Below, piece by piece: positions 1 to 64,000 of a stretch of 64,000 bases of DNA. The DNA comes from Betaproteobacteria bacterium. Lineage in GTDB: Bacteria; Pseudomonadota; Gammaproteobacteria; Burkholderiales; SG8-39. Each line of letters begins with the position of its first letter. Position 1 is the first letter of the stretch. The stretch is from assembly GCA_016713125.1 (NCBI GenBank), contig JADJPT010000007.1, positions 29,198 to 93,197 on the forward strand, in the 5' to 3' direction. The translations under genes were made by a program, and so were the position numbers. The notes beneath the pieces are model-generated. The model was not told the origin of the DNA. It saw only the letters and a list, made by a program, of their open reading frames with translations, and did not search any database.

Positions 1-243
1 ATGAAGCTGGAAGGCGAGATCATGAAGACCGTCGACCAGCAGCTGGGCGCCATCGGACGGCCCGGGCGCGTGTTCTTCGTCACCCTGCTGCCCAAGACGC
101 GCTCGGGCAAGGTGCTGCGCCGCTCGATCGCCGCGCTGGCCGAGGGCCGCGACCCGGGCGATCTCACCACCATCGAGGATCCGGCTTCGCTGGAGCAGAT
201 CCGCAATGCATTGTCATCCACGCAAACCAAAGGAAACCCATGA
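1..243 (+). CDS. C-terminal end of an AMP-forming acyl-CoA synthetase (acetate/propionate-CoA ligase type); the 5' part lies outside the window
   Basis: Open from position 1. ...FFVTLLPKTRSGKVLRRSI... is the C-terminal lysine motif of ANL adenylating enzymes. The stop overlaps the next start (ATGA, 240-243). Confidence 0.7.
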   Translation: MKLEGEIMKTVDQQLGAIGRPGRVFFVTLLPKTRSGKVLRRSIAALAEGRDPGDLTTIEDPASLEQIRNALSSTQTKGNP

Positions 244-647
244 AAACCCGCCCCATGCTGACCCTGGCCGACGTCAAGAAGATCGCCGCCGAAGCCGAAG
301 CCGAAGCCATCCGCAACAAGTGGGAGGTGGCCATCGCCATCCTCGACGACGGCGGCCACCTGATGGGCCTGATGCGCATGGACGGCGCCACGCCTGCCAA
401 CGCCACCATCGCCATCGAGAAGGCGCGCACCTCGGCCCTGTCGCGGCGCACCAGCGGCTTCTGGGAGGAGCGCATCAAGTCCGGGCGCGTGTCCATGCTC
501 AAGATGCCCGGCGTGTTGCCGGTGCAGGGCGGCGTGCCGATCATGGCCGAGGGCGTGTGCGTGGGCGCGGTGGGTGTTTCCGGCGTGCAGTCGCACGAGG
601 ACGAGCAGATTGCCAACGCCGGCATCAAGGCCGTGATCCCCGGCTAG
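240..647 (+). CDS. GlcG/HbpS-like (DUF336) small protein
   Basis: 135-aa ORF translationally coupled to the upstream ligase. The pattern ...AIAILDDGGHLMGLMRMDGA...AIEKARTSA...GGVPI... is typical of GlcG/DUF336. Codons are GC3-rich. Confidence 0.7.
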   Translation: MKTRPMLTLADVKKIAAEAEAEAIRNKWEVAIAILDDGGHLMGLMRMDGATPANATIAIEKARTSALSRRTSGFWEERIKSGRVSMLKMPGVLPVQGGVPIMAEGVCVGAVGVSGVQSHEDEQIANAGIKAVIPG

Positions 648-656
648 GCGCGCGCC

Positions 657-935
657 ATGACTGCCGCCGTCCCCACCCAGTTCATCGACAACGAGCGCAC
701 GCGCGTGACCGAATGGCGCTTCGCCCCCGGCGCCTCCACCGGCTTTCACCGCCACGGCTACGACTACGTGGTGGTGCCGCTGCTGGACGGCGCGCTGCGC
801 ATCGTCGAAGGCGGGCAGGAGAAGCGCGTCGAGCTGAAGAAAGGCGTGCCTTACTTCCGCCAGACCGGCGTCGAGCACGACGTGATCAACGCCAACGACT
901 ACGAGTACGCCTTCATCGAGATCGAGATGAAGTGA
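657..935 (+). CDS. cupin-domain protein
   Basis: 92-aa ORF with a cupin motif (GFHRHGYDYVVVPLLDG...VEHDVIN). It starts 10 nt after the previous stop. Confidence 0.65.
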   Translation: MTAAVPTQFIDNERTRVTEWRFAPGASTGFHRHGYDYVVVPLLDGALRIVEGGQEKRVELKKGVPYFRQTGVEHDVINANDYEYAFIEIEMK

Positions 936-951
936 GCCCGCCGGGGCACGA

Positions 952-1008
952 TTCTCGAACTTTCTAAACGGAAAGTCCGCTCCTGGAGCGGCTTTCCGGT
1001 CAGTTTTT
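952..1008. repeat. REP-like extragenic palindromic element, copy 1; also a likely terminator between convergent genes
   Basis: TTCTCGAACTTT (952-963), then the 28-nt palindrome GGAAAG-T-CCGCTCC-T-GGAGCGG-CTTTCC (970-997), then a T5 run (1004-1008). The 16-nt core TCCGCTCCTGGAGCGG is identical to 59719-59734. Confidence 0.6.
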
Positions 1009-1045
1009 GTATCGGTAAAGATACATTTCCGAGGCCGGCGCCACC

Positions 1046-2794
1046 TCAGGGCAGGATCACTTCCGGTCCGCCGGCGTGCAGTTTCTCGACCAGCGCGGCG
1101 CGCCGCGCGAGCACCGCACGCTGGTTGATGTAGCCCTTGTCGGTGATCTCGTTGGCGTCGATCGAGGGCGGCTCCTCCAGCACCAGCAGGCGCGCCGGCG
1201 CGGTCGAACTGCCGGTGGACTCGGCGTGCAGCTTCGCCAGCGCGGCCTGCAGGCGCGCGCGCACGCCGGCCGTGTCCAGCCCCAGCGCCTTGGCGGCGGC
1301 CGGGTTGACGAACAGCAGCGCGCCCCTCTCCTCGCGGTCGTGGCCGGTGATCACCGCGTCCTGCAGCAGCGGGTCGCAGGCGGCGATCAGCTTCACGCGC
1401 ACCGCGCCCACGTGCACCCAGGTGCCCGACATCAGCTTGAAGTCCTCGGCCACGCGGCCGTCGAAGACGATGCCGCGCGCCGGGTCGGCGGGGTCGGCCA
1501 GCTTCATGGCGTCGCCGATGCGGTAGTAGCCTTCCTCGTCGAAGGCCGCGGCGGTGAGCGCCGCGCTCCTCCAGTAGCCCGGCGTGACGTTCGGTCCGCG
1601 CACGCGCACCTCGAGTTTGCCGGCGGCCGGCACCAGCTTGAGTTCGGTGCCCGGGCCGGGCACGCCGACCACGCCGGCGCGTTCGATGGGGTAGTGCACG
1701 CAGGTGGCCATCGGCGAGGTCTCGGTCGAACCCCAGGCCGAGAGCATCGCCAGCTCGCCGCCGCGCTCGGCGAGCGCCAACGCCTCGAGCCGCTCCCAGA
1801 GGTTCTGCGGCAGGGCCGCACCGGCGTAGAACACCGCGTCCAGCCGGCGGAAGAAGCTCTTGCGCAACCCGGCGTCGGCTTCGAGGTAGGGCAGCAGCAG
1901 GTCGAAACCGCGCGGCACGTTGAAGTACAGCGTGGGCGAGACCTCGCGCAGGTTCCTCACCGTGGTCTCGACCAGGCCCGGCGCGGGCTTGCCGCCGTCG
2001 ACGTGCAGCGTGCCGCCATTCCGCAGCACCATGTTGAAGGTCGCGTTGCCGCCGAAGGTGTGGTTCCAGGGCAGCCACTCGCACAGGACCGGCGGGCGCT
2101 CGTCGAGGAAGGGCCACAGCTGCGCCCAGCTCTGCTGGTTGGAGCACAGCATGCGGTGCGTGTTGACCACGCCCTTGGGCGTGCCGGTCGAGCCCGAGGT
2201 GAACAGGATCTTGGCCACCGTGTCCGGGGTGATGGCGGCGAAAGCGGCGTCGATGCGCGCACCCGGTTCGGCCTGCAGCAGCTCTTCCAGCGGCGTGGCC
2301 GTGGCGCCGACCGCGGCCAGCGCCGGCGCGAACTTCTGCGCGTCGTCGACGTACACCAGGCCCGGGCGCAGCAGCTCGAAGATGCCCTTGAGCTTGGCGT
2401 GGTCCCTGGACATCAGCGAATAGGCCGGCGAGATCGGCGCCACCGGCACGCCGGCGTGCAGGGCACCCAGCGCGAGCAGGGCGTGGTCGACGGCGTTGTC
2501 CGAGAGGATGGCCACCGGCCGCTCGGCCGAAAGCCCGCGCGCGAGCAGTGCCTCGCCGATGCGCCGCGCCGCCTGCAGCGCCTCGGCGTAGCTCACCTGC
2601 CGCCAAGCTTCGCCGCGGCGCTCGGCGAGGAACACGCGCTGCGGGGCGCTGTGCGCCCAGTGCGCCAGCCACTCGCCCAGCGCGCGCGGGTAGGGGCCCA
2701 GCGGTTCCGGCGAGCGCAGCAGCAGCGCGCCGTCGGTGCGGGGTTCGAGGGCCGCGCGCGGCGGCGCGAACCTGAGCGTGGTGTGCAGCTTCAT
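1046..2794 (-). CDS. fcs: feruloyl-CoA synthase-like AMP-dependent CoA ligase
   Basis: ORF 1046..3166 trimmed to the ATG at 2792-2794 (MKLHTTLRFAPP...). Carries the adenylation motif [11 protein letters not shown]. The N-terminal LLLRSPEPLGPYPRALGEWLAHWA... pattern resembles Fcs-type hydroxycinnamate ligases. Confidence 0.7.
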   Translation of the reverse strand: MKLHTTLRFAPPRAALEPRTDGALLLRSPEPLGPYPRALGEWLAHWAHSAPQRVFLAERRGEAWRQVSYAEALQAARRIGEALLARGLSAERPVAILSDNAVDHALLALGALHAGVPVAPISPAYSLMSRDHAKLKGIFELLRPGLVYVDDAQKFAPALAAVGATATPLEELLQAEPGARIDAAFAAITPDTVAKILFTSGSTGTPKGVVNTHRMLCSNQQSWAQLWPFLDERPPVLCEWLPWNHTFGGNATFNMVLRNGGTLHVDGGKPAPGLVETTVRNLREVSPTLYFNVPRGFDLLLPYLEADAGLRKSFFRRLDAVFYAGAALPQNLWERLEALALAERGGELAMLSAWGSTETSPMATCVHYPIERAGVVGVPGPGTELKLVPAAGKLEVRVRGPNVTPGYWRSAALTAAAFDEEGYYRIGDAMKLADPADPARGIVFDGRVAEDFKLMSGTWVHVGAVRVKLIAACDPLLQDAVITGHDREERGALLFVNPAAAKALGLDTAGVRARLQAALAKLHAESTGSSTAPARLLVLEEPPSIDANEITDKGYINQRAVLARRAALVEKLHAGGPEVILP

Positions 2795-2866
2795 CCTGTC
2801 TCCATCCGTCTGTTCTTGTAGCCGCCATTGTGATGGGACAATGCGGGCCGGGGAAGGGCAAACCGG

Positions 2867-3331
2867 TTGAACATGGGGGGGAACTTCGACATGCAGGATC
2901 CTGCATCTGCAGCGGGCCGGGAGGAAGCCGCCGGCGGCGACTCGCCCGCGGCGCTCGCCGACCTGCTGACGCGCTTCGGCAAGGCCTACTTCAAGGCCGA
3001 CGCCGTGCAACTCGCGTTGTGCGTGACGGCGGATTTCGAATGGCGGCAGCACGAGGGGCCGGGCGTGCAGGGTGCGGTGATCCGCGGCGCGGAGGCGGTG
3101 TGCGCCGAGGTCCTGCGCCGCAAGGCGCAATGGCGCGAGGTGCGCTACTCGGATTTCGAGAATCACTTTGCGCCCGGGCTGATCGTCTCGACCTTCGAAG
3201 TCGCCGGCATCGACGAAAGCGGCGCGGAGTTTCGCGTGCGCGCCGTCGATCTCTACCCGGTGCGCGAGGGGCGCATCGCACGCAAGGACAGCTTCTGGAA
3301 GTACGATCGCGCCGCGCTGCGCGGCGCCTGA
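2867..3331 (+). CDS. SnoaL/NTF2-like fold protein
   Basis: 154-aa ORF, GC3-rich. The C-terminal ...VDLYPVREGRIARKDSFWKY is typical of SnoaL-like proteins. The start is uncertain (TTG 2867, ATG 2873 or ATG 2891). Confidence 0.5.
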   Translation: MNMGGNFDMQDPASAAGREEAAGGDSPAALADLLTRFGKAYFKADAVQLALCVTADFEWRQHEGPGVQGAVIRGAEAVCAEVLRRKAQWREVRYSDFENHFAPGLIVSTFEVAGIDESGAEFRVRAVDLYPVREGRIARKDSFWKYDRAALRGA

Positions 3332-3346
3332 GCGCGAAGCGCCGGA

Positions 3347-3374
3347 GTCAGCAGTCAGCAGTCAGCCGTCAGCC
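3347..3374. repeat. heptanucleotide tandem repeat (GTCAGCM x4)
   Basis: GTCAGCA GTCAGCA GTCAGCC GTCAGCC between convergent genes. The last unit contains the deaminase stop codon. Confidence 0.8.
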
Positions 3375-3879
3375 CGCGCCGCGCGCGGCGAAGGTCTCGA
3401 AGGTCGCGCGCGCCTCGTCCTCGAGCAGCGGGCCGTGCACCTCGACCCCCTGCGGCGCCAGCGCCAGCATGTGGCGGCAGTTCACGGCGCCGGGCATCGC
3501 GCCGGCGGACTTGGGCATGTAGGTCATGGCCACTTCGGCGCTGATGCCGAACAGCACACGCTTCAGGCCCATGCGCATGATGGCGCCCGAGCACATCGGG
3601 CAGGGCTCGCCGCTCGCGTACATGGTGGCGCCGGCGAAGCGCAGCACCGGCACCGCTTTGGCCGCGACGCGAAACGCGTTGGTTTCGGCGTGCGCGGTCG
3701 GGTCGCGGTCGGTGACGATGGTGTTCTCGGTCGCGGCCAGCACCTCGCCGTCGGCGGCCACCAGCACCGCGCCATAGGGCATGTTGCCGTGCTTGCGCGC
3801 TTCGTCCGAGAGGCGGATCGCCTCGCGCAGGTGCTACAGGTCGGTGGCGGGGGGGGGCGGTGCTGGAGGTCGTGCTCAC
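3369..3879 (-). pseudogene. CDA-fold nucleoside/guanine deaminase, 5' end disrupted (homopolymer frameshift plus in-frame TAG)
   Basis: ORF 3369..3782 (MPYGAVLV...; zinc motifs HAE and PCPMC) lacks the usual N-terminal helix. That helix (HLREAIRLSDEARKHGN) is encoded in frame directly after a TAG (3835-3837). The GTG at 3877-3879 is in frame only if the G9 run at 3849-3857 is one base shorter. Confidence 0.6.
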
Positions 3880-4142
3880 GTGGGTGTTCCTCGGTGGCCT
3901 GGGTTCGGTTCGCAAAGCTATTGTCGGGATGCGGAAAGCTGCCTGTGCGCGAGAGTATAGAACGTGAGGAAGTTGCATGGCGTTGGTCGATTTCGGGGGC
4001 GGAACCGCGTGTTCGATGCCCTTCGCGAGCAGCAAAGCTGCACGCGTTTGCGCGAAAGCTATGCTGCCCGGCGTCGGATTTATGTTGTGTCCGGCGCCGG
4101 GCATTGAATAAGATTGAAGCTACATAGCTTTCCGGAGTCCCC

Positions 4143-4829
4143 GTGATCGACCTGTACAGCTGGCCCACGCCCAACGGCCAGAAGATCCAGATCATGCTGG
4201 AGGAGGCCGGCCTCGAATACCGGGCGCACGCGGTCGACATCCAGGCGGGCGAGCAGTTCCTACCGGCGTTCCTCGCCATCAGCCCCAACAACAAGATTCC
4301 CGCCATCGTCGACCACGGCGAGCCCGGCGAGGAGCCGCTGCCGGTGTTCGAGAGCGGCGCCATCCTGCTGCACCTGGCGGAGAAGAGCGGCCGGTTCCTG
4401 CCCGCCGGCCGCACGCCACGCAAGGAAACCATCGAATGGCTGGTGTTCCAGGTGAGCAGCCTGGGACCCATGCTGGGCCAGGCCACGCATTTCCGCCGCT
4501 ACGCCAAGGCCGAAGTCGAGTACGCCATCGAGCGCTACACGCGCGAGGCGCAGCGCCTGTACGGGGTCCTGGAGCGCAGGCTGGACGGGCGCGACTGGCT
4601 GGCGGCCGGGGAGTACACCATCGCCGACATCGCCACCTTTCCGTGGGTCTGCCGCCACCGGCGCCAGGGCGTGGACATCGCGGAGTTTCCGAACGTGGCG
4701 CGCTGGCTGGCGCGCATCGGCACGCGGCCGGCGGTGCTGCGCGGCATGGACCTGCTCAAGGACGCGGTGAAAGGCAGCCCGATGGACGAGAAGGCTCACG
4801 CCACCCTGTTCGGCAAGGCCGCCACATGA
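4143..4829 (+). CDS. glutathione S-transferase (Nu-class, YfcG/YghU-like)
   Basis: 228 aa. MIDLYSWPTPNGQKIQIMLEEAGL...ISPNNKIPAIVDH... matches the YfcG-type GST N-terminal domain. Confidence 0.75.
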   Translation: MIDLYSWPTPNGQKIQIMLEEAGLEYRAHAVDIQAGEQFLPAFLAISPNNKIPAIVDHGEPGEEPLPVFESGAILLHLAEKSGRFLPAGRTPRKETIEWLVFQVSSLGPMLGQATHFRRYAKAEVEYAIERYTREAQRLYGVLERRLDGRDWLAAGEYTIADIATFPWVCRHRRQGVDIAEFPNVARWLARIGTRPAVLRGMDLLKDAVKGSPMDEKAHATLFGKAAT

Positions 4830-6584
4830 GCGACACCATCGCAGCGGCGATCGCCCGCGCCAACGCCGCCTGCGGCCAGGCCACGGCCTTCCTGCTCGAG
4901 GGCGCGCCGCCCATCACCCATGCCGACTTCAATGTCGCGGTGGCGGCGGCCGCGCGTGCGCTGGCCGCCGCCGGTGCGCGGCCGGCGCACCGCATCGCCT
5001 TCCTCGCGCCGCGCTCGCCGCTGGGGCTGAGCGGCTTCGTGGCGATTTCTTCGGTGGCCGTGTGCGCGCCGCTGAACCCGCGCATGAACGAAGCCGAATT
5101 CGCCGCCGCCTTCGCTTCGCTGGGCATATCGGCGCTGGTGTCCGGCGTCGGCCGGACGCCGGCCCTGGACATCGCTGCGCGCGTCGGGCTGCCGGTGTTC
5201 CTGCTCTCGGAGGCGGGCCTCGCACCGGCCGGCGCGCCGTGCGATTTCCCCGCGATGCCGGACACCGGGCGGGCCGACGTTCCGGCCGGCGAGCGGCCCG
5301 CGCTGCTCATGCAGACCTCGGGCACCACCTCGAATCCAAGCTGGTCCTGCTCTCGACGGCAACGTGCTGGCCGCGGCCGGCGCCATCGGCTCGGCATTCT
5401 CGCTCGGGCGCGACGACCTGTGCCTGAACCCCATGCCGCTGCATCACGTGCACGGCCTGATCGGTGCCGGCATCTCTTCGCTGCTGGCCGCCTCGGCCTG
5501 CTTCTGCACGCCGTCGTTCTCTGCCGATGCGTTCGACAAGTGGTATCGCGCGTTCAGCCCGAGCTGGTTCACGGCTTCGCCCGCCATGCATCTCGCGTTG
5601 CGCGAAGTACCGGCCGGCGCCGCGCCGGCAAACCCGCGGCTGCGCTTCCTGCGTTCGTCTTCGGCACCGCTGCCGGCGGCGATCATCGCCGAGCTCGAAA
5701 CCCTGTTCGGCGCGCCGCTGATCGAAACCTACGGCCTGACCGAAACTGCCTCGATGATCTGCACCAACCCGCTGCCCCCGGCGCGCCGCAAGACCGGCTC
5801 GGTGGGCGTGGCGTGGGGCGCGGAGATGTGCATCATCGACGAGCAGGGCAAGGCGCTGCCGGCCGGCGAGGACGGCGAGATCGCGGTGCGCGGGCCCAGC
5901 GTCATCGCGGCATATGGCGAGGGCGCCGCGGAGGGGTATTTCGTCGGCGACTGGCTGCGCACCGGCGACCTCGGCCATGCCGACGCCGAGGGCTACTACT
6001 TCATCACCGGGCGCAAGAAGGAACTGATCAAGCGCGGCGGCCTGTCGGTGTATCCGGCCGAAGTCGACAACGCGCTCACCGGCGATGCGCGGGTGGCCGA
6101 AGCCGTGGCCTTCGCCGTGCCGCACCCCAGCCTGGGCGAGGAACTGGTGGCTGCGGTGGTGCCGGCCGGCGGCGTGGCGCTCGATGGCGGCGCGCTCAGG
6201 CTGGCGCTGATGGAGAAGCTCTCCTCCTACAAGGTGCCGGCGGAGATCTTCGTGGTCGAGTCGATCCCGAAGAACGAGGCCGGCAAGTTCTTCCGGCGCG
6301 AAATGGCACAGAAGTTCGCCGCGCTGCTGGCGCCTCGCGGTCAGGCACCCGGCTCGGCGCTCGAGTCGCAGTTGCTCGAAGCCTGGCGTGAGGTCCTGCA
6401 GCGCCAGGACATGGGCGTGACCGACAACGTCTGCCTGATGGGCGCCGATCCGCTGCGCGCCGAGAACCTGGTCGAGGCGCTCGCGCGCCGCGGCGTGCCG
6501 GGCCTGCGCGCCAAAGACGTGTACGCTGCGATGACGGTGCGCGAGCAGGCCGCACTGCTGGAAGCGCGGGGGAGGCAAGCGTGA
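4826..6584 (+). pseudogene. AMP-dependent synthetase/ligase with a C-terminal carrier-protein-like domain; frame broken twice as sequenced
   Basis: The ATG at 4826 overlaps the GST stop (ATGA). The protein reads ...LLMQTSGTTS in one frame, KLVLLST in a second, and NVLAAAGAIGSAF... to the stop at 6584 in a third. Single-base losses lie at ~5336 and ~5359. The last ~75 aa look like a PCP/ACP helix bundle but read GADPL where GGDSL is expected. Confidence 0.7.
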
Positions 6585-7364
6585 TCGACAGGGAATTCTG
6601 CGCGCTGGACCGTCAGGGTGCGGTGCTGGTGGTGTACCTGAAGCGGCCCGAGCGCCTGAACGCCCTGCATTCGCCAGCGCATTTCGAGCTCTCGGCGGTG
6701 TTCGATGAAGTCGAAGCCGATCCGGCGCTGCGCTGCGCCGTGATCACCGGTTGGGGCGACAAGGCGTTCTGCGCCGGCAATGACCTCAAGTTCCAGGCCG
6801 CGGGCGGCAGCATGGAACGCCCGGCGACAGGATTCGCCGGCCTGACCAAACGCTACGACCGCCGCAAGCCGGTGATCGCCGCGGTGAACGGCGTGGCTTT
6901 CGGCGGCGGTTTCGAGATCACGCTGGCCGCCGACATCTGCGTCGCCGCCGAGAACGCGGCCTTCGCGCTGACCGAAGCGAAGGTGGGCCTCGCGCCGCTG
7001 GCCGGCATGCACCTGCTGCCGCGCCGCGTCGGGCTGAAAGTGGCGATGGGCACCATGCTGACCGGGCGCATGATCGGCCCCGAGCGCGCGCGCACGCTGG
7101 GCTTGGTGAACGACGTGACCAAGCCGGGCGAGTCGCTGGCCAGGGCCCTGGAATGGGCGCGCTCGATCGAGGAATGCTCGCCCGCCGCGGTGGCCACCAT
7201 TCTCGATGTGGTGCGCTCCGGCCTGCGCTTCGCCGACGAACGGCAGGCCCTGGAGCACGCCTACCCGAGCCTCGAGGAATTGCGCAGCCATCCCGATTTC
7301 GCCGAAGGGCCGCGCGCCTTCGCGGAGAAACCACCCGCAATGGCAAAAGCAGTCCCGCGATTAG
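6581..7364 (+). CDS. enoyl-CoA hydratase/isomerase (crotonase) family protein; 3' end needs a frame correction
   Basis: The GTG at 6581 overlaps the upstream stop (GTGA). Crotonase motifs FCAGNDL and VNGVAFGGGFEI are present. As sequenced, the ORF runs on to 7618 across the next gene. A shift near 7325-7336 gives ...QWQKQSRD and a TAG at 7362-7364. Confidence 0.6.
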
Positions 7365-7433
7365 GCCGCCAGGCCGCGCCCCGCCTGGTCGGGCAGCCTG
7401 CGCCAGATCGCGCAGGGCTATCGCGCCGATGCA

Positions 7434-8186
7434 GTGCCGGGCGCGCCGCGCCATGTGCAGTTCCACCACGGCATCGCCAGGCTGATCGAACTGGGCAGGC
7501 TCAGGCTCGGCTCCCAGCTGCCGCCCGAGCAGGTGCTGGCGGCTGCCGTGCGCCTGAGCCTGGGTACCGTGCAGAAGGCGCTGGCCAACCTTGCCAGCGA
7601 AGGCTGGATCTCGCGTGAACATGGCCGCGGCACCTTCGTGCAGGGCCCGCGCAAGCCGCTCGCCGACCTGTGGCATTTCCGTTTCCACCGCCAGCCCGGC
7701 GGCGAGCCGCTGCCGGTGTACTCGACGCTGTTGTCGCGGCGGGCGCTGCGGCTGGAAGCGGGGCCGGTGGTCGAGGCGCTCGGCGCCGACGCGGCCGGCT
7801 ACATCGAACTCACGCGCCTGATCAGCGGCGACGATCGCGCTTACTGCTGGAGCCAGATCTTTCTGCGCGCCTCGAAATTCCGCCGCCTGCTCGACATGCC
7901 GCAGAGCGCGCTGGAGAGCATCAACCTCAAGGAGGTGTTCGCGCGCGAATTCGCCTGCCCGACGCTTTCCGTGGTGCAGTACGGCAGGATCACGACGCTC
8001 AGCCCCGAGGCCTGCCGCGCGCTCAAGCGCCGGCGCGCGGTCACCGGGTTCCGCCTGCGCATCGTCGCCAGTTCGCATGGCAACACGCCTTTTTCGCTTC
8101 AGTACATCGAATTCCCCGAGAATTCTGTTGAAATCGATTTATCCACCGGCTCGGCTGCGCCGGGCTCAATCACTTCAAGGCAATAA
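7434..8186 (+). CDS. GntR-family transcriptional regulator with a UTRA-type effector domain
   Basis: Winged-helix pattern HHGIARLIELGRLRLGSQLPPEQVLAAAVRLSLGTVQKALANLASEGWISREHGRGTFV. GTG start at 7434 (alternative 7452). Confidence 0.7.
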   Translation: MPGAPRHVQFHHGIARLIELGRLRLGSQLPPEQVLAAAVRLSLGTVQKALANLASEGWISREHGRGTFVQGPRKPLADLWHFRFHRQPGGEPLPVYSTLLSRRALRLEAGPVVEALGADAAGYIELTRLISGDDRAYCWSQIFLRASKFRRLLDMPQSALESINLKEVFAREFACPTLSVVQYGRITTLSPEACRALKRRRAVTGFRLRIVASSHGNTPFSLQYIEFPENSVEIDLSTGSAAPGSITSRQ

Positions 8187-8188
8187 AA

Positions 8189-9565
8189 ATGGCCAAGAAA
8201 CCCAACCTGATCGTGATCCTGATCGACGACCTGCGCTTCGACGAAACCAGCGCCACCGGTCACCCGTACATGCAGACTCCGCACATCGACCGGATCGCCA
8301 GGGAAGGCGCGATGTTCACCAACGCCTTCCACACCACGCCGCTGTGCTCGCCCAACCGCGCCTCCATCCTCACCGGCCAGTACGCCTCGCGCCACGGCAT
8401 CATCGACAACGTCGGCCGCGACATCGCCAGCCACCGCCTGGACAACTTCAACCTCGAGCTGAAGAAGCTGGGCTACGAAACGGCGCACGTCGGCAAGTGG
8501 CACATGGGCAACGATTCCTCGCCGCGCCCCGGCTACGACCATTGGGTCAGCTTCAAGGGCCAGGGCCAGCTCGAGAACCCTATCCTCTGGGAGAACGGCG
8601 GCGAGCACCAGGTGCAGGGCTACATGACCGACATCCTCAACCAGCGCGCCGTGGATTTCGTGAAGAAGAAGAGGAAGGCGCCGTTCTCGATGTTCTTCGC
8701 GCACAAGGCCGTGCACCCGGACCTGATCCAGAATTCCAGCGGCGGCATCGACGCCGACTCGATCGGCGGCTACACGCTGCCCGAGCGCCACAAGACGCTC
8801 TACGAAGGCAAGACCTATCCCAAGCGCCCCAACATGCTGCCGCTCGAGGAGGTCGCCCGGGACAAGCCGGCGCTGAAGATGCTGTTCGAGGCGCGCAAGG
8901 AACCGGTGTCGCGCGACATCCTGGCCGCCATGGACGGCGGCACGCAGGAAGAGATCAGGAAGCGCGCCGCGATGATGGCCTCGGTCGACGAGGGCGTGGG
9001 CATGCTGCTCAAGGCGCTCGAGGAAACCAGGCAGCTCGACAACACCTGCATCATCTTCCTCGGCGACAACGGCTTTTTCTTCGGCGAGCACGGCCTCACC
9101 GTCGAACGGCGCTTCGCCTACGAGGAGGGCATACGCACCGCCTTCTTCGTGCGCTACCCCAAGCGCATTGCCGCGGGCGCGAAGTTCGAGCAGATGATCC
9201 TCGCCATCGACATCGCGCCCACGCTGATCGAACTGGCCGGCGGCAAGCCCGGTGACACCGTGCAGGGTCGCTCGCTGCTGCCGATCATGAAGGGCAAGGC
9301 GAAGAAATGGCGCCAGTCCTTCCTGTGCGAGTACTGGAGCGAAGGCGCCTGGCCGTGGATCGTCGGCATGGGCTACAAGGCGGTGCGCACCGAGCGCTGG
9401 AAGTACATCCACTGGACGCACCACCAGGGCATGGCCGAACTCTACGACCTGCAGAACGACCCGTACGAGATGAAGAACCTCGCCCAGGACCCCGCTTACG
9501 CGAAGGACAAGGAGGCGGTGAAGAAGGAACTGCGCAAGCTCACCGCCGAGGCGCTCGGCATCTAG
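8189..9565 (+). CDS. sulfatase (formylglycine-dependent arylsulfatase family)
   Basis: 458 aa. N-terminal PNLIVILIDDLRFD and the C-x-P-x-R signature CSPNRASILTGQY. No recognisable signal peptide. Confidence 0.8.
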   Translation: MAKKPNLIVILIDDLRFDETSATGHPYMQTPHIDRIAREGAMFTNAFHTTPLCSPNRASILTGQYASRHGIIDNVGRDIASHRLDNFNLELKKLGYETAHVGKWHMGNDSSPRPGYDHWVSFKGQGQLENPILWENGGEHQVQGYMTDILNQRAVDFVKKKRKAPFSMFFAHKAVHPDLIQNSSGGIDADSIGGYTLPERHKTLYEGKTYPKRPNMLPLEEVARDKPALKMLFEARKEPVSRDILAAMDGGTQEEIRKRAAMMASVDEGVGMLLKALEETRQLDNTCIIFLGDNGFFFGEHGLTVERRFAYEEGIRTAFFVRYPKRIAAGAKFEQMILAIDIAPTLIELAGGKPGDTVQGRSLLPIMKGKAKKWRQSFLCEYWSEGAWPWIVGMGYKAVRTERWKYIHWTHHQGMAELYDLQNDPYEMKNLAQDPAYAKDKEAVKKELRKLTAEALGI

Positions 9566-10677
9566 GCCGCGGCCACCAGCGCGCGCACACCGCCGGCGGC
9601 CGTGCCGGTCGTGCCAACGCTGCGGTTGCGCGCCAGGCGCGCATCCACCAGCGCGACGATCTCGTCGAGCACCGCGGAGCCCATGCCGCGCTGCGCGGCG
9701 ATGCGCCGCACCAGGCCGTCGACGCGCTCGATGTTGGCCGCGCCGCCGAACAGGGCGCGCGCCGCCGACGAGGGCTTGCCCAGGCCGGCGGCCGCCGCCG
9801 CGTACTTCTCGAACGGCACCAGGTCTTCCGGCGCGGCGCCCAGCCGCAGGCACAGCGCCGACACCCAGGCGTACACCGCGGCCGAGGTGGCGAGGTCGCC
9901 GTGCACCGCCTCGCGGATCGCCAGCATGTGGTCCGGGCGGATGCAGCGGTAGTTGCCGGCCAGCAGCATCGGCCACTTGGCCAGCGGCACGAAGGCCGAG
10001 TCGTGCACCTTGAGCTTGACCGGGATCTCCAGCGCGCCGTCTTCGCTCGCGTAGCGCGCGGCCTCGATGCCGGCTTCCAGTTCGCGCAGCAGCGCGGTGT
10101 GCGCCTCGCCGGCGAAACGCGCGGCCTTGAAGTTGGTCGGCAGGCCGACCTCGAGCACGTTCTTGGGCGCATCGGCCGGCCGGAAGGCCTGCGGGTCCGG
10201 GCTGGCCAGGGTCATGTTGGCCGGGTCGAAGCCGTCCCACACCGAAGCGTCGGCGTAGCAGGCGCGCAGCGCGCCGGTGTCGAGTTCGGGGATGCGCGCC
10301 AGGTAGGGCAGGGGCGGCATGTTCATGATCGCCAGGCAGGGCGTGCCGGCGCGCGCGATGCGCGCCATCAGCTCGCGCACCCCGGGCGCGCCGTACTGCG
10401 CCTCCTGCATGCCCAGCACCACGAGGTCGAAGCCGGCCGGGTCCAGGGCCGGGTCTTCGGGGGTGGCGGCGCGCAGCGTGCCGGGCAGGTCGCGCGAGGC
10501 GATCTCCACCAGGCCGCCCTTGCCGCGCAGCGGAAACCGGGTGCGGCTGCCCTCGCGATTGATCAGCTGGGCCGTCGGGCCGGTGCAGACCAGGGTCACG
10601 GCCTGGCCGGCCATGAGCAGCTTGGTGGCCAGCAAGGAACCGTAAGAAGCTCCGAGAATCAGGATGTTGCGCTGCAT
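9562..10677 (-). CDS. NAD(P)-binding ketopantoate-reductase (ApbA/PanE)-like oxidoreductase
   Basis: 371 aa. N-terminal dinucleotide-binding strand NILILGASYGSLLATKLL. Its tail overlaps the sulfatase by 4 nt (convergent). Confidence 0.45.
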   Translation of the reverse strand: MQRNILILGASYGSLLATKLLMAGQAVTLVCTGPTAQLINREGSRTRFPLRGKGGLVEIASRDLPGTLRAATPEDPALDPAGFDLVVLGMQEAQYGAPGVRELMARIARAGTPCLAIMNMPPLPYLARIPELDTGALRACYADASVWDGFDPANMTLASPDPQAFRPADAPKNVLEVGLPTNFKAARFAGEAHTALLRELEAGIEAARYASEDGALEIPVKLKVHDSAFVPLAKWPMLLAGNYRCIRPDHMLAIREAVHGDLATSAAVYAWVSALCLRLGAAPEDLVPFEKYAAAAAGLGKPSSAARALFGGAANIERVDGLVRRIAAQRGMGSAVLDEIVALVDARLARNRSVGTTGTAAGGVRALVAAA

Positions 10678-10747
10678 GGCTGTCTCCCCAGTCTGGTCGG
10701 CGGCGCCCGGTGCGGGTCGCGATGCAGTGCATCATAAGCTGCTGAGA

Positions 10748-10789
10748 ATGTGAATTTGACTGTGAAAATTTCACACTGTAAATTTCACT
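10748..10789. promoter_or_regulatory. operator array: three TGTGAAA(N)TTTCACA-type sites in the divergent promoter region
   Basis: A perfect 7-1-7 palindrome TGTGAAAATTTCACA (10761-10775) is flanked by TGTGAATTT (10749-10757) and TGTAAATTTCAC (10777-10788). It sits in an AT-rich island between divergent genes. Confidence 0.6.
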
Positions 10790-10818
10790 TAACACCTTGT
10801 GCACTGACGGAGCGCCCC

Positions 10819-12444
10819 ATGAACCAGCCCCTGCGCAACAGCCACTTCCTCGGCAGCAAGCTGCGCACGCTGCGCAAGCGCCACCGCCTGACGCTCGAAG
10901 AACTTTCGGCGCGCTGCACCCAGCTCGATCCGCGCAGCGCGCCTTCGGTCTCGTACCTGAGCATGATCGAGAGCGGCAAGCGCACGCCCTCCGAGGCCGT
11001 GCTCGCGCTGCTGTGTTCGCTGTTCCAGCGCACGCCCGAGTGGTTCCTCGACGGCAACACCGAGACCGAGCCGGCGACCGAGGCACGCCGCGCCGGCGCC
11101 GCGCCCGGCGTGCCGCTCGAACCGGCCTTCCTGTTTTCCAAGGACGTGCTGCAGGCGGCCATCCCCGAACTGCTGGCGCAGACCGGCACCACCGGCCGCC
11201 AGTTCGCGCAGCTGCTGATCCGTTCGCATCAGGAGATGTCGCAGAACGATTTCCCGGAACTCGAACGCGCGGCCGAGAACGTCGGCGGGCGGCGTTTTCC
11301 GCTCGACGTCGAAGACCTCATGGAACTCTCGCGCCGGCATGGCCTGGAAGTGCGCTGGTTCGACCGCGAGCCGGTGCTGCTGCAGGACAACGAGCGCGAG
11401 CTGCAGAGCATGCTGCGCTCGTTCTTCGAGGCGCCGCGCACCGTGTACCTGAACCGCGCACTGCAGCAGGACCCGGCGCGGCTGCGCTTCGACCTCGCCT
11501 CGTACATCGGCCACAAGGTACTGCACGACGGCGACGGCCTGCGCTCGGTGCACGCCTCCGGCGGCGAACTGGGCAGCAGCCCGGAAGCCGGCCCGCACGA
11601 TGCCGCGGGACTCAGCGCCCACGACGTGCTGCACGCCTGGCGCGACTTCGAGTGCAGCTTCTTCGCCGGCGCGCTGCTGGCGCCCAAGGTGCCGCTGCGC
11701 CGCTTCCTGGCGCGCGAGTCGTACCGCGTGGAGGCGGGCGAGCGCATCGGCCTCTCCGCGGCCGTGACCATGCGGCGCATGACCAAGGTCTCGCCGTATC
11801 CGTACTGGCACTTCTTCGATGCCTATCCGCCGGGCTACCTGCGCGCGGTCTACCGCGGCAACGGCATCCCGCTGCCCTGGGGCAACATGGCGCGCCTGCC
11901 CGACCCCTGCCCGCACTGGGCGGTGTTCCGCATGCTGCAGGAGGGCACCGGCGAGAACGCCGGCACGGACCGCGGTTCGCAGATCTCGGTACTGCGCCAC
12001 GGCGGGCAGTCGCTGCTGTACTGCTGCCATTCGCGCCGCACCGCGGTCATGGCCGGCAACCCGCACGTGATGTCGGTGGGCATCGACCTGCTGCCCGCGC
12101 TGCGCTCGCACGGCGTGGACGCCGAGGCCGTGGTCGAGGGCGTGACGCAGGCCTGCCTGGCCAACGGCGGCGAGGGCGTGATTCCCGCCGCCGAAGCCGC
12201 CGCGATCCGCGCCGCGGCCCGGGTGTTGAACATCGCCTGGGTGGAAGACGCGCTGGAGAAACCCGCCCGCATCATCTGCCCGAGAAGCTCGGCCTGCCCG
12301 CGCAGCGGACGCTGCGAGGGGGCGAAGGCCTCGCGGGCGATCGAGATCGAGGATGTCAGGGCTTCGATCCTCGGGCAGGTGGGGCGGGGCGGCGGCGGGC
12401 CTGCGCCCGTTGCGGCGAGGGCACCCCGCGCGCGTAACCTATGA
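10819..12444 (+). CDS. ScfR/PrpR-type short-chain acyl-CoA responsive regulator (XRE HTH + ImmA/IrrE-like + Cys-rich DUF2083-type domain)
   Basis: ATG at 10819 (MNQPLRNSHFLGSKLRTLRKRHRLTLEELS...). C-terminal cysteines CPHW, CCHS and CPRSSACPRSGRC. Confidence 0.65.
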   Translation: MNQPLRNSHFLGSKLRTLRKRHRLTLEELSARCTQLDPRSAPSVSYLSMIESGKRTPSEAVLALLCSLFQRTPEWFLDGNTETEPATEARRAGAAPGVPLEPAFLFSKDVLQAAIPELLAQTGTTGRQFAQLLIRSHQEMSQNDFPELERAAENVGGRRFPLDVEDLMELSRRHGLEVRWFDREPVLLQDNERELQSMLRSFFEAPRTVYLNRALQQDPARLRFDLASYIGHKVLHDGDGLRSVHASGGELGSSPEAGPHDAAGLSAHDVLHAWRDFECSFFAGALLAPKVPLRRFLARESYRVEAGERIGLSAAVTMRRMTKVSPYPYWHFFDAYPPGYLRAVYRGNGIPLPWGNMARLPDPCPHWAVFRMLQEGTGENAGTDRGSQISVLRHGGQSLLYCCHSRRTAVMAGNPHVMSVGIDLLPALRSHGVDAEAVVEGVTQACLANGGEGVIPAAEAAAIRAAARVLNIAWVEDALEKPARIICPRSSACPRSGRCEGAKASRAIEIEDVRASILGQVGRGGGGPAPVAARAPRARNL

Positions 12445-12514
12445 TGTCGCGCTGTGCCGGACGGCGAGGGCTTCTCCTTCGCCCCCGGGCACACGGCAAT
12501 CCTTCGGAGGAACC

Positions 12515-13681
12515 GTGCTGACGTCCGGAATCAAACGCTTCTTCGCCAGCGAGTCGGCCGGCGGCATCGTGCTGGCCATCGCGGCGCTGGCCGCGCTGAT
12601 CGTCAGCAACTCGCCGTGGAGCGAGGCCTACCGGGCGTTCGGCCGCATTCCCGGCGAGGTGCGCGTCGGCGAGGACTGGCTGGTCCTCGCCAAGCCGCTG
12701 GTGGTGTGGGTCAATGACCTGTGGATGGCGGTGTTCTTCTTCCTCGTCGGCCTGGAGATCAAGCGCGAGTTCGTGCACGGCGAACTCGCGCAGCGCTCGC
12801 AGGCGGTCCTGCCCGCCGTCGCCGCGGCGGGCGGCATGCTGGTGCCGGCCCTGATCTACGTGGCGGTGACCTGGGGCGACGCGGTGGCGCTGCGCGGCTG
12901 GGCCATCCCGGCCGCCACCGACATCGCCTTCGCCATCGGCATCGTGATGCTGCTGGGCTCGCGGGTGCCGGCCTCGCTGAAGGTCTTCCTCACCGCGGTG
13001 GCGATCCTCGACGATGTGGGCGCCATCGCGGTGATCGCGCTGTTCTATACGCACCAGGTTTCGCCGCTCATGCTGCTGGGCGCCGGCGCCTGCCTGGTGG
13101 CGCTGGCGGCGCTGAACCGCGCCCGCGTGATGCGGGCGGACGTCTACGTGCTGGTGGGCCTGGTGATGTGGACCTGCGTGCTGAAGTCCGGCGTGCACGC
13201 CACGCTGGCCGGCGTGCTCACGGCGCTGTTCATTCCCTCGGACGACGGCAAGGGCCATTCGCCCGCAGAGAGCCTGGAGCATGGCCTGCACCCCTGGGTG
13301 GCCTTTCTGGTGCTGCCCATGTTCGCCTTCACCAACGCCGGCGTGGCGCTGCGCGGGCTGGATCCGGCGGAACTGCTGAACCCGATCTCGCTGGGCATCG
13401 CGCTGGGCCTGCTGCTGGGCAAGGCGGTGGGCGTGTTCGGCAGCGCGTGGCTGATGATCCGCCTGGGCCTGGCCGCGATGCCCGGCGGCGCCAGCTGGAG
13501 CCAGCTGTTCGGCGTGTGCGCGCTGTGCGGCATCGGCTTCACCATGAGCCTGTTCATCGGCGGCCTGGCCTTCGCCGGGCTGGGCGAGGACTTCGAGACC
13601 CGCGTGAAGCTCGGGGTGATCGGCGGCTCGCTGCTGTCGGGAATCCTCGGGACGCTGATCCTGGCGCGGGCGAAGGATTGA
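12515..13681 (+). CDS. nhaA: Na+/H+ antiporter NhaA
   Basis: GTG at 12515, preceded by GGAGG. FFASESAGGIVL...LKPLVVWVNDLWMAVFFFLVGLEIKRE...AIPAATDIAFA are hallmark NhaA motifs. Confidence 0.9.
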   Translation: MLTSGIKRFFASESAGGIVLAIAALAALIVSNSPWSEAYRAFGRIPGEVRVGEDWLVLAKPLVVWVNDLWMAVFFFLVGLEIKREFVHGELAQRSQAVLPAVAAAGGMLVPALIYVAVTWGDAVALRGWAIPAATDIAFAIGIVMLLGSRVPASLKVFLTAVAILDDVGAIAVIALFYTHQVSPLMLLGAGACLVALAALNRARVMRADVYVLVGLVMWTCVLKSGVHATLAGVLTALFIPSDDGKGHSPAESLEHGLHPWVAFLVLPMFAFTNAGVALRGLDPAELLNPISLGIALGLLLGKAVGVFGSAWLMIRLGLAAMPGGASWSQLFGVCALCGIGFTMSLFIGGLAFAGLGEDFETRVKLGVIGGSLLSGILGTLILARAKD

Positions 13682-13688
13682 GGGCGTC

Positions 13689-13708
13689 CGGCGCCGATTC
13701 CGGCGCCG
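13689..13708. terminator. GC hairpin between convergent nhaA and the LysR gene
   Basis: CGGCGCCG-ATTC-CGGCGCCG (8-bp stem). No U-tract. Confidence 0.3.
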
Positions 13709-13720
13709 CAGCCTGCGGCT

Positions 13721-14650
13721 TCACCCCGCCGCCTGCCCCCGCAACCACTCCACGAATGCCTTGACCGGCCCGCGCGCCAGGGCTTCCTCCGAGGCCACCA
13801 TGTAGTAGGCATACGGCAGGGGCACGCGCAGGTCGAAAGGGGCGACCAGGCGCCTGGCCTCCAGCTGCGGGCGGGCCAGTTCTGGCGGGGCGGCGACGAC
13901 GCCCACGCCTTCGGCGGCGGCTTCCAGGGCCAGCACGGTGTGCGAGAGCTGCGCGCCGTGCTTGAGCTTCAGTTTGGCCGCGCCGGCGGCCTTCAGCCAC
14001 AGGTCCCAGAAGTCCATGCCGTCGTACAGGCGGCCCATGTCGTCGTGGATCAGCGTGTAGTTGCGCAGGTCCGCGGGCGCCAGGCGCCCGCGGCCGACCA
14101 GCTTCGGGCTGGCCAGCGGGGTCACCGTGAGCGGCACCAGCTTCTCCACATGGAAGCCCGGAAACTCGCCGTCCGAGAGCAGCACCGCCACGTCGGCGTC
14201 GGCCAGCCAGGCCTCGGCCTCGCGCCGCGATTGCGCGCCCACCGAGGTCGATTGCCGCGTGCGCGCGGTCACGCGCACGTCGATGTCGGGCTGTGCGGTG
14301 AGGAAGCGGTGCAGGCGCGGCATCAGCCAGCAGGTGGCGAACGACGGCGCCACGCTCACGGTCAGCGTCGAGCCGGCGCGGCTGTCGCGCAGTTCGCGCA
14401 TGGCCAGGCCGAGCTGCTCGAAGCCCGCGGCCAGGTGCGGCAGTGCGGCGCGCGCGGCATCGGTCAGTTCGATGCCGCGCGGCTTGCGGATCAGCAGCGC
14501 GCGGCCCGTGAGCTCCTCGAGCAGCTTGATCTGGTGGCTGACCGCAGCCGGGGTCACGTGCAGCTCGGCGGCGGCCTTCTTCACGCTCAGCAGGCGGGCC
14601 ACGGTCTCGAAGGCGCGCAGGGCATTCAAGGGGGGCAGGCGGTCGCTCAT
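13721..14650 (-). CDS. LysR-family transcriptional regulator (GcvA/AmpR-like)
   Basis: 309 aa. N-terminal LPPLNALRAFETVARLLSVKKAAAELHVTPAAVSHQIKLLEE. Confidence 0.85.
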   Translation of the reverse strand: MSDRLPPLNALRAFETVARLLSVKKAAAELHVTPAAVSHQIKLLEELTGRALLIRKPRGIELTDAARAALPHLAAGFEQLGLAMRELRDSRAGSTLTVSVAPSFATCWLMPRLHRFLTAQPDIDVRVTARTRQSTSVGAQSRREAEAWLADADVAVLLSDGEFPGFHVEKLVPLTVTPLASPKLVGRGRLAPADLRNYTLIHDDMGRLYDGMDFWDLWLKAAGAAKLKLKHGAQLSHTVLALEAAAEGVGVVAAPPELARPQLEARRLVAPFDLRVPLPYAYYMVASEEALARGPVKAFVEWLRGQAAG

Positions 14651-14671
14651 CGGGCACCCGGGAGGATTGAG

Positions 14672-14686
14672 ATTAGAAATTCTAAT
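14672..14686. promoter_or_regulatory. LysR-type T-N11-A box
   Basis: Perfect palindrome ATTAGAA-A-TTCTAAT, 22 nt upstream of the LysR start. A second inverted repeat, TTGTTGC-TGT-GCAACAA, lies at 14709-14725. Confidence 0.6.
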
Positions 14687-14801
14687 GCATTATGGGATAA
14701 ATAATCAGTTGTTGCTGTGCAACAAAGAGCGGAACATGCAGTCCAACAGCTTGAATCCGGTCAAACCCGGTTAAACAGATTAACCCTTAGGAGTCCTGAC
14801 C

Positions 14802-14975
14802 ATGAACAAGATCATCGCCGGCCGCATCGCCAACCTGCCCATCACCGAGGGCGAACGCGCCCAGGCGCTGGGCTATCTCGCCACGGGCGAGGCCTTCGCC
14901 AACGCCATCTACGCGATCCTCTCCTTCTTCAAGTCTTCTTCGTCCGCGACCCCGACGCTGAAGCACTCGCACTGA
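14802..14975 (+). CDS. 57-aa hypothetical protein (below the ORF-track cutoff)
   Basis: ATG 14802, preceded by AGGAG (14789-14793). Translation: MNKIIAGRIANLPITEGERAQALGYLATGEAFANAIYAILSFFKSSSSATPTLKHSH. Codons are GC3-rich. It is divergent from the LysR gene and followed by a strong terminator. Confidence 0.5.
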   Translation: MNKIIAGRIANLPITEGERAQALGYLATGEAFANAIYAILSFFKSSSSATPTLKHSH

Positions 14976-15028
14976 GCAGTTCGCGGCGCGCGATTTCAAC
15001 CGCTCGCCGCAGCTGACGATCTCCTCCC

Positions 15029-15082
15029 CGGGGCCGCAAAGGCCCCGTTTCTGAAGGGGCCTTCGGGCTCCTTTTTCTTTTT
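15029..15082 (+). terminator. tandem intrinsic terminator hairpins
   Basis: CGGGGCC-GCAAA-GGCCCCG (15029-15047), then GGGGCC-TTCG-GGCTCC followed by TTTTTCTTTTT (15056-15082). Confidence 0.65.
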
Positions 15083-15222
15083 GCGTTGCCGAAAGTGCGG
15101 GGCGGGAGGGCGCTGTCGAGTATGGCGCCACGTTCCGCTTCCCGCTGGGGTTGCCCGGAGCTCCGCACTAAGGAATTCCCCGAGTTGCGCGACGAGCGCA
15201 AACCGGTACCATCGCGCCTTCA

Positions 15223-15558
15223 ATGCGCCGCGAAAGCAAACCCGTGACCCTGCCGCAGGACTCCCTGTACGAAACCCTGGAGGTCAGCCCAAACGCCAGT
15301 CCGGCGGTGATCCGTGCGGCCTATCGCTGCCTGGTACAGCTCTGCCACCCGGACAAGAACCCCGGTGATGCCTCGGCGGCGGAGCGCCTGAGCCGCATCA
15401 ACCAGGCTTACGCGGTGCTCTCCGATGCGCAGGCGCGCACGCGCTACGACCAGCAGGCCCGCGACCGCCGCGGCAAGGGCCGCACCGCCCCCGTCGCCCA
15501 GCCCAAGCCCGACGCCGAACCCAAGCTGCGCCCGTTCGTCTTCCGCAACCTGGGCTAA
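15223..15558 (+). CDS. stand-alone J-domain (DnaJ-like) protein
   Basis: 111 aa. LYETLEVSPNASPAVIRAAYRCLVQLCHPDKNPGD...INQAYAVLSD contains the HPD motif. Confidence 0.8.
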   Translation: MRRESKPVTLPQDSLYETLEVSPNASPAVIRAAYRCLVQLCHPDKNPGDASAAERLSRINQAYAVLSDAQARTRYDQQARDRRGKGRTAPVAQPKPDAEPKLRPFVFRNLG

Positions 15559-15599
15559 CCGCAGCAAAAGCCCCCTCAGCCTGGCTTTCCAGTATTGAA

Positions 15600-15630
15600 G
15601 TTGCAATCAGGCCGCAGGCCTTATTGCAAC
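15600..15630. terminator. 14-bp-stem hairpin between the convergent J-domain gene and boxB
   Basis: GTTGCAATCAGGCC-GCA-GGCCTTATTGCAAC (one mismatch). It overlaps the boxB stop codon. No clear U-tract. Confidence 0.4.
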
Positions 15631-18600
15631 TTCACATACTCGTAGTCGACCGGCTGGTTGTTGATCCCGCGCTCCGGCGGGGCGATCCAGGCGGCCATCT
15701 TGCCGGGCTCGGCGACCTTCTGCATCAGGCTGCGCACGTGGGCGCGGTCGGCTTCCGAGGGCACCCATTCGTCCTTGCGCCGCGCGTATTCCTCCTGCGG
15801 GATCTGTTTGCCTTCGGGCGTGACCGGCAGCCCGGACCACACGCCGATGCTGCGGCGGAAATGGATCGAGGGCAGGGACAGCCGGAAATCGTGACCGGCC
15901 TTCTCGATGGCGCGGTTCCAGCGCTTCATGCCGATCGCGCAGTCCTGCAGGTACGACTCGCGCATCACCTCGTTGAGTGCGTTGAGCATCGGCACGTCCT
16001 GCACGCCTTCGGGCGTCTCCAGCTTCATCTGCTGTTCGCGCAGCACATGGTCGGCGTAGGTGGCCTCGTCGGGCCGGCCCTTGAGTCCGTTGGCGAAGTT
16101 GGCGGCCGAGTTCGAGGAGATCTCGGCGCCGAACAGGTCGAGCGACGAGGAACACCAGAAGTTGATGTACTTCTGCAGCAGGGGCAGGTCCACGCCGCCG
16201 GCGCGGCGGATGGCCGCCGTGTCGTCGGTGCCCAGCTCCTTCATGAGTTCCAGCGTGCGCTTGATCACGCGGCCGACGCCCGTCTCGCCGACGAACATGT
16301 GGTGGGCTTCCTCGGTCAGCATGAAGCGGCAGGTGCGCGACAGCGGATCGAACGAGGATTCGGCCAGGCTCTTCAGCTGGTACTTGCCGTCGCGGTCGGT
16401 GAAATAGGTGAAGCAGTACAGCGAAAGCCAGTCGGTGATCGGCTCGTTGAAGGTCGACAGGATGCGCGGCTTGTCGGTGTCGCCCGAATGGCGCGCCAGC
16501 AGCTCCTCGGCCTCCTCGCGCCCGTCGCGGCCGAAGTAGGCGTGCAGCAGGTAGACCATGGCCCACAGGTGGCGGCCTTCCTCGACGTTGATCTGGAACA
16601 GGTTGCGCAGGTCGTAGAGCGAGGGGCAGGTGTGGCCGAGCAGGCGCTGCTGCTCCACCGAGGCCGGCTCGGTGTCGCCCTGCGTGACGATCAGGCGGCG
16701 CAGGGTCGAGCGGTGCTCGCCCGGCACCTGCTGCCAGACCGGCTGGCCCATGACGTCGCCGAAGCCGATGCGGCGGTCCGGCTCGGGGTCGGCGAGGAAG
16801 ATGCCCCAGCGGTAGTCCGGCATCTTGACCGCGCCGTACTGCGCCCAGCCGTCGGCATCCACCGAGACCGCGGTGCGCAGGTAGACGTCGGCGCCCTGGA
16901 AGTCGGTGGGCCCCATGCCCTTCCACCAGTCGAGGAAGTGCGGCTGCCAGTGCTCGAGCGCGCGCTGCAGCGTGCGGTCGTTGGCCAGGTTGACGTTGTT
17001 GGGGATTTTTTCCGAGTAGTTGATCGACATGCCGCTCCGAGCGCGGTCGGGCCAATTGCCCCTGCTCGCCGCCGGGGGGCGCGTCCGCGCGCTCCCATTC
17101 GCCTTGCTTCCGGTTCCGTAGACTTTCAGCGCGCCCTGTTCGCCCACGGCGTTGGGGCGGTTGAACACCCAGTTCTGCCAGGCAGTGAGCCGGCCGAAGA
17201 TGCGCGTCTCCATGGTCTCGCGGCCGGCGAAGCGCAACGAGGCCTCCATGGCGGTCAGCGCGTCCGGCGAGAGGCTGGCGCGCTCCTCGATGGCGAGGCG
17301 GATCTCGTCGTTCCAGTCCAGGTCGTCAGGCGCGAAGGTCACCAGGCCGAGCTTCGCGGCGGCCTCGGCGTGCATTTCCTCGTCGAGGGTGGCGCGCGCC
17401 AGCTGCACGGGCTCGTCCTCGCCGCAGAAGCGCGTCTCCAGGCGCGTGCGCCCGTTGGCCATGGCGTAGGCGCCGAAGTTCAGCGTCGAGAGCGCGACCT
17501 TCGGCGCCTCGTCGACGTCGGGCAGGGCCAGCATGTAGCTGCGGTCGGCGGCCAGCGCCAGCTCGAACAGCGTGCCGGCGAAGCAGGAGCCCTCGTCGAT
17601 CAGCGCGATCATCGAGCGCGAGGCCACATCCATGCGCGAGAAGGTGCGGCGCAGGAAGCCCACGGTCTCGCGCACGAACCAGTGTTCGAGGTTCTGCTCG
17701 ATCGCGCGGTCCACCGCCAGCACGTCGCCGGGCACGCCGCGCGTCTGCAGCACCCAGGTGCCTATCTCGGCCTCGTTGGTGCGCAACAGCAGGATGGCGT
17801 CGTCCAGTTCGCGCGCCATGGCCAGCGGCCACCAGTGCGCGCCCTGCGCGAGCATGGCCGTGGCATCGGTGGGCTGCACGCCGTGCGGGCCGCTCACCGT
17901 GATGGTGGCGGTGCGGCCGTCGCGGTCCAGCGCCACCTGCACGTGCGGGTAGCTGTAGCCGTTCTCGTTGACGGTGCGCGTGAGCGGGGTGAGCGCCACG
18001 CCGGGGCCGCCCGGGCGGTCGGAGAGCCCGGCCAGTTCCAGCGCGCGCGCCTGCACCGATTCGGCGAAGGCCTGCGGTTTGGCGATGTGGTCGACCAGCT
18101 TCCATTCCCTGGCGCGGTCGGCGCGCACGCCCTCCGAGGTGGTGCAGAACACATCGGCCAGGTCGCGGCGCACGCGGCGCTTGTCGGTCAGGCGCGTGAG
18201 GCCGCCGGTGCCCGGCAGCACGCCCAGCAGCGGAACCTCCGGGAGGCTCACGGTGGTCGAGCGGTCGTCGACCATGGCGATCTCGTCGCAGGCCAGCGCC
18301 ATTTCGTAGCCGCCGCCGGCGGTCGCGCCGTTCAGCGCGGCGAGGAACTTGAGCCCGGAGTTGCGGCTGGAATCCTCGATGCCGTTGCGCGTCTCGTTGG
18401 TGAACTTGCAGAAGTTGACCTTCCAGGCGTGCGTGCTCTGGCCCAGCATGTAGATGTTGGCGCCCGAACAGAACATGCGCGACTTGCCCGAGGTCAGCAC
18501 CACGCTCTTCACTTCCGGATGCTCGAAGCGGATGCGGTTCAGCGCATCGTTGAGCTCGATGTCCACGCCCAGGTCGTACGAGTTGAGCTTGAGCTTGTAG

Positions 18601-18713
18601 GTGGGGAACAGGCCCTTGTCCTCCTGGATGTCCAGGGTCAGCGTGGCCACCGGGCCGTCGCAGGAGAGCTTCCAGTGGTTGTAATGCGCGGGCTGGGTGT
18701 CGAAGGTGATCAT
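15621..18713 (-). CDS. boxC-boxB: single continuous ORF: BoxC (2,3-epoxybenzoyl-CoA dihydrolase / benzoyl-CoA-dihydrodiol lyase, ~18713-17100) joined in frame to BoxB (benzoyl-CoA 2,3-epoxidase oxygenase subunit, 17030-15621)
   Basis: ATG at 18711-18713 (MITFDTQPAHYNHWKL...). BoxC-type sequence runs to ...ALKVYGTGSKA, followed by a 23-codon linker and then MSINYSEKIPNNVNL... (BoxB-type di-iron protein, 469 aa, with its own GGAG upstream). No stop codon separates them. The ORF track shows one ORF, 15621..18944. Confidence 0.75.
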   Translation of the reverse strand: MITFDTQPAHYNHWKLSCDGPVATLTLDIQEDKGLFPTYKLKLNSYDLGVDIELNDALNRIRFEHPEVKSVVLTSGKSRMFCSGANIYMLGQSTHAWKVNFCKFTNETRNGIEDSSRNSGLKFLAALNGATAGGGYEMALACDEIAMVDDRSTTVSLPEVPLLGVLPGTGGLTRLTDKRRVRRDLADVFCTTSEGVRADRAREWKLVDHIAKPQAFAESVQARALELAGLSDRPGGPGVALTPLTRTVNENGYSYPHVQVALDRDGRTATITVSGPHGVQPTDATAMLAQGAHWWPLAMARELDDAILLLRTNEAEIGTWVLQTRGVPGDVLAVDRAIEQNLEHWFVRETVGFLRRTFSRMDVASRSMIALIDEGSCFAGTLFELALAADRSYMLALPDVDEAPKVALSTLNFGAYAMANGRTRLETRFCGEDEPVQLARATLDEEMHAEAAAKLGLVTFAPDDLDWNDEIRLAIEERASLSPDALTAMEASLRFAGRETMETRIFGRLTAWQNWVFNRPNAVGEQGALKVYGTGSKANGSARTRPPAASRGNWPDRARSGMSINYSEKIPNNVNLANDRTLQRALEHWQPHFLDWWKGMGPTDFQGADVYLRTAVSVDADGWAQYGAVKMPDYRWGIFLADPEPDRRIGFGDVMGQPVWQQVPGEHRSTLRRLIVTQGDTEPASVEQQRLLGHTCPSLYDLRNLFQINVEEGRHLWAMVYLLHAYFGRDGREEAEELLARHSGDTDKPRILSTFNEPITDWLSLYCFTYFTDRDGKYQLKSLAESSFDPLSRTCRFMLTEEAHHMFVGETGVGRVIKRTLELMKELGTDDTAAIRRAGGVDLPLLQKYINFWCSSSLDLFGAEISSNSAANFANGLKGRPDEATYADHVLREQQMKLETPEGVQDVPMLNALNEVMRESYLQDCAIGMKRWNRAIEKAGHDFRLSLPSIHFRRSIGVWSGLPVTPEGKQIPQEEYARRKDEWVPSEADRAHVRSLMQKVAEPGKMAAWIAPPERGINNQPVDYEYVKLQ

Positions 18714-19603
18714 GCGGTTTCCCTGTTGCGCGCCGGCTGCACGCAGGCGCGCAGTTCGGCGAGGCTGTGGCGGATGCTGCGGCCCGCGGTGTCGACGCTG
18801 GCGTCGGCGCGGGCGTACAGCGGGGTGCGTTCGACCAGCAACTGGCGCAGGTCGTCCATGGCGGCGGCGTGGCCCTGGATGGGGCGCATGTCGCCCTGCG
18901 CCACCACGCGTGCCATGTGTTCTTCGGGCGCGGCGCGCAGCCACACTGTGTGGCAGGAGGAGAGCAGCCGCTCGTAGGTCTCGGGCGCCGACACCAGGCT
19001 GCCGCCGGTGGCGATCACCGCGGCGGGTTGCTCGGCCAGCACGCGTTCGAGCGCGCGGCGTTCGTAGCGGCGAAAGCCGTCCTGGCCGTACAGGCCGAAC
19101 AGTTCGGCCAGCGTGGCGCCGGCTTCGCGCTCGACCTCGCGGTCCAGTTCGATGAAGGGCACGGCAAGTTCCGCGGCGAGCAGGGCGCCCAGCGTGGACT
19201 TGCCCGCGCCGCGCAGGCCGACCAGCGCGATGTGCGCATGGCGGGCGCGGAAATGCTCGAGCAGCACGCGCTGCGCGCCCTCCAGCTGGGCGGGCGAGAG
19301 CCCGGTCAGCAGGCGCTGCACGGCGGCGGCCTCGGCCGGCGCACCCGAGGCTTCGCTGACCAGGGCTTCGAGCGGCATGCGCATGGCCTGCGCGAGCTGG
19401 CGCAGCAGCAGGATGGACATGTTGCCCTGGCCGGCTTCGAGCTGGGCCAGGTAACGTTCCGAAACACCGGAGGTCTGCGCCAGCACCTTGCGCGTCACGT
19501 GCTGGCGTTCGCGCCAGCTGCGCACGCGCTCGCCCAGGCGCAGCAGGAAGGCCTCGTCTTCGAGGTCGCTGTCCGAGGCGGCGTAGGCGGTGCTGGGATT
19601 CAT
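18710..19603 (-). CDS. boxR: BoxR/BzdR-type regulator (XRE HTH fused to a shikimate-kinase-like domain)
   Basis: ATG at 19603 (MNPSTAYAAS...). HTH RKVLAQTSGVSERYLAQLEAGQGN and P-loop GLRGAGKST. The stop overlaps the boxC start (ATGA). Confidence 0.8.
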   Translation of the reverse strand: MNPSTAYAASDSDLEDEAFLLRLGERVRSWRERQHVTRKVLAQTSGVSERYLAQLEAGQGNMSILLLRQLAQAMRMPLEALVSEASGAPAEAAAVQRLLTGLSPAQLEGAQRVLLEHFRARHAHIALVGLRGAGKSTLGALLAAELAVPFIELDREVEREAGATLAELFGLYGQDGFRRYERRALERVLAEQPAAVIATGGSLVSAPETYERLLSSCHTVWLRAAPEEHMARVVAQGDMRPIQGHAAAMDDLRQLLVERTPLYARADASVDTAGRSIRHSLAELRACVQPARNRETA

Positions 19604-19627
19604 CGGCTTGGTGCTCGTGAATGTCGT

Positions 19628-19670
19628 ATGCAATATAATGCTTGCATCGATGATCTGTTGCAATATAATG
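19628..19670. promoter_or_regulatory. box divergent promoter/operator: TGCA-containing repeats and two TATAAT boxes
   Basis: Inverted repeat ATGCAA-N8-TTGCAT (19628-19647). The 12-nt direct repeat TGCAATATAATG occurs at 19629-19640 and 19659-19670. TTGCAT-16 nt-TATAAT forms a sigma70-like promoter facing the flavodoxin/bclA operon. Confidence 0.6.
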
Positions 19671-19728
19671 TAAGTCAAGAATTGCCCCACATCAACGACG
19701 CCGCCAACTTCCGACGCAGCCACGCCCG

Positions 19729-20217
19729 ATGAGCGACAAACTCAAACTCACCATCCTGGTCGGCACCATGACCGGCACCGCGCAACTCGTGGCCCAGGAA
19801 CTGGAGCTGGCCTGGGACGGCGAGGAGGCCGAGGTGCAGACCCTGCTGATGGACGGCCTCGACGCGAGCGTGTTCCGTCGCCCCGGCCTGTTCCTGCTGT
19901 GCACCTCGACCTACGGGCAGGGCGACGTCCCGGACAACGCACGCAAGCTCTACGAGGATCTGGCCGCGGCGCGGCCCGACCTCTCCGGGGTGCGCTACGG
20001 CGTGTTCGGCCTGGGCGACCGCACCTATGCCGAGACCTTCAATTTCGGCGGCAGGAAGTTCGACGAGCTGCTGCTCGCGCTGGGCGCGCGGCGCATCGGC
20101 GAGCGTGTGCAGCACGACGCCTCATCGGGCGTGCTGCCCGAGGAACGGGCAGAGGAGTGGGCGCCGGGCTGGCTGACCGAGGCGCGCGCCGCGGCGCAGG
20201 CGCCGGCCGCGGCCTAG
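19729..20217 (+). CDS. flavodoxin-domain protein (MioC-like)
   Basis: 162 aa. FMN-loop LVGTMTGTAQ and TSTYGQGDVPDN...GLGDRTY. Confidence 0.75.
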   Translation: MSDKLKLTILVGTMTGTAQLVAQELELAWDGEEAEVQTLLMDGLDASVFRRPGLFLLCTSTYGQGDVPDNARKLYEDLAAARPDLSGVRYGVFGLGDRTYAETFNFGGRKFDELLLALGARRIGERVQHDASSGVLPEERAEEWAPGWLTEARAAAQAPAAA

Positions 20218-20266
20218 CCGCAGCCTGCCGCAGGCCAGATAATAATAAGCAGAAGGAGGAGAGGGC

Positions 20267-21835
20267 ATGGCTCATACGCAAGCCGATCATTCGGTATCCC
20301 CGCCGCGCGTGCCGATCCCGCGCGATTACAACGCCGCGGTCGACCTGATCGAACGCAACCTGGCGGCCGGGCGCGGCGACAAGCCCGCCTTCATCGACGA
20401 CGCGGGCACGCTCACCTATGCCGAACTCGCGCAGCGCGTCGACCGCTGCGGCAGCGCGCTGCGCGGCCTCGGTCTGGCGCAGGAAGACCGCGTCATGCTG
20501 GCCATGCTCGACACCTGCGACTGGCCGGTGGCCTTTCTCGGGGCGATCAAGGCCGGCATCGTGCCGATCGCCGCCAACACCCTGCTGACCACGCGCGACT
20601 ACGCGTTCATGCTGGCCGACAGCCGCGCCAAGGCGCTGATCGTCTCCGAGGCCCTGCTGCCGGCCTTCGCCCCGCTGCTCGACACGCTGCCGTTCCTCAG
20701 GCACGTGATCGTGGCCGGCAAGGACACGCAGGGGCACCTGGGGTTCGCCGCACTGCTCGCGCAGGGCAGGCCGGCACTGGAGGCCGCGCCCACCACCGCT
20801 GACGACGCCTGCTTCTGGCTGTATTCCTCGGGTTCCACCGGCACGCCCAAGGGCACCGTGCACGTGCACTCCAGCCTGATCCTCACCGCCGAACTCTATG
20901 CGCGGCCCATCCTCGGCATCCGCGAGGACGACGTGGTGTACTCGGCGGCCAAGCTGTTCTTCGCCTACGGGCTGGGCAACGGCCTGACCTTCCCGATGGC
21001 GGTGGGCGCCACCGCCGTGCTGATGGCCGAGCGGCCCACGCCGGCTGCGGTGTTCAAGCGCCTGCTCGAACGCCGTCCGAGCATCTTCTACGGCGTGCCC
21101 ACGCTGTACGCGGCGCTGCTCGCCAGTCCCGAGTTCCCGGCGCGCGGCCGGCTCGCGCTGCGCGTCTGCGCCTCGGCCGGCGAAGCGCTGCCGGCCGACC
21201 TGGGCCGGCGCTGGACCGAGCGCACCGGCACCGAGATCCTCGACGGCATCGGCTCGACCGAGATGCTGCACATCTTCCTGTCGAACTCGCCCGGCCAGGT
21301 GCGCTACGGCTCGACCGGGCGCGCGGTGCCCGGCTATCGCCTCAAGGTGCTCGACGAGCAGGGCGTGCCGGTGAAGCCCGGCGAGGTCGGCGACCTGTAC
21401 ATCGCCGGGCCCACGGCGGCCAACGGCTACTGGAACCAGCGCGAGAAATCGCGCCTCACCTTCCAGGGCGAATGGACCAAGAGCGGCGACAAGTACGTGT
21501 TCGACGAGCAGGGCGTGTACACCTACGCCGGGCGCTCCGACGACATGCTCAAGGTCTCGGGCATCTACGTTTCGCCCTTCGAGGTCGAGGGCGCGCTGCA
21601 GACCCACCCGGCGGTGCTCGAGTGCGCGGTGGTCGGCCACCCCGACGCCGACGAACTGGTCAAGCCCAAGGCCTTCGTGGTGCTCAAGCCCGGCGCCGCA
21701 GTGGGCGAGGACGAGCTCAAGGCGCACGTCAAGTCGGTGCTGGCGCCCTACAAGTACCCGCGCTGGCTGGAGTTCGTGACCGAGTTGCCGAAAACCGCCA
21801 CCGGCAAGATCCAGCGCTTCAAGCTGCGCGGCTGA
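20267..21835 (+). CDS. bclA: benzoate-CoA ligase
   Basis: 522 aa. [26 protein letters not shown]... N-terminus, [11 protein letters not shown], and C-terminal [14 protein letters not shown]. It lies in the box cluster. Confidence 0.8.
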
Positions 21836-21851
21836 GCGCGGGGGCGCGGCG

Positions 21852-22595
21852 GTGACCGTCGACAGCGTGCGCGGCTGGGTCGCCGCGGCCCGCCGCGTGG
21901 TGGTGCTCACCGGGGCCGGCATCTCGACCGAATCGGGGATTCCGGATTTCCGCGGGCCCGACGGCGTGTGGACGCGCGACCCCGAGGCCGAGAAGCTCTC
22001 CGACATCCGCCATTACCTGGGCGACCCGGCGGTGCGCCGCCGCGCCTGGCAGAAGCGACTCACCGCCCCGGCCTGGCAGGCGCGGCCGAATGCCGGGCAT
22101 GCGGCCCTGGTTGAACTGGAGCGGCGCGGCGCGCTGCATGCGCTGATCACGCAGAACATCGACGGCCTGCACCAGAAGGCCGGCAGTTCGCCCGACAAGG
22201 TGATCGAGGTGCACGGCACCATGCACGAGGTGGTGTGCCGCGGCTGCGCGCGGCGCGGCCCCATGCTGCCGGTGCTCGAGCGCGTGCGCGCCGGCGAGGA
22301 GGACCCGGCCTGCGCGCACTGCGGCGGCATCCTGAAGAGCGCCACCATCCTGTTCGGCGAAGGCCTGGAGCCCGGCGTGATGGAGCGCGCGCTGCGGGCG
22401 GCCGAGGCGGCCGACCTGCTGCTCGCGGTCGGCAGCAGCCTGCAGGTGTATCCGGTGGCCGGCGCGGTGCCTGCGGCCAAGCGGGCCGGCGCGCGCCTGG
22501 TGATCGTCAACGCCGAACCGACGCCCTTCGACGACCTCGCCAACGCCGTGCTGCGCGGTTCCATCGGCGAGATCCTGCCGCGGCTGGTGGCCTGA
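21852..22595 (+). CDS. NAD-dependent protein deacylase, Sir2 family
   Basis: 247 aa. [22 protein letters not shown], and zinc cysteines CRGC...CAHCGG. Confidence 0.85.
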
Positions 22596-22678
22596 GTCCG
22601 GGCCTGGCGCGCGCGGGGCATACCCCGGGCGCACAGGGTAAAATCGGCGCTTCGAACGATGCGCACAGGAAAATCACC

Positions 22679-23068
22679 GTGAGCAGTCTGGCAAGAGCCC
22701 GCCCGGACGAACCGGGCATCGATCCCTCCGAACTCTATCGCGAGGACGTCTACACCGATCGCAAGGTCGGCACCATCCGCAGGCTGACTCCGGTCCAGGC
22801 CGACGCCAGCGACGACACCACGCGCGAAATCGTCTACGTGGGCGAGACCCAGGTGATGACCAACATGGGCGCGCTGCCCATCGTGTTCGAGATCCCCGCC
22901 AAGGACCTCAAGGAGGCCGCCGAGCAGTTCGGCCCGCTCGCCAAGCAGACCATCGAGCGCACCATGCGCGAGCTGCAGGAACTGCGCCGCGAGCAGGCCT
23001 CGTCGCTGGTGATCCCCAAGGGCGGCATGCCGCCCCTGCCGGGCGGCGGCAAGATCCAGATGCCCTGA
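22679..23068 (+). CDS. conserved hypothetical cytoplasmic protein
   Basis: GTG at 22679 after AGGAAA. 129 aa (…YREDVYTDRKVGTIRRLTPV…GALPIVFEIPAKDL…). Good GC3 bias. Only the 3' part of ORF 22235..23068 looks coding. Confidence 0.5.
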   Translation: MSSLARARPDEPGIDPSELYREDVYTDRKVGTIRRLTPVQADASDDTTREIVYVGETQVMTNMGALPIVFEIPAKDLKEAAEQFGPLAKQTIERTMRELQELRREQASSLVIPKGGMPPLPGGGKIQMP

Positions 23069-23091
23069 ACGCCCGGCGCACGGGTGTCGCG

Positions 23092-23407
23092 ATGCTGGGC
23101 GGCTTGTTCAAATCCGGACGTATCGACGCCTTCGCGCATGCGCTGGCCGATGAACTCGCGCCGCGCCTGTCGGCCGCGGCCGGCGGCGCGCGCGCCTCGC
23201 GCGACGGGGTGAAGCAGATGGAACGTTTGTTCGCCGAGGCCGAGTCGCGCGCCATCGCCTTCTCGCGCGAGCTGCGCCTGGGCGTTTACGGCAAGGCGCG
23301 GCTGTGCACTCGCTGCGCTGGCGGCTCACCGAACAGGCGCCGACGCGACCCTGCTGGCCACCGCGATGGAGCGCATCGTCGCCGCCGTGTCGCGGGACCG
23401 GGGCTGA
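23092..23407 (+). pseudogene. ~105-aa hypothetical protein, frame broken twice as sequenced
   Basis: MLGGLFKSGRIDAFAHALADEL...GKARLC (frame 1), SLRWRLTEQ (frame 2), GADATLLATAMERIVAAVSRDRG-TGA (frame 3). The breaks are at ~23308 and ~23337. Confidence 0.45.
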
Positions 23408-23409
23408 GC

Positions 23410-25095
23410 ATGACGCTCAGACGCTGGCTGGGCAGGCTGCAGGGTCGGCTCGAGGCGCGCGCGCGCGTGCTCGCGACCGGCGAGGCGCCGCCGGCCGCCG
23501 CGGCCGAAGCCGAGGCCGGATCGGTTTCCGAAACCATCGTCGCCGCACGGCGCGCGCTGGCCGCCGCTCCGAACGACCCGGGACTGGCGCTCGCGCTGGT
23601 GCAGGCCCTGGCCGGGGCCGGACGCCCCGCGGAGGCGGCGCTGGCCGCGCGCGAGGGCGCCGAGGTGGCGCGGCGCATGGGCGCACATGAAATCGAACTC
23701 GAGTGCTGTGCCCTGTGGCTGGCGCAGGACCCGCAGTCGGCCGACGCGCGCATCGCGCGCGCGCATGCGCTGGCGGCGGCCGGGCGCGCGGCCGAAGCCG
23801 CCGCCGAATACGAGGCGGTGCTGTCCGCGCACGGCCCGCAACTCGCCGTGCTGCTGCGCCTGGGCGCGGTCTACCACGACATGGTGCGGCCGCAGGACGC
23901 GCACCGCACCTACCTGCAGGCGGTGCAACTCGAACCGGACAACGTCGACGCGCTGTGCGTGGCCGGCATGAGCGCCCGCGACCTGGGCGAGACCGTGCAG
24001 GCTGAAGTGTTCCTCGCCCGCGCGCAGGCCGCCGCGCCGGACTCGGCGCACGCCACCTTCAACCTCGGCCTGGTGCGCCTGGACCAGGGGCGCATCGCCG
24101 AGGCCTCCGAGGCGTTTCGCGGCGCGCGCGCGCTGAACCGCGGCGCACCCTGGCGCGAGGCGGAACTCGCCGCGCACCTGGCCGCGGGCACCTGCGACCC
24201 CAACGACCGCGACTGGGGCGCCTCGCGCTTCAAGCTTGCGCACGACATCCAGCAGCTCGAATACCTGCGCGCGGCGGGCAGGCTCGGCCCGGCCTTCGAT
24301 CCGGTCCTGGTCGAGTACCGCTACGCGCTGACCGATCGCCGGCTGCCCGAAGATCCGTACACCATGGTCGGGCTGGACCCGCGCCGCTATCCGCTGCTGG
24401 CGGCCACCTACAAGCGGCCGCTGTACGCGCCGGACCCCGAGCCGCCGCAGGGCCCGTTGGTGAATCCGGACCTGCCCTGGGCCGAGCTCGAGCAGCTCTA
24501 CCTCGACGCGAAACCGAACATGGTGTGGATCGACGGGCTGCTGACCCCGGCGGCGCTGGCGGCGGTGCGCGCCTACTGCATGGAAAGCACGATCTGGAAC
24601 GACCTCAAGGGCGGCTACCTGGGCGCCTACATGCACGACGGCTTCGCCGGCCGCCTGCTGCTGGGCATATCGGCCGAGCTGCGCGCGCGCATGCCGCGCG
24701 TGATCCGCGAGCGGCCGCTGCAGACCATGTGGGGCTACAAGTACGATTCGCGCTACTCGGGCACCGGTGTGCATGCCGACGTGGCCGCGGTGAACGTGAA
24801 CTTCTGGGTCACGCCGGACGAGGCCAACCTCGACCCGGACAGCGGCGGGCTGATCGTGCACGCGCACGAGGCGCCGCGCGACTGGGGCTTCCAGCGCTTC
24901 AACATGGAGCACGAGGAGATCTACAAGTACCTGGATTCGGTCGGCAGCCGCGCGGTGAAGATCCCCTACCGCGCCAACCGCGCGGTGATCTTCGATTCCG
25001 ACCTGTTCCACGAGACCGATGCGTTCCGCTTCCGCGACGGCTACGCGGACCGGCGCATCAACGTCACCATGCTGTACGGCACGCGCGAGGGCTGA
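23410..25095 (+). CDS. TPR-repeat protein with a C-terminal 2OG-Fe(II)-oxygenase-like domain
   Basis: ATG at 23410 (MTLRRWLGRLQG...). Ala-rich TPR region. The C-terminus has an HxD (GVHADV) and a distal His (LFHETD) in a double-stranded beta-helix context. Confidence 0.6.
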   Translation: MTLRRWLGRLQGRLEARARVLATGEAPPAAAAEAEAGSVSETIVAARRALAAAPNDPGLALALVQALAGAGRPAEAALAAREGAEVARRMGAHEIELECCALWLAQDPQSADARIARAHALAAAGRAAEAAAEYEAVLSAHGPQLAVLLRLGAVYHDMVRPQDAHRTYLQAVQLEPDNVDALCVAGMSARDLGETVQAEVFLARAQAAAPDSAHATFNLGLVRLDQGRIAEASEAFRGARALNRGAPWREAELAAHLAAGTCDPNDRDWGASRFKLAHDIQQLEYLRAAGRLGPAFDPVLVEYRYALTDRRLPEDPYTMVGLDPRRYPLLAATYKRPLYAPDPEPPQGPLVNPDLPWAELEQLYLDAKPNMVWIDGLLTPAALAAVRAYCMESTIWNDLKGGYLGAYMHDGFAGRLLLGISAELRARMPRVIRERPLQTMWGYKYDSRYSGTGVHADVAAVNVNFWVTPDEANLDPDSGGLIVHAHEAPRDWGFQRFNMEHEEIYKYLDSVGSRAVKIPYRANRAVIFDSDLFHETDAFRFRDGYADRRINVTMLYGTREG

Positions 25096-25128
25096 GGCCG
25101 CGGGCCGGCCCGATTCGGGCAGCCTGGG

Positions 25129-25932
25129 TCAGGCGGCCTGGCGGGGGTGCTCGTACATGTAGAACCAGACCAGCGCGCCCAGCACCAGCTTGTCGTTGGG
25201 CGCCAGATCGACGAACTCGACGCCGTGCCGGTGGCGCGGCGCCTCGCCGTTTTCCTCCTCGGTCTTGACCGCGCGCACCACCGCCTGCAGCTTGAGCCGC
25301 GTCTGCACGCCGTGCAGGTCGACTTCGAAGGCGAGCTTGAGCTTGTCGCCCGGCGCGCCCAGGGGCTCGAGGGCGGTCACCAGGGCCCCGGTGCTGCTGA
25401 TGTTGTCCATGCGCGCCTGCACCGCCGGCTTGCCGCCGTCTGCGCCGACCTCCACCGGCAGGTCGACCCGGTAGCGCGGCGAACTGCGCACTTCGATGCC
25501 GGTGACGTTGTCGGGAAACGACAGGTGCAGCAGGTGGAAGGGCGGGGTCAGCGAATGCAGCACCGAGCTGCGGAAGGCGAAGGCGTTGCGCCCGGTGAAG
25601 GCGCGCAGCATGACGATCTCGCCGCTGCGCAGTGCGAGGCGGCCGCGCGCAGTCATCGGCGCACTGAGGATCAGGCTCTCGCCATCGACCCAGCCGACCA
25701 CGTTGATGGTGACGCGACCGGCCGACATCTGCGGCGGGGGCTCGAGTTGCACGCGGTCGCCGACCTTGAGACGCATGTCGCGGAAGGCATAGGCGACCGG
25801 CGTCCCGGCGGGTGCGGCGGCGGCGGGCGCAGGTGCGGCAGCAGGCGCGGCGGCAGCCGGTGCAGCGGCCGGGGCCGCCGCTGCGGCCGGGGCTTCCGTG
25901 GTGGTGGGCTCGGCATCCATGACGCTATGCAT
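25129..25932 (-). CDS. YcgR-like PilZ-domain (c-di-GMP-binding) protein with an Ala/Pro-rich N-terminus
   Basis: PilZ motifs RSSPRYR and DNISSTGALV. A preceding YcgR-N-like barrel. N-terminal APAAAAAPAAAPAAAAPAAAPAPAAAAPA. Confidence 0.7.
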   Translation of the reverse strand: MHSVMDAEPTTTEAPAAAAAPAAAPAAAAPAAAPAPAAAAPAGTPVAYAFRDMRLKVGDRVQLEPPPQMSAGRVTINVVGWVDGESLILSAPMTARGRLALRSGEIVMLRAFTGRNAFAFRSSVLHSLTPPFHLLHLSFPDNVTGIEVRSSPRYRVDLPVEVGADGGKPAVQARMDNISSTGALVTALEPLGAPGDKLKLAFEVDLHGVQTRLKLQAVVRAVKTEEENGEAPRHRHGVEFVDLAPNDKLVLGALVWFYMYEHPRQAA

Positions 25933-25954
25933 AACGGCCGCCGGACGGCGGACT

Positions 25955-26683
25955 TTAGCTCCGCGTGCCGCAGCCTCCGACGGGGCGCTGCAGGCGTCGC
26001 ACCCGGCGTTCGATGCCGCGCCACGCCCCCGAACCGTCGAGCAGCGCGTTCAGCCAGCCGCTGGCGGTGCAGTAGTGCGTGGCGAAGGGCGGCACATGGT
26101 GCAGCCTGTGCATGTCCGGCGGCAGGATCAGGCCCAGGCGCTGCGCGCTCCGCACCCAGGCGGGCAGGGTGGCCGGTTCGCAGTGCGCCCATTTGTGGCA
26201 CTGGTTGGTGAGCAGCGCGGCCAGCGCGAACATCAGCAGCGCGGGCAGGGCCAGCCGCGCCGCCGGCGTGTCCGGACCCAGCACGGCGGCCAGCGCCAGC
26301 GCCGGCAGCGCGGCCAGGCAACTGGCGCCGTTGGTCTCGATGAAATCGTGACGCGTGATGGCCTGCGGGTCGGCATGGTGCTCGCGGAACGGGCGGATCA
26401 GGGCGGGGCCGAGAAAGCGCGTGTGCACGCTGCCCCAGGTGTCGAAGCTCCAGTGCGCCAGCCCGCTGCCCAGGTCCGCGGCCAGCCAGGCCAGCGGCAG
26501 GCACAGCAGGCACCAGGCGAGCATCCAGCCCTGGCCGGGCGCGGCGATGGCCGCGGCCAGGCGCAGCGCGCAGTACACGAACAGCAGGGTCCAGGCGACG
26601 ATGGCGGCGAGTTCGATCAGGCGCTGCGGTGCGCCATAGCGCGACAGGGCCTGCGCCTCGGGTCGGGTCGGCGGGCCACTCAT
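25955..26683 (-). CDS. CarF/TMEM189 (PEDS1)-family membrane lipid desaturase-like protein
   Basis: ATG at 26683, overlapping the upstream stop (ATGA). 242 aa. Histidine boxes HWSFDTWG, FREHHADP, NQCHKWAH and MHRLHH in a polytopic membrane protein. Confidence 0.65.
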   Translation of the reverse strand: MSGPPTRPEAQALSRYGAPQRLIELAAIVAWTLLFVYCALRLAAAIAAPGQGWMLAWCLLCLPLAWLAADLGSGLAHWSFDTWGSVHTRFLGPALIRPFREHHADPQAITRHDFIETNGASCLAALPALALAAVLGPDTPAARLALPALLMFALAALLTNQCHKWAHCEPATLPAWVRSAQRLGLILPPDMHRLHHVPPFATHYCTASGWLNALLDGSGAWRGIERRVRRLQRPVGGCGTRS

Positions 26684-27813
26684 CCGTACGGCGTGCGCTT
26701 GCCGCGCCTGCGGAACGGATACAGCAGCTGGCCCACCCAGGTCTCGGGCGGCTGGAACTCGACGGTGCCGTAGTTCTTCGGCCAGTGGTCGGGCAGGTGC
26801 GCGGTGCCGAAGACGCGGTCCCACAGCGGCAGGAAACTGGCGAAGTTCTTGTCCAGGCCTTCCTCGTCCGAGGTGTGGTGCCAGTGGTGGAATTCCGGCG
26901 TGGCGATCACCCAGCGCAGCAGCGGCCAGCGCCAGCGCACGTTGGCGTGGATGTACACCGCGTGGAAGGACACGAACACCAGGTAGGCGTACAGCGCGGC
27001 CGGCGCGAAGCCGAGCACGAACACCGGCAGGAAGGCCGCGGCGCGCGTCACCAGCACGTCGACGATGTGCATGCGCGAGCCGGCCAGCCAGTCCATCTGC
27101 CGGCTCGAGTGGTGCACGGCGTGGAAGCTCCACAGCCAGGGCACCGAGTGGAAGGACCGGTGCACCCAGTAGGTCATGAAGTCCACGGCCAGCAGGATCT
27201 CGATGAACTGCAGCCACAGCGGCTGCGCGGCCACCGCCTTCTGGAAATCGAGCTGCAGGGTCCAGGCGAACAGGGCCTGGGCGGGGATCATGCTGGCGAA
27301 GGACAGCAACTGCACGCCGGCATGGCTGACGAAGAAATGCTTGAGGTCGGTCTGCCAGCCGGCGCGAAAGATGTTCTGCCTGCGCAGCGCATAGAGGCGT
27401 TCCAGCGGCACGAACAGCAGCGCCAGCACCAGCAGCTCGAGCACGAAGTAGTCCAGGCCGGCGGCGAACGCCCGGCCACCCGCTGCGCCGAGCTCCACGG
27501 GCTCGGCCTGGGCGCCGCCCATCAGCAGCGCGACCGCACCCAGGCCGATGCCGATCAGGCCGTAGGTCTTGGAGCGCAGCAGCAGGATGCTGGCCGCGCC
27601 CAGCGCGAAGGCGGCGAGGATGCAGGCCTGCAGGATGGTGCGCAGCAGGCCCAGGTGGGCGACGTAGAACGGCAGGGCATCGCGCGTGACCAGCAGGTCG
27701 GGCAGCAGGAAGCACAGCACGGCCAGCACGCACAGCGCGCCGAGCACGCCCGAAGCCACGCCGGTGCGCTTGCCGACCTCCGCGCGCGCACGCGCCGACA
27801 GCAGGCGCTTCAC
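26680..27813 (-). CDS. fatty-acid hydroxylase / sterol-desaturase superfamily membrane protein with an extra N-terminal TM domain
   Basis: 377 aa. Eight-His motif HRSFH...HAVHH...HAVYIH...FHHWHH. Confidence 0.7.
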   Translation of the reverse strand: MKRLLSARARAEVGKRTGVASGVLGALCVLAVLCFLLPDLLVTRDALPFYVAHLGLLRTILQACILAAFALGAASILLLRSKTYGLIGIGLGAVALLMGGAQAEPVELGAAGGRAFAAGLDYFVLELLVLALLFVPLERLYALRRQNIFRAGWQTDLKHFFVSHAGVQLLSFASMIPAQALFAWTLQLDFQKAVAAQPLWLQFIEILLAVDFMTYWVHRSFHSVPWLWSFHAVHHSSRQMDWLAGSRMHIVDVLVTRAAAFLPVFVLGFAPAALYAYLVFVSFHAVYIHANVRWRWPLLRWVIATPEFHHWHHTSDEEGLDKNFASFLPLWDRVFGTAHLPDHWPKNYGTVEFQPPETWVGQLLYPFRRRGKRTPYG

Positions 27814-28073
27814 GCTGCGGGCGCGCCCAGCTTCTGCGCCAGCGCCTCGAGCTCGGCGGCGATCACCGCCTCGCCGCCGCGTCCGGCCGGAAACGGCCGG
27901 GCGGCGCGGCCGTACCAGTAGCGCGCGTTCGACAGGTCGTCCTCGATCAGGTGGACGATGCCGTGCGCCCAGCAGGCGAGCGGCCCGTCCTCGGCCTGCA
28001 CGATGACGTGCGCCGCCTGCCAGTCGCGGGCGAGCAGCAGGGCGTAGGCCTTGCGCAGGGGTTGTCGCGTCAT
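27810..28073 (-). CDS. 87-aa hypothetical protein, first gene of the lipid-desaturase operon
   Basis: MTRQPLRKAYALLLARDWQAAHVIVQ...LSNARYWYGRAARP... Its stop overlaps the next start by 4 nt. Confidence 0.5.
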   Translation of the reverse strand: MTRQPLRKAYALLLARDWQAAHVIVQAEDGPLACWAHGIVHLIEDDLSNARYWYGRAARPFPAGRGGEAVIAAELEALAQKLGAPAA

Positions 28074-28093
28074 GTGCGCCGCGCCTCGTTCCG

Positions 28094-28711
28094 CTACTCG
28101 CGCAGCTTGCGCGCCTCTTTGGCGGCGGGGCGCTCGATGCTGGCCTGCAGCCAGGCGTTAAGCTTCGGGAACTTCGACAGGTCGTATTTCATCGCGGTCA
28201 GCGTGTACAGCACGCTGGCCACCATGAAGTCGGCCATGTTCCACGACGCGCCGCCGAAGTACGGCGTCTTGTTCAGCTGCTCCTCGAAGGTCTTCAGGCG
28301 CGCCAGCAGCTGCGCCTCGGCCGCCTCGGCGATCGCCGGGTTGCGTTTCTCGGGCGGAAACAGCGCGCGATGCTGGTACAGCGTGATCATCGGCGGCTCG
28401 ACGTCGTTCGAGGTGAAGAAGGCCCACTGCAGCATCTGCGCCCGGCCGGCCGGGGTGGCCGGATACAGCGGGCTCTTGTGCTGCTCGGCCAGGTACAGGT
28501 TGATGGCCGAGGTCTCCCAGACCACCACGCCGTCGTCGTCCACGGTGGGCACGCGCGCGTTGGGGTTGAGGGCCACGTACCAGGGCTCCTTGCATTCGGG
28601 CTTGTCGGCCGTGATGCTGACCGGGATGTGCTCGTAGGGGATGTTGCTTTCCTTGGCGAGCCAGATGACGCGGAACGCGCGGGAACGGGCCTGGCCGTAA
28701 ATCTTCAGCAT
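28094..28711 (-). CDS. glutathione S-transferase
   Basis: ORF trimmed to the ATG at 28711 (MLKIYGQARSRAFRVIWLAKE...VPTVDDDGVVVWETSAINLYL). 205 aa. Confidence 0.75.
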   Translation of the reverse strand: MLKIYGQARSRAFRVIWLAKESNIPYEHIPVSITADKPECKEPWYVALNPNARVPTVDDDGVVVWETSAINLYLAEQHKSPLYPATPAGRAQMLQWAFFTSNDVEPPMITLYQHRALFPPEKRNPAIAEAAEAQLLARLKTFEEQLNKTPYFGGASWNMADFMVASVLYTLTAMKYDLSKFPKLNAWLQASIERPAAKEARKLRE

Positions 28712-28868
28712 GATGACTCCGGGATGACGTGGGGAGGGTGCGGGGTGCGCGTCTTCGAAACGGTATGCGCCGTGCCCGACCGCGACGATAGAATGCCTGT
28801 GGCGGTCCGGCAAGCGCAGTTCGCTGCGCGGCCCGGGCAAGCCCAACCATAATACGAGGAGAGATACG

Positions 28869-29851
28869 ATGCGCGTCGTTCTGAAACTAGCCGCACTGCC
28901 GCTGGCCCTGCTGGCGCTCGCGTCCTCGGGCGCCGCGCAGGCCCAGGCCGCCTACCCGAACAAGCCGATCCGCTTCATGGTCGGTTTCCGCCCGGCGGCA
29001 GCGCCGACGTGGCCAGCCGCACCATTTCGCAGCGCCTCTCGGAGCGCCTGGGTCAGCCGCTGATCATGGACAACCGCGCCGGCGCCGGCGGCATGGTCGG
29101 CCTGGAGGCCATCGCCAAGTCGACGCCCGACGGCTACACCATCGGCATCGGCACCTCGGGTGCGCTGACCGTGAACCCGACGCTGCGCAGCAAGCTGCCC
29201 TACGACCCGCTCAAGGACTTCGCGTACATCTCCACCATGGTGGTGAACCCGATCGCGCTGACCATCAGCCCCTCGCTGCCGCCGCAGAACATGAAGGAGT
29301 TCCTGACCTGGGCCAAGGGCCAGTCCTCGGCCAAGCTGTCGTTCGGCACCGCCGGCACCGGCACCGCCATGCACCTGGCCGGCGAAGTGCTGAACCAGAT
29401 GGCCGGCATCACCATCGTGCACGTGCCGTACAAGGGCAGCGCCCCGGCGGCCGTGGACCTGATGGGCGGCCAGATCCCGCTGGCCGTGCTCGACCTCGCG
29501 GCCGGCCTCACGCACATCCGCGCGGGCAAGATCCGCGCGCTGGGCATGACCTCGCTGAACCGCTCGCCGGTGGCGCCCGAGATCCCCACCATCGCCGAAA
29601 CCGGCGTGCCGGGCTATGACGTGCGCAGCTGGTTCGGCATCGTCGCGCCGGCCGGCACGCCCCCGGAGATCATCGCCCGGCTGAACGCCGAGATCGTCGC
29701 CGTGCTCGGCAGCCAGGAAGGCAAGGACCGCATGGTCGCCTCCGGCCTGGAAGCTTCGCCCTCGACCCCGCAGGCGTTCCTCGACACGGTACGCAGCGAG
29801 ATCCCGCGCTGGGCCGGCGTGATCAAGGCGGCGGGCATCAAACTGGAGTGA
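28869..29851 (+). pseudogene. Bug-family (tripartite tricarboxylate transporter) periplasmic binding protein, one frameshift as sequenced
   Basis: Signal peptide + YPNKPIRFMVGF in frame 1. (PPGGS)ADVASRTISQRLSERLGQPLIMDNRAGAGG... to 29851 in frame 2. The break is at ~28989. Confidence 0.75.
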
Positions 29852-29855
29852 GCGT

Positions 29856-31513
29856 TTGAAAGCATCGAGTCTGGGACTGGCCGGCTACTGGCCCAAGCGT
29901 TTCCGGCGCAGCCTGACCGCGCCGCGCACCACCCTGGCGGCCAACCTGGCGGTGGCGGCGCTGCGCTACGGCGATGCGCCGGCCATCCACAGCCTCGGGC
30001 GCACGCTGGCTGGCGCGAATTCGCCGCCCAGGCCGATGCCTTCGCCGGCTGGCTGCAGCACGCCGGTGTGCGGCGCGGCGACCGCGTGCTGATCTACATG
30101 CAGAACTCGGCGCAGTGGCTGATCGCCTATTTCGGCGCGCTGCGCGCCGACGCCGTGGTGGTGCCGGTCAACCCGATGAACCGCACCGACGAGCTGCACC
30201 ACTACCTGCAGGACTCCGGGGCGAAAGTGGCGGTGTGCGCGCAGGACCTGGCGCCCGCGCTGCTCGCCGCCGCGCCGGGCACCGCGCTGGAGCAGGTGGT
30301 GGCCGCCACCTACTCGGATTACGTGCCGGCCGACACGCCGTTCAACGTTCCCGACTGGCTGCGTGCGCCGCGCATCGAGGTGGCCGGCTGCACCGCCTGG
30401 CAGGCGGCACTGGACGCGGGCCATGTGCCGGGTGCGCCGCAGGCCACGCCGGAAGACCTCGCCCTGCTGCCGTATACCTCGGGTTCCACCGGCCTGCCCA
30501 AGGGCTGCATGCACACCAGCGCCAGCTTCATGCACAACGTGGCGGGGCTGGCGCTGTGGCACGGCATCGCGGCCGGCGACCCCTGCCTGGGCGTGGCGCC
30601 GATGTACCACGTGTCCGGCCTGACCCACAGCATCAACGTGCCGGTGTATGCCGGGGCCTGCATCGTGGTGGTGCCGCGCTGGGAGCGGCGCCTGGCCGCG
30701 CAGCTGATCGAGCACTATCGCGTGGTGCACGCCAGCATGGCGCCCACCGCGGTGATCGACCTGCTGGCCGACCCGCAGCTCGAGCGCCATGACCTCACCA
30801 GCCTGCGGCGCATCGGTTCGGGCGGCTCGGCCATGCCCGACGAGGTGTGGAAGCGCCTGAACGAGCGCATGGGCATTCCCTACATCGAGGCCTACGGCAT
30901 GACCGAGGCCGCCGCCACCACGCACAACAATCCGGTCGACCGGCCCAAGCGCGCCTGCCTGGGCATCAACTGGTTCGACAGCGAGTCCTGCGTGATCGAC
31001 CCGGACACCCTGCAGCCGCGCGCGGTGGGCGAGCCCGGCGAGATCGTCATGCGCGGGCCGCAGATGTTCAAGGGCTACTGGAACCGCCCGGAGGACACCG
31101 CCGCGGCCTGGGTGGAGATCGACGGCCGCCAGTGGTACCGCTCGGGCGACATCGGCTACGTCGACGAGGAAGGCTACTTCTTCATGACCGACCGGCTGAA
31201 GCGCATGATCAACGCCTCGGGCTTCAAGGTCTGGCCGGCCGAGGTGGAGAGCGTGCTGTACGCGCATCCCGACGTGCTCGAGGCCTGCGTGGTCGGCGTG
31301 GCCGACGCCTACCGCGGAGAGAACGTGAAGGCGCTGCTGGTGCTGCGCGAAGGCGCCGCGCTCGACAATGAGGCGTTCAGCGCCTGGGCGCGCGAACGCA
31401 TGGCCGCCTACAAGGTGCCGCGCGTCGTCGAGTGCGTGCCTTCGCTGCCCAAGTCGCCGGTGGGCAAGATCCTCTGGCGCGAGGTGCAGGACCGCGAGAA
31501 CGCGGCGCGCTGA
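29856..31513 (+). pseudogene. AMP-dependent acyl-CoA ligase, one frameshift as sequenced
   Basis: TTG start at 29856. ...AIHSLGRTL then WREFAAQADAFAGWLQHAGVRRGDRVLIYMQN... in the -1 frame (break ~30008). Motifs YTSGSTGLPKG and PKSPVGKILWRE. Confidence 0.75.
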
Positions 31514-31635
31514 GCGGGGTGCTCCCCAAGAGAGTGGCAGCAATCCCCCTGGAACACGGCTGCCAGCGCGGGGTTCGGAAAAAATGTGGCAGTAATGCTG
31601 GAGCGCGGCGTCCGGCCGCGCTGCGCCGCCGTCCG

Positions 31636-32588
31636 CTACTTCTTCGCCGGCTTGCGCCGCGCGGCGGCTTTGGCCACGGGCTTCGATGCGGGCTTCTGGG
31701 CTTCGCCGAGGACTTGGCCGCGGGTTTCGCGGCCTTGCCGCCCGGGCGCGCGACCGCGGCCAGGCCGGGCTTGAAGCTCTTGTTGTCGAGGAACTCGCGC
31801 ATGCCGCGCTCGCGCGTGCGCTCGGGGTCCTTGGCTTCCAGCGCGGTGATCTTGGCGATCAGGTAGTCGTAGGCCTGCTCCATGTCCATGGTGCGCACCT
31901 GGCGGATCGCCTGCTTGGTGTAGGCCAGCACCATCGGGCTCTTGCTCATCAGCTCGCGCGCCAGGGCCACGGTCTCGGCGCGCAGCTTCTTCGCCGGCAC
32001 CGAGAAGTTCACCAGCCCCATCTCGGCGGCCTTCCTGCCCTTGAACGGCCGGCCGGTGGTGGCGTAGTACATGGCGTCGCGGATGCGCAGCGTGTCGACC
32101 AGCACCTTGCTGACCACGCCGCCGGGCACGATGCCCCAGTTGATCTCGGACAGGCCGAACACCGCGTCGTCCGAGGCGATGGCGAAATCGCAGTTGCACA
32201 GCGGGATGAAGGCACCGCCGAAGCAGTAGCCGTTGACCATGGCGATGACCGGCTTGCGCCCGCGCACCAGGGCGTCCCAGGACCAGCGCCGGTTGTCGGT
32301 GTAGGAGCGGAACTGCGCCTGCGCGTCGCCGTCGGTGTCGCGGAAGTATTCCTTGAGGTCCATGCCCGCGCTCCACGAGTTGCCGGCGCCGGTCAGCACG
32401 ATGACCTTGGTGTCCGGGTGCGTCTCGTGCTCGTCCATGATCTGCGCCATCTCGGCGTGCAGGGTCGGGTTCATGGCATTGCGCTTCTCCGGGCGGTTGA
32501 AGGTCACCCAGGTGATGCCTTCGCGGTCGGTCTCGACCTTGACGCATTCGTAATCGCTGCGCGGCTGCTTCGGGTACTTGACGGGCAT
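31636..32588 (-). CDS. ech: hydroxycinnamoyl-CoA hydratase-lyase (HCHL/Ech-type crotonase) with a Lys/Ala/Pro-rich C-terminal tail; the tail needs one frame correction
   Basis: ATG at 32588. FNRPEKRNAMNPTLHAEM...GAGNSWSAGMDLKEYF...GLSEINWGIVPGG...FLDNKSFKPGL closely parallels Pseudomonas HCHL. After ~31698 the frame shifts to give ...KPASKPVAKAAARRKPAKK-TAG (31636). Confidence 0.75.
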
Positions 32589-32620
32589 TGCGTGGCCTTT
32601 CTTTGCTGGATGAAGGTGAT

Positions 32621-33769
32621 CTAGAGCGTGGCTTCGGTGCCCAGGAGCACCGTGACCTGCGAGGAGAGGGTGCCGCCGTTGCCGTTGCACAGCGCGACTT
32701 CGGCGCCGGCGACCTGGCGCTCGCCGGCCGTGCCGCGCAGCTGGGTGGCGGCTTCGGCCAGCAGGAAGATGCCGTACATGCCCGGATGCACGCACGACAG
32801 CCCGCCGCCGTTGGTGTTCACCGGCAGCCGGCCGCCCGGGGCGATCGCGCCGCCGGCGACGAAGCTGCCGCCTTCACCCTTGGCGCAGAAGCCGAGGTCT
32901 TCGAGCGCGAGCAGCGTGTTGATGCTGAAAGCGTCGTAGATCTCGGCCACGTCCACGTCGGCCGCACCCAGGCCGGCCATCGCGAACGCGCGCGGGCCGG
33001 ATTCGCTGGAGGCGGTGACGGTGAGGTCGGGCATCGAGGAGATCTGACGGTGCCAGACCGCGGTGGCGCCGCCGAGGAAGTACACCGGCTTGTTCGGCAG
33101 GTCTTTGGCGCGCTCGGCGCGCACCATGACGACGGCGCCGGCGCCGTCGGTCACCAGGCAGCAGTCGCGCACGGTGAGCGGGTCGCACAGCGTGCGCGAG
33201 GCGCGCACCTGTTCGATGGACAGCGGATCGCGCATGAAGGCGTCGGGGTTGAGGCGCGCCCAGGCGCGCGCGGCCACCGGGATCTCGGCCAGCTGCTCGA
33301 CCGTGGTGCCGTACTGGTGCATGTGGCGCGCGGCGGCCAGCGCGAACGGGCCGACCATGTAGCTGGGCTTGTAGTCGACTTCGAAGGGCGGCGCGTCGGA
33401 GAAGTTCACCGGGCGCTTCGCGGTGCGCTGGTTGGAGCCGTAGCAGATCAGCGCCACGTCGCACAGCCCGGCCTGCAGCGCCAGCGTGGCCTTGAGCGCG
33501 AAATCGACGAACGACGAGCCGCCGATGTTGCTGGCGTCGACGAAGCGCGGCCGGATGCCGAGGAAATCCGCGGTCGACAGCCCGGGCAGGAAGTTCACCG
33601 AGTTGGCGGTGAACAGGCCGTCGACGTCGGTGAGTTTGAGCCCGGCATCGGCCAGCGCCGCGTGCGCGGCCTGGCTCAGCAGTTCCAGGTGGGTGTGGCC
33701 GGGCGCCTCGCCCAGCCCGGCCAGGCCGACGCCGACGATGGCGGCCGCGCCGCGCAGCGCATGCGCCAT
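32621..33769 (-). CDS. thiolase-fold protein (SCP-x / lipid-transfer-type thiolase family)
   Basis: 382 aa. AAIVGVGLAGLGE...CYGSNQRT...NTNGGGLS pattern. It lies 33 nt upstream of ech. Confidence 0.6.
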   Translation of the reverse strand: MAHALRGAAAIVGVGLAGLGEAPGHTHLELLSQAAHAALADAGLKLTDVDGLFTANSVNFLPGLSTADFLGIRPRFVDASNIGGSSFVDFALKATLALQAGLCDVALICYGSNQRTAKRPVNFSDAPPFEVDYKPSYMVGPFALAAARHMHQYGTTVEQLAEIPVAARAWARLNPDAFMRDPLSIEQVRASRTLCDPLTVRDCCLVTDGAGAVVMVRAERAKDLPNKPVYFLGGATAVWHRQISSMPDLTVTASSESGPRAFAMAGLGAADVDVAEIYDAFSINTLLALEDLGFCAKGEGGSFVAGGAIAPGGRLPVNTNGGGLSCVHPGMYGIFLLAEAATQLRGTAGERQVAGAEVALCNGNGGTLSSQVTVLLGTEATL

Positions 33770-33771
33770 GC

Positions 33772-34752
33772 TCAGTTGGCCTTGATGCCGGCGGCGCGCA
33801 CCACCTCGCCCCAGCGGCCGAGCTCGCGGCGCAGGAAGCCCTCGAGGTCCTCGTTGGGCGTGGCGGGCAGGTCGGCGCCGAAGGCGCGATAGCGCTCGCG
33901 CAGGTCGGGTTCGCGCAGCGCGGCCTGCGCGCTGGTGCGGATCTTCGCGGCGATGTCGGCCGGCAGGTTGGCCGGGCCGATCAGCAGGAACCAGGTCACG
34001 GCTTCGAAGCCGCCGATGCCCTGTTCCGCGAAGGTCGGCACGTCGGGGATGGAGCTGTTGCGCTCCTTCGCCGGCAGACCGATGGCGCGCAGCTTGCCCG
34101 AGCGGATGTGCGGCAGCACCGTCGACACCGTGGCGAAGGCCATGGTGATCTGCCCGCCGAGCAGGTCGTTGATCGCCGGGGCCATGCCCTTGTAGGGCAC
34201 GTGCGTCATCTTGACGTTGTAGTGCAGGTTCAGGAACTCGCCGGCCAGGTGGGCCTGCGAACCGTTGGCCGGCGAACCGAAGGTCAGCGTGTTGGGGTAG
34301 GCGCGGGCGAAGCCGGCCAGGTCGTTCATGGTCTTGACCGGCACCGCGGCGTTCACCACCAGCACGTTGTCGATGTTGGCCACGCGCGCGATCAGCGTGA
34401 AGTCCTTGAGCGGGTCATAGGGCAGCTTGGGGAACAGGTGCGGGTTCACGCCCAGGGTGTTGGTCGGCGCGATCAGCAGCAGTGCGCCGTCGGGCGGGGC
34501 GTTCTTGACCAGCTCCATGCCGAGGATGCCCGAGGCGCCGGGGCGCGCCTCGACGATCACCGGCTGCTTCCAGGCGGCCTGCAGTTTCTCGCCCAGCACG
34601 CGCGCCATCAGGTCGGTCGGTCCGCCGGCGGGGAAACCGGTGATCAGACGCACCGTCTTGGTGGGGTAGGTCTGCGCCTGCGCGCCGCTCAGCGGCAGGC
34701 CGGCAAACAGGACGAGCAAGGCGGCGGCGATTCGGGATGCGGGCTTGTTCAT
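33772..34752 (-). CDS. Bug-family TTT periplasmic binding protein
   Basis: ATG at 34752. Signal peptide then YPTKTVRLITGFPAGGPTDLMARV. Confidence 0.8.
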   Translation of the reverse strand: MNKPASRIAAALLVLFAGLPLSGAQAQTYPTKTVRLITGFPAGGPTDLMARVLGEKLQAAWKQPVIVEARPGASGILGMELVKNAPPDGALLLIAPTNTLGVNPHLFPKLPYDPLKDFTLIARVANIDNVLVVNAAVPVKTMNDLAGFARAYPNTLTFGSPANGSQAHLAGEFLNLHYNVKMTHVPYKGMAPAINDLLGGQITMAFATVSTVLPHIRSGKLRAIGLPAKERNSSIPDVPTFAEQGIGGFEAVTWFLLIGPANLPADIAAKIRTSAQAALREPDLRERYRAFGADLPATPNEDLEGFLRRELGRWGEVVRAAGIKAN

Positions 34753-34860
34753 GGCGCGGCTCCTGGTGGCGTGTGGATAGGGTGGTGCGCGGAAAACCGG
34801 TTGCGGCATGGGGGTGGCCGGAACGGTGGATGCGAAATCGTGCCTGCGCACGTCATGCGT

Positions 34861-35304
34861 TCAGTGCATTTCACCGATGTCCTCGTTCCACAGCCCGGGG
34901 CGAGCGGCGATGAAGCCGCGCATCAGCGCGATGCAGGTCTCGTCCTGCACCACTTCGACCTCGACGCCGCGATCGCGCAGCAGCGCCTCCTCGCCCATGA
35001 AGCTGCGGTTCTCGCCGATCACCACCTTCGGGATGCCGTACAGCAGGATCGCACCGCTGCACATCGCGCAGGGCGACAGCGTGGTGTAGAGCACGCATTC
35101 CCGGTACACCTGCGCCGGCTGGCGTCCGGCGTTCTCGAAGGCGTCCATCTCGCCGTGCAGGATGGCGCTGCCCTTCTGCACCCGCCGGTTGCGGCCGCGG
35201 CCGATGATGCGGCCGGCGTGCACGATCACCGAGCCGATCGGGATGCCGCCCTCGGCCAGGCCGGCCTGCGCTTCGGCAATGGCGGCCTGCAGGAAAGCGG
35301 GCAT
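34861..35304 (-). CDS. FCY1-type (yeast-like) cytosine/nucleoside deaminase
   Basis: 147 aa. GGIPIGSVIV...RVQKGSAILHGEMDAFENAG...YTTLSPCAMCSGAILLYGIPKVVIGEN...WNEDIGE is near-collinear with yeast Fcy1. Confidence 0.7.
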   Translation of the reverse strand: MPAFLQAAIAEAQAGLAEGGIPIGSVIVHAGRIIGRGRNRRVQKGSAILHGEMDAFENAGRQPAQVYRECVLYTTLSPCAMCSGAILLYGIPKVVIGENRSFMGEEALLRDRGVEVEVVQDETCIALMRGFIAARPGLWNEDIGEMH

Positions 35305-35328
35305 GCGCGGGTTTCCGTCCGGCCGGCT

Positions 35329-36738
35329 TCAGTCCAGCCAGCCGATGCCGCTCTTGCCCGCGCCGAACGCGTCCAGCGTCACGTCGACGGTGCGGAACGG
35401 GGCGCGTGCGAAGCGCTCCTTCTCCTCGATGGGCACGGTGGCGTCGATGCCGACCTTGGCGCGGATGCCGTTGTCGCTGGCGCGCACGTACTCGTGGGTG
35501 CGCGCGCCGGGGATGATGAACAGGTCGCGAGAGGCCTCCATGCGCATGGCCAGCGCGTATTCGACGTCGTTGGGGTCCTGGATGTCGATGTCCTCGTCGA
35601 CGGCGATCACCAGGTCGAGGTCCTTCAGCGTGGCGAAGGCGGCGAGGATGGCGTTCCTCTGGAAGCCCTCCTGCATGGCGTTGGTCTTCTTCACCTTGAT
35701 CACGGCGTGGAAGCGGTGCAGGCCGCCGGCGGTCATCTCGACGTCCTGCACGATCGGCACGGCCGCCGACAGCGCCTTCATCAGGCTGGCTTCCATCACG
35801 TACTTGCGCAGCATGATGGTCTCGCGGCCCACGCCGTTGATGGCGTGGTAGATCGGCTGGTTGCGGTGGCACAGGGCGGTGACCTCGAAAATCGGCGCGT
35901 CGCCCTCGGGCGAGAGGTAGCCGACGAATTCGCCGAACGGGCCCTCGCGCACCACTTCGTTGGGCAGCAGCATGCCTTCGAGCACGATCTCGGTCTCGGC
36001 CGGGTAGTGGATCGGCTGGGTCTGCGCCTTGACCACCGGGATGGGTTCGCCGCGCAGGCCGCCGGCCACGGCCAGCTCGTCGGCCGATTCGGGCATCTGC
36101 GAGCCCATGGTCGCCGCCGTGTAGTGCACGGCCAGGTCGGTGCCGATGCACACGGCGATCGGCAGCGGCTTGCCCAGCTTCTGCGCGCGCTCGTAGGCGG
36201 CGCGCAGGTGGCGGCCGAAGTCGAGCTTGATCGCGGTGCGGTTGGGGCCAAGCAGCTGCAGGCGGTGGTAGGAGGCGTTGTAAACGCCGGTCTCCGGGTC
36301 CTGCACGACGATGATGCCGGCGGTGATGAAGCGGCCGTTGTCGCCGTCGGTGTGGCGCATGATGGGCAGGTCACGGCCGAGGTCAAACTCGCCCGGCTTC
36401 TTGACGTTCTCGTGCACCGGCGCCTTGGCCACCAGCACCGGCGGGATCGGGTTGCCGAAGGCGCGCGCGACGAAATCGCGGATGCCGCGGTAGTCGGTGC
36501 CGAACGCCGCCTCGCAGTTTTCCTTGCAGGAGATCAGGTTGCCGAGGATCGGCAGCGCGTGGCCCTTGACCTTGGGAAACAGCAGCGCCGGGCCGCCGTC
36601 GAGCTTCTTCATCATGCCGGCGACTTCGAATTCCGGGTTGGCGACGCCCGGGTAGGTGCGGATGCGGCCGGCGGCGTGCATGCGCTTGAGCGCGGCGCGG
36701 AAGCCGGTGTCGATGGCGATCTGGGTGCTGGCGTTCAT
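35329..36738 (-). CDS. UbiD-family (prFMN-dependent) decarboxylase
   Basis: 469 aa. ...RFITAGIIVVQDPETGVYNASYHRLQ...EGPFGEFVGYL... typical of UbiD-like (de)carboxylases. Confidence 0.8.
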   Translation of the reverse strand: MNASTQIAIDTGFRAALKRMHAAGRIRTYPGVANPEFEVAGMMKKLDGGPALLFPKVKGHALPILGNLISCKENCEAAFGTDYRGIRDFVARAFGNPIPPVLVAKAPVHENVKKPGEFDLGRDLPIMRHTDGDNGRFITAGIIVVQDPETGVYNASYHRLQLLGPNRTAIKLDFGRHLRAAYERAQKLGKPLPIAVCIGTDLAVHYTAATMGSQMPESADELAVAGGLRGEPIPVVKAQTQPIHYPAETEIVLEGMLLPNEVVREGPFGEFVGYLSPEGDAPIFEVTALCHRNQPIYHAINGVGRETIMLRKYVMEASLMKALSAAVPIVQDVEMTAGGLHRFHAVIKVKKTNAMQEGFQRNAILAAFATLKDLDLVIAVDEDIDIQDPNDVEYALAMRMEASRDLFIIPGARTHEYVRASDNGIRAKVGIDATVPIEEKERFARAPFRTVDVTLDAFGAGKSGIGWLD

Positions 36739-36776
36739 GGGGGTCTCCGAGGGCTCGCGGTTCTGGCTTGCTGTGC

Positions 36777-37739
36777 TTACTGTTCGATCTTGATGCCGGT
36801 CTGTTTCACGAAGTTACCCCACTTCTGGTTCTCCGCCTGCACGAATGCGCGAAACTGTTCCGGGGTGTCGCCGCCGGGCGCCGCGCCGATGTCGTCCATG
36901 CGCTTCTTCACCGCCGGGTCCTTGAAGCCCTCGCGCACCGCAGCCGCCACGCGGGCGAGGATCTCGGGCGGTGTGCCGGCCGGGGCGAACAGGCCGTTCC
37001 AGGAATCGACCGCGTAGCCGGGGATGCCGGACTCGCCCACGGTGGGCACCTCGGGGGACTGCGGGAAGCGCTTGGCGCTGGTCAGCGCCAGGGGGCGCAG
37101 CCGGCCCGAGCGCATGTGGCCCAGGGCGTCGGAGTAGTTGGCGAAGGTGATCTGCGCGTCGCCGGCGACGGCCGCGGCGGTGGCCGGGGCGCCGCCCTTG
37201 TAGGGCACGTAGACGATGTCGATGCCGGCCATGTGCTTGAAGATCTCGCCGCTGAACTGCGTCAGGCCGCCGACGCCGGCGAAGTTCAGCTTGCCGGGCT
37301 GCGCCTTGGCCAGCGCGATCAGTTCCCTGACGTTCTTGGCGGCCACCGCGGGATGCACCATCACCACCAGCGGGTTGGTGTTGATCAGGGTCACCGGCGC
37401 GAAGTCCTTCACGCCGTCGTAGCCGGTCTTCTGGATGAACTGCAGCAGCGTCTGCGGCGCGGCCGAACCCATCAGCAGGGTGTAGCCGTCCGGCGCGCTC
37501 TTGGCCACGAAATCGGTGGCGATGGCGCCGCCGGCGCCGGGCTTGTTCTCGACCAGCACGGGCTGGCCGAGAGCTTCCTGGATCTTGGGCGCGTTGATGC
37601 GCGTCACGCTGTCGGTGATGCCGCCGGGCGCGTACGGCACGATGATGCGCAGCGGCTTGGCCGGCCAGGCCTGGGCCGCGGCGGTGCCGGCGAAGGCCAG
37701 CGCGAGGAGGGCGGCGGGAAGGCGGTGAAGCAGTTTCAT
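36777..37739 (-). CDS. Bug-family TTT periplasmic binding protein
   Basis: ATG at 37739 (MKLLHRLPAALLALAFAGTAAAQAWPAKPLRIIVPYAPGGITD...). Confidence 0.8.
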   Translation of the reverse strand: MKLLHRLPAALLALAFAGTAAAQAWPAKPLRIIVPYAPGGITDSVTRINAPKIQEALGQPVLVENKPGAGGAIATDFVAKSAPDGYTLLMGSAAPQTLLQFIQKTGYDGVKDFAPVTLINTNPLVVMVHPAVAAKNVRELIALAKAQPGKLNFAGVGGLTQFSGEIFKHMAGIDIVYVPYKGGAPATAAAVAGDAQITFANYSDALGHMRSGRLRPLALTSAKRFPQSPEVPTVGESGIPGYAVDSWNGLFAPAGTPPEILARVAAAVREGFKDPAVKKRMDDIGAAPGGDTPEQFRAFVQAENQKWGNFVKQTGIKIEQ

Positions 37740-37817
37740 GTGCGGGCTCGCAGGGAAAAAAATTAGCTTGTTGACAAAGGTATTTGGCAAAGTCAAAGTA
37801 GCACCAATGGAGGATGC

Positions 37818-38485
37818 ATGACAAGGCCTTTGCCCAGGGTTTCGAAAACCCGCCGCGCCGCGCCCGCAGCACGCACCACGGCGGCGCGCCCCGGCATCGC
37901 GCGCACCATCGGGCGCACTGCGGCGGCGCGCGGCGCCGCGCGCGCGCCGCGCACCGTGTCGCGCGAGGCGCTGCTGGTCAACGGCTCGGACGCCGAGTTC
38001 CGCAACCTGGTGCACGACCTGCTGGCCTTCTCCCACATCCTGGGCGTGTGTCGCGACCGCTTCGGCGCGGTGATCGGCCTGACCGGCATCCAGTACGAGA
38101 TCGTGATGGCCGTGCGCCGCTTCCAGAAGGAGGGCGGCAAGGCCGGCGGCATGAGCGTCGGGCAGGCTGCGGCGCGGCTGCGGCGCTCCGGCGCCTTCAT
38201 CACCATCGAGGCCAACAAGCTGGCCGCCAAGGGCATCCTGGAGAAGTTCGAGGACCCGGCCGACGGCCGCCGGGTGCTGCTGAGGGTGTCGGCCAAGGGC
38301 GTCGAGCTGGTGCGCCAGCTGGCCGTCGTGCAGCAGCAGGTCAACGACGAACTGTTCGCCTGCCTGGATCACAAACGCTTCGAACTTCTGCGCACGCTGG
38401 CTGCCGAACTGGTGGCCTGCGGCGACCGCGCCAGCGCGCGCTGGTCGAGTACCTTTCCCGCGACGCGGAATCGCGCGCCGCCTGA
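37818..38485 (+). pseudogene. MarR-family transcriptional regulator, 3' frameshift as sequenced
   Basis: Winged helix (LTGIQYEIVMAVRRFQ...ITIEANKLAAKGILEKFEDPADGRRVLLRVSAKG). At ~38438 the frame shifts to ...LVEYLSRDAESRAA-TGA (38483-38485). Otherwise the ORF runs on for 861 aa into hpaB. Confidence 0.65.
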
Positions 38486-38527
38486 TCAACGCAGTTTCGG
38501 TTTCGGTTCCTTTTCTGGAGATATCAC

Positions 38528-38920
38528 ATGGCCATGCCCCCAAGCAGCACCTCGAGTTCATCGGCGTAGACATGAAGGAAGGCTGGGCGGTGCCGCCCGG
38601 CTATCCGCCCGGCTTCACGCAGAAGATCCTCGCCCAGGACATCGACGAGGTGAACAAGCGCGGCAGCCGCACCCGCCTGCTCAAGCTCGAGCCGGGCGCG
38701 TTCTCGACCGTGCCCTTCGTGCACGACCACTGGGAGGAGGTGTTCCTGGTGCAGGGCGACCTGATCTTCGGCAACGACGACGAAGGGCAGGGGCGGCCAG
38801 TCCTCGAACGCCTTCACCTACGCCTGCCGCCCGCCCGGCGTGTACCACGGCCCGTTCGCCTCCAAGGGCGGCTGCCTGCTGTACGAAATCCACTACTACG
38901 AAACCTCGGGCAAGAAGTAA
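38528..38920 (+). pseudogene. small cupin protein, two homopolymer frameshifts as sequenced
   Basis: ATG 38528 after GGAGAT. The C5 run at 38537-38541 appears one base short and the G4 run at 38790-38793 one base long. Corrected product: MAMPPKQHLEFIGVDMKEGW...HDHWEEVFLVQGDL...YHGPFASKGGCLLYEIHYYETSGKK. Confidence 0.6.
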
Positions 38921-38930
38921 GGAGAACGCC

Positions 38931-40403
38931 ATGCTGAAAACCGGCAAGGAGCACCTGGAGTCCCTGCGCGACGGGCGCGTGATCTACATCGGCCAGGAGA
39001 AGGTCACCGATGTCACCACGCACCCGGCGTTCCGCAACGCCGCGCAGACCATCGCCGACATGTACGACCTCAAGGCAGCTCCGGAGAACCGCGACGCCTA
39101 CAGCTTCGAGGAGAACGGCGAGCGGTTCATCAGCTACTTCCTGCGCGCGAAGACGCGCGAGGACCTGGTCAAGCGCACCAACCTGCACCGCGCCATCGCC
39201 GGCATGAAGCACGGACTGTGGGGCCGCTCGCCGGACCACGTCTCGGCCTTCGTCACCGGCATGTCGACCAACCCCTCGGTGTTCGGCCAGTACGCGGACA
39301 ACCTGCTCGCCTATTACGAGCACATGAGGAAGAACGACATCTACGCGACCTACGCGGTGATCCCGCCGCAGGCCGCGCGCAACCCGGAGTTCTACACCAA
39401 GGCCAACCTGCCGATCCCCACGCTGCGCGTGGTGCGCGAGGACGACGACGGCCTGGTGATCTCGGGCATGAAGATGCTGGCCACCGGCGCGGTGTTCGCC
39501 AACGAGATCTGGATCGGCAACCTGATCCCGCTGGCGCCCACCCAGCTGGCCGAGTCGATCACCTGCGCCGTGCCGGTGAACGCCAAGGGCCTCACGCTGT
39601 GGTCGAGGAAGCCCTTCGAGCGCGACGCGCAGGTCGAATTCGAGAACCCGCTGGCGCACCGCTTCGACGAGACCGACAGCATGGTCATGTGCCAGGAGGT
39701 CAAGGTGCCCTGGGAGAAGGTGTTCGTGCACAACGACGCCGTGCTGGCGCGCGAGATCTACATCAAGACCCCGGCGCACTGCTACGGCAACCACCAGTCG
39801 AACGTGCGCTTCCACACCAAGATGCAGCTGCTGGTGGGGCTGGCGTCGCGCATCACGCAGGCCTCGGGCGCCGACCAGATCCCGGCGGTCAAGGAGACCA
39901 TCGGCAGGCTGGCCGCGCTGGAGGCCACGCTGGGCGGCATGATCGCCGGGCAGATCCAGGACGCGGAGAACTGGCCGGAGGGCTACTGCACCTACAACCG
40001 GCGCTACATGTACGCGGCGCTCAACTGGTGCACCGAGGGCCACTCGGGAATCATCGACGTGATCCGCGAACTGTGCGGCGGCGGCGTGTTCCAGATGCCG
40101 GCCGACATCTCGGTGATGAACAACCCGGAGATGCGCCAGGAGTTCGAGACCTACTGGCAGACCCCGCAGTTGCAGGCGGTCGAGCGCATGAAGCTGTTCA
40201 AGCTCGCCTGGGACCTGATCGGCTCGGAGTTCGCCGGGCGCCACGCGCAGTACGAGAAGTTCTACGCCGGCGCCTCGTTCATCGTGCGCAACCACAACTA
40301 TCGCGAAGCGCCCTGGGAGCACTATCACCAGATCGTCGACGACCTGATGGCCAGCTACGGCTATCCGGGCCAGGTGGCGGTGCCGAAGAAGGCCGCCGCC
40401 TGA
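38931..40403 (+). CDS. 4-hydroxyphenylacetate 3-monooxygenase-family flavin-dependent oxygenase component (HpaB-like)
   Basis: AAGGAGA RBS. 490 aa. MLKTGKEHLESLRDGRVIYIGQEKVTDVTTHPAFRNAA... and the overall length are typical of HpaB/TC-FDM oxygenases. Confidence 0.75.
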   Translation: MLKTGKEHLESLRDGRVIYIGQEKVTDVTTHPAFRNAAQTIADMYDLKAAPENRDAYSFEENGERFISYFLRAKTREDLVKRTNLHRAIAGMKHGLWGRSPDHVSAFVTGMSTNPSVFGQYADNLLAYYEHMRKNDIYATYAVIPPQAARNPEFYTKANLPIPTLRVVREDDDGLVISGMKMLATGAVFANEIWIGNLIPLAPTQLAESITCAVPVNAKGLTLWSRKPFERDAQVEFENPLAHRFDETDSMVMCQEVKVPWEKVFVHNDAVLAREIYIKTPAHCYGNHQSNVRFHTKMQLLVGLASRITQASGADQIPAVKETIGRLAALEATLGGMIAGQIQDAENWPEGYCTYNRRYMYAALNWCTEGHSGIIDVIRELCGGGVFQMPADISVMNNPEMRQEFETYWQTPQLQAVERMKLFKLAWDLIGSEFAGRHAQYEKFYAGASFIVRNHNYREAPWEHYHQIVDDLMASYGYPGQVAVPKKAAA

Positions 40404-40465
40404 GCGTGGCCGGGCGTGTGCATTCTGCGCGCCCGCGCTTCCCGGCTTTCGCGTAGGATGCGCGC

Positions 40466-40750
40466 ATGAGCGGAGCCCACCCACCACCCTCCGGACCGCC
40501 CCCCGCAGCCCCCGGGGCGACCACCGGCAATGCCTCGATGGCGACGCGCGACGTCGCCGCACGCATCTACATCGAACTGGCCGCCAAGATGCCCTCGCCC
40601 GACAAGGCCGAGAGCCTCGCGCGGCTGGCCTTCAAGCTGGCCGATGTGTTCGCCGCCACCGAGAAGAAGATCAACGTCGAGAACGCCCCCAAGGTGGCTT
40701 CGTTCGACGACAACTTCTTCGACGAACTGGTCGACGGCAAGAAGTCCTAG
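40466..40750 (+). CDS. small hypothetical protein
   Basis: GC3 bias is convincing only from the internal ATG at 40538 (MATRDVAARIYIELAAKMPSPDKAESLARLAFKLADVF...), so the true start may be 40538. Confidence 0.45.
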   Translation: MSGAHPPPSGPPPAAPGATTGNASMATRDVAARIYIELAAKMPSPDKAESLARLAFKLADVFAATEKKINVENAPKVASFDDNFFDELVDGKKS

Positions 40751-40792
40751 CGGCGCGCCGCGCCGCGGCTCACCGCCGACTTCTCAGACTTC

Positions 40793-42034
40793 TCAGAAGC
40801 GTCCGGCGCGGAACGGCGCCAGGTCCACCTGCGGGCTGCGGCCGGCCACCAGGTGGGCGATCTCGCGCCCGGTGCTGGCGCCGCCGCACATGCCCACGTG
40901 TCCGTGGCCGAAAGCCAGCCAGGCGTTGTCGCTGCCCGGCGCGCGGCCGATCACCGGCAGGCTGTCGGGCAGGCAGGGGCGGTGGCCCATCCATTCGGTG
41001 GTGCGGCTGGCGTCCAGGTGCGGGAACAGTTCGCGGCCCTTGGCCAGCAGCACCCCGGCGCGCGCGTAGTTCGGCGCGGCCCTGAGGCCGGCGAATTCCA
41101 CCGAGCCGGCCAGGCGCAGGCCCATGGCCATCGGATTGATCATCAGGTTGTGTTCCAGCGCCATCACGGTGTGGCGCAGTTGCAGGTTGGTGCTCTGCAC
41201 GGTGACGTGGTAGCCGCGCTGGGTCTCCAGCGGGATCGACACGCCCAGTTGCGCGCACAGTTTTGCCGACCAGGCGCCGCCGGCCACCACCACGCCGTCG
41301 CATTCGAGTGTTTCTCCGCTGTCGAGTTCCAGCGCCGCGACGCGCGCGCCCCTGCGCACGAAGCCGGTGACGCCAGCCTTCACCTGCACCGCGCCGTCGC
41401 GCAGGGCCTGGGCGTGGAGGGCCTTGACCAGCCGCGAGGGATCCAGCGTCGAGCCATTGTCCGGGGCCAGCAGCCCGAAGCGGAACCTGCCGCGCAGGTC
41501 GGGTTCGAGTTCGACCAGTTCGTCCTCCTCGACATCGCGCAGATTCACGCCCAGGCTGCGGCGCAGGTCCATGCCCCATTGCCACTGGCGTGCAGACTCG
41601 CGCGAGCCGTACACGTACAGGCAGCCGGTGCGGCGCACCAGGTCCTGAGCCCCGGCGCGCTCGAGCAGCGGGCCGTAGGCCTCGAAGATCGGCGCCAGCA
41701 GGTTGCGCAGGGCGGTGGCGATGCGCACCACCTCGGCGCGTTGCGAATGGCCGACGAAGCGCGCCAGCCAGGGCGCCACCACCGGCAGGTACCACCAGCG
41801 GATGGTCAGCGGGCCGAGCGGATCTAGCAGCCAGGCCGGCGCCTTCTTCCACATGCCGGGCATGCCCACCGGCAGGCAGGCCGAGGGCGAGAGCGAGCCG
41901 GCGTTGCCGAACGAGCAGGCTTCGCCGGGCTCGCGCGGATCGACGAAGCTGATGCGGTGCCCGTCGCGCTGCAGCCAGGCCGCGCTGCACGTTCCGACGA
42001 TGCCGGTGCCGATGACCGCGATGTGCACGCTCAA
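40793..42034 (-). CDS. FAD-dependent oxidoreductase of the D-amino-acid dehydrogenase/oxidase (DadA/PuuB/PauB-like) family
   Basis: TTG at 42034 (or GTG at 42028), overlapping the ferredoxin stop. IAVIGTGIVGTCSAAWL dinucleotide fold. C-terminal AFGHGHVGMCGGASTGREIAHLVAG. Confidence 0.75.
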   Translation of the reverse strand: MSVHIAVIGTGIVGTCSAAWLQRDGHRISFVDPREPGEACSFGNAGSLSPSACLPVGMPGMWKKAPAWLLDPLGPLTIRWWYLPVVAPWLARFVGHSQRAEVVRIATALRNLLAPIFEAYGPLLERAGAQDLVRRTGCLYVYGSRESARQWQWGMDLRRSLGVNLRDVEEDELVELEPDLRGRFRFGLLAPDNGSTLDPSRLVKALHAQALRDGAVQVKAGVTGFVRRGARVAALELDSGETLECDGVVVAGGAWSAKLCAQLGVSIPLETQRGYHVTVQSTNLQLRHTVMALEHNLMINPMAMGLRLAGSVEFAGLRAAPNYARAGVLLAKGRELFPHLDASRTTEWMGHRPCLPDSLPVIGRAPGSDNAWLAFGHGHVGMCGGASTGREIAHLVAGRSPQVDLAPFRAGRF

Positions 42035-42357
42035 CCCACCTGCCGCTCGGGCACCTGCACGACCAGGCCGTCGAGTTCCGCGCCGACCACGATCTGGCAG
42101 GCGAGCCGGCTGTTGGGGCGTTGCTCGGCGGCGACGAAGCCCAGCATGTCGATTTCGTCGTCGTGGGCCGGCGGCATCTTCACGAACCAGGCCGGCTCGA
42201 TGTAGACATGGCAGGTGGCGCAGGACAGGCAGCCGCCGCATTCGGCGTCGATGCCTTTCACGTCGTTGGCGATGGCCGCCTGCATCACGCTGGAACCCGC
42301 CGGGGCGTCGACGGTCCGGCGCTGCCGGTCGGGAAGTACGAATGTCACCTGGGGCAT
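42031..42357 (-). CDS. [2Fe-2S] ferredoxin, adrenodoxin/putidaredoxin type
   Basis: 108 aa. ECGGCLSCATCHVYI...RLACQI cysteine pattern. Confidence 0.85.
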   Translation of the reverse strand: MPQVTFVLPDRQRRTVDAPAGSSVMQAAIANDVKGIDAECGGCLSCATCHVYIEPAWFVKMPPAHDDEIDMLGFVAAEQRPNSRLACQIVVGAELDGLVVQVPERQVG

Positions 42358-42393
42358 CGATGGATCCTGGGAAATGTGAACACTTTGAACCTT

Positions 42394-45300
42394 TCAGGAC
42401 TTGAGCTGGTAACCCTTGTCGCGGAACAGGCGCAGGGGGGCGGTGCGAGGCCATCGACTCGACCACGTCGGCGATCGCCGTGATGCGCGCCTCGAGCAGG
42501 ATCTCCTCGCCTTTCAGCCCGCGCGGGTAGCCGCTGCCGTCCATGCGTTCGTGGTGCTGCAGGGCGATCTGCGCCACCGGCCAGGGGAACTCGACGTCCT
42601 TGAGCACCGCGTAGCCGGCCGCGGCGTGGGATTTGATCAGTTCGTATTCTAGCGGCGTGAGCTTTCCCGGCTTGGCCAGGATCTCGGTCGGGATGGCGGT
42701 CTTGCCCACGTCGTGCAGGTAGCCGCCGACCTTGAGGCCCTCGAGCTTGTGCGCGTCCAGACCCATCTCGGTGCCGATCGCGACGGCGATCTCCGCGACG
42801 CGCTGTTCATGGCCGGCGGTGTACGGGTCACGCATCTCGCTGAGCGTGGTGGCCAGCGCGACCGTCTGCATGAAGGCATTCTCGAGCTGCCTGGTGTAGC
42901 GGCGGATCTGTTCCTCGGCGACTTTCTTGTCGGAGATGTCCTGCAACAGGCCGATGATGCAGGGGGACTGGCGATAGGTGGCGCGCGAGACGTGTATGCC
43001 GACTTCGGTGGTCGAGCCGTCCTTGCGCAGCGCCGTGAACATGAATTCTGCGCGCTGCTGCTTGCCTGCGTTCAGCGATCGCAATGCTTCCTCTGCGCGC
43101 GCGCGGTCCTTTTCGGCGATGAACTGGAACGTCTCGAGGCCGAGCAACTCCTCTCGTCCTCGTAGCCGAGGATCTGCGCCAGGCGCGGGTTGGCATAGGC
43201 GAAACGGCGGTCCTGCGAGATGAAGGCGCCGGCGATCGATTGCCCGATCAGGGCCAGGAAGCGCTGTTCGGACTCCTGCAGCGAGACGAGCGAGGCAGCT
43301 TCGGCGGCTTCGGCGTCGAACTTGTCCAGGGCGTAGCCGATCGCGGTGGTGCGCGGCCACCGGCAGGATCCTGCGGCTGGCGGCGTCCACCAGCCCGATC
43401 CAGGCCAGGTCCATGCCGCCCAGTTCCACCACCACTTCGCAGATGCGCTTGAACAGCGACTGCTCGTCGGCACAGTGCAATACCGCCGCCTGGGCTTCGC
43501 TCAGTGCCGAATACAGCCGGGACACGCGGCGCAGGCGCAGCTCCGCGCGCTTGCGTTCGGTGATCTCGATCGCCACGCCGCGCAGCCGCGTGATGCCGCC
43601 GTCCTCGTCGCGCAGCGCCTCGCCGCGCGTCAGCATCCAGTGCATGCTGCCGTCCGTTCCCCGGAACTCGAGCTCCTCTGCGTAGGGTTCGCCGCTCTCG
43701 CGCGTGCGGGCAATGGCCGCCTCCAGGCGCGCCCAGCTTTCCGCGCCGAACAGGTCTGTCAGTGCCGCGAAGTGCGGGGCGGGCTGCGCCGGATCGAAGC
43801 CGGTCATGCGATACAGCTGCGCCGACCACCGCACCTTGCCGCTGGCCAGGTCCAGGTCCCAGTTGCCGACCTTGGCCAGGCGCTGCGCCTCCTCCAGTTC
43901 GTCGCGGCCGCGCTGCAGATCCTGCTCCAACAGGTTCTCGGCTGGGTGACGTCCGAGTGGGTGCCGATCATGCGCAGGGGTCTGCCTTCAGGGGTCGCGC
44001 TCGACCACCATGCCGCGGTCGCGGATCCACTTGTAGCTGCCGTCCTTGCAGCGCACGCGATGCACGTTGTTGTAGGTGGCGACCTTGCCGTCCAGGTAGT
44101 CCTGCACCTCGGCCAGCGTGGCCGGCAGATCCTCCGGATGCACCAGCCTCTCCCATTCGTCCAGGCTGTTGCCGATCTCGCCTTCGGTGTGGCCGAGCAT
44201 CTGCTTCCAGATGCGCGAGAAAAGCACGGTACTGCGTTCGATATCCCAGTCCCATACGCCCAGGTCCGAGCCTTCGAGCGCGAACTTCCAGCGCAGTTCG
44301 CTTTCCTTCAGCTGCGCCTCGCGGCTGCGGATGTCGGCGGTGAGTCCGGCGGCGATGCGCACGGCGAGTTCGCGCGTGCCGATCAGCGACAGCGCCAGCC
44401 AGCACATCAGCACGCTGATGGCGAAGCCGCCGGCCAGCGTGCGCCAGACCGAGGCATAACTCTGGCTGTCGCCGAGCGAATGGGCGCGGAACTCCAGCCG
44501 CCAGCGTCGGCCGTTGAAATCCAGCCTGCGCATCTCGGTCACTTCGTGCGGATGCGGTGCGGCGCGGGACGCCGCGTCACTGGCGTAGAGCAAAGCCTGC
44601 GGCGAGGCTTGCTCGCCGTCGAAGATATGCAGGTCGAGATCGACGCCCAGCGCGCCCTGCCAGTCGCCGAGAATGCCGCGCATCAGGTCGTTCATGCGGT
44701 AGGGGCTGTAGGTCCAGCCGAGCAGGGCGGCGCGGCGCTGCTCGACAGTCTGCAGCGGCATCTCCTGGCGGTACACCGGCACGTACATCAGCACCCCGGC
44801 CTGCGCCTCGCTGTCGGTTTCCTGCACCAGCCGCACCTTGCCGGAGAGCTGCGCTTGGCCGCTGTCGCGGGCACGCGCCATGGCGTCGCGCCGCACCGGT
44901 TCCGAGTACATGTCGTAGCCGAAGGCGCGCAGGTTGCGATCCTTGAACGGCTCCAGGAAGACGATGGCGGTGTAGGTGTCGCGGGCGCCTGGCGGCCGCA
45001 CCGCGTAGTCCGGGTAGCCTTCGGCGCGCACCTGCGCGATGTGCGCCTGCAGTTCCCCGGGGGCGATCAGCTGCGCGTAGCCGATGCCCTGCACACTGGC
45101 GATCCTGGGCTCCTGCAGCAGGAGGCTGACGTACTGGCGCCAGTCGTCGCGCGTGACTTTCTGCGAACCGGCGAACAGCGCGCGGGCACCGATCAGGCCA
45201 GTTCGTAGCTCTCCAGGCGCTCGCGGACTTGCAGCGCGATGTGGTCGCTGGCATGGGCGTAGCGATCCCGCGTCCTGGTCCAGGCCCTGCTTCACCCACA

Positions 45301-45418
45301 GGGTGAGCATGACGGTCACCGCCAGCCCGGCGCACAGCAGGGCCCAGGCCGGCCAGCGCCGGACCGCCCGGACGGCAGGGCCGTCGGTCGCTGCGCCGTC
45401 GGGGGCGGGATTGCTCAT
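42394..45418 (-). pseudogene. CHASE-TM-PAS-PAS-(short GAF-like)-PAS-HD-GYP signalling protein (~1000 aa), frame broken about seven times as sequenced
   Basis: Pieces appear in ORFs 43988..45418, 40793..43930 and 43072..43473. They join into one protein after single-base corrections near 45265, 45195, 43990, 43945, 43355, 43160 and 42450. HD-GYP motifs HDVGKTAIP and HHERMDGSGYPRGL are present. Confidence 0.65.
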
Positions 45419-45433
45419 GGGCTCAGGGCGTGC

Positions 45434-46882
45434 TCAGAACATCTCGAAGTACTCGCGCTGCTCCCACTCGCTGACCTCGAGGTTGAAGCGTGAGATCTCG
45501 GCGTCCTTGATGCGGCAGAAGTAGTCGACGAAGCCCGGACCCAGGGCCGCGTTCAGGCAGTCGTCGGCGCGCAGCGCCGCCAGCGCCTCGACCAGCGTGG
45601 CGGGCAGGGCCTCGGCCCGGGTCTCGTACGGCGCGTCGGCCGAGGGGCCGGGGTCGAGCTTGCGCGCCACGCCGTCCAGGCCGGCATGGATCTGCGAAGC
45701 GAAGTACAGGTAGGGGTTGGCCGCCGGTTCGCCGGCGCGGTTCTCGATGCGCGTGCCCGGATCGCCGGCGCCGCCCAGCACGCGCAGCATGGCACCGCGG
45801 TTGTCGCGCCCCCACACCGCGCGGTCCGGCGCCAGCGAGTTCGGCCGGTAGCGCTTGTAGCCGTTGATGGTCGGCGTGGACAGGGCGGCGGCGCCGCGCG
45901 CGTGCGCGAGCAGGCCGGCCAGCCAGTGCATGCCCAGCGGCGAGAGCTGCGCGGCGCCCGGCTCTGGGATGAAGGCGTTGCCGCCGTCGGCCAGCCGGCG
46001 CAGCGACTGGTGCAGGTGCCAGCCCGAGGACATCACGTTGGGCAGCTTCGGCCGGCACATGAAGGTGCCGTGGTAGCCGTGGCGGCGCAGGATCTGCTTG
46101 GCCGCGCTCCTGAACAGCACCATGGCGTCGGCCGCCGCGCAGGCGGCGAGCGGGCCGAAGGTGAACTCGAACTGGCTGGGCCCGTACTCGACCTCCAGCG
46201 TGCGCAACGGCAGTTCGAGTTGCTGGATGTGCTTCCTCAGCAGTTCGGCCACCGGCTCGATCAGGTCGTAGCGCAGCTCGGTCAGGTACTGGTAGCCGTG
46301 CGAAAGCAGCTGCACCTCGGGCGGCTCGCCCGGCTGTCCGGCGTCCTGCGGACGCATGTGCGGATCCACCACCTTGAAGACGTGGAACTCGACCTCCAGC
46401 CCGGCCAGGAACTCGTGGCCGGTGTCGGCGAGCTTCGCCGCGGCCGCGCGCAGCAGCGCGCGCGTGGCGAAAGGCACCGGCTTGCCGCTGGAGAAGTACG
46501 CATCGCACAGCACCCAGCCGGTGTTCTGCAGCCAGGGCAGCACGCGGAAGGTGGTGGGGTCGGCGACCATCAGGAAATCGGCCGCGCCCTGCATCTCGTC
46601 CATGTCGAAGCCGCCGCCGCGCGAGAAAACCGGGAAGGCGGTCTTGTGCGAAGTGTCCTTGGCCAGCAGCGTGGTGGTCAGCGTCACCCCCTCGTAGAGG
46701 GCCCTGGCCGCTTCGGCCACGGTAAGCGTCTTGCCGCGCAGGATGCCGTGCTGGTCGGGAAACGAGAAGCGCACCACCTCGATGTCGCGCGTCTGCAGTT
46801 CCTTGACCAGTTGCGCGGCGGCCGCATGCTGGGCGCCGCTCCACAGGCCGTGGCGCTCGACGAAGCGCTGCGCGGCGCTCAT
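45434..46882 (-). CDS. glutamine-synthetase-family gamma-glutamyl-amine ligase-like protein (PuuA/PauA/TdnQ-like)
   Basis: ATG at 46882, overlapping the Rieske gene stop (ATGA). 482 aa. GS catalytic-domain pattern ...LEVEYGPSQFEFTF...MSSGWHLHQSL...NRGAMLRV...RIENRAGEPAANPYL. Confidence 0.75.
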   Translation of the reverse strand: MSAAQRFVERHGLWSGAQHAAAAQLVKELQTRDIEVVRFSFPDQHGILRGKTLTVAEAARALYEGVTLTTTLLAKDTSHKTAFPVFSRGGGFDMDEMQGAADFLMVADPTTFRVLPWLQNTGWVLCDAYFSSGKPVPFATRALLRAAAAKLADTGHEFLAGLEVEFHVFKVVDPHMRPQDAGQPGEPPEVQLLSHGYQYLTELRYDLIEPVAELLRKHIQQLELPLRTLEVEYGPSQFEFTFGPLAACAAADAMVLFRSAAKQILRRHGYHGTFMCRPKLPNVMSSGWHLHQSLRRLADGGNAFIPEPGAAQLSPLGMHWLAGLLAHARGAAALSTPTINGYKRYRPNSLAPDRAVWGRDNRGAMLRVLGGAGDPGTRIENRAGEPAANPYLYFASQIHAGLDGVARKLDPGPSADAPYETRAEALPATLVEALAALRADDCLNAALGPGFVDYFCRIKDAEISRFNLEVSEWEQREYFEMF

Positions 46883-48210
46883 GCCTGCTCCGCGGCCAGG
46901 CGCGCCGCCGCCCAGGGCGACTGCCGCCTGCGCTTGAGGTCGGATTCCTGCCAGTAGTCGTTCCAGCGCCCGGTCGGGCCGATGCCGTCGATCGAGGGCG
47001 GGCCGCTCAGCGCGTCGGCGGCGGCCGCGTCGAGCACCATCAGCGGCCGCGCGCCGGACTGGTTCTTCTCGATGGCCTCGTTCAGCAGGCGGCGGTAGGC
47101 GATGATGCCCTTGTCGGTCGTGCCGAGGTGCTCGCGCGTGCGGTCCTGGATCGCGCCCTGCGACTCGATCGCCCACTGGTCGTGGACGTTGATGTCGTCG
47201 CCCATGCCGGTGTAGGTCTGCGCGCGCTGCTGCAGCGGGTCGTAGCCGTAGCCGTTGGCGCGGTTCATACGCGGCAGGTAGTCGGGCAGCGTATAGAGCT
47301 CCAGGCGCTGCTCGCGCATCTGCGCCTTGTCCACCGGGGCGCCGAAGCTGGTGAAGATCGCGTACCAGTAGCAGCGCGTGTCGTCGACCGGCACGTGCCA
47401 CTGCGAAATGGTCATCTCGGCGCTCATCGGGATGACGAAGGCCTGCGGGAACATCAGATTGGTCACGCGAACGTGCGTGTCGGCCTCGGAGAGCCTGCGC
47501 AGCGCGATCAGGCGCATGCCGTAGTCGGTCTTCTCGACGCTGATCTCCGGACGGTCGAACTCGCGCAGCACGCGCGTGATCGGCATGTCGGAGTCGGCCG
47601 AGGCGCCGCGGAACTGCTTGCCGTAGCTGCCCGAGGTGTCCTCGTCCTCGAAGAAGCGGTGCAGGTAGGAGGCGTGCGCCGGGTCGATGCCGACCTCGAG
47701 CGCCTGCAGCCAGTTGCAATCGAGGAAGCCCTTGAACGCGAAGGTGTAGGCATCGGGGGCCACGAAGCAGTCGAAGGCCGGGAAGGCCGGCGGCTCGCCT
47801 TCGCCGATGTACGCGAACAGCATGCCGCTCTTCTGCACCACCGGATAGGACTTCTGCCTGATGCGCGTGCACAGCTTGCTGCCCTCGGGCTCGGCCGGGG
47901 TCTGCAGGCAATGGCCCTGCGCGTCGAACAGCCAGCCGTGGAAGGGGCAGCGCAGTCCGCCGTCCTCCAGGCGACCGTAGGCGAGGTCTGCGCCGCGGTG
48001 CGGGCAGTCGCGGTCCAGCATGCCGTAGCGGCCGGCCTCGTCGCGGAACAGCACGAAGTCCTGGCCCATCAGGCGCACCGCGCGCACCGGGCGCGGCCCC
48101 TCGAGTTCGTCGAGCAGGGCCACCGGCTGCCAGTAGCGGCGCAGCAGACGGCCGGCGGGCGCGGCCGGGCCGACGCGCGTGATGAGCTCGTTCTGTGCGG
48201 CGGAAATCAT
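46879..48210 (-). CDS. Rieske [2Fe-2S] non-haem-iron oxygenase, alpha-only (phthalate/KshA/LigXa-like) type
   Basis: 443 aa. Rieske CPHRGADL...CPFHGW. Mononuclear iron NWLQALEVGIDPAHASYLH. No adjacent beta subunit. Confidence 0.8.
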   Translation of the reverse strand: MISAAQNELITRVGPAAPAGRLLRRYWQPVALLDELEGPRPVRAVRLMGQDFVLFRDEAGRYGMLDRDCPHRGADLAYGRLEDGGLRCPFHGWLFDAQGHCLQTPAEPEGSKLCTRIRQKSYPVVQKSGMLFAYIGEGEPPAFPAFDCFVAPDAYTFAFKGFLDCNWLQALEVGIDPAHASYLHRFFEDEDTSGSYGKQFRGASADSDMPITRVLREFDRPEISVEKTDYGMRLIALRRLSEADTHVRVTNLMFPQAFVIPMSAEMTISQWHVPVDDTRCYWYAIFTSFGAPVDKAQMREQRLELYTLPDYLPRMNRANGYGYDPLQQRAQTYTGMGDDINVHDQWAIESQGAIQDRTREHLGTTDKGIIAYRRLLNEAIEKNQSGARPLMVLDAAAADALSGPPSIDGIGPTGRWNDYWQESDLKRRRQSPWAAARLAAEQA

Positions 48211-48263
48211 GGAGTGATTCTCCTTCTGCAGACTGTGCGCGAACTGCGATCTTATCGAAGTCG

Positions 48264-48275
48264 ATTGTATACAAT
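48264..48275. promoter_or_regulatory. perfect 12-bp palindrome ATTGTATACAAT in the Rieske/pcaH divergent promoter region
   Basis: Only 94 nt separate the two divergent starts. The GT-N-AC core fits GntR/FadR-type operator architecture. AGGAGG RBS at 48291-48296. Confidence 0.5.
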
Positions 48276-48304
48276 GGCACTCGTAAACTCAGGAGGAAAT
48301 CAAC

Positions 48305-49000
48305 ATGACATCCGCATTGCGCAAGCCCGCTCCCGGCACGCACCCGAACCTGCTGCATCCGGCCTACGCCAGCACCGTGGCGCGCGCGCCCACGCAGTCG
48401 CTGCTCGCCCTGCCGCAGGGTCCGGGAGAGCTGTCCGGGCCGAGGTTCGATGCCAGCGTGCTCTACAAGAGCCACGACGATCTCACCCGGCAATGCGCCG
48501 GCGAACCGCTGGGCGAGCGCATCATCCTTTCGGGCCGCGTGCTCGACGACAACGGCGACCCGATGCCGAACACGCTGCTGGAGGTGTGGCAGTGCAATTC
48601 GGCCGGCCGCTACCACCACCACCGCGACCAGCACGACGCGCCGCTCGACCCGAACTTCACCGGCAACGGCCGCGTGCTGACCGACGCGGAGGGCCGCTAC
48701 ACCATCACCACCATCAAGCCCGGCGCCTACCCGTGGCGCAACCACCCGAACGCCTGGCGACCCGCGCACATCCACTTCTCGCTGTTCGGCACCAGCATGC
48801 TGCAGCGTCTGATCACGCAGATGTATTTCCCCGGCGACCCGCTGCTGGGTTACGACCCGATCTTCAACAGCGTGCCCTCCGAGAAGGCCCGCGAGCGTTC
48901 GATCGCCAGGTTCGACTGGAACCTGACCAAGCCCGAGTGGGCGCTGGGTTACGAGTTCAACTTCGTGCTGCGCGGCTCCGAAGCCACGCCGGCCAACTGA
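48305..49000 (+). CDS. pcaH: protocatechuate 3,4-dioxygenase beta subunit
   Basis: 231 aa. ...LLEVWQCNSAGRYHHHRDQHDAPLDPNFTGNGRVLTD...PGAYPWRNHPNAWRPAHIHFSLFG... Confidence 0.9.
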   Translation: MTSALRKPAPGTHPNLLHPAYASTVARAPTQSLLALPQGPGELSGPRFDASVLYKSHDDLTRQCAGEPLGERIILSGRVLDDNGDPMPNTLLEVWQCNSAGRYHHHRDQHDAPLDPNFTGNGRVLTDAEGRYTITTIKPGAYPWRNHPNAWRPAHIHFSLFGTSMLQRLITQMYFPGDPLLGYDPIFNSVPSEKARERSIARFDWNLTKPEWALGYEFNFVLRGSEATPAN

Positions 49001-49010
49001 GGAGCGCGCG

Positions 49011-49490
49011 ATGAGCGAGATCAACACCCCGTCGCAGACGGTCGGACCGTTCTTCCACTACGGACTCAAGTGGGAACCCGGCGAACACCTGTTTCCGGAC
49101 GCCAAGACCCCGGGTCGTCGCATCGTGCTGACCGGCACCATCACCGACGGCCAGGGCGCACCGGTGCCCGATGCCTTCCTGGAACTCTGGCAGCCCGACG
49201 GCAGCGGCAGGTTCGGCGCGCCGGTGCCCGGCTCCTGCGCCGGCTGGGGGCGCGTGTTCACCGACAACGACGGACGCTACACGGCCAACACCGTGCTGCC
49301 CGGCGCGCTGGGCAAGCAGGCGCCGCACATCCTGGTCGTGCTGTTCGCGCGCGGCCTGCTCAGGCAGCTGATCACGCGCGTGTACTTCGACGGCGAGGCG
49401 GCCAACGCGGGCGACGCGGTGCTGGCCTCGACCGGCGCGCGCGCCGCCACGCTGCTGGCCCGGCCGGAGGGCGCCGAGCGTTACGTCTAA
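49011..49490 (+). CDS. pcaG: protocatechuate 3,4-dioxygenase alpha subunit, ended by a premature in-frame TAA
   Basis: TPSQTVGPFFHYGL...FLELWQPDGSGRF... The conserved C-terminus NIVLQGKNETAFFDC-TGA continues in the same frame after the TAA at 49488-49490, to 49538. Confidence 0.8.
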   Translation: MSEINTPSQTVGPFFHYGLKWEPGEHLFPDAKTPGRRIVLTGTITDGQGAPVPDAFLELWQPDGSGRFGAPVPGSCAGWGRVFTDNDGRYTANTVLPGALGKQAPHILVVLFARGLLRQLITRVYFDGEAANAGDAVLASTGARAATLLARPEGAERYV

Positions 49491-49557
49491 AACATCGTCC
49501 TGCAGGGCAAGAACGAAACCGCATTCTTCGACTGCTGAACGCGGGCGCGATCGCGTC

Positions 49558-50904
49558 GTGAGCGGCCTGCACGCCACCTGGTGGGACGCCGAATGCGCGG
49601 CCGCGCTGTCGGATGCCGCGCTGCTCGCGGCCATGCAGCGCTACGAGGGCGCGCTGGCGCTGGCATCCGAACGCGTGGGCCTGATTCCCGCCGGCATGGG
49701 CGCGCAGATCGCGCAGGCCTGTGCCGCCGTGCAGCTCGATGTCGACGACCTGGCGCTGGCGGCGCGCGACAGCGCGGTGCTGACCGTGCCCTTCGTCAAG
49801 CAGCTCACCATGCGCGTGGCGGCGGTTTCGCCCGAGGCCGCGCGCTGGCTGCACTACGGTTCCACCAGCCAGGACGTGATCGACTCGGCGCTGTCGCTGT
49901 GCCTGCGCGAGGCCGGCGGGCGCGTGCTGGCGCTGCTCGAACGCCTGGGCGAGGCGGCGGCCGGGCTGGCTGAAACGCATGCCGGCACGCCGATGGCCGG
50001 ACGTACCCTGCTGCAGGCCGCGGTGCCGATCCCGTTCGGTTTCAAGGCCGCGGTGTGGCTGGGAATGTGCACGCGGTCACGCGCGCAGTTCGCCGGCGTC
50101 CTGCGCGCGGCCTGCGTGCTGCAGGCCGGCGGGCCGGTGGGCACGCTCTCGGCCTACGGTGGGCGCGGTGCGGACCTGGCGCGCGAACTGGGGCGCGAGC
50201 TGGAACTGCCGGTGCCGGCCACCAGCTGGCACGCTGCGCGCGACAGCTATGCGCGGCTGGGCGCGGAGGCGGCCATCCTGGCCGGCGCTGCCGGCAAGAT
50301 CGCGCGCGACGTCGCGCTGATGATGCAGCCGGAAATCGGCGAGGCTTTCGAGCCCGCGGCGGCCGGGCGCGGCGGCTCCTCGGCCATGCCGCACAAGCGC
50401 AATCCGGTGGGCTGTACGCTGGCGCTGGAAGCTGCGCAGCGCGCGCCGGGCCTGGCCGCCAGTCTGCTGGGCGGCATGGATTCGGAGCACGAACGCGGCC
50501 TGGGCCAGTGGCAGGGGCAGATGTTCGTGCTTCGCGACCTACTCGCCTCCTGCGCCAACGGCGTGGCGGCGATGGCCGAGGTGCTCGAGGGCCTGCGCGT
50601 GGAGCCGCAGGCCATGCGCGCGAACATCGACCGGCTGGGCGGCCTGGCGTTCTCCGAGGCGGTGGCCGTGGCGCTGGCGGCGAAGCTGGGCAAGGCCGAG
50701 GCGCACGCGCTGACCGAGGCGCTGTGCGCGCGCGCGGTGCGCGAGGGCATCACTTTGGAGCAGGCACTGCGCGGCGAAGCGCGCGCGCTCGACGCGCTGG
50801 GCGCCGACGCCGTGGCCGGCCTGTTCGATCCGGCCGGCTGCTTCGGCGCCGCGGCGACGATGATCGCCGCGGCCGTGCGCGACTGGCGCGCCGCGGCCGG
50901 CTGA
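49558..50904 (+). CDS. pcaB: 3-carboxy-cis,cis-muconate cycloisomerase
   Basis: 448 aa. Fumarate-lyase superfamily (YGSTSQDVIDSA, GSSAMPHKRNP). It follows pcaHG. Confidence 0.8.
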   Translation: MSGLHATWWDAECAAALSDAALLAAMQRYEGALALASERVGLIPAGMGAQIAQACAAVQLDVDDLALAARDSAVLTVPFVKQLTMRVAAVSPEAARWLHYGSTSQDVIDSALSLCLREAGGRVLALLERLGEAAAGLAETHAGTPMAGRTLLQAAVPIPFGFKAAVWLGMCTRSRAQFAGVLRAACVLQAGGPVGTLSAYGGRGADLARELGRELELPVPATSWHAARDSYARLGAEAAILAGAAGKIARDVALMMQPEIGEAFEPAAAGRGGSSAMPHKRNPVGCTLALEAAQRAPGLAASLLGGMDSEHERGLGQWQGQMFVLRDLLASCANGVAAMAEVLEGLRVEPQAMRANIDRLGGLAFSEAVAVALAAKLGKAEAHALTEALCARAVREGITLEQALRGEARALDALGADAVAGLFDPAGCFGAAATMIAAAVRDWRAAAG

Positions 50905-51030
50905 GTTCCGCGCCGGCGGTGCCGCTCGCGTTCCCGGACTTCCAGAGTTGACGCAGGGCGGGGGCTTGGGCATCCTTCGGCGGCACCCTGCGGCACCTGC
51001 GCAGGAACCGAATCCACCGAGGAGAGGAAG

Positions 51031-52237
51031 ATGAACGACGAATCCAAATTTGACCGCCGCCTGTTTCTGAAAGCCGGCGCCGCCGCAGCCGGCGTCGCGG
51101 GCTTTCCGTATATCGCGCGTGCGCAGGGCGCCAAGATCAAGGTCGGCGTGATGTTGCTCCACACGGACCTTCGCGCCGCTGGGCGTGGCGATCGAGAACG
51201 GCTTCCGCCTCGCGCTGCAGGAGGCCGGCGGCAAGTTCGCCGGCCGCGACATCGAGTTCATCAAGGTGGACGACGAATCCGACCCGCCCAAGGCCGTCGA
51301 CAACATCAACAAGCTGGTGACCCGCGACAAGGTCGACATGGTGCTGGGCACGGTGCACTCGGGCGTGGCCGCCGGCATGGTGCGCGTGACGCGCGAGTCG
51401 GGCACGCTGCACATCATTCCGAACGCGGGCTTCGCACCGGGCGCCGGCGCCCTGTGCGCGCCGAACATCTTCCGCACCTCGTTCTCCAACTGGCAGTCGG
51501 GCTATGCGATGGGCGAAGTGATGGCCAAGCGTCCGAAGGTGAACAAGGTGGTGACCCTGGCCTGGCGTTACGCCGCCGGCGAGGAATCGGTCAAGGGCTT
51601 CAAGGACGCTTTCCTCAAGGCCCAGGGCAAGAGCATCGTCAAGGAACTGTGGATCCCGTTCCCGAACATCGAGTTCCAGGCGCTGCTCACCGAGATCGCC
51701 TCGATCAAGCCGGATGCGGTGTACTCGTTCTTCGCCGGCGCCGGTGCGGCCAAGTACATCAAGGACTACGCGGCCACCGGCCTGATGAAGACCACCCCGC
51801 TGATGGGTTCGGGCTTCCTCACCGACGGCCTGCTCGAGGCGCTGGGCGGCGTGGGCGAGGGCATCGAAACCGCGCTGCACTACGGCGACGGCATCGAGAC
51901 GCCCAAGAACAAGGCGTTCCGCCTGGCCTATGCCAAGGCGTTCAAGCTGCAGCCGGACGGTTACGCGGTGGCCGGCTACGATTCCGGCAACCTGTTCCGT
52001 GCCGGCCTCGAGGCGGTCAAGGGCGACATCAGCAAGAAGAAGGAAATGATCAAGGCGATGGAAGCGGCCAAGCTGGACAGCCCGCGCGGCCCGCTGCGCC
52101 TGAATCGTGCGCACAACCCGATCCATGACCATTACCTGCGTCGCGTGACCGGCAACGAGAACAAGGTGGTCGGCGTGGCCGTCAAGGGGCTGGACGACGA
52201 CCCCATGGCGACCGCAGCCTGCAAGATGCCCGGCTGA
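51031..52237 (+). pseudogene. Liv-type ABC transporter periplasmic substrate-binding protein (Tat-like signal), one frameshift as sequenced
   Basis: MNDESKFDRRLFLKAGAAAAGVAGFPYIARAQGAKIKVGVML in frame 1. ...FAPLGVAIENGFRLALQEAGGKFAGRDIEFIKVDDE... to 52237 in frame 2. The break is within 51155-51175. Confidence 0.75.
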
Positions 52238-52288
52238 GCGGGGAGGCGCTGGCGGGGCCGTTCGCGGGCCCGCTTATTGCATCATGGT

Positions 52289-52320
52289 CTCCGGCGGCCG
52301 CGTGCCGCCGGAGTTGTTTC
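52289..52320 (+). terminator. intra-operon hairpin/attenuator after the binding-protein gene
   Basis: CTCCGGCGG-CCGCGTG-CCGCCGGAG followed by TTGTTTC. Confidence 0.45.
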
Positions 52321-52338
52321 TGAAACCCGAACCCGCGC

Positions 52339-53235
52339 ATGGATTTCCACTTCTTCCTGATTCAGTTGATGAACGGCGTGCAGTACGGACTGCTGCTGTT
52401 CCTGCTGTCGGCCGGCCTCACGCTGGTGTTCGGCATCATGGGCATCATCAACATCGCCCACGGCAGCTTCTACATGATCGGCGCCTACCTGGCCTGGTCG
52501 CTGACCGGCAAGCTGGGCAGTTTCTGGCTCGCGCTGCCCGCGGGCATCGTGCTGACCGTGGCCCTGGGCATGCTGCTCGAGTGGCTGGTGATCAAACGCC
52601 TGTACCACCGCGACCTGCTCTACCAGGTGCTGGCCACCTACGGACTGATCCTGGTGTGCGAGGAGCTGCGCAGCGTGCTGTGGGGCGACGACGTGCGCGG
52701 CTTCAACATCCCGGAGGCGCTGAACCAGTCGATCCAGCTCTCCGAGACCCTTTCCTATCCGGTGTACCGGCTGTGGATTTCCGGTGTGTGCCTGGCCGTG
52801 GCCGTGCTGCTGTACTGGGTGATCCAGCACACCCGCCTGGGCATGAAGATCCGCGCCGGCGCCTCCAACCGCGAGATGGTGCAGTCGCTGGGCATCGACA
52901 TCCAGATCGTCTATCGCATCGTGTTCGCCGCCGGCGTCACGCTTGCCGCGCTGGCGGGCATGATCGCCGCGCCGGTGTCCTCGGTGTTCCCCGGCATGGG
53001 CAACCATGTGCTGATCATCTGTTTCGTGGTGGTGGTGATCGGCGGCCTGGGCTCGGTCAAGGGCGCACTGGTGGCCTCGGTGATGATCGGCCTGGTGGAT
53101 ACCTTCGGCAAGGTGCTGGAGTTCAGCGTCGGCGGGGTGCGCCTGCTGCCCGAGCTCTCGAGCATGACGGTGTACGTGCTGATGGCGGTGATCCTGCTGT
53201 GGAGGCCCGAGGGCCTGTTCGGGAAGAAGCTGTGA
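52339..53235 (+). CDS. branched-chain-amino-acid-type ABC transporter permease (LivH-like)
   Basis: 298 aa, polytopic. ...NIAHGSFYMIGAY... motif. Confidence 0.85.
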   Translation: MDFHFFLIQLMNGVQYGLLLFLLSAGLTLVFGIMGIINIAHGSFYMIGAYLAWSLTGKLGSFWLALPAGIVLTVALGMLLEWLVIKRLYHRDLLYQVLATYGLILVCEELRSVLWGDDVRGFNIPEALNQSIQLSETLSYPVYRLWISGVCLAVAVLLYWVIQHTRLGMKIRAGASNREMVQSLGIDIQIVYRIVFAAGVTLAALAGMIAAPVSSVFPGMGNHVLIICFVVVVIGGLGSVKGALVASVMIGLVDTFGKVLEFSVGGVRLLPELSSMTVYVLMAVILLWRPEGLFGKKL

Positions 53236-54236
53236 GCCGCGCGCGCCGCATCGAGTTCTTCGTGCTGCTGGCCGCGGTCGCCGCGCTGGTGGCGCTGCCG
53301 TTCTTCGCCGAGAAGTTCTACGTGCAGTTCTTTGCCAAGATCCTGATCATGGCCATCCTCGCCATGAGCCTGGACCTGCTGCTGGGCTACACCGGGCTGG
53401 TGTCGTTCGGCCACGCCGCCTTCTACGGGGTGGCGGCCTACGCGCTGGCCATGGTCACCCCGCAGTACCAGGCGGCCAATTTCTGGACCTCGTTCCCGCT
53501 TGCGCTTGCGGTCGCGGGACTGGCCGCGCTGGTGATCGGCTTCTTCGTGGTTAGGACGCACGGCATCTTTTTTATTATGGTCACGCTGGCCTTCGCGCAG
53601 ATGCTGTTCTTCGTGTTCCACGACACCAAGCTCGCCGGCGGCAACGACGGCATCTACATCGACGTGCGCCCGGTCGCGAAGATCGGCGACTGGCAGCCTT
53701 TCGACCTGGACAAGTTCACGCACGTCTACTATCTGGTGCTGGTCGCGTTCGTCATCGTCTACCTGTTCCTGCGCGTGCTGCTGGCCTCGCCGTTCGGCAA
53801 GGTGCTGGTGGGCATCAAGGCGAACGAGCACCGCATGAAATCGCTGGGTTACGCCACGTTCCGCTACAAGCTGGTGTGCTTCGTGATCGCCGGGGTGCTG
53901 GGCGGCCTGGCCGGCTACCTCTCGGCGATCCAGTTCGGGGTGGTGAATCCCGAGATGATGGGCTGGCACCTGTCGGGGGCGGTGATGATGATGGTGATCC
54001 TCGGCGGCATGGGCACCCTGGTGGGGCCGATTCTGGGCGCTGCGGTGTGGATGCTGATCGAGCTGTTCTTCCAGGGACTGCCGACGGTGGGCGAGATCAA
54101 CCTCGGCAAGCACTGGCATCTCTGGATGGGGCTTTTCATCGTGCTGGCCTCGCTGTTCCTGCCCAAGGGGCTGATCGGGCTGGGTGCGGCGCTGCTGCGG
54201 CGCGGGCAACGCAACAAGGCGGAAGGCGATGTCTGA
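53232..54236 (+). CDS. branched-chain-amino-acid-type ABC transporter permease (LivM-like)
   Basis: GTG at 53232 overlaps the upstream stop (GTGA). ...LDLLLGYTGLVSFGHAAFYGVAAY... Confidence 0.8.
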   Translation: MSRARRIEFFVLLAAVAALVALPFFAEKFYVQFFAKILIMAILAMSLDLLLGYTGLVSFGHAAFYGVAAYALAMVTPQYQAANFWTSFPLALAVAGLAALVIGFFVVRTHGIFFIMVTLAFAQMLFFVFHDTKLAGGNDGIYIDVRPVAKIGDWQPFDLDKFTHVYYLVLVAFVIVYLFLRVLLASPFGKVLVGIKANEHRMKSLGYATFRYKLVCFVIAGVLGGLAGYLSAIQFGVVNPEMMGWHLSGAVMMMVILGGMGTLVGPILGAAVWMLIELFFQGLPTVGEINLGKHWHLWMGLFIVLASLFLPKGLIGLGAALLRRGQRNKAEGDV

Positions 54237-54982
54237 GATCGTCCTGTCCACCTCGCAGCTGACCCGCCATTTCGGCGGCCTGGCGGCGGTCAACGGAGTG
54301 AACCTGGAAGCGCGCATGCACGAAGTGCACGCGGTGATCGGCACCAACGGCGCGGGCAAGTCGACGCTGATCAACCTGCTCTCCGGGCGAGCTGCCGCCC
54401 AGCAGCGGCACGGTGATGCTGGCCGGGCGCGACATCACCGGCCTGCAGGCGCACCAGATCTCGCGCCTGGGCGTGGGCCGCAGCTACCAGAAGACCAACG
54501 TGTTCCTCGGCTTCACGGCCTTCGAGAACTGCCGTCTCGCCGCGCAGGCGCGCATGGGCAGCTCGATGCGCTTCTTCCGGCCGGCCACGCGGCTCACCGA
54601 GGTGAACCGCACCGCCGAGGAGGCGCTGGTCGCGGCCGGGCTGGAAGGCCGCAGCGGGCGCATCGCCAGCGAGCTCTCGCACGGCGAGCAGCGCCAGCTG
54701 GAGATCGCCATGACCCTGGCCACGCGACCGCGCCTGCTGCTGCTCGACGAGCCGCTCGCCGGCATGGGCGCCGAGGAGTCCGCGGCGATGGTCGAACTGC
54801 TCAAGCGCCTGGTGAAATCGCACGCCATCCTGCTGGTCGAACACGACATGGATGCGGTGTTCGCGCTGGCCGACCAGCTGACCGTGATGGTCAACGGCCA
54901 GGTGCTCGACTCCGGTACGCCGGCGGAGATCCGCGCCAACGCACAGGTCCAGGAAGCCTACCTGGGGGAATCGCATGCATAG
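54229..54982 (+). pseudogene. ABC transporter ATP-binding protein (LivG-like), one frameshift as sequenced
   Basis: Walker A GTNGAGKSTLINLLSG, then a shift at the GGG run 54385-54387 into ELPPSSGTVMLAGRDITGL...LSHGEQRQLEIAM...LLLDEP. Confidence 0.75.
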
Positions 54983-55703
54983 CGAATCGAGCGCCGACCT
55001 GCTGATCGATGCGCGCGGCCTGCACACCTACTACGGCGCCAGCCACATCCTGCACGGCGTCGATTTCAGCATCCGGCGCGGCGAGGCGGTGGGCCTGATG
55101 GGCCGCAACGGCATGGGCAAGAGCACGCTGCTGAAGACCATGCTCGGCCTGGTGCGCGCGCGCTCCGGCAGCGTGCACGTGAAGGGCGAGGACGCGACCC
55201 GTGCCGCGCCGCACCGCATCGCCCGCGCCGGCATCGCCTACGTGCCCGAGGGGCGCGGCATCTTCCCGAACCTGTCGGTGCGCGAGAACCTGGTGATGGC
55301 CGCGCGCGCCGGCGTCGACGGCCGTCGCGAGTGGACCTACGAGCGCGTGCTGCAGACATTCCCGCGCCTGGGCGAGCGCATCGGCCACGGCGGCGGCCAG
55401 CTGTCCGGCGGCGAGCAGCAGATGCTGACCATCGGCCGCGCGCTGATGACCAATCCGGACCTGCTGATCCTCGACGAGGCGACCGAAGGCCTGGCGCCGC
55501 TGATCGCACGCGAGATCATGCGCATCGTTTCGCTGGTCAAGGAATCGGGCATTGCCACGGTCATCGTCGACAAGAACTTCGGTGCCGTGAATGCGATCAC
55601 CGACCGCAACGTGATCCTGGTCAAGGGCGAGGTCGTCCACGAAGGCGCCGCCGAGGACTTGCGCGGCCGACCCGAAGTGCACCTGCGCCACCTGGGTGTC
55701 TGA
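54975..55703 (+). CDS. ABC transporter ATP-binding protein (LivF-like)
   Basis: 242 aa. GRNGMGKSTLLK, LSGGEQQML, LLILDEATEGLAP. Confidence 0.85.
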   Translation: MHSESSADLLIDARGLHTYYGASHILHGVDFSIRRGEAVGLMGRNGMGKSTLLKTMLGLVRARSGSVHVKGEDATRAAPHRIARAGIAYVPEGRGIFPNLSVRENLVMAARAGVDGRREWTYERVLQTFPRLGERIGHGGGQLSGGEQQMLTIGRALMTNPDLLILDEATEGLAPLIAREIMRIVSLVKESGIATVIVDKNFGAVNAITDRNVILVKGEVVHEGAAEDLRGRPEVHLRHLGV

Positions 55704-55731
55704 GGGCGCGGTGTCCGGCGCATCCGCCGCG

Positions 55732-56390
55732 ATGCTGGAGGTGCGCGGCCTGGCCAAGTCCTTTGGCGCGCGCCGCCTGTTTGCCAACGTCGATCTGCGG
55801 CTCTCGGCCGGCGACTACCTGGCGGTGGTCGGCGATTCCGGCGTGGGCAAGTCGACCTTCCTGAACGCCATCGCCGGGCTGGAGCCCGTCGATGGCGGCG
55901 CATCGTCTTCGACGGCGCGCAGGTCACCGCGCTGGACGACGACGCGCTCACCCTGCTGAGGCGCGAGAAGTTCGGCTTCGTCTTTCAGGCTTTCCATGTT
56001 CTGCCGCACCTCTCGGTGCTGCAGAACGTCGGCCTGCCGCTGCTGCTGCGCGGCGTCGCGCAGGCCGAGGTCGAACAGCGTGCCGCGGCACGCCTGGCCG
56101 GCGTGGGGCTGGCCGGGCGCGAACACAGCCTGCCGCGCGAGCTCTCCGGCGGCGAGCTGCAGCGCGTGGCCATCGCGCGCGCCCTGGTCGGCGAGCCGCA
56201 ACTGGTGCTGGCCGATGAACCGACGGGCAACCTCGACCCGGACAATGCACGCCAGGTGCTGGCGCTGCTGCGTGCGCAGGTCAAGGAGCGCGGCGCCGCG
56301 GCCATCCTGGTCACGCACTCGGAAGCGGCGGCCGCCACCGCCGACCGCTGCCTGCGGCTCACCCAGGCCGGGCTGGTGCCTGCGGATTGA
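55732..56390 (+). pseudogene. orphan ABC ATPase (LolD/FtsE-like) without a cognate permease, one frameshift as sequenced
   Basis: MLEVRGLAKSF...[12 protein letters not shown] in frame 1. [15 protein letters not shown]...[15 protein letters not shown]...[10 protein letters not shown] in the -1 frame (break ~55897). Confidence 0.65.
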
Positions 56391-57901
56391 GCGTGGCGGC
56401 ATCCGCGTCCGGTGAGCTTCCGCACGGTGAGCGCGAACCGCGCCGGATCCTCGACAGCGTGCCTGCGCCGATCGCGCTGCTCGATCGGCAAGAGCGCTTT
56501 TGCTTCGTCAATCAGGCTTACGCCGACTCGTTGAGCCTGTCGCGCGCGGATTTCCTCGGCAGGGCGGTTTCCGAACTGGCCAGCGCCGAGCGCTACGCTC
56601 TGATCAAGCCGCACATCGAGCGCGTGCTGGCCGGCGAGGAGGTCGCCTTCACCGCGGAGATCGTCGGCCGGCCGGGGCTGCCCGCGCGCGTGTTCGAAAC
56701 CCGCTACCTGCCGGATCGCGATGAACGCGGTGCGGTGGTCGGCTGGTTCGCCGTGCATCGCGACGTCACCGAGCAGACCTCGCTCGAGCGCAGCCTGCGC
56801 CGACGCAGCCTGGAGCTGGCCACCGTGCTCGACAGCGTTCCGGCCATGGTGATGCGCGCCGACGGCGACGAACGCTTCACCTTCGCCAACCGCATGTTCG
56901 CGCGGGAGATCCTCGGCGTCTCCGCCGCGGACCTCATCGGTAGGCGGATCGCGGAAGTGGTGCCGCCCGAGATCCATGCCGCGATCCGGCCCTATATCGA
57001 ACGCGTGCTGCGCGGCGAGGAGACGGGTTTCGAGCGGCTGGAGCATCGACCCGGTCTGCCGGTCCGCCGCTTCGCCATCCGATACGTGCCGGACCGCGAC
57101 GCCTCCGGCGAGGTGGTCGGCTGGTTCGCCTTCGCCACCGACATCACGCAGGAGCGCCTGATGCAGGAGGCGCTGGAGCAGCGCGTGCGCGCGCGCACCG
57201 CGGAGCTCGAGGCCGCGTACCGCGAGCTGGAGACGTTTTCCTACTCCGTGTCGCACGACCTGAAGACCCCGCTGCGCGCCATCGAAGGCTTCGCCAGCCT
57301 GGTGGGCATGGACGAAGGCAGCACGCTGAGCCAGACCAGCCGGGCGCGCATCGAGCGCATCACCGCCAACGCGCGGCACATGGGGCGGCTGATCGAGGGC
57401 CTGCTCGAGTTCTCGCGCCTTTCGCGCCGCGAGATGCAGCGCAGGCGCATCGACATGCGCGAACTGGCCGAGCGGGTGATCGCCGACTTGCGCGGTGTCA
57501 GCGCTACCGCCTTCGAGTCCGAGATCGGCGAGTTGCCGGCTTGCGAGGGCGACGCCGTGCTGCTGCGCCAGGTGCTGCAGAACCTGGTGTCGAACGCGAT
57601 CAAGTACTCCTCCGAGCGGGCCGCGCCGCGCATCGAGATCGGCGCACGGCGCGGCGAGTCCGGCGTGGTCTGGTTCGTGCGCGACAACGGCGTGGGCTTC
57701 GACATGCGTTACGCCGACAAGCTGTTCGGCGTGTTCGAGCGCCTGCACACGCCGGGCCGCTTCGAAGGCACCGGCATCGGCCTGGCGCTGGCGCGGCGCA
57801 TCGTCGAGCGCCACGGCGGCCGCATCTGGGCCGAAAGCGCGCCGGAGGCGGGTGCGACGTTCTACTTTTCGCTGGGCGCAGGGAGCGCGGACGCGCGATA
57901 G
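56387..57901 (+). CDS. PAS-PAS sensor histidine kinase (cytoplasmic, no adjacent response regulator)
   Basis: TTG start overlapping the upstream stop (TTGA). Two PAS modules. His[18 protein letters not shown]. HATPase [24 protein letters not shown]. Confidence 0.8.
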
Positions 57902-57913
57902 TCCGGCGCTGGC

Positions 57914-57987
57914 GGCGGTCGGGCGGCAGTCGGGCTGCGGTCCGGCTGCAGTCCGGCAATCCGGCAATTGTCTGGCAGAATTGCCGG
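57914..57987. repeat. 11-bp-periodic heptad array (GTCSGGC x4-5) followed by a 9-bp-stem hairpin, upstream of the RLP gene
   Basis: ggcgGTCGGGC ggcaGTCGGGC tgcgGTCCGGC tgcaGTCCGGC aaTCCGGC (57914-57965). Then CCGGCAATT-GTCTGGCAG-AATTGCCGG (57961-57987). Confidence 0.7.
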
Positions 57988-58066
57988 CCTGCGAGCCGGT
58001 GCGACCCCGCTCGACCTCTATCGCCAGACGATCCCCGATCCCCATCACTCGAGCCTGCCTCCCTCC

Positions 58067-59221
58067 ATGACCGAACCCCTGCGCAGCGGCCTGACCGGTC
58101 GGCGTTTCCCCGTCCGCTACCGCGTGCGTGCGGCGACGCCGGAACAGGCGCGCGAAGCCGCCGCCGCGCTGGCGCTGGAGCAGAGCGTGGAAGTGCCGCT
58201 GGACGCGGTGTTCGACGCGGCGGTGCGCGAGCACATCGTCGGACAGGTGCTCGACGTGCAGCCGGACGGCGAGGGCGCGTTCGAGGTGCGCATCGCGCTG
58301 GCCGTCGACACTCTCGGCGACGACGTCGCGCAAACCCTGAACATGCTGTTCGGCAACAGCTCGCTGCTCGATGCGGTCGAGCTGCTCGGCGCCGAGTTGC
58401 CGGATTCCGTGCTGCGCGCCTGCGGCGGGCCGCGCTTCGGCATCGAGGGCCTGCGCAGGCTGTGCGGCGTGCAGGGACGGCCGCTGACCTGCGCGGCGCT
58501 CAAGCCGCAGGGGCTGCCGCCCGAAGACCTGGCGCGCCTGTGCCATGTGTTCGCCGCCGGCGGTGTCGACATCATCAAGGACGACCATGGCATCGCCGAC
58601 CAGTCGTACTCGCCTTTCCTGGCGCGCGTGCGGGCCTGCCAGCGCGCCATCCGGCAGGCCGCGGCGGAAACCGGGCGTGCGGCGCTGTACGCGCCCAGCC
58701 TGGTGGGATCACCCAGGGCGCTCCGTGAACAGGCGCGCATCCTGCAGGACGAAGGCGTGGGTGCGGCGCTGGTGGCACCGGCGCTGGTCGGCATGCCGGT
58801 GTTCCACGAACTGGTGGCCGAGCACCTGCGCGTACCGGTGCTCGCGCATCCGGCCTATGCCGGCGCCGCGCGCGTCGCGCCGCCGTTCCTGCTCGGCAGG
58901 CTGTTCCGGCTGCTGGGCGCCGACGCGGTGATCTACCCGCATTTCGGCGGCCGCTTCGCGTACTCCGAGGCCGTCTGCAAGGCCATCGCCGCGCAGGCGC
59001 GCGAAACCTGGCCGGGAGTGCGCGGCAGCCTGCCGGTGCCGGCGGGCGGCATGCACGTGGGGCGCGTGCCCGAACTGGTCGGGTTCTACGGCATGGACGC
59101 CATGCTGCTGATCGGCGGCTCGCTGCTGCGCGCCGGCGCCGACCTGCCGCAGCGCACGCGCGAGTTCGTGCAGGCGGTGGCCGCCGCGGCCGAAACGCAG
59201 GCGAAGCGGGCGGCGGCATGA
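58067..59221 (+). CDS. RuBisCO-like protein (form IV RLP)
   Basis: 384 aa. RuBisCO large-subunit barrel motifs in RLP form: [39 protein letters not shown]. Confidence 0.8.
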
Positions 59222-59670
59222 AGACCAAGGCCGTGCGTCCCTTCTCGGGCGATTTCCGCTGGCAGGACGTCGAACTGCTCCGCTACAAGGACGCGGGCGC
59301 CGCACCGTTCAAGGACGTCACGCGCCAGGTGCTGTTCGAGGACCCGGCCATCGCCGCGCAGCTGCGTTACTTCGAAGTCAGTCCCGGCGGCTACTCGACG
59401 CTCGAGCGCCACCAGCACGCGCACGCGGTGCTGATCCTGCGCGGCCGCGGTCGCGTTCTGGTGGGCGAGGAGGTGCTGTCGGTGGAGACCAACGACCTGG
59501 TCAGCATCCCCGGCATGTGCTGGCACCAGTTCCGCCCCGCGGCGGGCGAGCCTCTGGGGTTCCTGTGCATGGTGAATGCCGAGCGCGACAAGCCGCAATT
59601 GCCGGGTGAGGCCGACCTGGCCGGGTTGCGGCGCGATCCGCGCATCGCGGCTTTTCTCGACGGCCAGTGA
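59218..59670 (+). CDS. cupin-domain protein translationally coupled to the RLP
   Basis: ATGA overlap with the RLP stop. 150 aa. Cupin motifs LERHQHAHAVLILRGRG and VSIPGMCWHQF. Confidence 0.75.
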   Translation: MKTKAVRPFSGDFRWQDVELLRYKDAGAAPFKDVTRQVLFEDPAIAAQLRYFEVSPGGYSTLERHQHAHAVLILRGRGRVLVGEEVLSVETNDLVSIPGMCWHQFRPAAGEPLGFLCMVNAERDKPQLPGEADLAGLRRDPRIAAFLDGQ

Positions 59671-59697
59671 TCGGGAGCCCGGGGCTTCGCCTGAAAG

Positions 59698-59770
59698 TCG
59701 AACTTTACTTTCTCGAACTCCGCTCCTGGAGCGGAGTTCAGGGAAGTTGGCTTGCCGGATCAGGCAAGCC
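59698..59770. repeat. REP-like extragenic palindromic element, copy 2, plus a second hairpin
   Basis: TCGAACTTT / TTTCTCGAACT direct repeats. A 25-nt perfect palindrome GAACTCCGCTCC-T-GGAGCGGAGTTC (59715-59739) shares a 16-nt core with 976-991. GGCTTGCC-GGATCA-GGCAAGCC (59749-59770) lies 18 nt past the downstream gene's stop. Confidence 0.6.
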
Positions 59771-59787
59771 ATACGGTGTGAAGCGCT

Positions 59788-60597
59788 TCAGCCCCCGCCC
59801 GGATACCAGGCCGCCGCGCGCTTCTCCCTGAACGAGGCCAGGCCCTCGGCGGCCTCTGCGGACTGACGCTTCTGCGCATGCTGCAGCACCAGGCGCTCGA
59901 AGGCGGCCTCGCCCGCTTCGCCGGCGAAACCGCCCCAGGCGAACTCGAGTGCGAGCTGCTTGGTCTGCGCGTTGGCCTCGGGCGCGTTCTGCAGCAGCGC
60001 CCCGACCACGCGCGCACCGGCGTCTTCGAGCTCCGCGGCAGGCACCACTTCATGCACCAGGCCGATGCGTCGCGCCTCGGCGGCGTCGAAGCGCTCGCCG
60101 GTCTGCGCATAGCGGCGCACCTGGCGCGCACCGATGGCGTCGGCCAGCTGCGGCAGGATGATGCCGGCCATCAGGCCCCAGCGGGTCTCGGCGATCGAGA
60201 ACTGGGCGTCTTCGGCGGCGATCACCACGTCGCAGGCCGCGGCGATGCCGGTGCCGCCGCCGAAGCAGCCGCCCTGCACCAGGGCCACGGTGGGCAGGGG
60301 CAGGGTGTTCAGCCTGCGCACCGCGAGCGCGGTGATGCGCGAGGCGTGCAGGTTCTCTTCGGCGGTGCCGCCGGCCACCGCGTTCAGCCAGCGCAGGTCG
60401 GCGCCGGCCTGGAAGTGGCGGCCGCGGCCGCGCAGCACCACCACGCGCAGGCCGGGCTCGCCGCCCAGCGCGTCCATCGCGGCGAGCAGGCCTTCGATGG
60501 TTTCGGCGTTGTAGGCGTTGTTCACTTCGGGGCGGTTCAGCGTGACATCGGCCACGCCGCGCGCATCCATGCTCCACAGCACGGCGGGTTCGCTCAT
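59788..60597 (-). CDS. enoyl-CoA hydratase (methylglutaconyl-CoA hydratase-like crotonase)
   Basis: ATG at 60597 (MSEPAVLWSMDARGVADVTLNRPEVNNAY...FQAGADL...VQGGCFGGGTGIAAACD). 269 aa. Confidence 0.75.
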   Translation of the reverse strand: MSEPAVLWSMDARGVADVTLNRPEVNNAYNAETIEGLLAAMDALGGEPGLRVVVLRGRGRHFQAGADLRWLNAVAGGTAEENLHASRITALAVRRLNTLPLPTVALVQGGCFGGGTGIAAACDVVIAAEDAQFSIAETRWGLMAGIILPQLADAIGARQVRRYAQTGERFDAAEARRIGLVHEVVPAAELEDAGARVVGALLQNAPEANAQTKQLALEFAWGGFAGEAGEAAFERLVLQHAQKRQSAEAAEGLASFREKRAAAWYPGGG

Positions 60598-60626
60598 CCG
60601 GTTCTCCTGATTGTCCTGTGCACGAT

Positions 60627-61922
60627 TCAGCGCTTGAAAAGCCTGCGCGCCGGGAAGGGCTGGGCCTGCGAACCCAGCGCCTCCTCGATGCGCAGGCCCT
60701 CGTTCCATTTCGCCATGCGTTCGGAGCGCGAGAAGCTGCCGACCTTGAGCTCCGGCACGCCCCAGCCAACCGCCAGGTGCACGATGCTGACGTCCTCGGA
60801 TTCGCCCGAGCGCGCCGAGACGATGGCGCCGTAGCCGGCCTGGCGCGCGGCCTCGACCGCGGCCCGGGTTTCGCTCACCGTGCCGATCTGGTTGGGCTTG
60901 ATCAGCACCGTGTTGCAGGCGCCGGCCGCGGCGGCCCGCGCGATGCGCTTCGCGTCGGTGCAGAAGTAGTCGTCGCCCACCACCTGGATGCGCGCACGCA
61001 CGCGCTGCGTGAAGGCGCGCCTGGCTTCGTGGTCGTCCTCGGCGAACGGGTCCTCGATCGAGACGATGGGATAGGCGTCCACCCAGCGCTCGAGCATGGC
61101 GCCGAACTGCCCGGCCGTGAGCGTGCGGTTCTCCAGCGCCAGCGCGTAGCGGTCCGAGCCGGGCTGGCGCAGTTGCGTGGCGGCGATGTCCAGCGCGATG
61201 GCCACGTCGGCGCCCGGCGCGAAACCCGCGTCCTCGATCGAGTGCACCAGTTCGGCCAGGCCTTCCTCGTTGGACTTGAACGAGGGCCAGTAGCCGCCTT
61301 CGTCGGCCACGCCCTGCAGCTGGCCCTTCTTCGCCAGGCGCGCGCCGGCGGCGTAGTACACCTCGGCGGTCCATTCCAGCGCTTCGGCGAAGCTGCCTGC
61401 ACCGGGGCACACGACCAGGTAGTCCTGCAGGTCGACGCGACCTCGCGCGTGTGCGCCGCCGCCATAGATCTGGATTTCGGGTACCGGCAGCGCGACGCGG
61501 CGCTCGCCGGCCAGGTGCTTCCACAACGGCACGCCGGCCGAGGCGGCGGCGGCGTGCAGGCAGGCCAGCGACACGGCGACGATGGCGTTGCCGCCCAGGC
61601 GCGACTTGTCCGGCGTGCCGTCGAGTTCCACCAGCGCCGCGTCCAGCGTCGACTGCGCCGCGCCATCCATGCCGCGCAGGCGCGCGGCGATGGCACCGTT
61701 CACGGCCTCGACCGCGCGCCCGACGTCCATGCCGCGCAGCGGCGTGCCGCCGTCGCGCAGATCGCGCGCCTCTCCGGCGCAGGTGGAGGCGCCGGCAGGC
61801 GCGATGGCGCTGCCCATCGCGCCATCCTCCCGCACCACTTCGGCCTCGACGGTGGGGCGGCCGCGCGAATCCCAGACGCGGCGGCCGCGCAGCGTGCGTA
61901 TTGCCGAGCCGGTTGCGTTCAT
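60627..61922 (-). CDS. divergent enolase-family paralogue
   Basis: ATG at 61922, overlapping the upstream stop (ATGA). 431 aa. Enolase metal/catalytic pattern retained (ADEGGYWP, ALDIAAT, SIEDPF, VGDDY, IKPNQIGT, ELKVGSFSRSERMAKWNE). Signature deviations: AGASTC for SGASTG and SARSGESED for SHRSGETED. Confidence 0.7.
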   Translation of the reverse strand: MNATGSAIRTLRGRRVWDSRGRPTVEAEVVREDGAMGSAIAPAGASTCAGEARDLRDGGTPLRGMDVGRAVEAVNGAIAARLRGMDGAAQSTLDAALVELDGTPDKSRLGGNAIVAVSLACLHAAAASAGVPLWKHLAGERRVALPVPEIQIYGGGAHARGRVDLQDYLVVCPGAGSFAEALEWTAEVYYAAGARLAKKGQLQGVADEGGYWPSFKSNEEGLAELVHSIEDAGFAPGADVAIALDIAATQLRQPGSDRYALALENRTLTAGQFGAMLERWVDAYPIVSIEDPFAEDDHEARRAFTQRVRARIQVVGDDYFCTDAKRIARAAAAGACNTVLIKPNQIGTVSETRAAVEAARQAGYGAIVSARSGESEDVSIVHLAVGWGVPELKVGSFSRSERMAKWNEGLRIEEALGSQAQPFPARRLFKR

Positions 61923-63014
61923 GTCCGCAGTTCCCTGTTCCAGGTGGTGCGCACCTCGGCCAGCGTGGCGGCCGGCGAGCGCAGCAGCGCGATCGCCGCG
62001 CGACGCCGTGTTGCGCGCCGCCTCGGTGGTGAGGTATTCGACCGGCGACTTGCCGTCGACGCGCGCCAGCAGCAGGCCGGGCAGCAGGGCGGCGGCGCGC
62101 GACTCCAGCGCCGCGCGCGGCTCCCAGTCCACGCCGGCCAGGTAGCGTTGCGTCAGCGCCTCGTAGGCGGCCAGGAAGCCCGGCGTCGCGGCCGGCGTCC
62201 ACAGGCACTTGAGCAACAGGTGGTTCAGGCAGAAGGCGAGATCGAAAGCCGGATCGCCGTACCAGGCACATTCGGCGTCGAGGAACACCGGCGCGTCGCC
62301 TTCGGGTGAGCGGCGGATCAGGATGTTTTTCGGGCTTACGTCGCCGTGCACCAGGGTGCGGCGGTTCGCGGCGGTGGTGTCGGTCAGCGCCTGCAGGCGG
62401 GCGGCCAGTTCCGGATGCGCGCGGCCGGTGGCCAGCAGATAGGGCTCCAGGCGGATGGCGTGGAAGCCGGCGTCGGTGGCGAAGCGCGCGGCGATCGCCG
62501 CGTCGCCCGCGGTGCGCGCGTGGATCCTCGCCAGCGCCTCGCCCACCGCGGCGGCGAAGGCCGCGTCGGCGCGCCCGGCGGCGAGTTCGGCTTTCCACAG
62601 CGGGTAGGCCGAGGGGTCCAGGTACTCCATGGCGAAGACGCCGGCCTCGTCCGCGGCCAGCACGCGCGGCACGCCACCGGGCAGCAGCACGGCCACGGTC
62701 TCCAGCCAGTCGCGCTCGTAGCGGTTGCGCTCCACCGGCGCTTCCCACAGCTGGGCCACGCGCAGGCGCGGCAGCGCGCGCTTCACGCACAGGCTGCCGG
62801 AGGCGAGGTCGACCTTCCAGATGTCCGAGGACACGCCGCCGGCCAGCGGCGCGGCGTGCGGCTGCTCCTGCGCGCCGACCAGACCGGCCGCGCGCAGGAA
62901 GGCGAGGATGGGGGCGAAGTCAGGCGCGGCAGGCGCGGCAGGCGCGGCGGCAGGCGCCGCGGGCGCAACAGGTGCGGCAGGCGCAGGCTGCGCCGGCCCC
63001 GGGGCGATGCTCAC
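61919..63014 (-). pseudogene. APH-fold small-molecule kinase (MtnK/choline-kinase-like) with an Ala/Pro-rich N-terminus, one frameshift as sequenced
   Basis: GTG at 63014 overlaps the pdxH stop (GTGA). GGVSSDIWKV, HGDVSPKNIL, DAECAWYGDPAFDLAF. The break at ~62005 restores ...AAIALLRSPAATLAEVRTTWNRELRT-TGA. Confidence 0.65.
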
Positions 63015-63659
63015 GGCGACAGGCGTTCGATCGTCCAGCCCTGCGTACCGCGCACGTAGCGCAGGCGGTCGTGCAGGCGGTTGGGCCGGCCCTGCCAGAA
63101 CTCCAGCGCCGTGGGGTGCAGACGGTAGCCGCCCCAGTGCGCAGGGCGCGGCGGGTTGTCGCCGTGGCGCTGTTTCGCCGACTCGAGCGCATCCTCGAGC
63201 ACCTTGCGTCCGGCCACCGGGCGGCTCTGCGCCGATGCCCAGGCCGAATGCCGGCTGCCCAGCGGGCGCACGGCGAAGTACCTCGTCGGACTCGCTGGCC
63301 GCGACTTTCTCCACGCGGCCCTCGACGCGCACCTGGCGCTCGAGTTCTACCCAGAAGAACACCAGGCAGGCCTGCGGATTGGCCGCCAGCTGCACACCCT
63401 TGGCGCTCTGGTAGTTGGTGTAGAACACGAAGCCCTCCGCGTCGAGCTCCTTGAGCAGGACGATGCGCGCGTCCGGCCGGCCGTCCGCGGTCACGGTCGC
63501 CAGGGTCATGGCGTTCGACATCGGCAACTGGTGCGCGAGCGAATCGGCCATCCAGCGCTCGAACAGCAGCAGCGGGTCTGCGGGGGCGTCGGCTTCGGCG
63601 AGTCCGGCGCGCATGTATTCCTGGCGCACCGCGGCCAGGTCGAGTTTGGCTGTGCTCAT
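63011..63659 (-). pseudogene. pdxH: pyridoxamine 5'-phosphate oxidase, one frameshift as sequenced
   Basis: MSTAKLDLAAVRQEY...MTLATVTADGRPDARIVLLKELDAEGFVFYTNYQSAKG... then (break ~63281) [19 protein letters not shown]...[27 protein letters not shown]... Confidence 0.8.
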
Positions 63660-63722
63660 AGGGGGATTCTATACCCGTGGATGTTCTACACTCGCGCCGT
63701 GCAGGAGACCAACGGACCGGAC

Positions 63723-64000
63723 ATGGGCGCAAGCGAGGGTGTGATCGACTACGGCAACGGCATCAGCGCGGTGGACGCGCGCTTCGAGCGTCCCCTGCAC
63801 AACGCGGTGCACCTCGTCGTGGAAGGCGGGCGTGCCGCGGTGATCGACACCGGCACCAGCCATTCTGTGCCCTTCGTGCTCGCCGCCTTGCGCGAGCGCG
63901 GCGTGGCACCCGAGCAGGTAGCTTACGTAATCCTTACGCACGTGCACCTGGACCATGCCGGCGGTGCGGGACAACTGATGGCGTATTGCCCGAACGCGCT
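63723..64000 (+). CDS. MBL-fold metallo-hydrolase, 5' part only (runs off the window)
   Basis: ATG at 63723, open to the window end. ...AVIDTGTSHS...ILTHVHLDHAGGAG contains the HxHxDH motif. Absent from the ORF track because no stop lies inside the window. Confidence 0.65.
   Translation, partial: MGASEGVIDYGNGISAVDARFERPLHNAVHLVVEGGRAAVIDTGTSHSVPFVLAALRERGVAPEQVAYVILTHVHLDHAGGAGQLMAYCPNA

Follow-up and report, generated by a model that had tools for sequence, protein, structure and literature searches.

The genes for a small-molecule kinase and a variant enolase constitute a widespread, so far uncharacterised two-gene unit, which is present in the window, the 64,000-nucleotide stretch of Betaproteobacteria bacterium DNA analysed here. 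Neither a published description of this unit nor an enzyme assay of the pair was found in the searchable literature. We infer its chemistry, substrate and stereochemistry, and put at about 0.55 the probability that the coupled kinase and variant enolase convert glycerate, or an acid closely related to it, to phosphoenolpyruvate (PEP).

Locus layout and frame breaks

Four minus-strand genes are tightly packed in this part of the window, as an earlier note on this DNA had described. The pdxH gene (pyridoxamine/pyridoxine 5'-phosphate oxidase; 63011-63659), recognized by profile matches, overlaps the kinase gene (Pfam APH; 61919-63014, with a GTG start at 63014) in a GTGA located at 63014-63011. 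An ATGA at 61922-61919 links the kinase gene to that of the 431-aa variant enolase (60627-61922), which was placed in a kinase-coupled clade by its TIGR01060 score, residue table and tree. A 29-nt gap (60626-60598) containing an AGGAGA ribosome site then precedes the ATG of a crotonase-family gene (methylglutaconyl/carboxygeranoyl-CoA hydratase-like; 59788-60597), which is probably co-transcribed with the enolase. Each of the motifs that had been quoted from these proteins (HGDVSPKNIL, DAECAWYGDPAFDLAF, AGASTC and SARSGESED) was found in the sequence. The locus is best explained as a pdxH-led operon whose functional core is a conserved kinase-enolase cassette.

The crotonase gene converges on a cupin gene across a 117-nt spacer, in which two adjacent palindromes occupy 59707-59771 (59707-59747 and 59748-59771). 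The first is a dispersed element found at 8 genomic sites with no more than 3 mismatches, compared to 0 sites for a control, so the label "REP-like" that had been given to this shared terminator holds; several of the genomic copies carry compensatory stem changes.

As assembled, neither pdxH nor the kinase gene is intact in the window. The pdxH gene is split across two frames by an extra base in GACGAG-G-TAC near 63281 (+1 shift), and an intact single frame spanning the whole PdxH model is absent from the assembled locus. The two halves cover positions 1-100 and 95-190 of the PdxH models (TIGR00558 / NF004231), include PNPOx_N and PNP_phzG_C domains and match NF004231 separately, with 153 bits for the N-terminal half and 112 bits for the C-terminal half. 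In relatives, pdxH lies in one frame. The frame of the kinase changes near 62006, leaving the last ~28 residues, with the conserved C-terminus (RRAAIALLRSPAATLAEVRTTWNRELRT*), and the TGA of the ATGA overlap out of the main frame. The assembled kinase ORF reads past the ATGA into the enolase, giving 796 aa from the kinase GTG; the ORF listing gives the whole joined frame as 1010 aa, counted from the pdxH ATG. The earlier note is silent on both breaks.

Assembly errors are the most likely source of the two breaks. It is improbable that they are real, with pdxH and the kinase gene being recent pseudogenes or the kinase-enolase read-through a genuine fusion, and this would concern the present window only. 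Both breaks do stand in the assembly, and the enolase also has a unique substitution, G41C, at an otherwise invariant glycine. Against real decay, a profile search of the genome found the two window pieces to be the sole pdxH matches in the assembly, which is 88% complete and in 49 contigs, and the out-of-frame parts are still conserved (60-77% identity for the C-terminal half of pdxH and 54-67% for the kinase tail). A genuine fusion by read-through would, moreover, remove two invariant C-terminal helices of the kinase.

Kinase-enolase linkage and identity of the kinase

Among 80 retrieved loci, 76 were usable in that they had room downstream of the kinase gene or held the enolase elsewhere, the other 4 ending within ~250 bp of the kinase. 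This type of enolase follows the kinase gene in 76/76, counting one locus (L130) in which it lies upstream. The linkage spans Proteobacteria, Acidobacteriota, Chloroflexota, Methylomirabilota and Bacteroidota, the pair was found in Actinomycetota and haloarchaea as well, and the order kinase then enolase is kept, with few exceptions, in 29 relatives. In 60/68 loci the stop codon of the kinase gene overlaps the start of the enolase gene (by 4 nt in 37 of these), and some gene calls join the two domains, which together argue for stoichiometric co-function. Outside the pair the neighbouring genes are heterogeneous, and both genes move together into catabolic operons of unrelated kinds. The absence of conserved linkage, which the earlier note had named as grounds for abandoning its proposal, was thus not observed. 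The proposal itself, that a private kinase may feed an enolase-type eliminase yielding an enol phosphate, is backed by this near-absolute, translationally coupled linkage across phyla.

The Pfam matches of the window kinase are APH (66 bits) and EcKL only, with no match to the known glycerate kinase folds (Gly_kinase PF02595; MOFRL PF05161). It scored 57.8 bits against the equivalog model of 5-methylthioribose (MTR) kinase, MtnK (EC 2.7.1.100; TIGR01767), which has a cut-off of 275, and 20.1 bits against an antibiotic phosphotransferase model (APH(3'), NF033068; cut-off 205), and both identities were rejected. The resemblance to MTR kinase noted earlier holds at the level of the predicted fold: the model of an intact orthologue (pLDDT 96) has MTR kinases as its best Foldseek matches (TM 0.76-0.81), and the top 15 are MtnK chains save one integrative MTNK-DHOM model (TM 0.72-0.81). 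Antibiotic kinases come after both MtnK and PsiK among the structural matches, with a TM of ~0.5 or less; the kinase does not cluster with them. MtnK is also the best PDB sequence match and the nearest solved fold (PDB 2PYW, 2OLC), sharing the HGD...N loop and the DxE metal motif. The window-type kinase, however, is only 15-17% identical to MtnK, ~60 residues shorter, and always found with the variant enolase, never beside methionine-salvage genes in the loci read; no such gene, mtnA included, occurred in the annotated contexts or among the neighbours tallied by Pfam domain. The lysine of VCVKRA, HGDxSPKN and DAEC are invariant, from which the kinase family is predicted to be catalytically competent.

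The variant enolase clade

The window enolase has the same two-domain architecture as housekeeping enolase (EC 4.2.1.11), with matches to PF03952 (142 bits) and PF00113 (278 bits), and at 455.7 bits lies above the TIGR01060 cut-off of 300. The genome's canonical enolase, encoded on contig 2 and ~43% identical to it, scores 681.6 bits; the variant is therefore not the sole enolase, the case in which a housekeeping role had been foreseen for it. Scores are bimodal, with paralogues ~200 bits lower (411-503 bits) than canonical enolases (645-700 bits), and the paralogues are confined to kinase-holding genomes among those checked. In the tree, a single branch with 100/98 support parts 33 paralogues from 20 canonical enolases. 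From its separate clade and the bimodal scores, the window enolase is not an orthologue of the housekeeping enzymes.

The active site of the paralogue clade is altered in a fixed way, as had been suspected. In yeast numbering, E168D, G209A and H373A occur in 95/95 paralogues and also in Rhodococcus, Haladaptatus, Rhizobium and Paracoccus; Asp168 and Ala373 recur in 6 further strains, compared to Glu and His in the canonical enolases of the same alignment. T397V/I is likewise fixed (T397V in the window), and the window enolase has the family-typical changes S36A, N155G, V346P and L400F. The Mg ligands D246, E295 and D320 and the acid/base residues K345, E211 and K396 are kept in the window and in 95/95 paralogues, as are H159, R374, S375 and S39 in the paralogue enolases. 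The earlier statement that all metal ligands and the catalytic Lys/Glu are retained is correct for the metal ligands, E211, K345 and K396, but the second catalytic glutamate (yeast E168) is an aspartate. Of the two loops described as deviating, both are present and the His-to-Ala change in SARSGESED is fixed in the family, but the cysteine of AGASTC (G41C) is found in the window only, 95/95 relatives having glycine. In canonical enolase, Glu168 and His373 contact the C3 hydroxyl of 2-phosphoglycerate, and their replacement without exception in the paralogues points to another substrate or another stereoisomer.

All holder genomes checked encode a canonical enolase in addition to the variant, which is nearly always translationally coupled to this one kinase. 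A MOFRL glycerate 2-kinase was detected in 23/32 holders, the same rate as in non-holders. Given these two enzymes, the cassette looks redundant for plain D-glycerate.

Genomic context, proposed chemistry and alternatives

Glycerate 2-kinase and enolase act in succession (GckA/MOFRL or GarK with Eno) in the serine cycle, in glucarate/galactarate breakdown and in the non-phosphorylative Entner-Doudoroff pathway. The proposed course of the cassette, from hydroxypyruvate or a sugar-acid fragment through glycerate and 2-phosphoglycerate to PEP, would resemble this step, although the kinase has another fold, the enolase is a dedicated variant rather than the housekeeping enzyme, and most holders have MOFRL too. 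The genes around the pair fit such a role. A D-2-hydroxyacid dehydrogenase gene lies within a few kb in ~19/80 loci; on Rhizobium plasmids, ppc, a 2-hydroxyacid dehydrogenase gene and the kinase gene stand one after another, the variant enolase gene being not far away; a pyruvate kinase gene adjoins the pair in one locus; and A. brasilense Sp7 has a PEP-mutase-family gene close by. HpcH-type aldolases and sugar-acid dehydratases recur beside the pair, and in one cluster representative UxuA and the kinase are fused at full length. The pair shares an operon with an SDR gene and an FAH-family gene in Paracoccus, Roseibium, Rhizobium and a Burkholderia plasmid (LacI | kinase-eno-FAH-SDR-sugar ABC in Paracoccus and Roseibium; UxuA, SDR, lactonase, FAH, kinase and eno on the Burkholderia plasmid). 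The best match of the FAH proteins scanned, from Roseibium and the Burkholderia plasmid, was 2,4-didehydro-3-deoxy-L-rhamnonate hydrolase. In cultured strains, the oxidative sugar-acid operons, together with the D-2-hydroxyacid dehydrogenases and the enzymes that use PEP, suggest conversion of a glycerate-like acid to PEP.

These operons recall Route III, the diketo-hydrolase branch by which sugars are catabolised oxidatively, in which a KDP or KDF 4-dehydrogenase is followed by an FAH-family hydrolase (Watanabe et al. 2019, PMC6336799). FAH-type diketo-acid hydrolases produce pyruvate and a 2-hydroxy acid, and the route as described ends in pyruvate and glycolate or lactate, without kinase or enolase (PMC6336799). 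The pair would add these two enzymes and extend the route to glycerate. In the proposed mechanism, the ATP-dependent kinase would act on a small 2-hydroxy acid bearing a beta-leaving group, most likely glycerate, and phosphorylate its 2-hydroxyl. The variant enolase, with its two-Mg site kept, would then remove the C2 proton by the Lys345 equivalent and expel the C3 substituent by the Glu211 equivalent, giving an enol phosphate that is most likely PEP. Where other bacteria carry it in sugar-acid operons, the cassette may recover the C3 acid that remains once pyruvate has been freed by a 2,4-diketo-3-deoxy-aldonate hydrolase or an aldolase.

The wider pathway suggested in the earlier note, in which the MtnK-like kinase, enolase paralogue, crotonase and RLP-cupin pair would together salvage a sugar phosphate or methylthio-sugar, is very unlikely. 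The genes are physically close in the window and the kinase fold is MtnK-like, but the linkage is not conserved, which contradicts a single pathway. No other locus examined (~100) has RLP or cupin, which are neighbours unique to the window, their operon converging on that of the kinase with the REP-like palindromes between them, and a crotonase follows the enolase in 3/~100 loci (the P0005 contig, G004 and this window). A CoA-linked follow-up, at which the crotonase had been taken to hint, is thus not supported; ECH_1 (PF00378; 167 bits) places the protein in the crotonase superfamily, and with the best NCBIfam model, gamma-carboxygeranoyl-CoA hydratase, it reaches 229 bits where the cut-off is 426. 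The kinase, for its part, falls far short of the MtnK cut-off and is always tied to the enolase, never to mtnA-type genes. Both the crotonase and the RLP-cupin pair are bystanders here, outside the pathway. The pdxH linkage (19/80 diverse loci and most close relatives) is lineage-specific, being confined to Burkholderiales.

It is also doubtful that the paralogue is an ordinary 2-phosphoglycerate isozyme beside a kinase that is regulatory, a protein kinase or dedicated to some other small molecule. Its score above the TIGR01060 cut-off and its complete set of essential catalytic residues would suit an isozyme, as would the partial activity that a His373 variant of yeast enolase keeps, but the translational coupling and joined gene calls, the joint travel of the pair into unrelated catabolic operons and the position of small-molecule kinases (MtnK, PsiK) as nearest structural relatives speak against it. 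A less remote alternative, though still a minority one, keeps the same two steps and changes the substrate: L-glycerate (via L-2-phosphoglycerate), another 3-substituted lactate (such as 3-sulfolactate or 3-mercaptolactate) or a C4 2,3-dihydroxy acid giving a PEP homologue, to which the remodelled pocket (E168D, H373A, G209A, T397V) would be an adaptation. Strict conservation of the altered C3-side residues in bacteria and archaea and the coexistence of the pair with canonical enolase and MOFRL kinase are in keeping with this. So are the FAH neighbours, since a 6-hydroxy analogue of the L-rhamnonate-pathway substrate would free L-glycerate, and one Chloroflexota genome that encodes a ComB-like 2-phosphosulfolactate phosphatase homologue close to the pair. 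On the other side, the partner dehydrogenases are D-specific, the UxuA-type contexts and UxuA-kinase fusion predict D-configured products, linkage to ppc favours genuine PEP, and the family-specific substitutions add no new charged residue able to bind sulfonate or phosphate.

Returning to the cassette as a route from a glycerate-like acid to PEP, we tentatively suggest that the kinase-coupled clade may be the first functionally distinct subfamily within the enolase family proper, acting by dehydration of, or elimination from, a 2-phospho acid that the housekeeping enzyme refuses; the most concrete candidate is L-2-phosphoglycerate made by an L-glycerate-specific MtnK-fold kinase. If this were true, the pair would lead from a hydroxy acid to PEP by a route not described before, at no net ATP cost, and "phosphopyruvate hydratase" and "aminoglycoside phosphotransferase family protein" would be the wrong names for thousands of genes that now bear them.

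Gene layout and frame breaks in the window

The pair lies within four co-directional minus-strand genes, namely pdxH (63659..63011), an APH-fold kinase gene (GTG start at 63014), an enolase-family gene of 431 aa (61922..60627) and a crotonase-family gene of 269 aa (60597..59788). A metallo-beta-lactamase-fold gene (63738-64000, plus strand) diverges from pdxH. The GTGA (63014-63011) and ATGA (61922-61919) overlaps, the 29-nt gap and the four motifs quoted in the earlier note were all found in the window sequence, although two frame breaks and the E168D substitution (yeast enolase numbering, as throughout) had been overlooked. The gene string FBPase, SWIB, MBL, pdxH, kinase and enolase is syntenic in relatives.

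The pdxH gene is split: GACGAG-G-TAC near 63281 (window 63278-63287) contains one base too many, the N- and C-terminal halves occupy separate frames, and in profile searches each half matches pdxH models on its own. The kinase changes frame near 62006 (window 62001-62010), a break that costs it the invariant Val ahead of RR. The conserved C-terminal part of the kinase is in another frame, as is the TGA in the ATGA overlap, and the ORF as assembled runs stop-free into the enolase, producing a pseudo-fusion of 796 aa from the kinase GTG. Both genes are single-frame in every relative compared. Because this pdxH is the sole copy in an 88%-complete, 49-contig assembly, and because the out-of-frame parts of both genes still show good conservation at the protein level, the breaks suggest assembly errors; the pdxH break, in a single-copy gene, would be an indel of the assembly or else a loss that happened very recently.

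Two palindromes occupy the convergent spacer, from the crotonase side towards the cupin gene. The first, of 25 nt at window 59715-59739, reads GAACTCCGCTCC(W)GGAGCGGAGTTC and was found at eight genomic sites versus none for the reversed control, with copies also on contigs C1, C2, C3, C6, C10, C18 and C20 of genome G000. Since several copies carry compensatory stem changes and the control gave no sites, the description of this element as REP-like is borne out, and it constitutes a small REP-like family.

The kinase and the variant enolase

The kinase scored 66 bits against Pfam APH, and its best NCBIfam model was MtnK (57.8 bits against a cut-off of 275); the APH(3') model gave 20 bits. The ATP-lysine, the HGDxSPKN loop, the DAEC metal motif and a C-terminal RxDGKSPxEY block are invariant in the family, the profile of which retrieved 1,402 clusters at 50% identity (E <=1e-30). 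An AlphaFold model of an intact orthologue (pLDDT 96.3) matched methylthioribose kinases best (TM 0.76-0.81, 15-17% identity), followed by PsiK, with antibiotic and choline kinases far lower in the ranking; the kinase thus does not cluster with antibiotic kinases, a possibility raised in the earlier note. A PDB sequence search returned no solved structure for an orthologue of either the kinase or the variant enolase.

The window enolase is a second copy. The canonical enolase of the same genome is on contig 2 and scored 681.6 bits against TIGR01060, versus 455.5 bits for the window copy. Across 61 related genomes these scores are bimodal (645-700 versus 411-503 bits), and the lower class occurs only in kinase-holding genomes, always adjoining the kinase. 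Ten genomes of other classes or phyla have one enolase of each class apiece. The pair as a substitute for the housekeeping enolase was rejected, as the canonical enzyme is present in holder genomes. In a maximum-likelihood tree, 33 paralogues and 20 canonical enolases, yeast included among the latter, fall on opposite sides of a single branch (support 100/98). Phyla are intermixed within the paralogue clade, which suggests horizontal spread.

Among 95 paralogues, the metal ligands D246, E295 and D320 are invariant, as are K345, K396, E211, H159, Q167, R374, S375 and S39. The substitutions E168D, G209A, H373A, N155G, V346P and T397V are fixed in all 95, and S36A and L400F occur in 92. The core set (D168, A209, A373 and V/I397) extends to Rhodococcus, Methylobacterium nodulans, Paracoccus, Rhizobium and the archaeon Haladaptatus. 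In enolase, E168 and H373 face the C3 hydroxyl of 2-phosphoglycerate; what is altered in the paralogue is therefore the region of the pocket towards the leaving group. The Cys of the AGASTC motif (TGC, window 61779-61781) corresponds to yeast G41 in the Ser39 metal loop and is unique to the window, the position being Gly in 95/95 paralogues and in canonical enolases; it may represent either a sequencing error or a strain-specific change.

The enolases of three loci with the variant enolase upstream of the kinase, L147 (Rhodococcus), L149 (M. nodulans) and L130 (an uncultured betaproteobacterium), group as a second subclade within the variant type, with S36 and S155 instead of A36 and G155. This subclade includes the Haladaptatus enolase, with the normal kinase-enolase order. 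Locus L145 (G030:C42:35500-37300) has a third enolase-like gene, which is very divergent (152 bits) and lacks K345, E211 and D320; it resembles an enolase fold that is non-catalytic or has been repurposed.

Linkage of the pair and its neighbors

A pattern scan of species-representative genomes yielded at least 589 loci. Among the best 80 of these, the variant enolase adjoins the kinase in all 76 with downstream room or an enolase elsewhere, including L130 with its reversed order, and the remaining four end within ~250 bp of the kinase. The linkage on which the earlier note had made its proposal depend is thus conserved. Alpha-, Beta- and Gammaproteobacteria are represented among the 80 loci, as are Acidobacteriota, Chloroflexota, Methylomirabilota and Bacteroidota. 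In 60/68 loci the stop codon of the kinase overlaps a plausible start of the enolase, by 4 nt in 37. The two domains are joined in some gene calls, some of which may be frame-shift artefacts, as in the window.

No conserved third gene was found by all-against-all ORF clustering of the 80 loci or by Pfam tallies of nearest neighbors, where recurrent partners are limited to transporters, FGGY kinases and, at a minority of loci, a 2-hydroxyacid dehydrogenase; with imperfect gene calling in the loci, these tallies are lower bounds. The earlier idea of a kinase followed by an eliminating enolase is retained, having withstood all three of the refuting outcomes named in the earlier note, but its extensions to the crotonase and the RuBisCO-like protein (RLP)-cupin operon are not, because these neighbors are not conserved: the crotonase gene follows the enolase only in the window, on one near relative's contig and in G004, and neither RLP nor cupin occurs in any other locus examined. 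Only in Burkholderiales does pdxH stand upstream of the pair, in 19/80 diverse loci and in the majority of close relatives, and since this linkage is confined to one order, it was given little weight as a clue to 4-phosphohydroxythreonine/erythronate chemistry.

The commonest extra neighbor is a D-2-hydroxyacid dehydrogenase, within a few kb in ~19 of the 80 loci. On two Rhizobium plasmids (L146 4118-8948; L152 5139-9960), ppc, a CtBP-like 2-hydroxyacid dehydrogenase and the kinase stand in a row, with the variant enolase a few genes off in a VOC/cupin/Liv-type ABC cluster. Pyruvate kinase is near the pair in one other locus. A LacI-controlled operon that begins with the pair and also contains an FAH-family gene, SDRs and a sugar ABC importer occurs in Paracoccus seriniphilus, in Roseibium aggregatum and on a Rhizobium plasmid. 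A Burkholderia plasmid combines kinase and enolase with two UxuA-type dehydratases, SDRs, a lactonase, FAH and a sugar ABC importer, and the Haladaptatus pair occurs with an HpcH-type aldolase, MR/MLE dehydratases and SDRs. Furthermore, P0192 (a cluster representative of 720 aa) fuses a full-length UxuA (mannonate dehydratase) domain to a full-length kinase, a Rosetta-stone link of the kinase to sugar-acid catabolism. Two FAH proteins were scanned (Roseibium and Burkholderia plasmid), and the model that both matched best, 2,4-didehydro-3-deoxy-L-rhamnonate hydrolase, gave 342 and 426 bits, below its cut-off of 500. Hydrolases of this type yield pyruvate together with either glycolate or lactate (PMC6336799). 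From a 6-hydroxy sugar acid, the second fragment would be glycerate.

Upstream of the pair on an Azospirillum brasilense Sp7 plasmid (L153 1939-8903) are a PEP-mutase-family gene, Fe-ADH, a TRAP transporter, a PhyH dioxygenase and a GntR regulator, a set that resembles phosphonate metabolism. At L146 and L152, a divergent set of acyl-CoA dehydrogenase, 3-hydroxybutyryl-CoA dehydrogenase and ETF-QO genes adjoins a LysR gene. In Ca. Intricatilinea (Chloroflexota; L137 5954-7799), a ComB-like 2-phosphosulfolactate phosphatase homologue and a ketopantoate-reductase-like gene are directly upstream of the pair.

Proposed chemistry and significance

Full-text literature searches returned no paper describing the pair and no assay. 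The most economical route, judged from genomic context, is glycerate to 2-phosphoglycerate to PEP. A serious alternative is that the substrate is the other stereoisomer, L-glycerate, or another beta-substituted 2-hydroxy acid, because most holders already own a MOFRL glycerate 2-kinase and a canonical enolase, and because the C3-side enolase residues are invariably altered; both points disfavor plain D-glycerate. MOFRL is present in 23/32 holder genomes, the same rate as in non-holders, and for that reason the pair was rejected as a replacement for a missing glycerate kinase; GlxK-type kinases were found in just four genomes, all non-holders. Phosphorylation of a 2-keto-3-deoxy-gluconate hemiketal was likewise rejected, since C2 would carry no proton for an enolase-type step.

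The cassette is a conserved, apparently undescribed variant assembled from two known enzyme families. Enolase proper has so far been regarded as a single-function family; a conserved branch whose C3 pocket is rewired in a fixed way and which has a kinase of its own would give it a second function or, alternatively, bring in a fourth structural class of glycerate kinase, paired with a dedicated enolase. The pair is common and uniformly annotated as glycolytic enolase and 'aminoglycoside phosphotransferase', so a step is absent from metabolic reconstructions, and the kinase may be over-called in resistance screens. Intact orthologues are available from non-pathogenic strains in culture, which makes the question directly testable. 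The cassette may be the missing end of oxidative hexose and sugar-acid routes that leave a C3 hydroxy acid.
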